In this document: piece after piece, positions 1-64,000 of the stretch
Layout of the letters: each line of letters opens with the position of its first letter
How positions within the stretch are numbered: the first letter of the stretch is position 1
Assembly: GCF_000143415.4 (NCBI RefSeq)
Contig: NW_003314306.1
Location: 900,897-964,896, forward strand
DNA length: 64,000 nt
DNA from: Selaginella moellendorffii
Taxonomy: Eukaryota; Plantae; Lycopodiophyta
Direction: 5' to 3'
Made by a program: the position numbers and the translations under genes
The notes under the pieces: generated by a model
The model's database searches: none
The model's input: the letters and a program-made list of their open reading frames with translations, nothing else
Told to the model about the DNA's origin: nothing

Positions 1-1232
1 CGAAGAAGTAGCATCGCTCCCCAGCAAAGATTGAGGAAAGAGGTGTTGCTGTTGCTCCAGGAGCGGGGCCTTGACGAGGCGCTTGTGGAAGAGCTTCCAA
101 CGAAGTAAGTCATTGTTCTCGTGATAAAGTGCTAGTTCTCAGGAGACTTTCCAGGTGGGAAAGAATCGGTGATCTCGTAATTCTTCCGGGGAGCTCACTG
201 CGGAGCGAGCTCTGGAAATCTCTAGGATCTCCGCTGTGGAAAATCATAGCAGAGTGCCTTGGTGTAACCAAAGTAGCACGTCAAGTAAGTAGAGATTGCT
301 TTCTCTTCAATTATTCTATAGATAAAATAGATGTTTCCAGGGCCCGGTTGCCTCGACTGGAACGAGAGACAGTGGAGTGGAAATGCTGCTGGGCGAGGAT
401 GGCTGGGTTGAGCACCGAGAAAACGCTATTCTCTATTGCTTCGATGCCACCAAGTGCATGTTTTCTTCTGGAAACGTGACTGAGCGCTCGAGAATGGGAG
501 AACTTAACTGTGAGAACGATGTGATTGTGGATCTCTTTGCCGGTATTGGCTACTTTGTGTTGCCATTCCTCGTGAGGTAGTTTTTATCTTTTGATCGAGC
601 AGCTTTTCTCTTACGCTGACAAATGTTTCTCTCCTTCCTTTTGGTTTTCACAAGGGCCCGAGCGAAGCACGTCTATGCATGCGAATGGAATCCACACGCT
701 CTCTACGCTTTGCGCCGGAACTTGCGTGCCAGTGCTGTCGAGAAACGGTGTACCGTCATTGAAGGTGACAATCGGCTCACTGCTCCTCGGGTAAATGCGT
801 TAAGCTTGGAGAAAAGATTTACAAGGCTTTATTTGGCAGGAAGTTGCTGATAGAGTGTGCTTGGGACTTCTCCCCTCGAGCGAAGGAAGCTGGGCTGTGG
901 CAGTGAGAGCTCTAAAGTAACCGTGATTTCTTTCATTTGCGTACAAGTTTCCTCACTTCTTCTTTCAGGTCAGGCGGTGGAATTCTTCACGTTCACGAAA
1001 ACATCAAGGACGTCGAAGAGGAGGACTGGATTGAGTACCTCACTAAGTCCCTCCAGACACTTGCAAATGCACAGGGTTCGTGATCGCTCTTCTTTTACTT
1101 ATTTGGATCACGTTGATGATAGGAAGAAGCTGGGAGATCCGTGTGAACCACATCGAGCACGTCAAGTGGTATGCTCCACACGTACGTCACATTGTAGCAG
1201 ACGTATGGTGCAGTTCATTCAAAGAAACGTGA
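1..1232 (+). CDS. TYW2: 3' part of tRNA wybutosine-synthesizing protein (TYW2/TRM12 Met-10+-like domain; in plants usually the C-terminus of a TYW2/3/4 fusion), multi-exon, 5' end outside window
   Basis: Spliced exons give KWERIGDLV, WVEHRENAILYCFDATKCMFSSGN, VIVDLFAGIGYFVLPFL (SAM-binding), VYACEWNP, ADRVCLGLLPSS and HIEHVKWYAPHVRHIVADV; stop TGA at 1230-1232; ~50-100 bp GT-AG introns. Confidence 0.88.
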
Positions 1233-1574
1233 CAGGTATAGAAGCTCTCCAACTCTTTTTGCTCCTTCAAAGAACCTTTTTCGTAGGAAAAACTAATATA
1301 ATATTGGTTTAATGCAATCCAATGGTAGCTGAGGCTTCGTCATTGAAATCAGCTTTAAAGGTGAAGATTTTCAACAATGCTTTTGATAGTTTGGGAGTTC
1401 CACAATGAAGAAATCTTGATGGTGATTCACAGACCGCTGGGGTATTCCCGCGGAAATAGTAATACCTAAGGCTCTCACTGTTGTCTCTTCTCTCTCTCAC
1501 AGTAATTTCATTAGTGATATATTTATATTTAGTGATCATTATCAAATTATAATAATTATACAAAAGGAGTGGAC

Positions 1575-1802
1575 GATCTTCCACAGTGGAGCCGTTGACT
1601 AAGGCGAGATGGTCGTTGACCCGCGTGAAATTGGCGGTGACAGGAGCCACTGCTGGATTGGCGGATCCTCCCTCCACTGCGTCTCAGTTTGGAGACTCCA
1701 ATCTATTTCCCTCCAGCAGCGTCAATCCCAGAGGCTCCCTGCCGCCAACCAGGGACGTGCCAAAAAGGGTGGGATTGGCAATGACGGGCGCCACTGCTGG
1801 AT
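1575..1802 (-). pseudogene. Fragment of the lectin-fusion gene (paralogue of 3891-4919), truncated by the assembly gap
   Basis: FGTSLVGGREPLGLTLLEGNRLESPN matches FGTSLVGGREHLGSTLLEGNRLESPN of the 3891-4919 ORF. Confidence 0.7.
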
Positions 1803-1902
1803 NNNNNNNNNNNNNNNNNNNNNNNNNNNNNNNNNNNNNNNNNNNNNNNNNNNNNNNNNNNNNNNNNNNNNNNNNNNNNNNNNNNNNNNNNNNNNNNNNN
1901 NN
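1803..1902. other. Assembly gap (100 N)
   Basis: Run of N. Confidence 1.
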
Positions 1903-2329
1903 AGATTGTCCTTGTAAGTAGGACATGAATACAAGAAGTTGTATTCCAGTGAATTGGCACCTGTAAGACTGAGACTTCGCAGGTGTTTGGATTAGCAAAG
2001 TCCAAAATGCTGGATGACTCAAGCGGAGTCAGAGAATGGTCTTAAGGGATTGGTTGGAGCATTTGGACTGAGGTGTATGGTGCCGCATGAGGTATGAGGA
2101 GGATCATAAGATCCAAGTATGAGAACAGTAGGTATCTCATTGATGGCAGAATGTGCCATTCTAAAGTTGTGGGAAAGATGTTCCCAGAAGAAAATAACTT
2201 TGGCCCAGAGTTGGGTGCAAACTCTATGGTGCAGTGTTAACAGATAGTTAGTACGAGGAACAACTATATTGGTCTTGGCAAAGACCTAGACATTAATAAG
2301 TAGTGTCATAAATGTAGGCTCGTGAGCCC

Positions 2330-2570
2330 AATGGATTGACGCCGCTGGAGGGAAATAGATTGGAGTCTCCAAACTGAGACGCAGCGGAGGGTTTGGACGG
2401 AGACCTCCGGGAGGAACTCGTTGAGCAGCGATTATTGGCTCGCAAGGCGAAGTGTGGAGTAAGAAGACGAGCAGCTATGGCTAAAGTATACGTATGGGCT
2501 GGCTATGGAAGACAGTGGCCACGTGGGGGTGTACATCACGGACTCTAGAACACGCATATGGTCCAGCTAC
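2330..2570 (+). pseudogene. Deleted fragment of the lectin-fusion gene 3' end
   Basis: Matches the reverse complement of 3891-4215 (ggagggaaatagattggagtctccaaact...aagtgtggagtaagaagacgagcagctatgg...tatgggctggctatggaagacagtggcca) with internal deletions. Confidence 0.75.
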
Positions 2571-3094
2571 CCTTGATTGTCTTAAACACCTTAGTGGCTA
2601 CTCTTCTCTGAGGAAACAGCAGAAGTTGGAGGCCCTGGTGATCGTTGACGAGGATAATGACCTTGAGTTTGAAAGCCGGTATTATTTGCGAGTTGGTTCT
2701 TAGTTGTATACTCGGCATCCAAAAACATATGCCTCGACTCAAGTTTGATGACTATTCAAGCTTAGACTCTGTTAAGCCAATGGTATTTAAGCTAGAGTGA
2801 AGAGTTTTCATCACCATCACGTGTTATTACGCCAAGTTGCTTATCTTGTTTAATCACTGATTCGTGCAAAACCGTGACACAACATCACACTGGGGCATCC
2901 AGGAACATGTCTCGGCCCCGAACAAAGTCTGAAGGCTCCTTCGCTGCAGCAGCTCCTTCACGCATAAGGCTCCTTCGCTACATCGAAGAATTCCCTGCAA
3001 GCGATAATGCTCGCAGGGTAGCAGCTCCAGTGACATTGCATGGCGCCGATCGTTTTAGAGGAAGGTCAAGATCAGTCGAGCTGCCATGAACTGC

Positions 3095-3520
3095 CCAGCA
3101 AAGATGCTTCAGGAGCGAGGTCTTCACGTGTGGAAGAGTTTCCAATAAATGTAAAGTAGGAGATTTTAAGAATTTGTAATCTCGCAATTCTAGTTTTAGA
3201 AATCTCTAGGATCTCCGCTGTGGAAAATGGTGTGATGAAAGTAGCACATCATGAAGTAGCTCTTTGACTGTTCTATAGATACCATCGATGTTTCCAGACC
3301 CGGTTGCCTCGACTGGAACGAGAGACATTGGAGTGGAATTGCTGCGTGGCGAGGATGGCCGGGCTGAGCGCTATTGTTTCGATGCCACTAAGTGCATGTT
3401 TTCTTCTGAAAGCGCTCGGGGATGGAGAACTTCGTACGATATGGTTGTGGATCTAGGTATTGGCTACTTTGTCTTGCCTTTTGATATGCATGCGATGGAA
3501 TCAGGTCCCACAGTGAATCC
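3095..3520 (+). pseudogene. Decayed partial duplicate of the TYW2 exons and introns
   Basis: tctctaggatctccgctgtggaaaat, gatgtttccag..ccggttgcctcgactggaacgagagaca and YCFDATKCMFSS match 220-570, with deletions. Confidence 0.8.
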
Positions 3521-3890
3521 CCATGCTCGCCAGCATCGAGAGTTCTTCCTTGCAGCTCCAAGGCCATTGCTTGTGCCGTCCTTGGCTCATCCACTCATTC
3601 TTATCTTATAGGGATTCGCGTGAACCACGTCTGCAACGTCCGACATTGTACCGGCGATAGTGAGTGCACATATCACATGCATTGACTAGTTACGAGCTCG
3701 TAACTAGCTAAAAAAAAGCTTTCATAGCTCGTACTCTTTCTAAGGAGAGGACTTTAGCAGTCATTCAACGGCGTGTGATCCATTGGAGAACTCTCGGCTA
3801 CTTACTAAATGCTATATTAGAAACTCGATTCCAAACAGATAGCTTCTCACAAACTCATCCCTAGCTCTATATAAGCACATGCCTTACAAT

Positions 3891-4919
3891 CTATGGACTT
3901 GACCATATGCGTGTTCCAGAGTCCGTGATGTAAACACCCGCATGGCCACTGTCTTCCATAGCCAGCCCATATGTATACTTCAGCCCATAGCTGCTCGTCT
4001 TCTTACTCCACACCTCGCCTCGCGAGCCAATAATCACCAAAACTCCATACTCGTTGAGATGCAGGTAACATCCCGAGTCCCTCCCGGAGGTCTCCGTACC
4101 CCACACCCTCCGGTGCGTCTCCCTCACACGCACCACCAGCGCGCAGTCAGTCTCCATGGTGAGCACGAACACCAAGTTTGGAGACTCCAATCTATTTCCC
4201 TCCAACAGCGTCGATCCCAGATGTTCCCTGCCGCCAACCAGGGACGTGCCAAAGATCCAGCAGTGGTGCCCGTCAACGTCAATCCCGCGCGGGTCAATGA
4301 CCGTCTCGCCCGCATCAGCGGCTCCATCATCCAAGATTTTAGACTGTGGAAGATAAAGAAGTGTAAGATCAAGGGTGCCGCTGCCACCACCGGTACCTGG
4401 CTCGTCCTCAAAAGGAGTGTCTCGCAGCTCATACTCGATTCCAAAATAGCGGAGAACCAGGTTGACGTGGCCGTACCACATGTTCCCGTAGACAATTGGA
4501 TCCAAGTCCCGGATCGCGTCACGGATCTCCTCCAACATCGTCGTGATGCTCTGGATGAGCTCGCGGCCCCCGGCGCTGGTGCGGCTGGGCGCGACTGTGC
4601 AGATGTCACTGTTCTCCATGAAAGCTCGGTTGTACAGCCACAGCCTCACCCGCACAAACGCATTTTGGGTGTATTCCACGACGAAGGACATGCTCCGTCC
4701 TGTGCCGTAGCCAGCGTCAGGGTTCAGAGACCTCAGGTACTCTTCGATGCGGCTTATGATATCCAGGACGCGGGTGATAGCAAGATGGCCAAATCGCAGC
4801 CTGAACCTGAAGATTCCACGGAATGGAATCCCTGGTGGTGGCTGTGCAATGCAGGGACACGCAAGTGACATGAGTAGAGCAAGTGACACAAGGCTGGTTC
4901 TCATGATTGGCCTCAACAA
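3891..4919 (-). CDS. Secreted protein: signal peptide + ~200 aa unrecognised domain + C-terminal bulb-type (GNA/B-) lectin-like domain; intronless
   Basis: 342 aa ORF (first ATG likely MRTSLVSLALL); hydrophobic leader SLVSLALLMSLACPCIA; C-terminus STLLEGNRLESPNLVFVLTMETDCALVV...VWGTETSG...CYLHLNEYGVLVI...VWS...LAMEDSGHAGVY...IWSS has the three-repeat beta-prism II pattern. Confidence 0.78.
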   Translation of the reverse strand: MLRPIMRTSLVSLALLMSLACPCIAQPPPGIPFRGIFRFRLRFGHLAITRVLDIISRIEEYLRSLNPDAGYGTGRSMSFVVEYTQNAFVRVRLWLYNRAFMENSDICTVAPSRTSAGGRELIQSITTMLEEIRDAIRDLDPIVYGNMWYGHVNLVLRYFGIEYELRDTPFEDEPGTGGGSGTLDLTLLYLPQSKILDDGAADAGETVIDPRGIDVDGHHCWIFGTSLVGGREHLGSTLLEGNRLESPNLVFVLTMETDCALVVRVRETHRRVWGTETSGRDSGCYLHLNEYGVLVIIGSRGEVWSKKTSSYGLKYTYGLAMEDSGHAGVYITDSGTRIWSSP

Positions 4920-5284
4920 TTTTCCACATCAACTTAATTGAGCACAAATAATTGTTTTTATATGTTTTAATTATTTCATATCCATCTATGTATGTGTGTT
5001 GACCTCTAGCGCATATGCTTGAACGCTCAACAACTATGCCAGGAATTTTGCGCGCTTAACAAAGCCAGAAACAAAGCAGTGGTTTTTGGCAACATTCTGA
5101 GAATATTCCTTCACTAATTATAGTCTACCATCCGGACTATATGTAAAGGCATGCCCATCGTTGTGAGCGCCCTGGGATCCTTACAAGGCATTTCCCTTGT
5201 CCCATGCTCTGTGCCGGAACTTGAGCGCAAGTGAAGTTCAAGGAACAGTGTATTGTCAATTAACTCACTGCTCCTGGGGTGAAT

Positions 5285-5390
5285 AGAGAAAAGATTTACA
5301 AAGGGTTTGCATTCTTGGCAGAAAGTGCTGATAGAGTGTGCCTGGGTGAAGAAAGATGGGCTATGGAAATGAGAGCTCTAAAGAAACAGT
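5285..5390 (+). pseudogene. Short further TYW2 fragment (ADRVCLG exon)
   Basis: gagaaaagatttacaa...ggcagaaagtgctgatagagtgtgcctggg...gagagctctaaag resembles 809-917. Confidence 0.6.
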
Positions 5391-5759
5391 TATTTTCTTT
5401 TATTTGGTTTTCATAAGATCTCATAAGATTAATGAGTTTAAATTTGTAAGGGAAACAAATTAAAGGGAAAGGGCCTAACAATAGATTAGAGACAAGCCCT
5501 ATATCTGTGACTTTGTTCTATGGAAGAAGCTAGACTCATATGAGGTACCAGGAGCCATGAAATCTTGCTCAAAGCTGGCACAAGTGACACTACAAAGCTT
5601 TGGAAGTGGTTTGTTGATGAATACAACAAACATTTGGACATGGAGGTGATTGAGAATTCATTTTTAGACATATAACAAGGGAAACAAAATTCAATGAAAG
5701 TTCAAAATCTATTATTATACTCTATTCTAAATAACCTGCATCTTTTTAAATAACTAAAT

Positions 5760-6320
5760 TATTGTTTAAGCACACACACAAATGTTGAGCAAGCTCTTTT
5801 CAGATCTTGGGAAACGAGCATGAAGTCCCTGAATCCATGCAGAAGATCCAGGCCTTGTATAAAACCTTTGGCAACAAAACAACCTTTGTAGCTAGATTGA
5901 TTTATTGCATGGTTATAAATCCTCTTAAACACCCATTTGAAGTTCACAAGCTTGTGATTATTTAGTGTATTGCACACTTAAAAAAATTTGATCCTTGAGA
6001 AGGGCTGCTTGATCTTATGAAGATCCTCAATAGGCTTTACAATAGAAGCCATCCTGAAAAGTGTTGAAAGATGTTAAATCTTTATCTTTTATTTAATAAA
6101 AATATTCTTTTAACATTTGAAGAAGTTGTATATAATTCAAACTTATAGCTTTGGGAAAGGCATTACATGAAATTTTTGGCAACAAGATAACCTTTATAAC
6201 TAGATTAATTTATTGCATAGTTGTGGGTCCTCTTGAACACCTATTTAAAATTTACAAATTTGATGTATTACACATTTAAAATATTTTATTCTTGAAAAGG
6301 GACTCCATCTTGTGGGAGGC
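5760..6320 (-). mobile_element. Highly decayed Ty1/copia reverse-transcriptase fragment, locally duplicated
   Basis: KLVNFKWVFKR...YKGCFVAKGFIQGLD resembles the copia RT motif KWVFK..YKARLVAKGFxQ.GID; near-copies at ~5865-6005 and ~6170-6300. Confidence 0.6.
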
Positions 6321-8006
6321 ATAGACTAAAATAAGACCTCTTCTCTAGTGGTGAAATGAGATACAAATAATTTTGGTTAAATGTTTTAAAAGAAATTAAT
6401 CCACATGCTTTGATTCAATGATCCCTTATCTTTTCATGTAAACATTTGAATCAACAACAATACGGTAAAATCCCAATGCCTTGTTAAACTTTTGTTACCA
6501 TAAATGTGAAAATTTCTTCAAATACAACATTTAGTGAAGCCTCCAAGTTTTACTACAATTGCTATAACTAGGAAATCTAATTGAAATGCATTAAAAATCT
6601 CTTTTGCCAACCTGTTGACATCTTTATATTCATTTGATGAACTTTTTAATTCTTTGGCATTTTGTGAAGAACCTCACCACTCTTTACAACATTTAGTAGG
6701 GTTTAAATTTTATATCCTCAAAAGGTACGTGGCTATATCCTAAAAAAGCATATAGCCCCTAAACCCTAAACTCAAAATAGTTTATTTAGCCTTTTTATAT
6801 CAAAAATATTCCTTAGCCATTTATTGGAACTAGCTCAAATATTTTGTCTCATTAACTATTCTCCACAATTTAGGAGCATACTTAGTTATACTAATTAAGT
6901 TTTTAAAAATGATTATTTATCAATAAATGAAATTGCTCAATAAAACCTGATAGGTTCTCTTTGAGCATACTAATGTTCAACAATAAAACAATGATATGAT
7001 CAATAGAAAATATTTTATTTATTTATAATATTAGCAAGAAAAATTACAAATGCATTTGAATTAACTAATGGATATTAAAATAAGAGACATTTAAAGAAAT
7101 AAGAAATGAATAATAGGAAAAATTTAGATTTAGAAAAATAAGGTAAAACAGTTATAGAAGTTTTAAATAATAAGAAGGTACAATAATTCTAAATTATCAG
7201 AAAAAGATAATATATATGCAGAATAAATTTAAAAATCAAGAATAAAATAAAATAAAAATTATGATGTGAGGGCAAAGTGTACAGCTATAATGCCGTATAC
7301 TAATATTAGTGTAGTGGGATTTTGGTAGCTGTTGGATTGTGCTCCTATATATAAACTAGGGTTTTTGGGCTAATTGATATGCACATTTTCTGTATTCCCT
7401 TTCCATATTCAAAGCACTCACATTGGTGGAGGTGAGAGGCATCTTTGATTGTCCCTGAGGAGTGCTTTGATTTGGGATTTTAGTTTAAATCTAGTTTTTT
7501 CCATTTCCTTTCTTTTGTTTTTTCCTTTCAGGATTTTGGTTTAGATTTAACTTTTTGTATTGTCTAGATCTACCATTTCCTTATAACTTTTTGTCATTTC
7601 TATTCTTTTGCTCTTTCTTTTTCGTTCATCTTCATGGTAGATTAGCAATCTCCTCCTTTAACTCTAGAGTAGTAGTTGGTACAATTGCTTGATGTTATGC
7701 GCTTGCAATTGAACAACCAAACTCAATTGATGGCGGTGTTCATGGCACGTGGTACAACTCTTCTTGCTCTTAGTGCCAATCCTCGCGTTCGGCTAGAGTT
7801 CTTTTGCAGAAATCTTAGGGATGATGTGTACCATTTGTTTGATCACTTCACAATGATTGCCATATATCATTCTTGGGATAATACTTGATGTTTGTGTGAG
7901 TTTCTCACGTGTCTCCAAGGGACAACGTTGCAATGGTACAATGGTTTGAGCACATCCACTCGTGAGGATTGGAACGTCTTCAAATACGTCTTCAAACGTG
8001 CCAATG

Positions 8007-9139
8007 TGTCGCGAATGTGACTTCGGGTATCGAAAGCTACCTGTCGGCTAGTCCTTTCGGACACTCTTACCTTACTGCCACGATGGCAGGAGGTCGGTAC
8101 TGCTGGTTCCCTTTATTAGCCCCTCTTGTTCAAGTGTTAGTAAACTGGACTTAGCATCTGTACTTGGCCGGATGAGCATAAGGACGGAATTCCTAAGTGT
8201 CTATTTGGCCAAGCATACTTGGCCCGGCTTTTTAGTTCTCTTTTGCTCTGTCTTGCACTGGCTTGACAAGAACCCTCGCGTATTGAGATTGGTCCCTCAA
8301 TATCGTTGGATGATAGCTTACCGTGTCTGCCAAACACCCTCGCTATCATGCCCTTTGTGTTAGTCTCATTTCGGTCCCAAATGCTATTTATGGAAAGTGT
8401 CCAGATTTGCTCATTTGGCATATCTACGGAATGTAGAGATCGGCCTGAACACAATGGTGTTCGTCCCGTGTCCAAATTCACAATCTAAGGACATTCCATA
8501 TTTAGTAAGTTTCGAGTTTGTCCCAGAGACTAACTCCTGATACTAAGGGAGGCTTGGGGTGAAAGCCCAAAGCGTGTGTTCCTCAAGGGGGGGGGGCTAT
8601 GGGGGGTTCCAAATGTATAGTAGGGATAGTGGGTAGGTCGGGCATGGCCGACCAACCTGAGGCATAGTCTAGCTCCCGCTTGCGTGCTTGTCCTTGTTCT
8701 GCGTCCGGCTTGGGTCTAAGCCCAAGTTCCATTCCATGCTAGCTGGTGGAGTACCCATATTCTCACGTTAGGCCACCGGTATGCCGAAATAGCGCCAGAC
8801 TCCGTTTGGCTCCATTTTGCGTGCTGGTCCTGGCATTGGGATGCTGGTTGCTCTAGGACTGTTCCAAGTCGCTCCGGGCCCCTGTCCCTTCGCTCCTTGG
8901 GCTATATGCTCGGGAGTTGCTCCGTGGTCCGGTTCCATCACTCCTTGGCATCACGCTTGGGAGTTTGGCACCGTTCCTTCGTTCAGTGGCCCAAGGCCCT
9001 GAACCTCGGGTTCCTGTGGACACGTGGCATGGACACGTGGCATCTGTCACGTGGCACAAAGAGGGTTTAGGTTCCGCTTCGTGGTGTTATCCTATGGTAA
9101 ATCACCATAGGATAAAGGGTCAAAACCACGTGCGCTACA
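8007..9139 (+). repeat. 5' LTR of the nested element (1133 bp)
   Basis: Direct repeat of 14121-15241. Confidence 0.95.
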
Positions 9140-12100
9140 TTTGGTATTAGAGAATGAGTCTCAGCGAGTACTATTCAATGAGATTGGGGAACTAGTCTCG
9201 TTGCATACGCAGAGATGAAAACGATGATCCGAGTGGGTACACGTTTTGGTGCAAAGACTTCGCATTGGTTCCTTGGGTATGGATATTGTTACCTTATTGT
9301 ACCTTATGATGTGAGCTTGCGCTTGGGCTCATAGGATGGATTTGAGTTGTTCCGGTAGCACGAGTTTAAGCTTGGGCTCGTGAGAGAGGCACATTAGCAA
9401 CTCAAGAATACACTTTGAGTTGGCAGGATTAATGTTAGCCTATCAGTGGTTCCATGAGTTGTTCCATGTACCGCGGGTGAAAGTAAACTTTCCCTGAGTT
9501 TGCTATGAGGGGCAAATAGGCTGGTCCGTAGCTGTTTAGCACGGCACTAGTGGATCTTTCCTAGGCATGATTATAAGTGGAACAATTAAGACTATAGGGA
9601 TTAGTCTATTGGTTCAAGTAGTCATTGCCGTGCTCTCTCATAAACTTTTCTTGGATTGGACTGAAGGCTGTGCGAAAGCAAGCTTGAGGTTTGGTCAAAA
9701 GATGAGACCGAAAAGAGAGTCATCGGGGACGGAGGATCAAATACGTAAATCATTTTCTCTTCTTGGAGAGATGATTTGCAACGAGGTGTTAACTCATTGC
9801 TTGTGTTCACATAATGCAATCAAGAGTCCCTACCTTGATGCATGTTGGAGATGGTGGTTTTACAATAGTGAGTTATGGGATGGATAGTGGTGAAACACTA
9901 AACCATTTTATCTAGGCTCGCTATTGGAAGACTTGGGTTGCAATGCTCAATTCTTTTCCGGGGAACCTTGCTATTGCTCCTTGAGTAGCTTGGTGTTGGA
10001 TTAGTGTTGAGTTTGGTCGGAAAGAGAGTGGCATGAGCTTGTCTGTGTTGTGAACGAAAGTTAGTGGTGTTGGGTGTCGTAAACCTCTATTGGGGGAGTG
10101 TGGCATTTATGTTGCATTTTGTCGAATCGAGTTGGCATTTGATACTCACATAAACATTTGAAGTAATGACATAGGCATTGCTCATTGCGTTACTCAATTG
10201 ATGATCAAGTCATTGTGATGCTTATATCATATCCATGTGATAAAGAGTAATGCGTTTACGAAGTTGTTTGAGTAAATGATGATCAACCCCAAAGTGGTTG
10301 ATGGAGAAGCTAGTCTACTTGCACGAAGTAGCATTATAGTAGCTTTGACTGGATTCTCAATGGTGGTCCATTATGCTAAGCTTATGTTGGTACCTTGTTT
10401 CCTTGAGGGTTTGCCCATAAGGTGTTGGGAATGGGTTGTAGCATTCATTTGCTATAGCTCATCTGTTGATCCGTTAGCACTTGGAGTAGATTATTGGATG
10501 GAGAAGGTGTGAAGTTGATGCATTGACATCGCTAGCACTTGTGTTAGTGGAAGTGGCATTGTTGATTCGAGTGATGAGGAATTTTCCTTAGAGCTTGATT
10601 TTCCATGTCATTTTTCTTGTTAGTGTTTTGGCTTCACATTGGATCTTGAAGGTGGTTGAAGAAGAGTGTTAGTGCAATGTGGATATCCGATGATGTGGTC
10701 TTTGTGATCAAGCCTTGGATGCTCATTTTGCACTTTGCGGATGTCAGTGTTGGATATTGGAAAAATGGGCAAAGATGTTCAATGCTTAAGCATATTATGG
10801 GTCATGAGAATTTGTGTTGAGGTGAATCTATGTGAAGTTGTTAGTAGGAGGAAGTTGGTTGAGTCTTGAAAGTTTGCATTCCTGGACTGAGAGTCATTCT
10901 TTCTCTAGGATGGGAAATTTTCCACAAATTTTCTTAGATTTTTCCAATGGCTAATCTGTTGGTCACTTTGCTCGAAAACCATTCCATTTTCGAAAGCCAG
11001 TACAAACTAGTGAAGGGGTTGGAGTTGACTTTGGTTGGCTTAGATCTTAGTAGGTAGTTTGTATGATGCGACCCGAAAGGGATGCTAACTTTTAGGGCTA
11101 AAGCAATTGAGTTGGATAGAGTCTGGAGTTGATGTAGAAAAGTGGCCGTTGCACTTTTCTAAGAAGGGTGACCCTTGTGCCTTTCTTTTGTAGCGTTGTG
11201 CTTGGTGGCAATTTGCACCTTGCATTACGTTAGACTCTATGAGAGTAGTGAGCTCTCACTGATCTTGACTTGGTTTTGGTGGCCCTGCACCTTGGCTGAG
11301 GATGGTGATGTCCAACTTAGTTGTTTGAGGTTGAGATGTTGGTACCCATACTATAGCTTTGTCTATGAGGAGGTTGTGTACCGATATGAGTCCATCTCAT
11401 GGTCTTCACTTTAGTTTCGACTGAGTGTTGATCACATAGCTAGCCTCTTCAAGGCATGCTCAGAGCTATTGACTAAATGCATTAGTGGGCTTATTGCGGT
11501 TGAGTTGGATTCGAGTGGTCATTTAGTTTGTGCTTGTCTATGAACTTTTATCTCGTACCTGGGGTATACGTTCATGTTGGACAAGTATATAACTTGATGA
11601 CAAAGAGTTGGTGTTTGGGTCTTGTAAACGTAAGTTGAGGAGTGATTGTTAGTTGCTTTGCGACTAGTGATTACTTGTAGACTTCATCAAGGACTGTTGA
11701 CACTTGCTTTGCTCGATGATGATTTAGCAGTGATGGGCTTGCTTTACCAGGTGGTGTTGCGGAGGATCGTGTCGTTAGACTTACATGAGTTTTTCATGTT
11801 AGCTTGTCGACTCTACCTCTATTGATATCATTTGGTTACGTCTAGTCCGTAGTGTTGGATTTCATTGAGTCTTGGACGTAGTGAATCACTCCTTGATGAT
11901 GTGTATCTGAAACTGAGTATTGCTGAAGGATTGGTCTTGGATACACACTAAGGTATCTTCGACTGTGGTTAGCTTGGTTGCTAGGAAGTTTTGGGTGGTG
12001 ATTCACTTATGCTTTCTTCTAGCTTTGTTCTAGTGTTGATAGCATTGAAGTGATACCTTGTCGTTGACATTGTTGATATTGAGATCTGAGTGAAATGAGA

Positions 12101-14120
12101 TATCCTTCCAAGGATTGATATTGAGTTTCATTAGTCTTGATGAATATAGTGTTGATGATTTGGCTATAGCTTTGTGTTGTTGGCATTCGTGCATTTGCTA
12201 GTTAGCAACTGTGTTGACGTTCAAATGAACTGAGTGGCAAGTTAAGTTAGTTGTGTTCTAGATGAGATTGTTTAGTAGGGGTTGAGCTTTAGCTTTTCCT
12301 TGAAAAGTGATTCAGTCGTGGACTATGCTAACTCTACAAGAGGAAGAGTTAGTGATCGATATTAGAATGTTGAATCCTTATGGGATTTTAGTTGAAATAT
12401 ATTGATCATTGATGATTCTTCTCGTGCTTGTTATGAAGTGAGTTACGTCTTGCTATAGATGGATTCATGGAGGATCGTTTGGTGATCACTTGTTGAGCAT
12501 AACTTTGCTATGTTTAGCTTTTGGATTGATGCAGAAATGCTCTTTATTAGCTTTGGCATTATGAAGTTTGGCTTATGGATGTGTTGAGGAAGATATTGTG
12601 AGTTGCATCATGATTTCTTCTTTAGCATTGAAGTTAGTTTATGCAAAACTTGTGATCATTATTAGGCAAGACTTAGTTATAGGCTTCTTCAAACTTTTGG
12701 TTCCTTGAGTTTTATGCTCATTGTTCCATTTGTTAGAAGTTGTTAGGGAAAGCATTTTGGCTCATTAGCTTCGATGTTGAAGTTGGCTTTTGCATCTAGT
12801 AATCATTGGTGATGATTAACTATCATCTAAAATAATGAGTTATCCTTGTTGAAGATTTTGCTTGATTATTGTTGGTATAGAATGATTTGCCATTCTTCAA
12901 GATGGTGGATTCCTTCTTCGACAATGATTATGCATCTCTTTATTGATGGGATAATTGATAATCTTTCATGATGGTTAGTTGTTCTCTTTGATAGCTTGTG
13001 GCTTTTCGCAATACCACATGTTTTTTGTGGTTTGCTCTGGATTGGTCTCTTGGGTTTGAGACGTCAGTAGGATGTTGCTGACACTTGCTTAGGCAACTTG
13101 AGTTCCTTGGTATTGTTGGCTGGGATCTATTCAGATTGGCTTTTGTGATAGTTGGCAGGCATGAGTGTTTGTTGGTCTTACCACATTCATTCTCTTCTGT
13201 TGGTTGTTGCTCGAGTTAGTTTTGATAGATTTGAATGTTATTTCCTTTGGGTGATACATTCGCGAGCATTGTGCTTGTTAGTCAATGATACTTTGTGTTC
13301 TTTGAGTTCTCTCTAATAAGTTGTTGGCTTACTGTCTACTATCTTCGATAGTTAAGTTTCATCATTGAGTTTCCTTGATGATATACTAGCTATTGAATTT
13401 TGTTGGATGGTCATTCTTGTGTTTGCCAAATTATGATGATCTTGGTGGTTCCTATCTACTGTAATACTAGTTTATCGGATGATAACTTACTTGGACTACT
13501 TTTGTGTTCTAATCTAAGCTTTATTCACTGATAATTAAATCTCTAAAATATCATTGTCTATGACTTTGATATTGTCCAACTATTGATCTTTGAGTTTGGG
13601 CCAGTAATGGGTAGACTGGCTTCGGCACTTCGTGTGCATGGTGAAATCTCTAGTCATGGGGTAGCTACTGTCGACTGGTCACATAACCCGCCTCTCTGTC
13701 GATGTTCCTTGTTCCGTGAAAGGGCGTGACCGTGTAAACAACTCTAAACTGCCTGTTGACAGTAGTCTATCTAAACCTTACCGACGGGTTTGGTTTCTTT
13801 GCTCAGGAGGGTTGGGGCCTCTGGCTTCTCTCTCTATGTCTCTGCGGGCAGGGCATATCACACTTTTGTAGCTGGGTGACTCCCAGAGCAGCAAGGGTGG
13901 CTGACTCCGTTGGTCATTTCCTTGTCGGTGACGGCCGGAAGGTGTCTGAGCTGGTAGCGCATCCGCGTTAGACAAAGAGGTTGCCCCCTAACTCATTTAA
14001 GTTGGTGCATTTCTCACATAGTGTGCGAACCGTGAACTTTTTATGGAGTTGTTTCCTTGGCGGTATTCTAGACTGGAGTATGCATCGACGAGGACGTCGA
14101 TTTTCCCAAGGGGGGGAGAG

Positions 14121-15241
14121 TGTCGCGAATGTGACTTCGGGTATCGAAAGTTACCTGTCGGCTAGTCCTTTCGGACACTCTTACCTTACTGCCACGATGG
14201 CAGGAGGTCGGTACTGCTGGTTCCCTTTATTAGCCCCTCTTGTTCAAGTGTTAGTAAACTGGACTTAGCATCTGTACTTGGCCGGATGAGCATAAGGACG
14301 GAATTCCTAAGTGTCTATTTGGCCAAGCATACTTGGCCCGGCTTTTTAGTTCTCTTTTGCTCTGTCTTGCACTGGCTTGACAAGAACCCTCGCGTATTGA
14401 GATTGGTCCCTCAATATCGTTGGATGATAGCTTACCGTGTCTGCCAAACACCCTCGCTATCATGCCCTTTGTGTTAGTCTCATTTCGGTCCCAAATGCTA
14501 TTTATGGAAAGTGTCCAGATTTGCTCATTTGGCATATCTACGGAATGTAGAGATCGGCCTGAACACAATGGTGTTCGTCCCGTGTCCAAATTCACAATCT
14601 AAGGACATTCCATATTTAGTAAGTTTCGAGTTTGTCCCAGAGACTAACTCCTGATACTAAGGGAGGCTTGGGGTGAAAGCCCAAAGCGTGTGTTCCTCAA
14701 GGGGGGGGGGGCTATGGGGGGTTCCAAATGTATAGTAGGGATAGTGGGTAGGTCGGGCATGGCCGACCAACCTGAGGCATAGTCTAGCTCCCGCTTGCGT
14801 GCTTGTCCTTGTTCTGCGTCCGGCTTGGGTCTAAGCCCAAGTTCCATTCCATGCTAGCTGGTGGAGTACCCATATTCTCACGTTAGGCCACCGGTATGCC
14901 GAAATAGCGCCAGACTCCGTTTGGCTCCATTTTGCGTGCTGGTCCTGGCATTGGGATGCTGGTTGCTCTAGGACTGTTCCAAGTCGCTCCGGGCCCCTGT
15001 CCCTTCGCTCCTTGGGCTATATGCTCGGGAGTTGCTCCGTGGTCCGGTTCCATCACTCCTTGGCATCACGCTTGGGAGTTTGGCACCGTTCCTTCGTTCA
15101 GTGGCCCAAGGCCCTGAACCTCGGGTTCCTGTGGACACGTGGCATCTGTCACGTGGCACAAAGAGGGTTTAGGTTCCGCTTCGTGGTGTTATCCTATGGT
15201 AAATCACCATAGGATAAAGGGTCAAAACCACGTGCGCTACA
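14121..15241 (+). repeat. 3' LTR of the nested element (1121 bp)
   Basis: Direct repeat of 8007-9139; differences seen are a 13-bp indel, one extra G in a G-run and one C/T substitution. Confidence 0.95.
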
Positions 15242-15783
15242 CAATGACTGTGATGATGCCTTCCAACAATTGCATCATCTTCGCCAAGGGCCATCTGAGT
15301 TGGTGATGCGGAGCCAAATATGTCGGAGTGGATCAAGCTAAGAATATTATGGCTAACATTTCATCAAGATTTGGTAGAACTTGTGCATGCACTTGCTCTA
15401 GCCACCCTTAATGATACCCTTCACTTGGCACAACATTATGAGTTGTTGCCTCTTCCACTTTTTGTTGTACGTCCTTCAACTCCACTTCCTGTGGGAGATG
15501 GTCCTATTCTAATGGAGGTTGATGTTGCTACTGCTCGAGTTCAAGAACTAAAACAAAGACATGGTTATGGCCATGATGTCCATTATTGGGTGTATGATGA
15601 AGTTGGTCATACTTATCTACGTTGTCGGCGTTTTCCGGATTGGCAACCTTTATTTCCTGGGTGGAGACCTTAGCGTCAGCAATGTCCCGTTGGTGCTGTT
15701 GCAGTGGAAGGTTTGGACACCAAGATGCATCCGGGAAATGAGGAGTCGCACAAGTAACAAAGGGACCTTGTGCGAATAAGTCA

Positions 15784-18002
15784 GTGACCCCTCCATCTTT
15801 CTTTCGGGAGTATCATCAAGGGGTTCATTTGGCACCGGTTCATCCAGTGTTTACTTTCCAAGCTCGTTTTTATAACAAGAGGTCTCCTATTATTCTCTCT
15901 GTGTTGGTTGATACAGGTTCGAGTTTATCTTCTATTGCTCAACTTGTTGCCATACGTTGTCATCTACACTTGCATTGTGCAGTGGAACCAGTTTTCATTC
16001 TTTATGGCAACGGCCGTACACATGCATGTGCACGGGATGAGCTTGAGCTTGAGTTGCAGTCATTACGGGTGGTGCCGAGTCAAGCTTTTGACCTCATTCT
16101 TGGTATGGATTAGTTGTAACGCAATCATACCAAGTGTGATTTTGAAGCTTCTCCCCTTTGTCTCATACTTCTTTATGTTTCATCCATTCCTCTCACTTCG
16201 TACTTTTTCGTCCCTCTACTTCTACCTTTGCTTCCATTACTTTTGTTCCTCCCCTATTTCCTCCTATGTTTCCGTCTTATTTTGCTCTTCCCTTTTCTGA
16301 TCCCTTCGACAATCTTTGTGTTGCAATGGTTGACCGGCTCATGAAGGAGTATTTTGATCTCTTTGAATTTGACCTATTGTCTGGGGCCAAGATTGCCACA
16401 TATCATCCGATTCCAATTGGGGATGCTTATCCAATCTTCCATCCTCGTGGCATGTCTTCCTTTCTCTTGGCAGAGGATTTTGTACTAATTAGTCATGCCT
16501 CTGCCACATGTAGAAGTCAATAGAGATTCATAAAAAGAATTTGAGGTAGAACTTACTTGTATTTCTGTCTCTTGATTGCCAGCGCTTGAGAGTAAGGGCT
16601 TATTCTAAACCGGAAAGTAAAGGTCTTGAAAGTTCTTGTTCATCATTAGTCACCTAAGGAGATTAAAATTTTACGTGCAAATGTCAAAAAGATGTTGGAG
16701 AAGGGTGTTATTTGGAAGTCGTGGAGTCTTTGGGCATGTGAACCTTATCTTGTGACAAAGCTTAATGAGAGTATTTGTTTTTGCATCAACTATCGTCCGT
16801 TAAATGAAATTACAATCCCGGATGTGTACCCTCTTCCTCACACTGCTGATCTCTTGGATTGTCTGGGGCGAAGTCGTTAGTTCACCAAGTTGGATCTTGC
16901 TTCTGGGTACTGGCAAGTATCGATGGCCGAAGAAGATATTCCTAAGACTACTTTTTGTACACCATTTGGTTTGTACGAGTTCTTAGTGATGCCATTTGGT
17001 TTGAACAATGTTCCAACAACTTTCCAACGGATGATGGACAAGGTTCTTTGCGATATACCGAAGGTGACCGCTGATTTCATTGATGATGTCGTGATCCACT
17101 CGGAGGGGACGTGGGAGGAGTATGTTCATAATGTTTGTAAAGTGTTGGATCGGCTACGTGACATTGGTTTAAAGTTGAAACAATCGAAGTGTGTGTTTAG
17201 GTCCAAGGACATAACTTATCTTGGGTACTGTATTTCTCGTAAAGGTTTGCAAGTTGATCCTGATAAACTTGTGGTTATTTTAAAGTTCCCTATTCCAAAG
17301 TGTGTAAATGATATGCAGCGCTTCTTAGGCAAGGTGCAGTATCTCAATCATTTTGTGGATCATTTTTTTGATTGCACTGCACCGTTGCGAGCGTTGTTGA
17401 AGTCATCAATGTCATCTTTCATCTAGTTTCCAGATTGTGAGCGGGCATTCATGGATCTCAATTTGAAAACTCCGGTTTTGGCATATCTTGACTATACTCA
17501 ACCTTTTATTTTGCATGTGGATGCTTTTGACATTAGTCTTGGAGGTGTCTTGATGCAAGAGAGTTCGAGTGTGTTTGGTCAGTACCATCCCATTACGTAT
17601 ATAAGCCGTAAATTACAACTAGTGGAGATGAAGTACTCCACGACAAAGAAAGAGTGTTTAGCAATAGTCTGGGGTTTCGAGAAACTTCATGCATATCTAC
17701 ATGGTTCTCGGACGTTACTTGAAGGTGACCATGCTGCTGTTACTTCATTATTGAAGCGGAAGAACTTGGTTGGTCGTACTGTTCGATGGGCTTTGAAACT
17801 TCAGATATATGATTTTGATGTTGTTCATCGCCCAGGGAGTTCTATGGCTGATGCTGATGCCCTTTCTCGAGCACCTCTTCCTTCTCCATTCTCTTCTCAT
17901 GTTTCTGACGAGCCTATTGTTCCTACATCTATGGATTTTCTAAATGAGGATTCTATGCCATTAGCAGTTGTTGTACTTGATGTTCAGTGTCCACAAGGTA
18001 TA
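15784..18002 (+). pseudogene. Host-element pol remnant: protease, RT, RNase H
   Basis: VLVDTGSS, DLILGMD, INYRPLN...YPLP, DLASGYWQV, MPFGLNN, FIDDVVI, ILHVDAFDISLGGVL, KECLAIVW, ADALSR; interrupted by stops. Confidence 0.92.
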
Positions 18003-19651
18003 TGTGAGACACAAAATCCTTAGGCCCCAATGTGGAGCCGAAAGGGCGCCACGTGGTAGTGGCCGAAGCAAAAGCCAAATGAGCGTAACACGTTTGGACT
18101 AAAAGCTTTGACTTGAAAAGGTCGAGAGTGGGAGTGGAACTCCCAACAAAGTGCTCGAGGAACAAGCACGAGGCGAGCCATAAGTGAGTCTCTAGAAAAG
18201 GGGATACAAGAGGACCAAAACATGACATGTGGAAGTGTCCGAGATGGAGTCCGAGGTGGAGTCCGAGATGGAATCCGAGGTGGAGTCCGAGATGGAGACC
18301 AAGCTGGAGTTCGAGATGGAGTCCGAGGTGGAGTCTGAGGTGGACCCAAGATGGACCCAAGATGGACCCGAGCTTGAGTCCGAGATGGACTCGAGATGGA
18401 GTCCGAGATGGACCTGAGATGGAGTCCGAGATGAACCCGAGATGGAGTCCAAGATAGACCCGAAATGGAATCCGAGATGGAGTCCGAAAAGGAACCGAGA
18501 TGGAGTCTGAAGTCAAGACCGAGACCAAGATCGAGATTGGGACCGAGACCGAGACCGAGATCGAGGCCGAGGCCGAGGCCGAGACCAAGCCCAAGCCTGA
18601 GTCCGAGTCCAAGTCTGAGTCCGAGTCCGAGTTCGAGTTCGAGTTCGAGTTTGAGAGGGTGGAAGCCCAAAGCATTCATCTCCCAAACCCTGGGGGGTTT
18701 GGTGAACTCCAAAAGTATAGTAGGGGGGGACTTCAGTGGAGCCAGTTTGGCCAGGAAAGGCCAGTTTGGCCCAGGAAGGCCACACCTAGGTGTTGGGTGA
18801 CGGGATAACCATTGGGAGGTCCAAGGCTAGAGTGAATACAGACTGTCAAGTGGGGTAGCTTGGTGAAGTGTTCAAGAGCCGGCTCTAGCTCCCCCGGGAG
18901 ATCGAATGGTTGATGCTCCCAATCCAATTGTGGGTGGCACTACCTACTTGGATACCTGGCGTGGCTCAATGGAACCTCGCTCTAAGCCCATGGCTAGAGC
19001 ACCAAAAGGCAGAAGGTGGGGAGAGTACCCATAAGGCTTACGTAAGGCCACGGTGTTCCAAAATGTTGTCCCAAAGTCCCAGACTATGGAAAGGAAGAGG
19101 AGTGGCCCTCTGGTGTAGTGACCAATGGTACGGTCATGTGGTGAGGAAGTCCTAGAGGACAGTGGGATTTAATGGTTGGGCCTACGGGCCCTATCCCAAT
19201 GGTAGTGTTGGCAAACACAGCTATGGATAGAAAAGGGATTTGGTGGGGATTGTAAAAGGGATATTGGGGAAGGATGTTCCCCATGCCTATAGGCATCTTA
19301 AGGATGCTAAGGAGTGGATCTTGGATGGTCACTCCTGGACAGATGGCCCAGTCCTTGAGAGACGAGACTACAATGTAGGTGGTGTTGGACCACCGGTGTG
19401 ACCAAGGTGAAGGGGCATGGCCTTAGCATAACGGGCTAGTATGTCAGCGGTAACTTGGGGTGTCGGTCTTGGGACCAGACACATGGAGCACTTGGACTAA
19501 GTGCAAGAGATGAGTGGCATGGATGCCATTCTCGGGGCTAGCAAGTCCTAAGTCTTGAATTGGACTTAAGGAGGTTGTGAATGAAACTCCTCCAAGTGGT
19601 CGGAGGTGTGGTTAAATGACTAAAGTAGAATGGAAAAATTAGTCATTTACA
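18003..19651. mobile_element. Solo LTR (1649 bp) inserted between RNase H and integrase
   Basis: Starts TGTGAG, ends TTTACA; TSD GTATA/GCATA; removal restores the frame ...CPQGI|EQDLPSLDEVREAQK. Confidence 0.82.
18236..18652 (+). repeat. Degenerate hexamer/dodecamer tandem array (CCGAGA/GAGTCC/TCGAGT) inside the solo LTR
   Basis: gagatggagtcc-type 12-mers grading into ccgaga and tcgagt 6-mers; produces spurious low-complexity ORFs. Confidence 0.9.
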
Positions 19652-19656
19652 GCATA

Positions 19657-20991
19657 GAGCAAGACCTACCTTCTCTTGATGAGGTTCGCGAGGCTCAAAA
19701 GATTGAGCCATGGATTCGAAGGCTTCGACATAGGTTTGAGAATCCTACATCACTTGCTGATGACTTGCCTTTCCGGCATTTACATTCTTAATATCGCCTT
19801 GAAGACAACCTTATTTATTTTGTAGGGATGGATCCTGATAATCATTTATGGTTGGTGGTGCCTTTTGTCTTTATTCTGCAGTTTCTCCATGCCTACCATG
19901 ATTCTCCTATTTTAGGTGGGCATATGGGACATTATCGTGTAACTGAGACGTTGCACAGGTTTTTCTATTGGCCAGAGATGTGACGTGATATTATCTGGTA
20001 TGTGCGTAGCTGCATTTGGTGCCAAGCTCGTAATACCTTGTGTTGCGGAAGGATGGTTGGAGTCAATTGCAATTTCCCATCCTTTTGAGTTAGTGGTGTT
20101 TGATCTTATGGGACCTTTTTCACGGTTGACTGTTGGCAATGAGTATGTTATTATTGCTTCTGACTACTTGACTCGTTAGGTGGAAGTTAATGCTCTTGCT
20201 AGTGCCTCTGCAACTGCTGTTGAATACTTCCTCCTCAATCGAGTGGTGTTTCAGCATTCTTGTCTAGAGCGGATTCTTTTGGATAATAGTCCCGCATTTA
20301 TGGCTGAGGCATTTCATGTTTTGACATCTCAGTTGGGGATATGCCACACTTTCACAAGTGCTTATCATCCATAATCAAACGGTCTGGTGGAACAGCTTGT
20401 TCGGATATTCAAAGGGATGATTGTGAAATATGTGAACTTTCAGCATTCGGATTGAGATAGTTATTTGCTGTCTTTTTGGTATGCATATGTCATAGGGATG
20501 TAAAGTTCTATTAGTGCTTCACCATATAAACTACTATATGGTCATGATCCAATTTTACCAATAGTGCTAGGTTTACCTTCGCGATTTCCATGAGTTGCCG
20601 ATGCTAGGTCATGGGATCAGTATTTAACAAGCATTCTTCCATTTGTCTAAGCTGAGTCTATTGAACACTTAAGCCGCGTACAACTGGGACAACAATGGCA
20701 TTACAATGTCCACCTCATCATCATCCATCTGTGGAGTACAAAGTGGATGATTTGGTGTTAGTTCGTTTTCCCCATCTTACAGTACGTGGTTTATCTAAGG
20801 GGCTCCTTGCACAGCGGAAAGGACCATATCGGGTGTTGCGGCAAGTTGGACCACAAGTTTATGAGGTTTGGCATGATGTCCAGCAGGCCAATCCTCCAGA
20901 GATTATGCATGTGCAGCGGTTGAAACGCTTCATACAAAGGGATCAGGAGCAGTTAATACCACCTACAGATCCATCAATGCCTCCTCCTGAC
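19657..20991 (+). pseudogene. Host-element integrase remnant
   Basis: YHDSPILGGHMG (HHCC), FELVVFDLMGPF, ILLDNS, TSAYHP*SNG, KGPYRV (GPY/F). Confidence 0.9.
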
Positions 20992-22123
20992 TGTAAGCCA
21001 CAAATTTTTCCTTTCCAATTTGCCAGCTTACCTCGTCTATCTGACCAACACTGCCTTGGCTTGTGCTAAGTTCCCTCACCAAGGTTCTCGCCTATTGTAC
21101 CAGCTCCTACTTGGTCCTACTTGGTTTCAACTACTCACTGCACGAGCAATAGAGAGTTAGCCTTCCATCCATAGATTCTCAAATCTCTCCCAATCCCCCT
21201 TCCCGGGTTAGACTGGACTTAAGGTTCGGCTACACTCCCCATAGGCACAAGCAGCCAAGTACACCAAGCCTCCAGGTTCTTAACACCCCTTGGTACAACA
21301 AGACTTGATCATGGGACCCTCTAAATCCCAAGCCTTGGGTGCAACACTTGCTTCGGGACATCAGGGCGAAACACCGTGGCCTAACGGCCCGGTATGGGTA
21401 CCTCTACCCCCCACTTCCATCTCAAAGGGAAGGCCCAAGCCCCTAGGAAGGGCAAGGACTAATGAGCCACAAGGTACTCAAATGGGGCACCACTCCACAT
21501 GAGCCGGGAGCACCGCAGTCGGTTTCCCTTTCGAGAGTGGGAGCTACTCTTGAGCACTTCCTTGGGTGGCCCTTCCGGCACCACCCAAGCCTATGCTCAC
21601 TCCCACCCAAGGCCCTTTGGCCCTAGTCTCAACCTCAAGTCAGTTTGGAAGCACCACTGAAGAGTTCCTTCAAGACTGGTTCTTGGACCTCACTATCCCT
21701 ACTATACTTTTGGAACCCCTTGCAGCCCCCCTCCCCCTCCCCCCCTCCCTGGGAGACACAGCTTTGGGCTTTCACCCCTTGACCCATATTAGTATTTGGA
21801 CTTAGTCTCAGATTCGATCTCAAACTCGATCTCGGACCCGACTTTGGACTCGATCTCGGACTCGATCTCGGACTCGACTTCAGACTCGACCTCGGACTCG
21901 GTCTCGGACCCAATTTGGATCTCGGACTTCGTCTCGAACTCGATCTCGAACTCGGTCTCCGATTCGGCCTCGGCTCAATCTTGGACTCTATCTCGCACTC
22001 GGTCTCAGAGTCGGTCTTGGACTCGATCTTCGACTCGGTCCCATCCGATGAACTCTTTGTCATTTCAGTCAAGCTTTCGGGGATCCTTTAGCCTACGACA
22101 TCTCGGGGAGTTGGTTCCTTACA
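20992..22123. mobile_element. Solo LTR (1132 bp) at the end of integrase; related to 18003-19651 but in the opposite orientation
   Basis: TGTAAG...CTTACA inverted termini; TSD CTGAC/TTGAC; removal gives PSMPPPD|IPLDPGPSTREP*; TCGGAC/TCGATC hexamer array at ~21800-22040. Confidence 0.85.
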
Positions 22124-24559
22124 TTGACATTCCTCTAGATCCCGGCCCGTCTACAAGAGAACCATGATGGTCTTCCATTATTCTAAGAGGAGGGGATGAT
22201 GTGAGGGCCAAGTGTATGGCTACGATGCCGTATACTAATATTAATGTAGTGTAGTCGTTGGATTGGTTTCAATCCGGACCACTCGCTCCTATATATAAGC
22301 TAGGGTTTTTGGGCTAATTGATATGCACATTTTCTGTATTCCCTTTCCATATTCCAAGAACTCACAATAAGTGTTTAGGATATAGGAATAAATACTTACC
22401 TTTGCATTTTCCTTAAACCTATGTTAATTTATAGTCCTTGTCAAGAACTATATATAAAAAATAAAACTCACTCCATTTGTCCTTCAAATCTTCTTTATCC
22501 TATGTTCTAAAGCATTAGTTTAGTTCAGACTTGCTACATTTTTTTTTCATTCTACCATTTATATTTGGCCTCACTTCATTATTGTATCCATTCGGCCTCA
22601 TTATATAAGGGGTGGATGTTTTGTTTGAACTTGTTATGCTCATCCCCACTCCACAATTTATGTTGTTTATCCTTATTCCACTATTGTATTTGCCCTTACT
22701 TCATTATTAGGGTTGGACCTTATTTATCCCCTCTACCCCCTCCTCAAATGAACTTTTTTTGGAAGTGTCACGGAAAAAAAAGCCAGAAAAAAGAGGAAGA
22801 AACATTGTGAAAAAAGAAAAAATTCAATAATTGTCAAAGTAGATAGAGGGGAAAAGAAGGTATATTTAAAGCTTGGAAAACAAAAGATTTGCTATGATAA
22901 AATATTTTGGCTAGCATGAAATAAACAAAAGATTCACACCATTTAACCTTCTCAACACATAATTTAACACTTGAGATAGAAAAATCTACACTCTCAAAGG
23001 AAAACATAAACCTTTAAGCAATAATGATAAAACAAAAGCTATCAATGGCACTCATTATTAAAGATATATGTTCAATTCAAAACTCTGGCCAAAATGACTT
23101 CAACCATTGGAATAAAGGAATAGTCAATATTAGAATTGATCAAGGTTCTACCAAAGAAACAAAAGTAAAATTCTTAACTTTATATACATGCTTAATATCT
23201 AGATTAGCATGAGAAAGATAGAAAACACTCAACTCAACACCAAATTAAGAATGGGAATCATAATAGTAAAAAATGATTAAAGTGTTAAGAGAAGAAAATA
23301 TTGTAGATGAAAAAGGAACACTAGAAACATGAGAAGATGGCTTAGATGTCAGATTAAAAGATTAACACTTACCTTACAAAATTTCCAACTCATTTCTAAA
23401 GCTATCTCCATAATAATTAAGTTCCTCATCACAATCTAGAATCTATTTGAGCTTATAAACATTGTTTTCTCATAAATTTGATATTTAAACATTCTCCAAG
23501 AATCAAACTACATCATCCATAATTCACTAATTGATGTCATAATCATGCTCCACATCAATAGGAAATTGCAGAACATTGAGAATAAAACAAATTACATAAT
23601 CACATCCCACAAAAATTGGAGATGAAGGATGGGTGGAGCACTAATATGATCACACAGCTCTAATAGTGTAGCAACAATAGCCTTAAATGGCGCATTCCTT
23701 GATCAATAACGATGTGTCATGATAAAAGAAGAGAATGCAATGATGATCAGAAGAAAGAGAAGATCTAAGCATAGCAATAGCTAGAATTTTAGAATTTATA
23801 AAAAGATAATATAAATCTAAATTTAAAAGAAAATAAAGAAATAAGAATAAAAAGCAAGATCTCAAACACTACTAAAAAGTTTTGCCCTCTTTTGGGATAA
23901 ATTGCAATGCCTACTAATATGAGTGCTTGGGATATAGAAATAAGTATTAATTGGGGTTTAGACTTTTGCTTATATACAAGAATGGATGGATTAAATTCAG
24001 TCTTAAATAGATAGTGTATTATTTAGCCAGGGTAATACATACATACATATATATATATATATAAAAAAACCGAAATACTAGAAAGATTTACCTAATTTTT
24101 TTACAGGTTAATTTGTGAAGATATAAATTATATCCACAAAGATGCATTTAAAAATTAAATAATATTAAGAATTTTATAAGAGACATATGGTTAGAAAATA
24201 CAAGGAAACAAGAATACATAAACATGTAAAAACAAACATCTAAATACTACTTGTTTCGACCCTTCAGCAAAAAGCCAACATGGATCCTCCTCCCATGGTG
24301 TTGCAGTGTTGTGTCTAGGCCAGATTTGCACTCAACGGCTGAAGCAAAAAGAATTGTGAGATTGAAAACTGTACTCGTGTCTACGCACTGTTCACTTTTA
24401 CCTCATCATTAAACCACTGCTCTGTTCCCTAAACTTCGAGTTGTTTGCATTTTCCCTTCCCTATCGGCGTTGATCTCCTTCTCTTTCCAGCGACTTGTGA
24501 TTCTTCTAAGCTCGGATGCTTTTGCTTACGAACCCATGGGCTTACACTTGTGAGAACCG

Positions 24560-24985
24560 AGCAGTAGCATCTGCTCGGTTGCGCAGCTCCAGGGGTAGCG
24601 GGCTCATCCAGGGCGTCAGGACGATGTTGGAGGAGATCCGTGAGGAGCTCGAGGGTCTACCGGGACGTTCTCCGCTTCTTTGGAATCGAGTATGACACTC
24701 CTTTCAAGGACGAGCCAGGTGCCTTGATCTTAAACTTCTCGACCTTGCAGTCTATAATCTTGAATGATCGAGTCGCTGACCCGGGTGAGATGGTCGTTCG
24801 CCCGCACCAGACTAGCGCCACTGCTGGATCTTTGGCAAGGAGCTCGACGCTGCCGGAGGAACAGATTTGAGTCTCCAAACAAGGTGTCGTGCTTATCATG
24901 GAGAGTAACTGTGTGATAGACGCACCGGAAGGTTTGGCTGGCTATGGAAGACAGTGGCTTCGAGCATGCATATGGTCAAGCTCAT
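24560..24985 (+). pseudogene. Decayed, multiply deleted copy of the lectin-fusion gene
   Basis: TMLEEIR, VLRFFGIEYDTPFKDEPG and ggctggctatggaagacagtgg match the 3891-4919 gene. Confidence 0.8.
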
Positions 24986-25178
24986 ATATCCTAGTGTCAT
25001 CCAGGTTGGAATCGAGCTCGAGTCGGGTTGCAAATGGCCGAGAGTGCTTCGCGACAATCGACCATTTTCTCTAGGCAACCGATCGCGAGCATGAGCGATG
25101 CGATCCTATTAACACACCCTCTCTTCTTAAATGCTACCTAGAGTACGACTTTGCAAGTTATCAGGGTTTTTCTTTCGC

Positions 25179-26787
25179 ATGGAACAGGAGGAGAACAAGC
25201 GGCCATTGCTCGCGGCGTCCTTCGCTCCAGGTATGGAATGGCTCCACTCCGTCCTGTATTTCCAAGCGATCGTTTTCTTCGATCGAGCAGGCCACGAGCC
25301 GCGAGTTCCAGTGTGGACGGGAGAATTCCCATGCTCGGAATTGGAAGCCCAAGTCACCGGATCTGAGATACGAGCCGCCGCTGCGCACGATCCTTATCCG
25401 GCTTGGATCAATGCTTGTGTGGTCACTCCGGATAGCTCCATCCAAGGCGCTCACGATCCTGGCTATGGAGGCAAGTGGACTCTTACTCCATGAGATTTTT
25501 TGCTCACTTCTAGTTGCAGACGAACAAGCAGCTTCTTCTACCCACGAGAACTCGAGGTTGGATGTGGAATTAGCTTGTTGGTTTCTAACTCTTCCCCTCG
25601 ATCTCCAGTGTCCAGAGCTTGCAAGAGGATGAGATTCGCGACTTACTCATCGATCACGTCCACCACCATTGCTGCTGGGGGAAGCGGCCAGCGTGGTCGT
25701 GGAAGATCAGCAAGGTGGAAGACTGTAATGCCTACGTTGGAACTCTGGAAACTTTCATCGAGGAGAGAGACCTAGTGGAGGAGTGTGTTCCATACGATGG
25801 TCGAATCATAGACGAGGGTGGCCGAGCTCCCGGACCTTGGGAACTCGACACTCGTTCACACTTTCCACCACTCTTCGTGAGCTCCAAAGAGGCTTTGATC
25901 AAGGTGCCACACTCGGAAAGTGTGGAGCAATGCACAGGTTCTCTTGGAGCTCAAAACTTTTCTTTTTTTTCTTTTCGAGAGATTTTTGCTGAGTTTCTTT
26001 GGCCAGGTTGCTTGGGACAGGGAGATATCGCTTGTCATGTTTGCACCATATACGATGATTCCGGAAATCTCCAGCAAAGGAAAAAGTTTACGTGCTCGAG
26101 ATGCAATGGCCGGGGCCTCATTGCTCACTTGGATGGCTCCGACAGCAGGTTTTTCTAGATTGATCTTCGAGTCTTTCACTTATCCTGCTAGAGCTCTCTT
26201 TTCAGCTGCAAGGAATGCAAGGGAAGCGGCAAAGTTTACTGCCCGAGATGCCACTCTCGCGGTTTGCTGGCATGCGAGCACTGCAAGTCAGCCGGATCAT
26301 TCGTCTCATCCATGAGCGTTCGCGTTAAATGGTTGGTGCTTCTCCCAAGCTTTTACAAGCTGCCAGTGCCGATTGATCTTAAGAGTCCATCTTTCCTTTT
26401 ACTTCCAGGAGGACACTGCTGAGCAGGAAAGTGATCGCGTCCAGCCACGCCGCCTCCGTCCCGGACGACGTTTTCCAGCGAGCCAAAGGCGTGGAGCTCT
26501 ACTGCCACGAATCACAGCAATGCCAGGCAGCAGATTTCCAGGACTCGGCACTGCTCAGCCGCTTCTCGCAGGAGATCATCCGGGAGCGAGCTACAGTCCC
26601 CCCGGCGGCGCGAGTCGTGAGCGAGAGGCACCGCATCACGGTGGTTCCCGTGACCAGAGTGTTGATGAGCGACGGCAAGAGAAGGTGGTTTAAGTTCTAT
26701 ATCGTCGGGCTCAAGAAGGAGGTCTATCTCAAGAACTATCCACAAAAGTGCTGCTGCCAGTGTTGCCATAGCTGCACAATCATGTAA
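25179..26787 (+). CDS. SSUH2-like protein (DnaJ-type Cys-rich repeats), multi-exon
   Basis: EDEIRDLLIDHVHHHCCWG..PA..W, IKVPHSESVEQC, CxxCxGxG repeats (CSRCNGRG, CKECKGSG), ERHRITVVPVTRV, FYIVG, C-terminus YPQKCCCQCCHSCTIM. Confidence 0.85.
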
Positions 26788-26864
26788 GTAATTTGTCTCT
26801 TGATAAACTCATTGTCGTTATGCTATAGAACTTGGCAATGACCGATGCCATCCTAAGAAAAGAG

Positions 26865-27165
26865 TATGTTATCAGGGATTTTCTTCTTTTCCTTGTTCTT
26901 TCGCATGGAACAAGAAAAGAGATTTTTCATAAGCTTCCAGTTCAGAGCAGGGAGAATTTTCCCGTCTGATAGTGGGCTCGATCGAAGGCATGGATTTTCG
27001 AACTCACGAGATCTTTGCTCACTCGTGGCTGGCTGTAGTCACAGACAAACAACCAGCTTCTTTCACTCGAGCACTCGTTGGATGTGAAATTAGCTCGTTG
27101 ATTTCTAACTCTTACCCATGTTGGTCCATCTCCGAGGAAGAGATGGATCGGCGACTCGAGGTTCA
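26865..27165 (+). pseudogene. Partial decayed duplicate of the SSUH2-like 5' region
   Basis: ctttcgcatggaacaag and gttggatgtgaaattagctcgttgatttctaactctt match 25172-25595. Confidence 0.65.
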
Positions 27166-30100
27166 GCTTGTTTATGCCATTAACATTTGCGGCAGTGAGT
27201 ATGACAGAGAACTGCTGAATCTTTGGCACGTAGCACATCTCCCTTATTGGCATCCAGGGATCCAGAAGAACAGCTTTAGCTCATCCATGAACGCCCAGTG
27301 TGATTTGATAGTAAGAAGGAGCCACAGAGTTTTGAGGAAGGGACATGCGTATGAATCATATCTGAAACAGGTAAGTCTTCTAGTAGGAGTGCACACCAAG
27401 CAAAGCTTTCTCTTATTCCATTTGGTTCTCTAGTCCTAGCTGAGCAGAGAGCAAATCGACACATACCTCTGGTTGCTTTCATTATAGTAGCTCGATGGCA
27501 AGGCGAGCCGCGAGATTCACATCTTTACCAGAGTATCCTGTCCAAAGAAGAAGGGACAAGGAGATGAAGAAGAAAAACAAAGTCGCTCAGACTCTGGCCA
27601 GAGAGAATACCTCAAGTCTTCCTGGCAGAGGACATCGTTCCCCGTAGCGTTTTCATCCTGCCTGCAAAGCCGCCCCCATCCTTGAGAATCCCGGACAGCA
27701 GCTTCCGGCATTGAATCCAAAAAGATCCAGCGAAAGAAAATGTTTGACGAATACCTGACGCTCTGCCAGCAGCTGGTCCTGCAAATCCTCCACCGTTATA
27801 CAGATCCTCCCGGAACTGCGCCAGCGTGAAGAAGTTACTCCACAGACCACAAACTGTCCTGTGCGACTCGCTCGGACCGCTCGCCCCAGCATATCGAGCA
27901 CGCAAGCGCTGTACTCCTGTATCAAGGTCAAGCCGTGCTCGTTAGTCAGCTCAAACTTACAAGATAAGAGCTGCGTTACCACAAGAAAAGAGAAGAACCG
28001 CTACTCGCTTGAGATGTGTATCCTTGTGTCTCGCTCATATCCACTTGGAGACACCACCCGTGGACATTGTTGAGGGAATTGAGCTGGGGCAAAACTTCTG
28101 GCAGCATATGACACGAGCAGGACATCGTAAGAGAAGCAGGCCGATCGACGTTCGTGTCAGAGAAACCAGAGGCATGAGGAGACTACATGATCAAACCATC
28201 AGAGCAAGTTCCCCCAAACGTCTCCAAATCAAATCACCTGAAATGCGCAGCGGCCAGAGTTTGTGATCCGGTAACATGTCCTCCTTGACCAGGGGCAATG
28301 TGCAATTGCCAACACCTGGAATCTTCATGATCAAAGAAAATGGAAACGCGGTAGCCATCGATTTACCGTGACAACGAGCCTGGGTGAATCACTGGAGGGA
28401 CAAGTAGAGGCGGTGCTGCTGCTGGTAATTCCCAAAGCCTCCCGGACTGCCAGCACGATTACTGTTTTGCAGCCGCCCAACGTTGCATGGAATATATTTC
28501 CAAAATATTAAAAACATAGAGTTAAAAGGGAAACGGTATAAAGTAAATCCTATACCCTTATAAAGGTATATATATATATATATATACCCTTATATATCTT
28601 TACTCTTATACCTTTATATTTATATAAAGGTATAAGGGTTAATAAGTGGAAACGGTATAACTTAGACTTGCCATTTGCGAAATTTGATCATGAGCTTGCG
28701 ACTCTAGCGGATGATGAGCAGGGCTACCGAGTAGTATTTCGGGTGCGTAGGTTTATGCAAACAGCAGTCCTCTACTCTTGGAAGTCAGAGTGGCTCGTCA
28801 CAGAGCAATGTAAGGAGGATATCAAAATGGAGGATTTTGCGGATTTTGTCACATCCTCTTCTATTGTTTGTGGCAACATCATCCATTCCATTGGGTCCAA
28901 AAACAAAGTGGCACTAGTTCTGATAAGCTGGGCGCCCGAAAGCATTTCTACAAAATTTCCCTTTGTAAGGTCGGCAAGCATCTACAACAATATTATCTAC
29001 TGCATTTTTCAAGTGAAGCTAGCAATGCTAGTAACTTACAACCTCAGCAAACATGGTTCGTGGCAGGTGGTACCACTTCCAGAACCATTGCCTGCGTGCA
29101 TTGGAATCTTAAATATTATGAAGTTCAGTTTAAACTTACCATTTGGGTTAGACTTGTGTAGTTCTTATTGATTTTCGTTTTCACTTAGTTGGTTTTGCTC
29201 TTGATCCTCCACACCTTGTCCTGTGAGATATATTTTAAGGTGAAAGGTTGTTATGAAAATAAAATCATAAACATTTTCTAAATAATTTTCTGTCCAACAG
29301 CTTTTTGGATTACTATAAATCTCATCCAGGCCGAGCATTCAGCAGAGAATAAGCCAGCCGAAGGAATAATTTTGCAAAACCTTTACTCTTAGAACGTTAG
29401 AAACACAATGTTAGGACAAAGGAAAATAATGTGAACGATAACATGGATCATGGTCAATCTCCCTTGCCAGAGGCTTGCAAGCTTTCGCGAGCACTTCACC
29501 AGCTTCCAATGCTCTTCAGCAAGAAAAAATGTCTTTTGAGTGGACAAGTTGTCAAAGTTTTGGTACAGTCCTACCATTTAGATCTCTGATAGATGGCAAT
29601 CAACAAAGAGTGGCTCAATCACGTCAAAGGCTAAAGAGGGCTGGGGAAGCAGGCAGCCTTGCTTTACCCCAATGATGTTGGTGATCGAAGGATAACGCTA
29701 TATAATGCCTAGATTATATCTGGGGTGTCCCATGTGCCTTCTACCAATCCCATAAGCTTTGTCTTGGGACTGTATCCGAAGCTTTCTTGCAGTTTACGAA
29801 GCAATGTATCTGCTTGTGTATGGTGCATAGCATGATTAAGTGATCTGCGCAATTGTATTATCGCCGTCACACATTTCCCTTTAAAGGCATATCAATTGAC
29901 AATTAAGATTTCTTTGTTTAGAAGAGCATCATTGGAACAATCAAAATAAAGATCTCTTGCCCTTCTTTTCAGGAGCCATGCTCGCAATTCAAGAGAGAAG
30001 ACAAAAAGCGCAAAGGCAAGAATCAAGAAATGAACTCAACATGATGAAGCTTAACTTTATAGAGTGACTTGTGATCTTATCATATGAGAGTTCTTGCTTT

Positions 30101-30863
30101 CCGGGTCGGGCTGTGTCCAGGAGTTCTCGTGGATGCCCTGATGGATCTGTTGGAGGTGATCAATCTCTCGTGGGAGATGTCTGAAAGCCAGGTCAGTTTC
30201 GAGGAGGCCGACTGCGACTACTAATACTACTACAGTTGTTGACAAAATGGTTCTCAAGTGTGTTACGAAAAGGCTCTGCAAAGATTGAAAATGGGTCTCC
30301 CTAGCGTTCGAGCGCGAATCGCCCACGTCCGCCCGCACAACAAATCTCGTGTCCAACTTCTGAGCAAGACTGCCATCTTTCAGGTGTAGATTGATCTCTT
30401 GAGCACTTTATTGGAGCGCGAAAACACATCACCTTTGTATTCCTGGAACAGTATCACAGGAACGTCGCCTGGGTCTCACGGGACGTCGTCTTGGTCTGTT
30501 GCTGTTTGAAACTGCGAATTTCTCCTGGGTTCTCAAATTGTCCTTGCTTGGATCTATAGCTGCTACTGCGTCACCATGGATCTGGGATCGAGCATTGTTG
30601 TGCAACACAACCCAAAAGTTGGTGGACGGCGTTGAAAAGCCTGGGCAAATGGCAACGGGGTGAAGAAGTAAACAAGAAAGAAGGGAATTATACTTATGGG
30701 CTGGCTATGGAAGACAGTGGCCGACTTTCGATCTACTAAGCACAGCTTGAATTAGTTGTTTGTTTGGAATGTATGGAACATTTATAATGCGAGGTGCGCG
30801 GGCTTTAACTTGATGAAGTTGGTTAACAATGTAAAGGAAGAGTAAAATAAAACGAACTCTCTT

Positions 30864-33542
30864 TCACCCAAGAAACTTGGCAAGCTCCATTCTTACCTCA
30901 TTCGCAGCGTCCGCCATCACCTTGCCATTGTTTATAGTCGTAGTCGTCCACTGGATATTGTCCTCGCTCTTCAAGAATCGCCCTCCTCTCGGGTACTGCA
31001 CTTGCTGCCACCCCATCGCGCTCCATTTGTCACACTGCTCCTCGATCCTCCTCCTCTTGAACCGAAAGTGCGCCGCGATCAAATCCTTGAACACCTCGTC
31101 CGGACTGCGCAGCGCCGGCGCCATGGAATGCATCATCGTGTTGAAGCACTGCTCGTAGTTGTAATTCTCGGACGCGTAGTGGCGGCTACCATCCTTGGGC
31201 CTGCTCTTCTCCCACCCGGGTTCGTTGTAGTAAGGCTCGCTCACGAACACCAGGCTTTGGAGCGACACGAGCAGCTGGAGCAGCGTCGAGGATCCCGGCT
31301 GCCACGATGGTCCGGTCCAAGTCCCCAGCAAGCTCAAGCACACCTTGCCACAGTGGTACAAGTTTGGATTGAATCGCACCTTGCCGCCGGCGGTGGTGAG
31401 GAACTGGACCGACGGAGGGGAGCTCGGGTAGCCATCGCCCACGAAGATGTCGAAGAGGAAGATCCCATTCTCGTATGGCGTGTCGTGGGGGCCGATGATG
31501 AGCGCGCGGAGGAGGTCCATCCGGAACTCGTCCACCCGGACGTGGATCGAGGAGTGGAACTCGAGCGGGAGCTGCGTGGCGAGGCCAGCCAGCTCCTTGG
31601 CGATGCGCCGGGACCGGCTGCCGTTGCCCAAGTCCGCGTCCCAGTGGATCGAGCTCCGGAAGTAGTGATTCTGGAGGAGCGCAGCGTGGCCGAACTGGAG
31701 TGGCTTGAGCGCCGTCACGTAGTCGAGCTCCTCGCTGAGTGGTTCGTCCATGGCGATCACTTGCTTGCCTTTGTCGTCGTGTCGCGGCGGTGGAGAGCTC
31801 TCCTTCTCGATCGTGATGCTGCTAGCGCCGGAGGAGGGCGACCCTGACGGAAGAGCGCCAGGGTGGCGGAGCTTGAAAACTTGGTCCGAGTCTTCCATCC
31901 ACGCTGCATGCCACGCGAGGCGCTGCCTCCACGCACTGATCCGCCGCTCCAGCCGCTCAAACGTGTCCTTTGCCTCGCCAAACAGCGCCGCCTCCACCGC
32001 GGAGTTCTCGTCGTCGTCCACCCCGCCAAGCATCGGCGTGCTCAGGAAGAACGAGGCCTGCGTGTGGAGCTTCGCGAAGCTGGCCATGAGCGACGCCGGA
32101 TGGAACAGTCCCTCGCTGCCGCTCCAGCAATCGTGGCTCGGATCCGACGCGCTGCCGCAAACCAGCGGGAGGAGCTCCGGAAGGCCGGCAACAGTCCGCA
32201 GCAGAGCAAAGAGCTCGAAGTGGAGCTCCGAGCGGGAGACGATGTCCAGCGCTGAATCGTTGCGGAGCAGCCAGCTGAGAACCTCGCGGGCGATAGAGTC
32301 ACGGCAGCACAGCAGCGCGGCTGCTGGCAGCGAGACCCGGCCGCCATTCTCCAGGCACGCCAGCTTGATCCCGTCCGAGAGCTTCCTCAACACCTCGACC
32401 ACTGCCTTGTCCGAGGCCTCGACATTCTTATCCACGGCCACTGCGCAAACCTCCTTGGAGCTCGCCGTCTCGGACTTCTTCGCCTTGAAAGCTCGCCGGA
32501 TCGACGAGCTCTTCTTCGTGTGGTTCTTCCTCGCCACCTTGACGCTCAAGCTCGAGTGATACACTGCCCGGAGCTCCTCCACCGTCGCAAAGATGGTCTC
32601 CATCTCCGCGTCCCACGAAAAGGTCGCCGCCGCCGCCGCCACCTTGAGCCGCTTCGCCGAATTCTCACCGGGGTTGAAAGCCGCCGAGGCGTCGCGCATC
32701 CTCGAGCACAGCCACTGGTCCACAAAGTCCACGGCCTCCTTGCCGGCGACAACTCTTAGATCCTGTCGGCTCAGGGGGAGCTGGCAGATCGGACACTCGA
32801 ATCCCGCAAAGCCGGACTGGAGCCTCTCCACACGGTCGCCGACGAGCCCGACCGCGCAATCCCGGCAAAAACCGTGCCCACATCCTTGGAGGGAGTAGCC
32901 GTCAACGCCGTCAACGCGGCACACCACGCAGTTGACCGGGGGCTTGACCGCTGGAGGAGCCGGGTCCTCCTCGATCATCGTCAAATCGATCGGATCAAAC
33001 GGGGCTCGGCACATAGAACACGCGCTGGAGGGCATCTCATTGATGAAAGTGCAAGCCGGGCAAGCTCTCTCGCTCGATCCCGATGATCCTTCTTCGCTGT
33101 TCTTGGGCTCGTTGTTGCGAATCTCCTGCTCGATCCGCGGCTCAAACCGGGCATTGCACATAGAACACGCCAGCGCTCCCATCTTGTTGGCGAAAGTGCA
33201 AACTGGGCATGGCTTCGATCCGGCGGCGCCGCTCGAGGCCCCAAACTCCGATCGACACATGCTACACTTGGCGGCCCTGGAGAAATTGAGATACGTGCAA
33301 ACCTCGCAAAGCTTGGAGCGGGCCTCCTTGCCCGATTCATCGTCACTGCCATCGATCACCACAACGTTATCCTGCGGAGGAGGAGGATGGGGAGGAGGAG
33401 CACCATAGCCAGGCCCAGGGGCTACAAATTCTACTTCATCTCCTCCACTGTCGTCCTCTTCCTCGTCTTCCTCGTCTTCCTCTTCTTCCTCTTCTCCTTG
33501 ACTGTAGTAGCCATCCCCCGTCTCGCCCCAGTCCACCTCCAT
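30864..33542 (-). CDS. Intronless 892 aa ubiquitin E2/E3 hybrid: acidic N-terminus, SIM-like motifs, 3 RanBP2/NZF zinc fingers, RING-HC, BIRC6-type UBC domain
   Basis: Three CxxCT(F/Y)xN-x6-CxMC fingers; CVVC..CGHGFCRDC..CPIC; GPHDTPYENG..FD..YPSSPP..VRFNPNLYHCGKVCLSLLGTW..EPYYNEPG with the catalytic Cys. Confidence 0.9.
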   Translation of the reverse strand: MEVDWGETGDGYYSQGEEEEEEDEEDEEEDDSGGDEVEFVAPGPGYGAPPPHPPPPQDNVVVIDGSDDESGKEARSKLCEVCTYLNFSRAAKCSMCRSEFGASSGAAGSKPCPVCTFANKMGALACSMCNARFEPRIEQEIRNNEPKNSEEGSSGSSERACPACTFINEMPSSACSMCRAPFDPIDLTMIEEDPAPPAVKPPVNCVVCRVDGVDGYSLQGCGHGFCRDCAVGLVGDRVERLQSGFAGFECPICQLPLSRQDLRVVAGKEAVDFVDQWLCSRMRDASAAFNPGENSAKRLKVAAAAATFSWDAEMETIFATVEELRAVYHSSLSVKVARKNHTKKSSSIRRAFKAKKSETASSKEVCAVAVDKNVEASDKAVVEVLRKLSDGIKLACLENGGRVSLPAAALLCCRDSIAREVLSWLLRNDSALDIVSRSELHFELFALLRTVAGLPELLPLVCGSASDPSHDCWSGSEGLFHPASLMASFAKLHTQASFFLSTPMLGGVDDDENSAVEAALFGEAKDTFERLERRISAWRQRLAWHAAWMEDSDQVFKLRHPGALPSGSPSSGASSITIEKESSPPPRHDDKGKQVIAMDEPLSEELDYVTALKPLQFGHAALLQNHYFRSSIHWDADLGNGSRSRRIAKELAGLATQLPLEFHSSIHVRVDEFRMDLLRALIIGPHDTPYENGIFLFDIFVGDGYPSSPPSVQFLTTAGGKVRFNPNLYHCGKVCLSLLGTWTGPSWQPGSSTLLQLLVSLQSLVFVSEPYYNEPGWEKSRPKDGSRHYASENYNYEQCFNTMMHSMAPALRSPDEVFKDLIAAHFRFKRRRIEEQCDKWSAMGWQQVQYPRGGRFLKSEDNIQWTTTTINNGKVMADAANEVRMELAKFLG

Positions 33543-33980
33543 GCCCGGAAAAAGCTTTGCCCTCGCCGGCGAGCGAATATTCTCCCTATCAAACCCTAGG
33601 CCTAGGGGAATATACCGGTCAATTTATCTATTTTAGGGCTGACATCAGCGATAGGATGCTGACCTTTGGTTGCTCGGGTTTTATTTTTTTGTTTGCTTTT
33701 TCCGCTTTCGCGCGTTTCCTGGATTTGAAAAAGCTCTGTTCTTGGTCGCGGATGATTAGGGCGGAGCGATGAGAGGGCGAGCTGTGATCGTCGGGAGATG
33801 GGTAGCAGCGGCGAGAGCCCGTGCCAGTTTATCGTCGAGCTCCTGAGCGAGAATGCGTACGATCTCATCTCCTGATCTAGAGAGGTTTTCACAGTTTCTC
33901 TTCCTTTTGCTCGTTTTCTCTAAATCAGTCCCAGTGACCGCGGTCATCGTCCCCCGCCCCCGCCTCTGCCATCGAATCTA

Positions 33981-35049
33981 ATGCTAGCGGCTTTCAATCC
34001 TGCTGCGCAAGCAGCAGCTCAAGCTCCGCCACCGCCTCCGCCGCCGCCATCGCCGCCCACCCTCACCGCCACACTGCTCTACAGCCGCGTGAGCAAGAAC
34101 ATCCTGTGCCTGGAGGCCGGCAAGGAGCTCGTGGACCTGGTGGTGGGCTTCCTCACGCTGCCGCTGGGATGCGTCGTCAAGCTCCTCCAGGCGATCGAGA
34201 TCCCGCCACCCGAGGGAGCGCCGCCGCCGCCGATCTCCAGCAAGCGCGAGGTGAAGCCGCTGGTGGGGATCACGAGCCTGTTCTCGTGCACCGAGAAGCT
34301 GGATGAATCGAGGATGTGTTCCAGCAAGAGCTTGCTGGTGGATCCTCGCCCAACCATGACCTTTGGAGACAAAGTGATCCGGATCCCCGGGACCGAGGGA
34401 GCGGCGATCTACTGCTGCGGCGCCCCGGCGGCGTGCGAGTTCATCACCAAGAAACCGGATCTAAAGTGTCCCAAGCACAAGAAGGTGATGGAGAACCCGT
34501 GCAAAGTCTTGGCGAGCGAGGAGGATGTGATCGCCGCCGCCGCTGCCGCCGCTGGGGGTGGCAAGAAGGAGGAAGCGGCTCCAAAGAAAGGGAAGAAAGG
34601 CGGGGCCCCGGCAGTGGAGGCTGCGCCGCCTCCCGGGTATATCAAAACCGGATCGAGTTTCATGATCACCAACACGCTCGAGGTTTTCCCGAGCTCCACC
34701 ATCCAATCCATCTTGCGACTGGGGACGCAAAAGGGCGAGAAGATGAGCGATCTGGAGAGCATGGAGATTCCAGTGTCGGGCGAGGAGGTAAGCTTTGATC
34801 TTTGGTTTCATGCTGATGATCGCTGGATCGATTTGTCACAGATTGTCCAGATGCTAAAGTCGTCGCTTTCTTCCACCAATGTGCTCAACGATGTGTTTGG
34901 CAAGCATTGCAAGAAACGTAAGCGCGAGAAATCTCTCCACCACATTCTTGTTCTTGATGTTCTTCCTCTCGTTTCTTGTGATCCCAGCGCTAGCTTCACC
35001 GATGATGCTTCTCCCGGCACCACCATCGGCCGGAGCTCTCCCCGCGTAG
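33981..35049 (+). CDS. DUF674 family protein (2 short 3' introns; start uncertain)
   Basis: LLYSRVSKNILCLEAGKELVDLVVGFLTLPLGCVVKLL, GYIKTGSSFMITNTLEVFP, LKSSLSSTNVLNDVF. Confidence 0.8.
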
Positions 35050-35541
35050 AGATCAAACGCAGGAAGAAAAGGAGAGAGTGATTTAGAGCGTGGATTGGAT
35101 GATCTTCCGGGAAGAACACAATGTTTGAGATTTATGGCCTAGTGAGGAAGAAAGGCGTTTTAAAAGCTTGCATGGACTGCCACGTAGCAAACCTCGCCAT
35201 GGCCATGGGCATGAATGGGCATGGCCATGCATAGTGCCATTCAACGAGAGGGCGGGAAAAAAATCGCTAGGGGAGGCGTTGTTCCAATTACAATAAATTT
35301 GGTTTCCACAAAATAGCGAAGATGGTTCTTTAGGTTTTGTGGCGCTGCCCTAATTCGTCCGGTCTGGAGCTCGAGCGCGGCGCCGTGGCAAGGTAGAGCG
35401 ATTTCTCTCGCAATCTTGTGGAATGTAGATTCGGAGCTCTCGGCCGGCAGCGCGAGCGATCGAAAATGCGGGGGGATTGGCGATGGAGCGGCGCCACCGA
35501 GTGACGGATTCTTCGCCGCCGGAGGGAGCCGCGGGCGCGAT

Positions 35542-36951
35542 ATGACCGGTGGGAGGGGTTTTCCAGGCAGTGGAGCTGTGGCATTTCACATCGAGCTGGG
35601 CGACGATCGGGAGGCCGTGGAGAGGAGGAGGATTGTGTACGATAGCTCCGGGAGGGACGACGATGGTTTCAATGGAATAGTTGGCAGGAGTGAGGTGAGC
35701 GTTTCTCACAGTGATGGGTCCGAGGACTACGTAGACGAAGAGCTCGACTTGGAAGCTGATGGAAGGGATGGTCTGGTGGATGGAGATAGAACCCCGCAGA
35801 TGCAAATTCCCAGCCAGGATAGCTTCCAGAGGATGACGAGCAGCGAGAGGGATAGGATCATGAAAACGGCGAGCCAGAAGTTTGGGATGTTTCCATTCTT
35901 TAACCCCGCGTCCTACAGCGAGAACGGTGCGAGGGAGAGGCCAGAGGGCGATGGAAACGGTGGTGAAGCGGGTGTTCCAGACTCCGCTTACTTCAGTTCG
36001 ATGGTTAACTCCGCGGCTGGACGTGTTCCTCCGGCGACTGATACTACCTCGGTTCGTCACTTCCTGTCGGATCCAGTATCGTAAGTTGTAGATGTTTCGC
36101 TATGCTTGCTAACTTGCGGGGTTTATCAGTGGCGCGCTCATGGAGGACGCTGTCATATTTCCCTGCGGACACTCGGTTGGAACCTCTGGCTTTCAACGAG
36201 TCCAAGAAACTGTATGTGACGAGAGATGGAATGCTCTTTGTACTGACCATGTTTTTCTTTCTCTTTTGTAGAACGCGTGCGTTGTTTGTATGATGCCGAC
36301 TGCTCCTATGTCGGCTGCTCCTAACCATGGTATTGCTGCTCGGATTTTCTCCTAAACTCTCACTTTTTTTCTCTGGCAGCTCTAAGGCAAGCGGTACACG
36401 CCTACAAACGGGAGAGAGAGTTTCCTATAATCACTTGCTCGAAAACGCTGAAGAGGAAACGCGAACAGGTGTGGTGTGGAACTTATTTCCTGAGACGTTC
36501 TTATCGTTTTGTTTACGTTGTTTTAGGAGGATAATGGGAAAGTCAAGGGCGTGCAATTTCCATACTCGGTCAGTGATCGCGTTCTTATCAAGGTAAGTGA
36601 TTTCACAAACTTTAGAATCCCCGGCGATAAATTCTCCGCAAAATCTCACAGGGTAACAAGCGAACTCCCGAGAGATTTGTTGGCCGCGAAGCGATTATTA
36701 CCACTCAATGCTTGAATGGATGGTAAAACTCTCGCTTTGATCTGTTCTTTCGTCTCGTTTGACGATGTTCTTTCGCAGGTACTTGGTGAGGACAATAGAC
36801 AATGGCGAGAGCGTCAGGTTACAATACCGATCTCTCCAAAAAATAGGAGGTAGCAAATCGAAGTTTCGTTTTTTTAACTTTGGATCTTACGAGACATTCT
36901 TGTGGCATTCTTGTGGCAGACTAAACGAGCGAAGACAAAGGTTAAAAGGTG
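35542..36951 (+). CDS. U-box domain protein 62/63-like, multi-exon (ends approximate)
   Basis: Spliced FLSDPVS|GALMEDAVIFPCGHS..|NACVVC..PNH|ALRQAV and C-terminal GVQFPYSVSDRVLIK|GNKRTPERFVGREAIITTQCLNGW|YLVRTIDNGESVRLQYRSL. Confidence 0.82.
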
Positions 36952-37233
36952 AATTCTTCCAGCCCAGATTTTACCAAAGTTTTGTAGAGAGCCTTTGAAA
37001 ATCAAATTGACGTGTAGCATATTCTCCATCAAATCGACGTGTCAAAGGCGAGGGGCTGCCGTAGGATCACTGATCCGACGGCCGTGGGAGCTTTCGCGCG
37101 AAGGAAGTAGCTCTCCGCTCGCACCGCGCTAGGGCAATAATAATCTCGCGAGGCACATTTCAGGTATGGCGCTAGGGTTTTAGGCAATTCTCTTCTACAG
37201 AGGCGCTAGAGATTCTCGCCAGAGCCACGATTC

Positions 37234-38832
37234 ATGGCGTCTTTAGCTGAGAGGATAGCTTCCGCGTGCCTGGCAGGTGATTGATCTTTGAAAAATTCGA
37301 GTGCGAGAGATCTGATCGGCCGATTGATGCAGTTCTTACGATTGCGCCGCTCGTCGTCAACGTAAATCCCAACGCTAACGTGATTCTTACCGCCTGCCTG
37401 ACTGTTTTCATCGGTTGTCATCGATCCGTCAAGCCGGCTCCGCCCGTGGTAAGTGTTCTTGAGCTCCTTGCTTTTTCATATGTGAAAAAACGTTCTTTGT
37501 ACAGGAAACTCTTTCCAAGGGACATGCCATACGCTTCCCTTTCGTCGGCAGTGCCGTCCTATGCTCTTTGTTTCTTCTCTTCAAATTTATTCCCAAGGAG
37601 CTGATCAACGGGATACTCACGCTCTACTTCGTGGTTCTCGGAGTTCTTGCTCTAACGTAAGTAACTTGTGTGTCAAGGAAAATTAACTCATTGTTCTTGT
37701 AGTGCTACCATCTGGCCAGATGTCAAAGACTTCATTCCAAAGGCCTGGGACGAGAAAGAGATTTCTTTACATCTTCCGTATTTCACCAGTAAGATCATCT
37801 CATTTTATCACTTTGTGCGATTTTTCTTAGGATTCGCTGCAGATGTTGGTGTGGAGTTTACTCTTGCCCAGCTGTTTGTATCCATTCCGGGAATTTGCTT
37901 TTGTGCTTGGTATGCTCTACGAAAACACTGGCTGGCGAACAACACCCTCGGACTGGCATTCTCGATACAGGTGCTTTAGAGCTCTTCTTTTCTCAATTTA
38001 CACAATGAACATACTTTCAGGGAATCGAGATGCTGTCTCTGGGCTCATTCAAGATCGGGGCGATTCTTCTGGTACCGTGTTCACTTACAAAACAACACTT
38101 TGATGATTTGTTTTCTCTCTCTGTCTCGCCAGGCCGGGCTATTCGTATATGACATCTTCTGGGTATTCTTCACTCCTGTGATGGTCACCGTTGCGAAGTC
38201 CTTTGATGCTCCCATCAAGGTTTGCTCTCTCAGTGCAATGCATCCTTCTCTAATCCCTCCATGCAGCTAATCTTCCCGACTGGCTCTTCGAGCAAACCGT
38301 TCTCTATGCTGGGTCTCGGCGACATAGTAATCCCAGGTAAAGCCATCTTTTTCCTCTTCTTTGGTGACGGGGGATTTCAACTCAGGAATTTTTGTTGCAC
38401 TGGCTCTGCGATTCGATGTGTCTCGGGGCACTGGAAAGCGCTACTTCACCAGTGCGTTTATGGGCTATATAACTGGAATCGTGGCCACCATAATCGTCAT
38501 GAACGTGTTTCAAGCTGCTCAGGTAGAAGTTCAAGCACTACTGTTTAAAAGCTTGTCTGACTTTCTCCTTGGTGTTCTATCCAGCCCGCATTGCTGTACA
38601 TTGTACCGTGCGTGACGGGCTTCTTGGCCGTTCACTGCCTTGCGAAAGGGGAGATCAAACCGGTAAATCACACATCTAGTTACATCTAGTTCTTGTTTTG
38701 CCTCGAAATCTTACATGGTTTTTTTCCTTGTGATTCTAGCTCCTGGAATTCGATGAGGCTGCCACAAAACGAGCTCTCGAAGAAGCAACGAGCTCGGAAG
38801 AAACCACTGAATCCACCAAAAAGGATGACTAA
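37234..38832 (+). CDS. SPP: Signal peptide peptidase (GxGD aspartyl intramembrane protease), multi-exon
   Basis: KHWLANN, GLFVYDIFWVFFTPVM (YD), SMLGLGDIVIPG, QPALLY, C-terminal KKDD* ER-retrieval signal. Confidence 0.93.
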
Positions 38833-39267
38833 CAAAGGTAAATTTTTGTATCGCCAAGAACAACGTCTTGTTTTTCAAAACATTTAAAAAAAGTTTGGAA
38901 ATTTTGGCATCCGACGCTTTCCAGGATTGAAAGGTCGAGATTGAAAGGAATATACGAATATGCCGCCACGCGAAGGTAACGTCTCTTCAACATGGCGCGC
39001 GACCCGTGGTGCTTGGAAACGAGGGTTTCGTTCCAAGACTGGGGCCAGTAGTCCCGGCGATCGCCACTCGCCGGTCCGATCGCTCCATTCGTGATCTTTG
39101 CCCTAGATTTCGGCGCGGCCCAGAAATCGGCAGCGCAGTCTTGACAATGTGAGTTCTTGGCTGGATTCCGCAGCGGAATCCTCGCTAGTCCGTGTTCCAG
39201 GTGGGAGCTTCGCCGCCGGCTGTGGCGAATCAGCTAGGATCGGCTGGAGCTCCAGAAAACCAGCGCA

Positions 39268-42093
39268 ATGAAGGTCGACGCGGGGCAAATCCGGATTATC
39301 ATGCGGCCTTCTCGCCCCGAGATTGAAGGTAAAGCTCGCGATTCTTAGCCCCCTTTCGGTCTCGATCAATGGGAATTTTTCTTGCGGTCTTTGCAGCTGT
39401 GACTCCTTCCACTGTTAGTCGCAGCCCGACTAGCAGGAGCCCGAGGAGTCCCGCGAGCGTGGCAAAGAGTGGATCGGACTCCGAGCACAAGGCTAGCAAT
39501 ATCCATGTATACGTTCGCGTTCGTCCTCTCGCGAAGGACGAGATAGCTTCCGGGGTAAAGTCCGCGGTGGAAGTGTCCAGGGACGAGACAACCATCCAGG
39601 TTGGTGAGTACATTATATGGCACTGGAAAATTCACTAAGATTTCGTTAAAGGGAGAATGAGACGAGTGGGACTCCTCCACTGTGCTAAATTGCTACGCTA
39701 TGTCAGGTTGTGGATCGCCAGCAATCTTTCGGGTATACGGCCATGAAAACGTTCCAGGTGTGTGAAGAAGTTTTTCTTTTCTTTCTACCTTGTAAGATTC
39801 GCTAAGCTTGTGTGTGGGATTTTTGGCAGTTTGATGGCTGCTTTGGTCCCTCCATCACGCAAGAGAAGCTCATGGAGAAGTGTAATATGAGGAAGCTGCT
39901 GGACTCGGTGCTGGATGGTTACTCGTCGACTGTGATGGCTTATGGCCAAACTGGCTCGGGGAAGACTTACACAATGTGTGGTCGCCAAGAGGTAAGAGCT
40001 TTGAGCGATGGAGTTGAGCTAACACTCAATGTGAATGTAGGGTAGCGTGAAGGAGAAGATAACAGAGGGTGGTGTTATTGCTCGTTCAGTGAGATATATT
40101 TTCGAAGCTATCAGAAGACGAACCGTATTGGATGATCAGAAAACGTACTCCTTGCGGGCCTCCTACTTTGAGATCTACAATGAGCAAGTATGTTTCTCTC
40201 ATTTTGCTCGTTTCTCCCTTTTGTGACGAAATGAATTAAGAATGACAGGTCCATGATTTACTGCGGGAGGAGTGCTCTCCAAGGGAGGTCAGATGGAACC
40301 AGTCGGACGGTTTTCACGTTGAAGGCCTTCTTGTTGTGGATTGCGAGACTGTTGAAGACGTGTTTGCTGTTGTGAACGAAGGGGCCAAGAACCGCAAGGT
40401 AGCTGAAAGAAGAATCTAGATCGTTCTAATGTTCTGGATTTTACAGGTTGGCTCTCACAATCAAAACAAGGATAGCAGCAGGAGTCATTGTATTATGACC
40501 CTGTACGTGGATTCCATATCTTCCATGGGAGATGGGCCAATTCTACTGAGACATGGCCGACTACTATTTGTTGATTTGGCCGGAAGTGAAAGGTTGAAGA
40601 AAACAAAAAGCTCCGGCGACATGCTGAAAGAGACGGGAAGCATAAACCGGTCGCTTTTTACGCTTGGCAAGGTAATCTTGACGCGTTTATCGAGCCATTC
40701 GAGTTAATGCTCAATGTACAGGTTATCTCAGCTTTATCGGAGGGTAAGAAGGAGGAGATAGTACCATACAGGTCTGGATGTGTTTGTAATGTGAATTAGC
40801 TCGAGCTTACGCATTTTGGCAATGCAGGGAGAGCATGTTGACGAAGCTTATAATGGAGAGTTTGGGAGGCAGCAGCCTGGGACTTATGATTGCTTGTGTT
40901 TCTCCGGCAACAACCGTTGTCGATCAAACGTTGAGCACCCTGCATTACGCCACTTGCGCGAAGCAGATTGTCAACATTCCATCTGTGAAGATGGACGAGA
41001 AAGACAGGGTACGTATGACATCCTTTCCGACAGGGAAACTTACTGACGTGTTTATGTTTCGCAGGTCATAACACAACTCCAGAAAGAAGTGTCTCGCCTG
41101 AAAGACGAAAACCAGTCGCTGAGGTCGAAGCTGGGGATCATGGGAACTGGACAAATCTGCGACATAGCGACGTTGTCAAACTGCGCTTCGAAAATGTGCA
41201 TGCCATGCTCAAAGCCGGACGCGAGGCCGAACGACTACATCCCTTCCAAGGTACGTCCACTACTCTTTCCCTTTAGACTGCATCTATTGACCGGTAACCC
41301 AGGTGGATGTGGGCTTGGAGAAACCAATCCCATGGCCTCATGGTGTTTCATCATGAAACTAATGGGTGGGGAGATGCATTTCCTGCATCGGAGGAGGGGG
41401 ACTTTACATACTTTGGCTAGACGTTCCATCAGAGAGTCTTTCTTCCTGGTTCCTGGGTCTGTGGTGGTGCTGTGCATGTTGTGCATGCTTGCTTCTTTGT
41501 CTTTCTTATTCATGTTGTGGCATTTCTCTGGCAAGACAAAGTTTCAGCTGAGCTACAGCCTGGATTGTCGACGAGCTAAGGCTAGTGGAACAGGGCAGGA
41601 AAGACGTGAGAATGTAGTAAACAGGGCCAGGAGAAGAGCAGGCAGGAGGATAGGCGTAGTAGATAGGGGGTAACGCTGAACCTTGTGAAAGAACCGCGCT
41701 GCTTGCTCTTTTAGCTTTTGCTTTTTGCCAACTCGTTTTGAATGGAACCATGGGTGCTGCGTGCAGGAGATCACAGGCGGAGAAAAGCTGCCTGAGGGAC
41801 GCTTAAGTAGAAATGGCAGTCCGGATAAGCAGCCGGGCAGTGAGGATTGGTCCGTGGTAGAGTTTTTCACTCGGTACAGTAGGGAGAGTCTAAAGGGGAC
41901 AGGGAAGGCAAAATGGTTACAGCAGGCAGCAAACAGGAGGCAGCGGATATGTGTGGATCACTTGACTCCGTCGATCAAAAACAAGGTGCTGTCGCGGACG
42001 AGCAGCCGGTGTGGTCCGTCCGAGCCGGATTTCCAAGGAAGTATCATTGTCAACCACGACGCGTTCTATCGGATACTGGACTTGGATTTGTAG
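39268..42093 (+). CDS. Kinesin motor protein, KIF12/kinesin-16-like, multi-exon
   Basis: VYVRVRP, AYGQTGSGKTYTM (P-loop), SYFEIYNEQ, VRWNQSDGFHVEGL, NKDSSRSH, LFVDLAGSE, INRSLFTLG, VPYR..LTKL..SLGG, then a short coiled coil. Confidence 0.88.
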
Positions 42094-43131
42094 CGTGGGT
42101 GACGGGACGGGCAGCACACGGGGGTGGAAGTGTTTGATGGTTTGTCGGGTCATCCGAAAGCCAGGGCTGCGCAGGCGAAAAAACTCCAGCTCAAAAACGC
42201 AGGAAGAGCTGTAAGTTGGAAGTTTGTGACTGCCTGGTTTTGCTTTGCATCGTTTGCCTTCTTTCTCTTTTTGTTACTTCTTCTTCACAGCGATGTTTCT
42301 ACAGTGGCTAACGTCGTGTTTGATATTCTATCGATGCAGAGAGATTTGTGGTCGTGCTTCTGCTTTTGGTGGCCACGGCCTAGATGATATTTTTTTGGGG
42401 GGTCCATCCTCGTCGGTCGGGAATGTACATTCTAATCATCCTGTTTCGAAAGGAGACAGGAGCTTCAAATAGGACTCTACTCTCTCGTCCATCCATCCAG
42501 GTAGCGTGTTTTGCTCTAGCTTCGTAGAGTTCTTTCATTCTTTTCTACGGGAATGTCTCAGCTAGATTGGATTGATTAAACTGCCAGCAGTAGTAAAGCA
42601 GGCAGCGCGTGTCGATCGATCGACAAGTTTCACGCGGAAGACGATCGCGCGAAACTTACGAGACGAAAAGCCAACGCCAGCAAACTCCTTTTTAAAGAAG
42701 AAGAAGGCGCGACATCCAACGGCGGAGGTTTCCAACGGCTGGGATCTCTTTTCGCCTCCATCTTGTTGCCAAATCGCCATCGCGGAAGCGACGTTGTGGC
42801 GACCGTTTCCAAATCCCGGGGCATATTCTCCGGCACCAACGCGTACGACACAATCGCTCTGCGATGTAGGTAGACGTGTTGCTGTTTCTTCCCGGAAAGC
42901 ATAAAAACAGAGCATCCCTCTCTTTTTCTTCTCTCCCTCTTGGCGCTCTTTGTCTCGTCTAGCCCCCAATTCTCCGCTTCTCCCGCTCGATTCTCTCAAT
43001 CCAGGGCCGCAATTGCCCTCTCTCTGCCAGATTTGAAGTGGGCAGCGTCCAATTTCGCGTTTCCGCCGCGGATTGATCTGGGTTGGAGCTGGTGCTCTGT
43101 TTTTTGCCTTTGCTAGTGTTCTTGGGTGGCT

Positions 43132-43827
43132 ATGGCGGAGCTAAACAGGCCTCCCCAGCAGCAGAAGCTCAACGGCGCCTACTACGTCCCGAATGCCTAC
43201 CCGGTCGGCGACAATCGCAAGCGGCCATCGGGGCGCAGGAGCCGGATTGGATTTTGCTGCCGCTGCCTGTGCTCCACGCTCCTGGCGATCATCTTCGCGC
43301 TGGGCATCGCGGCGCTCGTCATCTGGCTCGTCCTCCGCCCCAAGGCGCCCAAGTACACGGTCCAGGACGTGAGGATCAACGCGCTCAATGTCACCGCCGG
43401 CTCTAGATCCGTGGACACGGACATCGTGCTGGGCATCCGGGCCGAGAATCCAAACAAGCGCATCACGATCAAGTATGGCGGCATCCACGCGCGGGTCTTC
43501 TTCCTGGGCACGCAGATTGGGGCGGGATCCATCGCTCCATTCACGCAGCCCAGGAGGAACGTGACGGTGGTGAGCGCGCCCATCCGTGGATCGGGCGTGG
43601 TAGTGTCCCAGCCCACCGCGTCCAGCCTGAGAGCGTCGGTCGATCGCAGCAGCATTCCACTGGTTGTGGACGTGAATGTGAGGGCCAAGATCAAGACCGG
43701 GAGCGCGAGCACGTTTTGGTTCCGCGTGAGAGTGAGGTGCGCGATCCGGGTGAGCTCGCCGGCGTCGCCGGGCGGGGCGAGGATGCTGAGCAAGAACTGC
43801 AAGAGGCGTGGTGGCAAATTCTGGTAG
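43132..43827 (+). CDS. NDR1/HIN1-like (LEA_2) membrane protein, intronless
   Basis: Cys-rich juxtamembrane CCRCLC, TM helix ending LVIWLVLRPKAPKY, ENPNKRITIKY, PFTQPRRN. Confidence 0.9.
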   Translation: MAELNRPPQQQKLNGAYYVPNAYPVGDNRKRPSGRRSRIGFCCRCLCSTLLAIIFALGIAALVIWLVLRPKAPKYTVQDVRINALNVTAGSRSVDTDIVLGIRAENPNKRITIKYGGIHARVFFLGTQIGAGSIAPFTQPRRNVTVVSAPIRGSGVVVSQPTASSLRASVDRSSIPLVVDVNVRAKIKTGSASTFWFRVRVRCAIRVSSPASPGGARMLSKNCKRRGGKFW

Positions 43828-44369
43828 AAGAAGAATGGAAATCGCCCTCCTCGCTCCCTCGCTCGCTCGCTGGGGGACGAATTTTCATATACATCCTTTC
43901 GTTTTTGGTCCCCTTTCTCTTCTCGCTCGCATTGTTTCTATAGATCGATCCAATTCCTCCCTCTCGATGGAAATTGGCCATGGATTTGAGCTTTGTTTGT
44001 GCTGCCAAGGATCTATTCCTTGCTTTCGAGTTTCATTTTTACAGTGGTGTGAATACTAAAGAGATCTATAAACATGCATTCTTCGTTCGTCCGCCACGGA
44101 AATTTGCTCGCCCTTGTGGCGCGATTCCTCTTTTTTTACTGTGCGATTTACACCATGGAAATTGCTTTTTCGCCTCGTTTCTTGGGATCGTGTGGCGTGG
44201 AGCTACCTGTCAATCTCAGACACAGAGGGTGTGATCCAGCAGTGACAAGATGCTGACGCTTGACTGGGCAGTTTGACCGGGTCAACCCATTCGGTCAACC
44301 CAGCAAAGGACTTTCGTCCATCTTTAACATTTTCGCTCTTCCTTGATGATCTAATCCAGGAATTCTCTA

Positions 44370-45434
44370 TCACGATTTTGGAGGCGAGAATCCATAGACA
44401 GTGAAGCCACCGTCAACGCTGATCACTTGCCCGGAAACGTAGGAAGACGCTGGCATTGCCAGGAACGCTACAACCGCGGAGACTTCGTGGGGTTCCCCGA
44501 CTCGTCCCGCGGGCGTTCGATCCACCACCGCAGCTTCGTAGCCGGGCCTGCCCAGAACCTACGAGTCGAATCAGTTTGAGAAGAACTTTCGAAGAACTAA
44601 CGAAAAACTTTAAGAACTTTCTACTAGAGCTTGGCACCTGTTGCGCAAGATCAGTTTTGATGTACCATGGGGCCACTGCATTGACACGGATCCCATCTTG
44701 AGCCCAGTCACACGCCAAGTTCTTGGTGATTTGATTCATGGCACCTGTTAGAAGGTAGAAGATGTATGGAAGTTATCCTTTTGCTCGTATCTACCTTTGG
44801 TGGCTGCGTAGAGTACGCCCGTGGAGATGGCCACCACTCCGGCCACCGAGGAGATGAAAACCAGGCTGGAGTTTCCAGCGGCTTTGAGCAATGGGTGAGC
44901 CAATTGCGATGTGTGAAAGGCGGAGTCGAAGTTTGTGGAGAAAACCGTGGAGACGTCCTCGCCAGTGTACTCCAGCGTAGGCTTTCTTACGTTGGTTCCA
45001 ACGTTGTTTACCTGGAGACAAGAGGAGATTGATCAGAACAGAAGGACCAAGGACGAAGCTCAAGAGATCTAGAAAAGATGGATAGTGCTTACAAGAATGT
45101 CGAGCTTTCCACCAAAGTGTTGGGACACAAGGCCCATGAGTGCTTCTCTCTCGCTGGGGTTGGAGAGATCACAAGTGGAGCCATGGACGTCGAGGTTGGA
45201 TTGGCGCCACTCCTGGAGCCGCTCGCTCAAGCTCTGCCCGGAGCGCGAGCATGTATACACGGAAGCTCCAAGGCCCGCAAGCTCCTCCACAACCGCTCGC
45301 CTGGGTGTCATCCAAATTTTTTTTGGGTGGATTTGAGACCATCTACATGAAAGAGCCTACCCGATTCCCCGTGTTCCTCCCGTGACGAGGGCGCTCTTGC
45401 CGCTCAAGCTCCATCGCTGGGAAAGGGATCCCAT
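44370..45434 (-). CDS. Tropinone-reductase-like short-chain dehydrogenase, copy 1
   Basis: [41 protein letters not shown]|[30 protein letters not shown]. Confidence 0.9.
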
Positions 45435-45444
45435 TCAGAAAAGG

Positions 45445-46675
45445 ATCGAACTGGAGACCTTCCGTAAAAGACAACAGCTAGATTTTATGAACTGACCAAT
45501 TGCAACATGAAACCATTAGCAATCCCACAGGTAAAATGAAAGAAAAGATTCCAGTTCTGAAGCCTTCTGTGCGCTCAATTTAGGGCAAAGAAAGAGGTAT
45601 GAACTAGAGACCTTCAATAACGTGATGACCAACTACACCATGAAAACATCAGCAAATGCCTCTTCCAGGCATTTGTTATTGACAAGTAAAATCAAAGGAA
45701 AGAAAATGCTTTAACATGTGGCTTCATCCGAGACCTTCAAGTGTATGAGACTGGTGTGATGACCAATTACACCATGAAACGATCACGAAATGCATTGCCT
45801 TTCCTGGGCATTGCTATTGTCCCTAACGCACAAGTAAAATAAAAGAAAAGAAAGGCCTTTTAAATTGGCTTCATGCTAGAGACCTTCAATGTGTAAGACT
45901 GACCAATTACACCATAAAACCATCACCAAATGTCTTTCTTGGGTATTCGCTTGGACAAGCAAAATGAAAGATATTACGTTGCTTCGTCCAGGTTACAGAC
46001 CTTCAATGTGTCGTGATGACCAACTTCACCAGATACCTGTTTTGGGCATTTGTAGTTAACCCACAAGTAAAATGAAAGTAAAGAAAGTGCTTCTGGCAAT
46101 TGGCTTCATCCAGGTTTGAACTGGAGGTCTTCCATGAAACATTGAACCATCAACAAATAACTTTTATGGGCATTTGTAGTTGTCATAACCCACAAGTAAA
46201 ATCAAGCTTCATCTGGAGACCTTCAGTGTGTCACTACACCATGAAACCATCAGCAAATGCCTTTCCTGTTGTCCTAAATCACAAGTAAAAATCAAAGGGA
46301 AAAAAAAAAGCTTTAACATGTGGCTTCATCCAGGTTTGAAGACCTTCAATGTTTTGATAACCCCATGAAACCATCAAAACATGCCTTGCCTTTCCTTGGC
46401 ATTTGCTATTGTGCCTAACTCACAAGTAAAAACAAAGCTTTAACTTATAGCTTCATACAGGTTTGAATTTGAGGCTGTCAATATCAAAGACAAGACAGTG
46501 ATAACTAACCACACTATACCATCAACAAATGCCTTCCTTGGGCATATGCCGTTGAACCCACAAGGGAAAAGAGTGCTTTCACATGTGGCTTCATCCAGGT
46601 TTGAACTGGAGACCTTCAGTGTGTTAGACTGACGTGATAACCAACTACACCATGAAACCATTAACAAAATCTTCA
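45445..46675. repeat. Degenerate tandem array of ~10 units of ~95-150 bp between the two reductase genes
   Basis: Recurring gagaccttca..tgaccaa(c/t)tacaccatgaaaccatc..caaatgcc..ggcatttg..cacaagtaaaa..tggcttcatccagg. Confidence 0.85.
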
Positions 46676-46691
46676 TTATGTGAAAGGGAAT

Positions 46692-47763
<1,072 letters not shown>

Positions 47764-47905
47764 TGCAAATCGAAATACCAAACTTCTCTCTCTGTTTTTG
47801 GCCACAGTGATTTGTGCTGCCTCGTGTCCGCATGGAAGAAGGACACCTGAAAGCTCAAGATCTTTCTATTATAGTAGCTAATTACATGTGTTTTAAGGCT
47901 ACATT

Positions 47906-48290
47906 TTACCACTCAGATTCCACAACTGGAACATACCAATACTTGTAGCCCAAGTCCCAACCAGTGTTAAACAAAGCAAAGTCTAAGACATACCACTCGA
48001 GGGGACCGTAATCATAGTTCTTTTTTTGGTCATAAGCATTGAACGAGCGTGACTTGCCATTCAAGGAGACGTCGCACCAAAAGAGCGTGTTTCCGAACAC
48101 TCGATCGCCGAATGGCCAGCCGAATGAAGCCTTGGGCTTGATCTTCTGTGCCCCCAAATCGTTTTGCGCGGATCGGCAGTGGAGAAATAGATCAAACTTA
48201 GAGCAATTAAAGATCGTGACGGTCTTTGCTCCTCCTGCTGCTATGAGAACTAGCAAGAGGGCAAGAACAAAAAGATTTCGGTGATAGCAT
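47906..48290 (-). pseudogene. S-protein homologue (SPH / self-incompatibility S1 family), copy 1; frameshift in the signal peptide
   Basis: TVTIFN..LFLHCRSAQNDLG..FGWPF..NTLFWC..FNAY; ATG at 48290 is out of frame with the mature domain. Confidence 0.75.
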
Positions 48291-48437
48291 TGGAAAGTTC
48301 AGGGAGGACACTCGTGATCATTTGATTTATACTAGTCCAAAATATCAAACCTTGGACCGCAAAACTATCTCATGTAGTTTAAAGTTCGTATCTTTTCTTT
48401 TGTCCATAGACACAAGAACCTTCAAGCTTTGATCGTC

Positions 48438-48960
48438 TCATCTCTGGACGGACAGCTTCTCCTGGAAGATAATATCGTCCTCAAGGATTGGATTGGAATC
48501 TGGATCAAGGTATGGAGGAAGCAGCACTGCCGTTTTCTGGGTAGCCAAGCTCGCACGGAAGGCCTCGGCGATCTTCTCCGGCCCGTAGTAGTGACCCTCG
48601 GCTACGTGAATCGAGGCATGCACCAAGAACCCATCCTCGATCACCAAGTTGTAGAAGTTGCATTGTGTTCCTCGGTAGATCTTCCGGAAGCGGGGCTTGT
48701 GTAGATCAAACTTGAGCTCGCCCAGGCTAAAGAGCGTTGTAAGCCCCTGGAAGAAAAGACTAAAGCCCACTCGATCTCGCTGAGTGAAACTTACGTTGAA
48801 GTGGAACTGGACAATGTCGTCTTTCCATTGCTCGAGCAGCGCGTCCAGTTGCTTCCACACCTCCTCTCGAGAGACGCCCCTCTTCTCGTACATGTCCTCC
48901 AAGCGCGAGGTCGATTCATCCTCTCCTTTTCCTTCGTGAGATCCAGAACGGTTGCCACCT
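48438..48960 (-). CDS. Uncharacterised protein (exon of ~155-170 aa), family not recognised
   Basis: 154 aa ORF with protein-like composition and a probable upstream splice acceptor near 48960; partial copy at ~50400-50480. Confidence 0.4.
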
Positions 48961-49199
48961 GTAAAACCAACCAGAACCCTAATGCCCTTTACGAACTAGC
49001 TAAGCTAACCATTTCAAGCTGCGGCAACTTTTCTCATGGCTTGCCTAACTCGACCTCTCAGACCAGGATGTTACAACCATCGCTGAAATGATTGATGCGG
49101 CAATCGTGGCTTGGTTCCCGACTGGCGACCCGGGGCTTCTTTTGAGGACAATGGTGTGACAGTGATCAAGCACAAGCGAGAGAAGAAAGTCCATCGGTA

Positions 49200-49310
49200 G
49201 CTCACCGAGATTTCAAGCCCCAGAATGAGACCGAACACCGCCCTCCATTTTACCACTTGCGGCATCCGCTCAGCGCGCTCATGAGCGTCATAAATCCCGT
49301 CGCGCCGATG
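49200..49310 (-). pseudogene. Fragment of the PPR gene 3' end
   Basis: gatttcaagccccagaatgag..ccacttgcggcatccgc..catgagcgtca matches 50657-50757. Confidence 0.75.
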
Positions 49311-49329
49311 AGAAACAGCAATTTTCCTT

Positions 49330-49835
49330 GACACGAGGTTGGAGCTGCGGACTCGGTTTGGACGACAGGCGTGAAATAGAAGAAGACGGCGGACATGTCC
49401 TGGGCGGTGGATTTCTTCCTCACATTGTGTCCTACGTTGCTTACCTGGAGAAACACTTGGGACAAAGCCTGGATCGCTTCCTCACATTGTTTCCTACGTT
49501 GTTTACATCTCAATCATAATCCATCAATCGAGACAAACTAACGCGAGAAGAAAGCGGATTTACTCGAGGCAAAAACTTCGTTGTCGAGCTTTCCGCCTAA
49601 GTAAGGGGACACAAGCGGCAAGAACTTCAAAACTTCTTTACAAGGATGTCGAGCTTTTCCGCCAAAATGTTGCCCATTCATGAGCGCTCTCTCGCTGGGC
49701 TTGGAGAGGCCACAGTGGATTGGCGCCACTTGTGGAGCCGCTCATATATTACACAGAAGCTCCAAGCCCCGCAAGCTCGATTCATGAGTTTTTATCGACG
49801 AGTAACCCATCAAAGAACTTAACCCGATTATACGA
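49330..49835 (-). pseudogene. Tropinone-reductase-like pseudogene, copy 3
   Basis: VSNVGHNVRKKST, HFGGK.., gaagctccaagccc match copies 1 and 2, with deletions and internal duplications. Confidence 0.75.
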
Positions 49836-49904
49836 GATTTCTCTTCCACAGCCAGCTCATTGTTCTTAATCTTTTATAATAGAACTATTACATGACATTA
49901 GTTT

Positions 49905-50294
49905 TTACCACTCAAACTCCACAACTGGAACATACCATTTCCTGGTTTCTTGGTGCCAACCAGTGCCAAACAAAGCAAAGTCCAAAAGATACCACTCGAT
50001 CTGCTCGTAATTGGAGCTCTTTTTTTGGTCGTAAGCATGGAACTGGAATGACTTACCATCCAAGGAGAAGTCACACCAAAAGAGCGTGTTTCCAACCCAT
50101 CGATCACCGAATGGCCAGCCGAATGAATCCTTGGGCTTGAGCGTCTGTGCCCCCAAATCGTTCTGCTTGGATCGGCAGTGGAGCGATAGATCCGACTCAG
50201 AGCGATTAAAGATCTTCACGGTCTTTGCTTCTGCTGCCGCTGTCATGAGAACTAGCAAGAGTGGAAGAACGTGACAAGATTTCGGTGATAGCAT
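49905..50294 (-). CDS. S-protein homologue (SPH / S1 family) secreted protein, copy 2, intact
   Basis: MLSPKSCHVLPLLLVLMTAAAEA signal peptide + TVKIFN..LSLHCRSKQNDLG..FGWPF..NTLFWCDF..FHAY. Confidence 0.85.
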   Translation of the reverse strand: MLSPKSCHVLPLLLVLMTAAAEAKTVKIFNRSESDLSLHCRSKQNDLGAQTLKPKDSFGWPFGDRWVGNTLFWCDFSLDGKSFQFHAYDQKKSSNYEQIEWYLLDFALFGTGWHQETRKWYVPVVEFEW

Positions 50295-50596
50295 TGGAAA
50301 GTTGAGGGAGGGCAATTGCGATCATCTGATTTATAGTTGTCGAACTTGGACCGCTAAACTATCTCATACGGCTTGAAGTTTTCGCGGCATTCATAGTTGA
50401 GACAAAAACCTTCAAGCCTTGACTGTCTTATCTCTGGATGGGCAGCTTATCCCGGAAGTATGGAGGTAGCAGCACTGCGAGATTCAACACAAAGTTGCCA
50501 CCTAGAGTTCTTTCACAAATGCCTGGTCGGGCATTTGCCTGAAACTCTATAATGGTTTACCAGATGTCTTTGAAAACGAGAAGCTGTAATGGATAT

Positions 50597-52720
50597 CTAG
50601 GCTTCTCCACAAACGCTAGCCATGAGCAAAGTTGCCGCAGCTCGATCTTCCTCCGGGATTTCAAGCCCCAGAATGAGATCAAACACCGCCCTCGCGACGC
50701 GGGCATTTCCCCACTTGCGGCATCCGCCCAGCGCGCCCATGAGCGTCACAAATCCCGGCCTCGGCCGCTGGCATTCCAACATCCCCACCGCCTCGTCCAA
50801 TCGATTCGCCCGACAAAGGAGATCCACGACGCAGCTAATGTGCTCCTCGGAGGGGACAATGCCGTACACGTCCCGCATTTCGCGGAAGAACTGTCGCCCT
50901 TGGTCGACGAGCCCGGCGTGGCCGCACGCCGCGAGAATCGAAACGAAGGTCACTCGGTTTGGTCGGAGGCCCTGCTCGGCTTCCATCCCCTGGAGGGAAT
51001 CCAGCACGCGATCGATCTTGCCTTGGTGGCTGTGAGCTCCCACGAGAGCGTTCCACATCGCGAGGTCTCTAGCGGCAGCCGCGGCATCAAATACCGCCTC
51101 CGCGTCGCGCGAGCTCCCGGATCTCCCGTAGAAATCGATCAGTGCGGTGGTCACTAGCAGCTCGCTCTCGAATCCTCGCCGGCAGATCTTCGCGTGGATC
51201 GATCTTCCCGCCGCCAGAGCTCCCAGGTTCGCGCAGGCCTTGAGCGCTGTGAGATAAGTCACTGGGCTCAGAGGGGCTGGGATTTGCGCGAGCTCCATTC
51301 GAGCGAAGAGGGCGAGAGCTTGCTCGTTCTCGCCACCCTCGACGTAGGCGGAGATCATGGCTGTCCACGCGAAAACGTCGCGGAGATCCATGGAATCAAA
51401 CACGGTCTTGGCTTCCTCCACGCTCCCACACTTTCCATAGAGATCGATGAGAGTGCTCGAGAGAAAGAGATGGTGGTCTTGTCCAATGTTCTTCAGTTGT
51501 GAATGGATAGCTTGTCCCCTTCTCAGGCATGAAAGTTTCATAGATTTGGAGCTCGGACTGGTGGAACTCGGGCTCGAAGAGCTCGGACTGGAACTCGGGC
51601 TCTTTCCTGCCAAGTTTACACAGGCCTTGAGCGCTGCGAGGTAAGTCACAGCGTTGCTTCTCTCGAGCCTTTCAATCGACTCAAACGTCTCCAAGGCCTG
51701 TTCTTCGTCGCCACCCTCGGCATAGCCGAGAATCAGCGCGTTCCACGATGCGGCGTCGTCGTGGGCGATCGCGATTCCATCGAAAACAAGCTGAGCTTGG
51801 GTCATGCTGCCGACTTTTCCATAGAGATCGACCAGAGCGTTCGCCACGAATCCGTTGGACTCGCTGCCGGACCTTAGAATCCCCGAGTGAACGTCTCGAG
51901 CTTTCGAAAGATCTCCTGGAAAGTTGGCGCAGGCCTTGAGAGCTGCAAGGTAAGTCACCGCGTTTGGGCGAACTCCATCGTCTCGCATTCTCTCCAGGAG
52001 CTCCAGAGCAGTGTCTCCACGGCCACTCTCGGCGTATCCCAGAATCATGGAGCTCCACGACACAACATCCTGCGTTTTCATTCGATCGAAGACGCTCCTC
52101 GCGTCAACCATGCTCCCACACTTCCCATACGTGTCGATGAGCGTGCTTGCCACAAAAGTATGGAGCTCCAGTCCGGATTCGACGAGCTGGGAGTGGATTC
52201 TTCGTCCAATCTCCAAACACTCGGTGGATTTTCCTCGCTCTCTCGACGCGAGGTTGGCACAGGCCTTGAGAGCTGCGAGATAAGTCACTCGGTTTGGGCG
52301 ACAGGATCTCTCCAGGCCCGAGCTTTCCATTTGCGTGAAGAGATCGAGAGCTTGCTTGGCATCGCCATTCTCGGCGTACCCAAGTATGAGAGCGTTCCAC
52401 GAGACGACGCTCTTGCGAGGATTGGTTTCGAAAATCTTTCGAGCATCAACCATGCTCCCACACTTGGCATACATGGAAACGAGCGAGTTTGCAACGTAAG
52501 TGTCCGACGATGCCGCAGCGTCTCTGGAAACCTCGCCATGGATTCTCCTCCCGCCCTCTAAATCTCTGGAGCGAGCACATACCTTGAGCGCCGAGAGGAG
52601 AGCTGGAATGCTCAACGCCACTCCCTCTTTTGTCGAGGCTTCCCGGATTCTTTTCCGGCCGGAATATGAAGATGGTTCCTCCATCCTGGCGAGAAGAGCT
52701 CCAGCATGATGCCATTCCAT
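50597..52720 (-). CDS. PLS-class pentatricopeptide repeat protein ending in an E-like domain (probable organellar RNA-editing factor), intronless
   Basis: Repeated NSLVSMYAKCGSMVDARKIF / VVSWNALILGYAENG / PNRVTYLAALKACA; VTFVSILAACGHAGLVDQG..HISCVVDLLCRA..LGGCRKWGN; no DYW. Confidence 0.93.
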   Translation of the reverse strand: MEWHHAGALLARMEEPSSYSGRKRIREASTKEGVALSIPALLSALKVCARSRDLEGGRRIHGEVSRDAAASSDTYVANSLVSMYAKCGSMVDARKIFETNPRKSVVSWNALILGYAENGDAKQALDLFTQMESSGLERSCRPNRVTYLAALKACANLASRERGKSTECLEIGRRIHSQLVESGLELHTFVASTLIDTYGKCGSMVDARSVFDRMKTQDVVSWSSMILGYAESGRGDTALELLERMRDDGVRPNAVTYLAALKACANFPGDLSKARDVHSGILRSGSESNGFVANALVDLYGKVGSMTQAQLVFDGIAIAHDDAASWNALILGYAEGGDEEQALETFESIERLERSNAVTYLAALKACVNLAGKSPSSSPSSSSPSSTSPSSKSMKLSCLRRGQAIHSQLKNIGQDHHLFLSSTLIDLYGKCGSVEEAKTVFDSMDLRDVFAWTAMISAYVEGGENEQALALFARMELAQIPAPLSPVTYLTALKACANLGALAAGRSIHAKICRRGFESELLVTTALIDFYGRSGSSRDAEAVFDAAAAARDLAMWNALVGAHSHQGKIDRVLDSLQGMEAEQGLRPNRVTFVSILAACGHAGLVDQGRQFFREMRDVYGIVPSEEHISCVVDLLCRANRLDEAVGMLECQRPRPGFVTLMGALGGCRKWGNARVARAVFDLILGLEIPEEDRAAATLLMASVCGEA

Positions 52721-52946
52721 AGAGAAATCAACCCATAGAAAAGAAAGACTAGATTTTTTGTGGATCCAACCTCTTGAGTTCCTTTTAGTACACAATGCTA
52801 GGATCATCTATCGCTCTACAACAAAAACCATCCATTTCCCTTCCTCTCTCCAGCTTTTCCTTCTTCTCTAGCTGTGGATCTAGTATACAAACCCAAGGCA
52901 AGGAAAACGAATCAAAGAATGGACGTGTGCTCTCTCTTTCATCCAT

Positions 52947-53826
52947 TCAACTTTGCTCCGTCTTGACGGCCATGGCGGCTTGCCTTCTACGCATTTGAGC
53001 CTCGAGCTTATTTTGCATCTCTGCGAAACAAAAACAACGTTAGAAACTCTGCTCTTCATGCGTAAAACCAAGTGAAGAAGGGAGAAAGGCTTACTCTTGT
53101 GAGCAATTGCCTTGCGAGTGAGTGCCAAAAACTCTTCCCACTCGAACGATTGTAGCTCTTGTTTCTCTTCGTCTGTGAGTTGGAAGTTTGGCTCCCTTCC
53201 ACACATATAAGCAGCTCTAATGCCAGACAAAGATAAGAAACGACGAAACGAAACGAAGAGCTATGAAAAACTCTTTACCTGTCGTAGAGATGAGCAGCCT
53301 CTTCTTGGGTGTTGACGGTTCCCAGATGGACTTGTTTCTTCCCAACTTTGATGGCAGCCTGCCACTTCAAGTTCTTGAAGTAAACTCCCCGCAACATGCA
53401 CGGCTCCTGGTTATTCACTTGCTTCCTCCGGTGTAGCTTTCGCTTCTTGAGCTCCTTGTCTGCCAAAAACCAAGGATATCTCAAGCCGAGCAAACTAGAA
53501 AAGCAGTAGCGAGAGATACCTTTGAAGGGGGTTTTGAAAGCGAGAGGTGGTGGCTTGCCTATGTACTCCTGCAACTACGAAGGCATAGCCTCTTAGAACT
53601 TGAAACTGGAAACGAAGAGAAGAAAGTGATGGAAACTTACGTCTGTTCCATCCGGCCGATACATGGCCAGCGCCAGAGGCTCCACATTTTCACTACACTT
53701 GTTGGAAGCTTGCTGCAGCCTACATTTCTCTGATAGAACACACACACAGGAAACAAGTAAGATATGAGCTTTGAAGCAATAGAAACACTTACCACTCAGG
53801 TGCTTTCGTTTTCGAATGCTGACCAT
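52947..53826 (-). CDS. AP2/ERF soloist-type transcription factor (At4g13040-like), multi-exon
   Basis: N-terminal MVSIRKRKHL; KKRKLHRRK..EPCMLRGVYFKNLKWQAAIKVGKKQVHLGTVNTQEEAAHLYDR|AAYMCGREPNF. Confidence 0.87.
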
Positions 53827-56309
53827 GGCCTCCAGCTAAAGCTCTTTCAAAGTCTCCACCAAAACGACAGTAAAGCTAGTCCCACCCTCGAATCGACTTG
53901 TAGCAGCACAGCTTTTCTCCTTCCCGGCCCTCCACCAAAGCAAAAGCTCGATTTCTACGCACCCGTCCTTCCTGTTCACGCCGTAAGCTCCAAGCTTTCC
54001 TGGATCCCTTCCCCGCGGCTAGTTTGTCCCCGAGCTACTGTCCTACCACTGTTCTTCCCCTTTGCTCCAAATCCAAAGCTCCCCCCTGGATGTGTCCTAG
54101 CGCTCTAGCTGCAAACACGCACACACCGGGATGAAACGAATCATCGAGAAAGGTGGCACCGATAAAAACCAGCCAGCCAACCAGCCACCCCCGTCAATCA
54201 ATCAATCAATCCGGCCCCCACGGAGCTCCGGAAAAAGTCAACTTACAAGAACCACCGCCGCCTCCTCTTCGTCTTCTTCCTTGCAGCTCCAGCTCCACAA
54301 GATGGACCGCGCAAAAAAAATCCCCCTCTTCTTCTCGCTCTCCTAGTCAAACACAAGCACCTCTATTCCTCTTTCTCCTCCAACCAAGAACACGAAGAAA
54401 AAAAAAAACCTCTCCCCCAGATAGACGCAGAGAAAGAAAGCCCAAGCGCAGGCAGCAAGAAAGAAGAGAGACTTACCCGTGTAGCGTTTTGGAGCATTCC
54501 CTGGGATTCAATGGAGGCGGCCGAGCAAATGGGTCGGCGCTAAACCTTGCGAGGCGCGGCGGCGAGCACAGCCCAGTTCCCCAATCGCTGGAATCGGCGA
54601 GAGCGGCGGCCCCAAAAGCCTCCAAATCTTTGCTTGCCACCTTTTGCTAAACGAAGCGAGGGGACTAGCGCACCACCCTCGACGCCATGGATGGTGGTGG
54701 TGGTGGACGCTTAAACTCACGCACACGCACACGGGGGCACACCACTTAATAGAAAGAAAGAGAAAGAAAGAAGAAACCCAACCCAACTCTCTCCTCTCTC
54801 TTTGAGTTGATAGCCTAACTCTCTAAGTAAGAGTGAGATGCACGACTTTCAACTCTAACACGAAAAAAAAAAGGGCAAACAATGGGAGAGAGAGAGCCCA
54901 AAAGGTAAGCAAAAAAAAAAAGATTGAGAAAAAAAACGGCAAAAAGAAGAACAATGAGGGTTAAAATGTACAAAACCGACTTGGGTGGTGGAAATTATTT
55001 CCCCCCAGCGGTCCAATCCATGGTGGCTTAAGGTGAGATTAAAGGCTAATCACAATTAGCCGCGGGCCAACGACTGCTGTGTGCCACCGCCACCCTTCGG
55101 GAAAACAAATAGGATTTGTGCTAACCGAGGTGGGGTTTATTAGCATTAGCGGGTGATTAGCGCCGCAGGCGTCAGATTTCTCGGCAGCAACGGTGAGGAT
55201 TGGAGGGCGCCGGCGCTTTACAGGTATACGTGTACGCTGCATGGACCAGGAAGCAAAAAGCAAAAAATAATGCTTGCCTCTCTTTTATATGTTTCAAGCC
55301 TCGTTGTGTTTTTTTAGGGGCCACCACCTTTGGGTTTGTAATGAGGGAAAATTTTGACAAGGACGTGGAGTTTGTGGGTCGGCCTGCCGCCGCTGCCTCG
55401 TCTAGCAATAAAGTGGAGAAAGGTGGTGCAATCGCCACCGTTACTTTTAGCGCTTACCTGTCCCGTATGCTGGATTTTGATTTTGGTCAATGATTAAGTA
55501 CTTTAAGATATTTAACCATATTTATGTACTAAATTGTTTCTGAAGAAATTTCAAATGACACTAATCATCAAGTAGATTTAAAAGTAAATTCTACAGCCAA
55601 AACAAATATGCCAAAAATTAAATATGAAGAATTAGACAAATGGTTTTCCAAGTTAATTTTATCTCATCACATATATGTGATAACTTAAGCAGAATTCGAT
55701 TTCACAAACTAAGAACTCTTAAAAACAATAACTTAAATTAATATAATAACTTAGAGAAAATTAAAACTCTTTTGCTGTAAGAAAAATATATAAGTCTAAG
55801 AAAAAGAAGCTAATAGTTAGTATATCAACACCTTAGGAAGTTCCAAAGAAAAGGTATAATATAAAATGGTCTAAAGATTTAATTTGATTCAAATTTACAT
55901 TTTTATTTTATAATCACTCTTTAGCATCTTTATAATACCTCAAGATATGAGGGAACACTCTTTAGTATTCCTTCTTTGATCCCCATTAAGTCCCTTTCTA
56001 TTCACAACAATGTTTGTCAAATCTATTGATATAGGGCTCAAAAACCTATCTAATAAATCCCATTAATTTTTCAAACGGTAGCTAAAGCAAAGTTCTAATA
56101 AGCCATGCAAAGTATCCAATAATGCCACCCACATTTAGATTAAGAGCATTGACTATTCAATATTTTAGAGGAGTTAAAGCTAACTATTAAACATTTCACA
56201 AAATCATTTAACTTGTTCATTAATGTTCACTCTAACCTTGGATTCCTTAATGTTTACATCATTAGCCACTATATAGAAATAACATTTTCTAGTTATATTA
56301 ATTCTTTGG

Positions 56310-56830
56310 AATGCTCCCCCTATTATCCTATAGGGATTTACTAAACCCCTTAAAGTTTGGGAGAAGATTGTTTTGGGCTTTCAACCCACTTTATGATATG
56401 TTTATCTCTAAATATATCAAACCTTGGACTTGGTCTTATATATGGTCTCAGACTTGGTTTTAAATCCAATCTTGGATTTGGTCATAGACTTGATTCTAGA
56501 TTTAATTTTGGACTCAATCCCAAACTTAATTTTGAACTCGATCTTAGAGTTGCTTTAGACTTAGTCTCAAATTTGATCTTAAACTTTATTTCAACACTTC
56601 CATGTATTACGACACTTGCCACATATTAGTTATTCTTTTGTCCCTTTTTAAAAACTCACTTATCAATTGTTTTGTGCACTTATTTCGAAGTTCCACTCCC
56701 ACTCTCAACTTTTCAGGTTAGAGCTTTTAGTCTAAATATATTATGATTATTGACCTTTTGCCTTAGCCATTGCCATATTGCTCACCTTTGACTCTACTTT
56801 AGGATTTAGGGATTTGTGTTTTATAAGTGT
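56310..56830. mobile_element. Old AT-shifted remnant of the solo-LTR family seen at 18003-19651 (opposite orientation)
   Basis: ttttgggctttcaaccc, decayed hexamer array and aagttccactcccactctcaacttttcagg..gcttttagtc align to the reverse complement of ~18005-18730. Confidence 0.75.
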
Positions 56831-57877
56831 TTCATGACTAATCTAGCTTGATATCCAAGTAGTTTTTCCCCTTCCTAAGCCTCTAGTACTATATCATGAT
56901 TGTTACCCTCTTCTTTATAGCCATGCCATACATGAGTCATATATCAAAAAATATTTTAGAGCTAAAAACATGTAAGCATAATATTAAAACTAAAATTCTC
57001 ACTCTATCTAATTTTGCATTTTCAAATAGAGATAGAGAGAAACTAGTGCCATAAGGTTGAGGTGTTTACCACATAAGAATGAAACATAAAACTTATGAAA
57101 TTTTAAACAAAAGCATTTCTCACCCAAGTCCCCAAGTCTTTAATTCAGCCCCCAAATTATATCCATATGATAAATGCAAAATTATGAGATAATTTTTTGG
57201 GTAGATTTTATGACATTTTAGATTTAAGTATCATTTAAGGGTTCACCACTATTTTCAATCGTAAATCTAGTCCTTTGGAGGAAAAGGAACTCATCCCATT
57301 ACTCTATTTTATCTATATTCCTGAGTTTAGAAAAGAGCTTAATAAAACTATATAAGTAAATGATTTGTTTAGTTCAACTATCTATTAAGTTACATTTCAT
57401 TATAGGGTCAAAATATCTCAAAAGTGGCTAAGAAAAGTAAAGAAGTTAGAAATATATATATATTTAAACATTTTTTTCCTTATATTTCTTAGATTTTATC
57501 ACAAGATTTATCATTCAATCAATTACAAAGCTCAACTAACACAATATACATATATAAAGTACATTGCATGCCACTTTTTTGTATGGTAAAAAAAATAATT
57601 ATAAAACCGTTAAAATTATTTGTGGGAGTACCAAATTGTTTGACTTGGACCAATGTTGTAAATTAGTATTAAATTTTTTTTAACAAGTCCAAAATCATAA
57701 AAAAATTTGAAGTGATTGTTGTTGCAAAAGAAACATATGAGAAACAAAAAAATTAAAAGTAACAAAAAGGGCTACAAGGAAAAAGGATAAAAAATTAACA
57801 ATAAATAAAAAATAAAGAAGCAATAACTGCCAAGAAAAAAGAGAGGGAAGAAGTGTCAGGAATCCCCCAATTCTTGC

Positions 57878-58025
57878 CACATTCCTGACTCTCGCCGGAT
57901 TCCTGACCTGCAGACCACATTCCTGACTCTCGAGACACTTCTCTATTCCTGACTCTCGAGACACTTCCCTATTCCTGACTCTCGAGACACTTCCCGATTC
58001 CTGAGTCTCGAGCCACATTCCTGAT
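57878..58025 (+). repeat. ~20-26 bp tandem repeats (ATTCCTGACTCTCGAGACACTTC) in the LTR U3; also at 63088-63235
   Basis: About 7 occurrences of the attcctga core. Confidence 0.85.
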
Positions 58026-58337
58026 GATGATGTGGCGCCTCCTCGACCTCAGCTGTATTTAGGCTGTCCTCGATCCAAGAGTGGTGGAGCTTCATCAACC
58101 TATAGTATATATAGGTTAGCCTTGTTCCATTTCTCCACAATCTGAATCAACACCAGTCTAAGGCCTCTTCTTTGTTTTCACTAGCTTTTTCTCTTTGTCT
58201 TTAGCATTTTCCAGTCTTGATCTTGTTGGGGGTCTTGACAGTTTGATTCAAATTGTGTTTTTTGCTTTTCTTTTAGCTTGTTTTGATTATTTGATTGCCT
58301 TTGTCTTTTCCCCCCTTTCTTTTCTTTCTTCTTGCCA

Positions 58338-59309
58338 ATGGAGTCTCCAAGCCATCCTGATTTCTTTGCCGAAGTCCTTGCAAAAATCCAGTCTGAGAAT
58401 ACCGAGCTGAAGGCGACCCTTCTTCGCATGCAGCAGGAGCTTGCTTCACTTTCGGCTCAAGGATCCAGCAAAGTTCCTGAACCGAAGGTGAGTTTCCCGG
58501 CGAAATTTTCAGGCAAGCGTTCGGAGCTTCGTGGATTTTTGAATCAAATGGAGCTGATCTTTGCACTTCAACATCAGCGGTACCCCACTCCCGAGTCTCA
58601 AATCAGCGCGATTGGGACGTTGCTCGAGGGTGCAGCTTTGTCATGGTTTTCTCCTCTTCTGGAGAAGAGCATGAAAGGGGTCGTGGTTCCGGAGCTGATG
58701 GATCTTCAATTGTTCAAAGAGAAGCTCGAAGCATGTTTTGGCGAGACGGATCGGGTTCGGGCTGCTACCACAAAGATGAGACGTCTCTCTCAGGGGTCTC
58801 GTCCTGCCTCGATCTACGCTGCAGAGTTCCAACTCCTTGCCTTGGACACTCAGTGGGATGAGCAGGCCCTGATTGACCAATTTTGTTTCGGCCTCAACAA
58901 CGGTGTCAAGGATTTGTTGCTCACCATGGAGGATCCCAAGGACCTGTCGGACGCCATCAACAAAGCTGTTCGATGTGACAATCGTCTCTTTGAACGTCGT
59001 CAGAAAAGTCGCCGCGCCGCTGTTTTTCCGTCCCAGACTCAGGAATCCCAGCTTGAGTCTTCGGGGCATAGTCCTGAACCTACTGCTCCGGTCCCGATGG
59101 ATATTTCTGGTACTCCCCGACTCATTAGAGGGAAGTTGAGTCCTGCTGAGAGGCAACGTCGAATATCTCATAATCTTTGCCTCTACTGTGCTGATCCTAA
59201 TCACAAAGCAGCTGTGTGTCCCAGGAAGCCTCCCCGATTGCTCGAGTTCACTCTGCCTCAAAGTCCACCACTGTTGCAGTCGGGAAACGACCCTGTCCAA
59301 ACAGAGTAG
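58338..59309 (+). CDS. gag: Gag (PEG10/RTL1-like capsid with a CCHC knuckle)
   Basis: PEPKVSFPAKFSG..LRGFLNQ, LSQG..ASIYAAEF, F..GL...VKD, CLYCADPNHKAAVC. Confidence 0.95.
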   Translation: MESPSHPDFFAEVLAKIQSENTELKATLLRMQQELASLSAQGSSKVPEPKVSFPAKFSGKRSELRGFLNQMELIFALQHQRYPTPESQISAIGTLLEGAALSWFSPLLEKSMKGVVVPELMDLQLFKEKLEACFGETDRVRAATTKMRRLSQGSRPASIYAAEFQLLALDTQWDEQALIDQFCFGLNNGVKDLLLTMEDPKDLSDAINKAVRCDNRLFERRQKSRRAAVFPSQTQESQLESSGHSPEPTAPVPMDISGTPRLIRGKLSPAERQRRISHNLCLYCADPNHKAAVCPRKPPRLLEFTLPQSPPLLQSGNDPVQTE

Positions 59310-62300
59310 GAGCTGTCTGTTTGGACTCCCCAAATAAAAATCACTTTTCTTCCTTATCAAGCTCCTCACCACCTTTCATCAAAGCCACCACCAATTCCCG
59401 CAACTTCCGCGTCCCATGTCTCCTTTCTTTCACCGGACAATCAGGACTCAAGGCTTTGGCGCTACTGGACTCGGGTGCAACTTCCTGCTTCATGGACACG
59501 GACTTTGCTGCCCGACATCACGTTCCTCTTTCTCCTACCATACGGGATCTGAGGGTTGAAGGCATCAGCGGGCATTTTGTGTCTCCATCTTCTGGACTTA
59601 GGGAAACGTTGCCCGTTCGAGTACACATCGGGTCCACCGTCACCGATATCGCCTTCAACATCATCAACAGCAAGTCTTCCTCTGTGGTGCTCGGTCTTCC
59701 TTGGTTCCAACTACATCAGCCTCAGATTTGTTGGAAGGACTTACAGCTCATCTCTCCCACATCACCATCTCCCACGGCTTCCCCTGGTGTTCATCGAGTC
59801 CGAATCAGGAAAAGTTCCCTAAACTCAAGTCGGGGTTCTGTTCCTGACTCTACGCAGTTTTCATCCTCTTCTTTTTTCTCTCTTCCATCTTACACTGGAC
59901 AGTATCCTCGTCTCATCATTCCATTTAGTCGTACTCCTCCTCCTATCTCCACAATCACTATGAAAGAACTCCTTCATGAAGAACCTCTTTTTCTTTTTGC
60001 TTTGCATGTTTCTCCTGTCAGTCTTCCTGAGAAGTATCATGATTTTGGGGATGTGTTTGACAAGAAAAAAGCTAGTGTACTGCCTGTTCATCGGCCTTAT
60101 GATTGTCCCATTGATTTACAGAAAGGAGCGTCACCTCCGTGGGGGCCTATCTATGGGTTATCCCCGTCCGAGCTTAAGGCCCTCAAAGAGTACGTGGATG
60201 AGAACCTTGCCTCGGGCTACATTCAGCATTCGCAGTCCCCGGCTGGAGCGCCTGTCTTCTTTGTCAAGAAGAAGGATGGGAGCTTGCGGCTAGTCATCGA
60301 CTACCGAGGTTTGAACAAGGTGACTGTTCGGAACCGTTATCCGCTGCCCCTGATCTCGGACCTGTTGGAACGCCTCGGCGGTGCCCGCTTCTTCACCAAG
60401 ATCGACCTCCGTGGAGCATACAACCTGATCCGGATCCGGCCTGGTGATGAATGGAAGACTGCGTTCCGAACCCGCTATGGCCACTTCGAGTACACTGTCA
60501 TGCCATTTGGCTTGACAAATGCTCCAGCGGTTTTCCAACACATGGCGAACGACGTTTTTCGGGAGTTTCTTGATCAGATGGTGATCGTCTACCTCGATGA
60601 CATCCTCATCTACTCAAAAACTCAGGAGGAGCATGACGAACATGTTCGCAAGGTGCTAGCGAAGCTGCGAGAACACGACCTATACGCGAAGCTTGAGAAA
60701 TGTTCCTTTGATCAGCAGTCTGTGGAGTTCCTTGGGTACATTGTCACTCCTGAGGGTATCACGATGGATCCTGCAAAAGTCAAGACTATTCTCGAATGGG
60801 AGCCTCCACAATCAATGTCAGACGTTCAGGTTTTCCTTGGCTTCGCCAACTTCTACTGCAAATTCATTGATCACTACTCTGACATTGTCCTTCCTCTCAC
60901 ACATCTCACTCGCAAGGATGTTCCCTTCTCTTGGTCTGCTGCTGCCCAGCAGGCTTTCGACACACTCAAGGCGGCCTTCAGTTCTGCTCCTGTCTTGATC
61001 CATGCTGATTCCTCACAACCTTTCTTCATCGAGGCTAACGCCTCCGACTTTGCCATTGGTGCTGTGCTATCTCAACTCGGAGCGGATCACGAACTTCATC
61101 CGGTCGCTTTCCATTCTCGGAAATTCCAGCCTGCGGAGATCAATTACGAAATCCACAACAAGGAGCTTCTTGCCATCGTGGATTCCTTTGGAGAGTGGCG
61201 CCGTTTCTTGGAGGGGGCGAGCAATCAAACAACAGTCTGGACGGATCACAAAAATCTCGAGTACTTTACCACTTCCCGAGTTTTAAGCCGTCGTCAAGCA
61301 AGGTGGGCACAATTCCTGAGTCGGTTTGACTTTGTTATCAAGTACAGACCTAGAAAGTTTCAAGGCCTTCCTGATGCTCTTTCAAGGCGCTCCTATCTCA
61401 GTCTCAGGCCTGGTAATCCTGCCTTCGATCAACATCAAGTTATCCTCGGTCCTGATCGGCTTCAAGTTATGGCAATTTCCCTGGCCCCTCAGGACTCCTC
61501 CTTGATGGATGCAATCAGAAACGATCTTCAATCCGATGATCTCGCTAGCGACATTTTTCCCCATCTTCAGGCTGGACACCCAGTGACTCCCGACTGCCGG
61601 CGATTTGACGAGTTCGAGTTCTTAGATGGCTTATTGTACCGTGGGGAGCAGCTTTACGTTCCTGAAGGTGATGCTCGAAGGTTGATCCTGATGGCGTGCC
61701 ACGATAGCCCGACTGCTGGTCACTTCGGCATTGCGAAAACCTATGAGCTAGTTGCACGGGACTTTTGGTGGCCTCACATGGACGACTACATCAAAGCTTT
61801 TGTTACCTCCTGTGACACTTGTGCCCGGAATAAGGTACCTCGCCACCTTCCTTCAGGTTTGCTTCGTTCCCTTCCGGTCCCTTCAGGTCCTTGGGAATCC
61901 ATCTCCATGGATTTCTTGAGTGATCTTCCGAGTTCTGGAGGCTTCAACAGCATTTTAGTCGTGGTGGATCGCTTCACAAAGATGGCGCACTTCTTGCCAT
62001 GTACCAAGGAGTTTTCGGGCGAGGACATGGCAAAACTGGTATTCAGGGAAATTTTCCGACTTCATGGGATTCCTACAGATGTGGTTTCGGATCGGGGGCC
62101 TCAGTTCATCTCTCATTTCTGGCAACGGTTTTTGCAGTTGCTTGGAGTGAAGGCCAACCTCTCTTCGGCATATCATCCTCAAACTGATGGGCAGTCCGAG
62201 CGAACGATTCAGACATTGGAACAATTCTTGAGGTGCTTCATCAACTATCATCAGGATAACTGGTTCGATATCCTTCCCTTTGCTGAGTTCTCCTATAACA

Positions 62301-63052
62301 ACTCTGTTCACTCCTCTCTTCGAGTTTCCCCCTTCTTTGCGAACTCTGGCCGAAATCCCCGATTCAATCTCTCACTTCCTTCTCCATCTGAATCCTCTCG
62401 TTTAAATCCCCGCTCTGAATCATTTCTCTCCAACATTCAGGAAATCCACAACTCCATCTCCTTCCACCTCCATCGTGCTCAGGAATCTCATAAAACATTT
62501 GCCAATGTCCATCGTCAGGATTGTCCCCCTTACAATATCGGGGATAAAGTCTGGCTCCTCAGGCAAAATATCTCCACCACCAGGCCCTGTCCAAAACTCG
62601 ATTTCAAACGCCTTGGTCCTTTCCCTATCACTGCCATCATTAATCCTGTCACTTATCGCCTTGCACTTCCCTCCTCATATCAAATTCACCCCGTTTTTCA
62701 CTGCTCTCTCCTTGAGCCTTATATTCCCAGTCCTATTCCAAATCGGGTCATTCCTCCGCCTCCACCAGTGCAGCTCGAGGATGGGTCTGAGTACGAGGTT
62801 CAGGACATCCTTGATTCCAAGATTTCACGATCTAAACTCTACTATCTGGTGGACTGGAAGGGTTACGGACCTGAGGAACGCACTTGGGAACCTGCGGACA
62901 ACCTGATTCATTCTCCTGACCTTGTTCAGGACTTCTACCGCCGCTATCCTTCTCGTCCCAGTCCTCATTCTTTTTCTCCATCTCCCATCCCTCGCCGCTC
63001 ATCTCATCCTCCTCTTCGTTCTCGTTCACATCCTCGTTCCACTCGTTCTTGA
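59216..63052 (+). CDS. pol: Pol: protease, RT, RNase H, integrase, chromodomain (expressed by -1 frameshift)
   Basis: LLDSGAT, YLDD, HDSPTAGH..CDTC, SMDF..SDRG..GQSE, GPF, EYEVQDILDS..YYLVDWKGYGPEERTWEP. Confidence 0.96.
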   Translation: MSQEASPIARVHSASKSTTVAVGKRPCPNRVGAVCLDSPNKNHFSSLSSSSPPFIKATTNSRNFRVPCLLSFTGQSGLKALALLDSGATSCFMDTDFAARHHVPLSPTIRDLRVEGISGHFVSPSSGLRETLPVRVHIGSTVTDIAFNIINSKSSSVVLGLPWFQLHQPQICWKDLQLISPTSPSPTASPGVHRVRIRKSSLNSSRGSVPDSTQFSSSSFFSLPSYTGQYPRLIIPFSRTPPPISTITMKELLHEEPLFLFALHVSPVSLPEKYHDFGDVFDKKKASVLPVHRPYDCPIDLQKGASPPWGPIYGLSPSELKALKEYVDENLASGYIQHSQSPAGAPVFFVKKKDGSLRLVIDYRGLNKVTVRNRYPLPLISDLLERLGGARFFTKIDLRGAYNLIRIRPGDEWKTAFRTRYGHFEYTVMPFGLTNAPAVFQHMANDVFREFLDQMVIVYLDDILIYSKTQEEHDEHVRKVLAKLREHDLYAKLEKCSFDQQSVEFLGYIVTPEGITMDPAKVKTILEWEPPQSMSDVQVFLGFANFYCKFIDHYSDIVLPLTHLTRKDVPFSWSAAAQQAFDTLKAAFSSAPVLIHADSSQPFFIEANASDFAIGAVLSQLGADHELHPVAFHSRKFQPAEINYEIHNKELLAIVDSFGEWRRFLEGASNQTTVWTDHKNLEYFTTSRVLSRRQARWAQFLSRFDFVIKYRPRKFQGLPDALSRRSYLSLRPGNPAFDQHQVILGPDRLQVMAISLAPQDSSLMDAIRNDLQSDDLASDIFPHLQAGHPVTPDCRRFDEFEFLDGLLYRGEQLYVPEGDARRLILMACHDSPTAGHFGIAKTYELVARDFWWPHMDDYIKAFVTSCDTCARNKVPRHLPSGLLRSLPVPSGPWESISMDFLSDLPSSGGFNSILVVVDRFTKMAHFLPCTKEFSGEDMAKLVFREIFRLHGIPTDVVSDRGPQFISHFWQRFLQLLGVKANLSSAYHPQTDGQSERTIQTLEQFLRCFINYHQDNWFDILPFAEFSYNNSVHSSLRVSPFFANSGRNPRFNLSLPSPSESSRLNPRSESFLSNIQEIHNSISFHLHRAQESHKTFANVHRQDCPPYNIGDKVWLLRQNISTTRPCPKLDFKRLGPFPITAIINPVTYRLALPSSYQIHPVFHCSLLEPYIPSPIPNRVIPPPPPVQLEDGSEYEVQDILDSKISRSKLYYLVDWKGYGPEERTWEPADNLIHSPDLVQDFYRRYPSRPSPHSFSPSPIPRRSSHPPLRSRSHPRSTRS
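59282..59366 (+). promoter_or_regulatory. -1 programmed ribosomal frameshift signal (G GGA AAC + H-type pseudoknot)
   Basis: Heptamer 59282-59288 in the gag frame; 6-nt spacer; stem 1 59295-59305/59316-59326; stem 2 59308-59314/59360-59366; pol is in the -1 frame. Confidence 0.85.
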
Positions 63053-64000
63053 GGAGGGGGTGCTGTCAGGAATCCCCCAATTCTTGCCACATTCCTGACT
63101 CTCGCCGGATTCCTGACCTGCAGACCACATTCCTGACTCTCGAGACACTTCTCTATTCCTGACTCTCGAGACACTTCCCTATTCCTGACTCTCGAGACAC
63201 TTCCCGATTTCTGAGTCTCGAGCCACATTCCTGATGATGATGTGGCGCCTCCTCGACCTCAGCTGTATTTAGGCTGTCCTCGATCCAAGAGTGGTGGAGC
63301 TTCATCAACCTATAGTATATATAGGTTAGCCTTGTTCCATTTCTCCACAATCTGAATCAACACCAGTCTAAGGCCTCTTCTTTGTTTTCACTAGCTTTTT
63401 CTCTTTGTCTTTAGCATTTTCCAGTCTTGATTTTGTTGGGGGTCTTGACAAGAAGTAGTAATCGAAAAAGATGAAGAAATAAAGAAGGAAAAATTAGAAG
63501 TTTTGAAAACAAAAAGAGAAGAAAAAGGAAATAATAAAAAAAGTGAATTTATTGCATATTGTATGCAACATCACTTGATTTACTTAATAATAGTGTTTTT
63601 CTTGTTTAGTATTATTTATTAATATAATTGATCAATCAAAATTTTATAATTTATAAATACAAGATTAATTTTTATTGCACACCATTATTTGGTAGAATAA
63701 ACTAGAATATACTCGAAAAAGTTTAGAAAAGTTTAAAATTTATAAACATGTTTATAAATATAAATATAATAAATGAATAACAATTTTTAAATAGTAGAAT
63801 ATCCCAGAATATCTAGATATATTTTTTATGTCTCCCTCTCTTGGATAGAAAAATTTTAGATGTTAAAGGCTTTCTAGTGAGCAAAGTCTCCTTGCATTTT
63901 TTTCTTGCTAGGGTTTGCCCAACACCCAACACCTATAGCTTATTATGAAGAGTGGAGAAGGTTAGAGATGGCTCCTCTGTGCTAGATATGGCATTGGTAT

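What the first reader, a model, noticed from the sequence alone, without database searches (positions are those of the whole stretch)
30864..33542. Single-chain SUMO/ubiquitin reader + RING + BIRC6-type E2: candidate self-contained ubiquitin ligase in a plant
Seen: one ORF carrying an acidic tract, a SIM-like motif (VVVIDGSDDE), three NZF fingers with the T-F/Y...M signature (CEVCTYLN..CSMC, CPVCTFAN..CSMC, CPACTFIN..CSMC), a second SIM-like motif (PIDLTMIEED), a C3HC4 RING resembling RBR RING1 but with no IBR/RING2, and a UBC domain with its catalytic Cys. Established: TF/TY-type NZFs (Npl4, TAB2) bind ubiquitin; (V/I)DLT and VVVID+acidic motifs are typical SIMs. From recall, the C-terminal half (WLLRNDSALDI, YVTALKPLQF, LPLEFHSSIHVRVDEFRMD, TTAGGKVRFNPNLY) resembles BIRC6/BRUCE rather than angiosperm UBC23-26, yet no BIR domain is present. 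Inference: an E2-E3 chimera that reads SUMO or mixed SUMO-Ub chains and ubiquitinates with its own E2 (a one-protein STUbL or chain elongator). I do not recognise this architecture. Caveat: the fingers lack the usual Trp before the first Cys.
Basis: partly seen in the sequence, partly recalled or inferred. Interest (0 to 1): 0.85.

Follow-up and report, generated by a model that had tools for sequence, protein, structure and literature searches.

The report
Mini-BIRC6 enzyme with RING and ubiquitin readers
This clubmoss gene is real and expressed, and it encodes one protein that joins three ubiquitin-binding zinc fingers and an RBR-type RING domain to the catalytic end of the giant enzyme BIRC6; it belongs to an old, widespread and apparently unstudied family, so it is not a one-off invention.

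Summary
Window 30864-33542 (minus strand) of Selaginella moellendorffii is an intronless 892-aa ORF. Contigs from four studies cover it as one unspliced unit.

Its order of parts is:
- an acidic tract and a SIM-like motif;
- three NZF-type fingers with the T-F/Y...Met signature;
- a second SIM-like motif;
- a RING;
- a helical region;
- a UBC domain with catalytic Cys735.

The back 600 residues match the C-terminal arm plus UBC of BIRC6 (UBC Z 33.7, arm Z 16.8). In a relative, the family's RING folds like an RBR RING1 (Z 7-10, against 4-5 for ordinary RINGs). The UBC does not group with angiosperm-type large E2s (AU p 0.0024).

The architecture is not unique. RING-arm-UBC proteins occur in ferns, another lycophyte, a liverwort, gymnosperms, green, red and brown algae and an amoebozoan. 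Many carry NZFs and a conserved N-terminal SIM-like motif (14 of 25, against 2.2 expected). Most relatives also have an IBR-like block that Selaginella has lost.

I found no paper describing the family. Reading of ubiquitin or SUMO and self-sufficient ligase activity remain inference. The scan also noted a same-length copy on another piece of this genome.

The parts
30864..33542 (-). Complete intronless coding sequence, 892 codons plus stop
   Evidence: ORF list. Annotated as exactly this product in GCA_000143415.2.
30745..33585 (-). Approximate extent of transcript contigs, with short UTRs and no splice joints
   Evidence: Contigs of 2.7-2.8 kb from four studies lie collinear on it. The flanks and the DUF674 neighbour are uncovered. 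The strand is taken from the ORF; contigs cannot show it.
33432..33500 (-). Acidic Glu/Asp tract (residues 15-37) in a low-confidence, probably disordered N-terminus
   Evidence: Sequence; pLDDT below 50 over residues 1-72.
33333..33365 (-). SIM-like motif 1 (residues 60-70): a hydrophobic core VVVI followed by an acidic/Ser run
   Evidence: A like motif lies upstream of the RING in 14 of 25 family members, against 2.2 expected from shuffles.
33255..33308 (-). NZF-type zinc finger 1 (residues 79-96), T-Y...Met
   Evidence: Motif. Pfam RanBP is the top hit at 21.4 bits, below the cut-off of 27. It aligns to TRABID NZF1.
33156..33209 (-). NZF-type zinc finger 2 (residues 112-129), T-F...Met
   Evidence: Pfam RanBP 16.4 bits. 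It aligns to the YAF2 NZF.
33009..33062 (-). NZF-type zinc finger 3 (residues 161-178), T-F...Met
   Evidence: Pfam RanBP 20.7 bits. It aligns to the HOIL-1L, HOIP, NPL4 and TAB2 NZFs.
32964..32993 (-). SIM-like motif 2 (residues 184-193, PIDLTMIEED), directly before the RING
   Evidence: Some green-lineage relatives have a hydrophobic-then-acidic motif at the same place. This motif is weaker than motif 1 and did not pass my stricter pattern.
32682..32933 (-). C3HC4 RING (205-253) plus the conserved trailing helix LSRxDLRxVxG...DxWL (to about 287); RBR-RING1-like
   Evidence: Family RING HMM E 1.8e-22; pLDDT about 88-92. The homologous module of P0008 matches RBR RING1 domains at Z 7.4-10.3 and RBR ligases in Foldseek.
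31863..32663 (-). Helical region (about residues 294-560) equivalent to the BIRC6 C-terminal arm, including the LLRNDSxxDI motif
   Evidence: VIA-align Z 16.8, 15.2 and 13.1 to BIRC6 residues 4159-4499. Weak sequence match to BIRC6 4357-4422. The region is present in 102 of 166 fetched relatives.
30867..31748 (-). Extended BIRC6-type UBC module (residues 599-892)
   Evidence: PDB phmmer E 6e-62. VIA-align Z 33.7, rmsd 2.0 A, 272 residues, 41% identity to 3ceg. Foldseek TM 0.87.
31338..31340 (-). Codon of the catalytic Cys735, in FNPNLYHCGKVCLSLL
   Evidence: Invariant in 13-sequence and 58-sequence family alignments, together with N725, P726 and N727. It aligns with the Cys of the BIRC6 GKVCLS motif, which PMC12999496 numbers C4666; this equivalence is my inference from the alignment.

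Best explanation
This is a functional, expressed Selaginella gene. It encodes a member of an old eukaryotic family of single-chain E2/E3 hybrid enzymes. The catalytic back end (residues 294-892) is homologous to the last ~700 residues of BIRC6, that is, the helical C-terminal arm plus the extended UBC domain with Cys735. In place of BIRC6's giant BIR-bearing scaffold, the front end carries an RBR-type RING1 domain and, on a flexible N-terminal tail, three NZF ubiquitin-binding fingers and one or two SIM-like motifs.

Most likely mechanism (inferred): an E1 charges Cys735 directly, as it does for BIRC6. The tail then captures proteins that already carry ubiquitin, and possibly SUMO. The enzyme adds or extends ubiquitin on them, so it acts as an E1-only, modification-directed ligase or chain extender. 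The RING1-like domain either positions the protein's own UBC~Ub or recruits a second E2; which of the two cannot be decided here. Selaginella has secondarily lost the IBR-like zinc block that most relatives keep between the RING and the arm.
For: Shown here:
- One ORF and one annotated gene.
- Collinear unspliced contigs from four studies, with silent flanks.
- The contig variants cause no frame break, and all three inside the Pfam UBC core (646-775) are synonymous.
- UBC matches BIRC6 at E 6e-62 and Z 33.7, above UBE2O (about 25) and UBE2Z (22.5).
- The arm matches BIRC6 4159-4499 at Z 16.8.
- NPN and Cys735 are invariant in 58 relatives.
- Family members with the same order of modules occur in Adiantum, Ceratopteris, Diphasiastrum, Riccia, Ginkgo, Taxus, Chlorokybus, Mesostigma, Myrmecia, Hildenbrandia, Ectocarpus and Vexillifera.
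- The careful tree places the protein in a streptophyte clade that follows plant phylogeny.
- The RING module folds like an RBR RING1.
- Pfam IBR is touched by 4 of 10 relatives.
- The fingers' nearest solved relatives are ubiquitin-binding NZFs.
- The SIM-like motif is enriched: 14 of 25 against 2.2 expected.
- The full-length model has pTM 0.73, with confident RING, arm and UBC.

Precedent: E1 charges the BIRC6 UBC directly, UBA6 in humans and dUBA1 in fly (PMC12999496; PDB entry title 9qgg).
Against: - No biochemical evidence for thioester formation, ubiquitin or SUMO binding, or ligase activity.
- The fingers fall below Pfam's RanBP cut-off and lack the usual Trp. Finger 1 is poorly modelled.
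- The RING1-like fold was shown on relative P0008, not on the Selaginella RING itself.
- The sequence profile of the RING module finds only generic RINGs.
- RBR RING1 domains do not normally activate E2~Ub for direct discharge (established knowledge), so a simple 'RING activates own E2' model may be wrong.
- SIM-like motifs are short, and the family members are related, so the enrichment is not a count of independent events.
- The runs are only guessed to be RNA.
Confidence: 0.7

Rival explanations
1. RBR-like relay. The RING1 (with the IBR in relatives) recruits a separate, ordinary E2~Ub. Ubiquitin then passes by transthiolation to Cys735 of the UBC domain, which stands where RING2/Rcat stands in RBR ligases. 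On this reading the protein is an RBR analogue and not an E1-charged E2.
For: The RING module is RBR-RING1-like, and RBR ligases dominate both structure searches. Relatives keep an IBR-like block in the RBR position, and 4 of 10 touch Pfam IBR. The order NZF then RING1 is that of HOIL-1L, which is hit by both the fingers and the RING.
Against: The closest solved UBC, BIRC6's, is charged directly by E1. E2-to-E2 transthiolation has no established precedent (my knowledge). Selaginella has lost the IBR-like block. A helical arm of about 270 residues lies between the RING and the UBC.
Confidence: 0.15
2. It is an ordinary member of the plant large-E2 group (UBC23-26, the PHO2 family) that happens to have extra N-terminal zinc fingers.
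For: The Arabidopsis halleri protein P0014, with an SDHHY lead-in, is a top-20 hit at 48% identity. Arabidopsis UBC23-26 are large E2s (PMC4641371).
Against: The SDHHY group lies outside a 100/97 branch that holds this protein together with BIRC6. The AU test rejects their union (p 0.0024). No UBE2O-type SH3 domains are present. The high total scores of the SDHHY proteins come from two UBC stretches each. That this group equals UBC23-26 rests on my recall of the motif, not on a named record.
Confidence: 0.04
3. The fingers are RanBP2-type fingers of the RNA-binding or Ran-binding kind and the SIM-like motifs are only acidic linkers, so the N-terminal tail targets something other than ubiquitin or SUMO.
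For: The fingers score below the Pfam cut-off and lack the Trp. Nup153 and ZRANB2 fingers also appear among the weak matches.
Against: All three fingers have the T-F/Y...Met pattern of the NPL4, TAB2 and HOIL-1L NZFs (the role of these residues in ubiquitin binding is established knowledge). The best solved matches are ubiquitin-binding NZFs. Algal orthologues keep the Trp, so the fingers descend from canonical NZFs.
Confidence: 0.1
4. It is a gene-model artefact: two neighbouring genes or a pseudogene read through as one ORF.
For: None beyond the unusual domain combination.
Against: The ORF is uninterrupted. Single collinear contigs from four studies cover it. Orthologues in a dozen lineages share the same module order. 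The full-length fold is confident.
Confidence: 0.01

Closest known systems
BIRC6 / BRUCE / Apollon (animal giant E2/E3 hybrid)
   Same: The extended UBC module matches (41% identity, Z 33.7, rmsd 2.0 A). The helical arm directly before it also matches (Z 16.8), with the shared LRNDS-type motif and the QF...HY lead-in. True BIRC6 (P0110, which has a BIR domain) sits in the same major UBC clade.
   Different: There is no BIR domain and none of the ~4,000-residue scaffold. The front end is SIM-like motif, NZF x3 and RING1 instead. BIRC6 branches deeper than the red and green algal RING-bearing clade.
HOIL-1L (RBCK1) and HOIP (RNF31), the NZF-bearing RBR ligases
   Same: They have the same front-half order, ubiquitin-binding NZF(s) followed by an RBR RING1. 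HOIL-1L is hit by both the fingers and the RING module (Z 8.9; Foldseek probability 1.00).
   Different: This protein has no RING2/Rcat, and in Selaginella no IBR either. The catalytic Cys sits in a UBC fold.
UBE2O and angiosperm UBC23-26 (PHO2 family)
   Same: They are large E2s with an extended UBC of the same superclass (UBE2O Z about 25).
   Different: They carry UBE2O-type SH3 domains and no RING or NZF. The angiosperm-type UBC lies outside the clade.
SUMO-targeted ubiquitin ligases (RNF4, Arkadia)
   Same: SIM-like hydrophobic-acidic motifs lie N-terminal to a RING, and the motif is conserved across the family.
   Different: Only one strong SIM-like motif and one weaker one, not a tandem cluster. 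The RING is RING1-like and not an RNF4-type dimeric RING. The protein carries its own E2. SUMO binding is untested.
Giant-virus UBC+RING fusion proteins (ESM Atlas cluster, about 358 aa, Nucleocytoviricota)
   Same: They are natural single-chain UBC plus C3HC4 RING proteins, and the UBC part is a structural neighbour (TM by that row 0.55).
   Different: They are much smaller, lack the arm and the NZFs, and the relation of their RING to this one was not examined.

Membership tests
E2 / UBC superfamily | UBC fold | tested here: met
   Pfam UQ_con E 2e-21. Model region 599-892 has pLDDT above 90 and matches E2 structures.
E2 / UBC superfamily | Catalytic Cys and the (H/N)PN motif upstream of it | tested here: met
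   N725-P726-N727 and C735 are invariant in alignments A1 and A3.
E2 / UBC superfamily | Forms a ubiquitin thioester with E1 | not testable with these tools
   Needs a biochemical assay.
BIRC6 / BRUCE | BIRC6-type extended UBC module | tested here: met
   E 6e-62. Z 33.7 against about 25 for UBE2O and 22.5 for UBE2Z.
BIRC6 / BRUCE | Helical C-terminal arm preceding the UBC | tested here: met
   Residues 294-542 match BIRC6 4159-4499 at Z 16.8, rmsd 2.7 A, 166 residues. A weak sequence match supports it.
BIRC6 / BRUCE | BIR domain and giant N-terminal scaffold | tested here: not met
   No BIR hit and the protein is only 892 aa. The control P0110 does show a BIR domain.
RBR ligases | RING1 of the RBR type (RING with a long second loop and a trailing helix) | tested here: met
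   Shown on the homologous module of P0008: the eleven best matches are all RBR RING1 domains at Z 6.5-10.3, against 4-5 for ordinary RINGs, and RBR ligases dominate Foldseek. The Selaginella RING matches the family RING HMM at E 1.8e-22 but was not folded alone.
RBR ligases | IBR domain | tested here: not met
   Selaginella has a gap where relatives carry a C-P-x-C ... C-x2-C-x4-C-x2-C ... H-x-C block. In relatives the block is only IBR-like: Pfam IBR is hit by 4 of 10, best E 8.5e-4.
RBR ligases | RING2 / Rcat with a catalytic Cys | tested here: not met
   No further zinc domain is present. A helical arm and a UBC follow the RING.
NZF (ubiquitin-binding RanBP2-type zinc finger) | C-x2-C-x10-C-x2-C scaffold with Asn at the conserved position | tested here: met
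   Three fingers at 79-96, 112-129 and 161-178.
NZF (ubiquitin-binding RanBP2-type zinc finger) | T-F/Y dipeptide and a hydrophobic residue between the last two Cys (the ubiquitin contact of NPL4 and TAB2) | tested here: met
   TY...M, TF...M and TF...M. The fingers align to TRABID, HOIL-1L, NPL4 and TAB2 NZFs. The role of these residues is established knowledge.
NZF (ubiquitin-binding RanBP2-type zinc finger) | Pfam PF00641 at the gathering score, and a Trp before the first Cys | tested here: not met
   16-21 bits per finger against a cut-off of 27. There is no Trp, but algal orthologues have it.
NZF (ubiquitin-binding RanBP2-type zinc finger) | Binds ubiquitin | not testable with these tools
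   Needs a pull-down, NMR or ITC experiment.
SUMO-targeted ubiquitin ligase (STUbL) | SUMO-interacting motifs | tested here: inconclusive
   One strong SIM-like motif at residue 60, conserved in 14 of 25 relatives against 2.2 expected, and one weaker motif at 184-193. There is no tandem cluster, and binding is untested.
Angiosperm UBC23-26 (PHO2 family) | UBC groups with that clade; UBE2O-type SH3 domains | tested here: not met
   The group is excluded by a 100/97 branch and by the AU test, p 0.0024. No PF23043, PF23044 or PF23046 hit. Caveat: the angiosperm group was recognised from an Arabidopsis halleri record and a recalled motif.

The most novel reading that the evidence does not exclude
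RING1(-IBR)-arm-UBC proteins form a distinct, ancient class of ubiquitin ligase. In this class an RBR-type RING1 works with a BIRC6-type UBC cysteine in the same chain, either as an E2-to-UBC relay that mimics RBR chemistry or as a RING-assisted E2. The N-terminal NZF and SIM readers would make it a one-protein ligase, needing only E1, that targets ubiquitylated and SUMOylated proteins. It would have been retained in non-flowering plants and algae and lost in flowering plants.
Probability: 0.2. Interest if true: 0.85.

Novelty: new variant of a known kind. Interest (0 to 1): 0.6.

Why it matters
BIRC6 and UBE2O show that a UBC domain inside a large protein can act as E2 and E3 at once, but both are very large and hard to dissect. 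This family offers the same catalytic arm plus UBC in proteins of about 750-1,100 residues, joined to recognisable reader modules (NZF, SIM-like) and to an RBR-type RING1. That combination raises a concrete mechanistic question: what does a RING1 do next to a built-in E2? It also shows that the BIRC6 catalytic module predates animals. The module is shared with red, green and brown algae and with Amoebozoa. Non-flowering plants keep two paralogous lines, and neither is in the Arabidopsis E2 catalogue read. The family is tractable for in vitro work and for genetics in model ferns, liverworts or algae.

Tried and rejected
- The three word-indexed homology searches (full protein, residues 66-300, family profile A1) gave nothing useful. 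Low-complexity words filled the 8,000-candidate limit. The family was found only through the exhaustive representative search.
- NCBIfam had no hit.
- A sequence profile of the RING plus Cys-rich module against the PDB returned only generic RINGs, with HOIL-1 at E 0.003 among many TRIM, RNF4 and TRAF6 RINGs. RBR ancestry is therefore not shown by sequence; only the fold searches separated RBR RING1 domains from the rest.
- Literature searches for a described RING+UBC or RBR-like+UBC natural fusion found nothing relevant: Selaginella E2, UBC23-26/BRUCE, PHO2/BIRC6 phylogeny, RBR+UBC+BIRC6, 'RING-UBC'.
- The Burroughs et al. 2008 E2 survey, the paper most likely to mention such architectures, is not held.
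- I could not examine RING-UBC contacts, because model coordinates and PAE are not returned.
- The organisms of several close relatives (P0006, P0008, P0009, P0015, all Logan transcripts) remain unknown, so absence from angiosperms is not demonstrated.
- Rejected after testing: the gene-fusion artefact, and membership of the UBC23-26 group.
Full report
**Observation.** Window 30864-33542 holds a single 892-codon ORF on the minus strand. The window is part of scaffold GL377610.1 of assembly GCA_000143415.2, where a gene with exactly this 892-aa product is called; I know this assembly as Selaginella moellendorffii. Its neighbours are a DUF674 gene and a gene with a PUB62/63 C-terminal domain.
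- an acidic tract at residues 15-37;
- VVVIDGSDDE at residue 60;
- three C-x2-C-x10-C-x2-C fingers at 79-96, 112-129 and 161-178, each with T-Y or T-F after the second Cys and Met between the last two;
- PIDLTMIEED at 184-193;
- a C3HC4 RING at 205-253;
- a UBC core with N725-P726-N727 and Cys735.

Pfam confirms UQ_con (E 2e-21). The RING and RanBP zinc-finger hits are the best of their kind but all lie below the curated cut-offs, both for the whole protein and for each finger taken alone.

**Is it one expressed gene?** Contigs of 2.7-2.8 kb from four different studies lie collinear on 30745/30837 to 33565/33585. They show no joints and no indels. They stop within about 25-120 bases of the ORF ends. 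The intergenic DNA on both sides and the whole DUF674 gene have no cover. That pattern is what transcripts give, although the runs are only guessed to be RNA and contigs cannot show the strand. The 13 variant positions in these contigs are 6 synonymous and 7 non-synonymous. None breaks the frame, and all three that fall inside the Pfam UBC core (646-775) are synonymous. The refuting condition that 'transcripts splice the halves into separate genes' is not met.

**The back half is BIRC6-like.**
- By sequence, residues 618-856 match the BIRC6 UBC at E 6e-62 and Drosophila BRUCE at 3.5e-55, against 4e-39 for UBE2O and 4e-36 for UBE2Z. A weak second stretch (404-469, with the LRNDS motif) matches BIRC6 4357-4422.
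- A full-length AlphaFold model built on 58 relatives has pTM 0.73. The RING (pLDDT about 88-92), the helical region (83-97) and the UBC (mostly above 90) are confident. Residues 1-200 are mostly low-confidence.
- By structure, residues 599-892 match the BIRC6 UBC at Z 33.7 (rmsd 2.0 A, 272 residues, 41% identity). UBE2O scores about 25 and UBE2Z 22.5.
- Residues 294-542 match BIRC6 4159-4499 at Z 16.8, 15.2 and 13.1 in three entries. That is the C-terminal arm directly before BIRC6's own UBC.

Residues 294-892 therefore correspond to the last ~700 residues of BIRC6. There is no BIR domain.

**It is not a Selaginella oddity.** The exhaustive search of 1.84 billion representatives found 2,007 proteins at E below 1e-30. 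Local HMMs built from a family alignment show the helical arm in 102 of the 166 proteins fetched, and the RING module upstream of arm plus UBC in 39. Named members are:
- ferns: Adiantum (P0007, four fingers plus RING; P0018, one TF finger plus RING) and Ceratopteris (P0162);
- another lycophyte, Diphasiastrum (P0164), and the liverwort Riccia (P0017);
- gymnosperms: Ginkgo (P0044) and Taxus (P0019, partial);
- green algae: Chlorokybus (P0011), Mesostigma (P0020, P0042) and the chlorophyte Myrmecia bisecta (P0016);
- the red alga Hildenbrandia (P0059), the brown alga Ectocarpus (P0116) and the amoebozoan Vexillifera (P0166).

All of these share a conserved LSRxDLRxVxG...DxWL helix after the RING. 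The algal fingers keep the Trp that Selaginella and the ferns lack, so the Selaginella fingers descend from canonical NZFs. Source records call these proteins 'hypothetical' or 'UBC core domain-containing'.

**The RING is of the RBR RING1 kind.** Most relatives carry, between the RING helix and the arm, a further block C-P-x-C ... C-x2-C-x4-C-x2-C-G ... H-x-C. Selaginella has a gap there.
- A sequence profile of the RING plus this block finds only generic RINGs in the PDB.
- A model of the module from P0008 (pLDDT 78) gives RBR ligases as nearly all the best Foldseek matches: RNF216 at E 3.4e-4, HOIL-1L, ARIH1, ARIH2, parkin, HOIP and RNF144A.
- An independent all-against-all aligner ranks eleven RBR RING1 domains first (RNF144A Z 10.3, rmsd 2.5 A over 91 residues; HOIL-1L 8.9; ARIH2 8.8; HOIP 7.8; parkin 7.4). 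Ordinary RINGs follow at Z 4-5 over about 55 residues.
- Pfam's IBR model is touched by 4 of 10 relatives, best E 8.5e-4.

The family as a whole looks like RING1 and an IBR-like block joined to a BIRC6 arm and UBC. The IBR assignment stays tentative, and the Selaginella RING itself was not folded alone.

**Reader modules.** The three-finger region finds almost only ubiquitin-binding NZFs among solved structures: YAF2, TRABID NZF1, HOIL-1L, HOIP, NPL4, TAB2 and RYBP. The E-values are weak (0.001 to 0.5), as expected for 25-residue domains. The ESM Atlas's own structural neighbours of residues 60-300 are proteins rich in RanBP-type fingers. All three fingers have the T-F/Y...Met pattern that, by established knowledge of NPL4 and TAB2, contacts ubiquitin's Ile44 patch. 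A SIM-like motif (a hydrophobic core followed by an acidic/Ser run) lies upstream of the RING in 14 of 25 family members that have an N-terminal extension. Composition-matched shuffles give 2.2. The red and brown algal members are among the 14. The members are related, so this is conservation and not a count of independent events. It does argue that the motif is under selection in otherwise unalignable tails. The second motif (184-193) is weaker.

**Phylogeny.** A careful IQ-TREE analysis of 67 UBC modules gives this order:
1. Selaginella sits in a clade with P0006, P0008 and the ferns (support 97/86).
2. That clade is sister (99/94) to a second land-plant clade of Riccia, Diphasiastrum, Ginkgo and Taxus, so there are two old plant paralogues.
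3. Chlorokybus comes next (95/81), then other green algae, then a red-algal clade.
4. True BIRC6 (P0110, BIR domain confirmed) branches deeper.

An angiosperm-type group, recognised by an Arabidopsis halleri record and an SDHHY lead-in that I recall from UBC23-26, lies outside a 100/97 branch. The AU test rejects joining Selaginella to it (delta lnL 39.1, p 0.0024). The root rests on one long UBE2O-like branch, which is a caveat. The Arabidopsis E2 catalogue lists UBC23-26 as its only large E2s (PMC4641371). Loss of the family in flowering plants is therefore likely but not shown.

**Mechanism.** Three things are shown: a catalytically complete BIRC6-type UBC, its BIRC6-type arm, and an RBR-type RING1 with NZF-type fingers in one expressed chain. 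The rest is inferred. An E1 charges Cys735 directly, as UBA6 does for human BIRC6 (PMC12999496) and dUBA1 for fly BIRC6 (PDB entry 9qgg). The flexible tail captures ubiquitylated, and perhaps SUMOylated, proteins, and the enzyme extends the modification. The role of the RING1 is open. By established knowledge, RBR RING1 domains hold E2~Ub in an open state and hand ubiquitin to a catalytic Cys. That makes an RBR-like relay onto Cys735 a real but unprecedented alternative.

**Novelty.** I found no paper describing this family, and the most relevant survey is not held. Single-chain UBC+RING proteins do exist elsewhere, for example in a giant-virus cluster in the ESM Atlas. I rate this a new variant of a known kind (the E2/E3 hybrid enzymes of the BIRC6/UBE2O class). 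It is interesting mainly as a compact model for BIRC6-type catalysis and for the RING1-next-to-E2 question. The scan also noted a copy of the same length on another piece of this genome, probably the second haplotype; I did not examine it.

Noticed in passing
window about 35324 onward (L001:1-1001): The next gene beyond DUF674 carries a PUB62/63 C-terminal domain (PF23112), so a U-box ubiquitin ligase lies two genes away. Contigs from three of the four runs start at 35324-35359.
   Followed up: no
window 33981-35081 (+): A DUF674 gene (Pfam E 9e-15), head to head with the E2 gene, has no contig in any of the four runs laid. It served as an internal silent control.
   Followed up: partly
P0164:255-381, P0017:205-328 (relatives, not the window): The IBR-like block of relatives holds a helical insert of about 40-60 residues. 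In single members it weakly hits the SAP and HeH/LEM Pfam models (E 0.03-0.15). A SAP-like motif next to SIM-like motifs would recall PIAS SUMO ligases. The insert is absent in Selaginella.
   Followed up: no
ESM Atlas clusters: Giant viruses (Nucleocytoviricota) have a 411-member cluster of proteins of about 770 aa that structurally match residues 288-888 (TM 0.53). They also have an 83-member cluster of UBC + C3HC4 RING fusions of about 358 aa.
   Followed up: no
P0124, P0132, P0114 (relatives): Proteins of 2,000-3,700 aa carry the same arm plus UBC preceded by ZZ, SPRY and F5/8-type-C domains and no BIR. They are another, different giant scaffold built on the BIRC6-type catalytic end.
   Followed up: partly
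P0014, P0025, P0035, P0128 (relatives): The angiosperm-type SDHHY E2 records each contain two UBC stretches. They are tandem genes merged in annotation, or true double-UBC proteins.
   Followed up: no
P0010 and its cluster (relatives): A 1,098-aa protein with three UQ_con stretches plus RWD and UEV matches forms a separate, strongly supported clade next to the BIRC6-like group.
   Followed up: no
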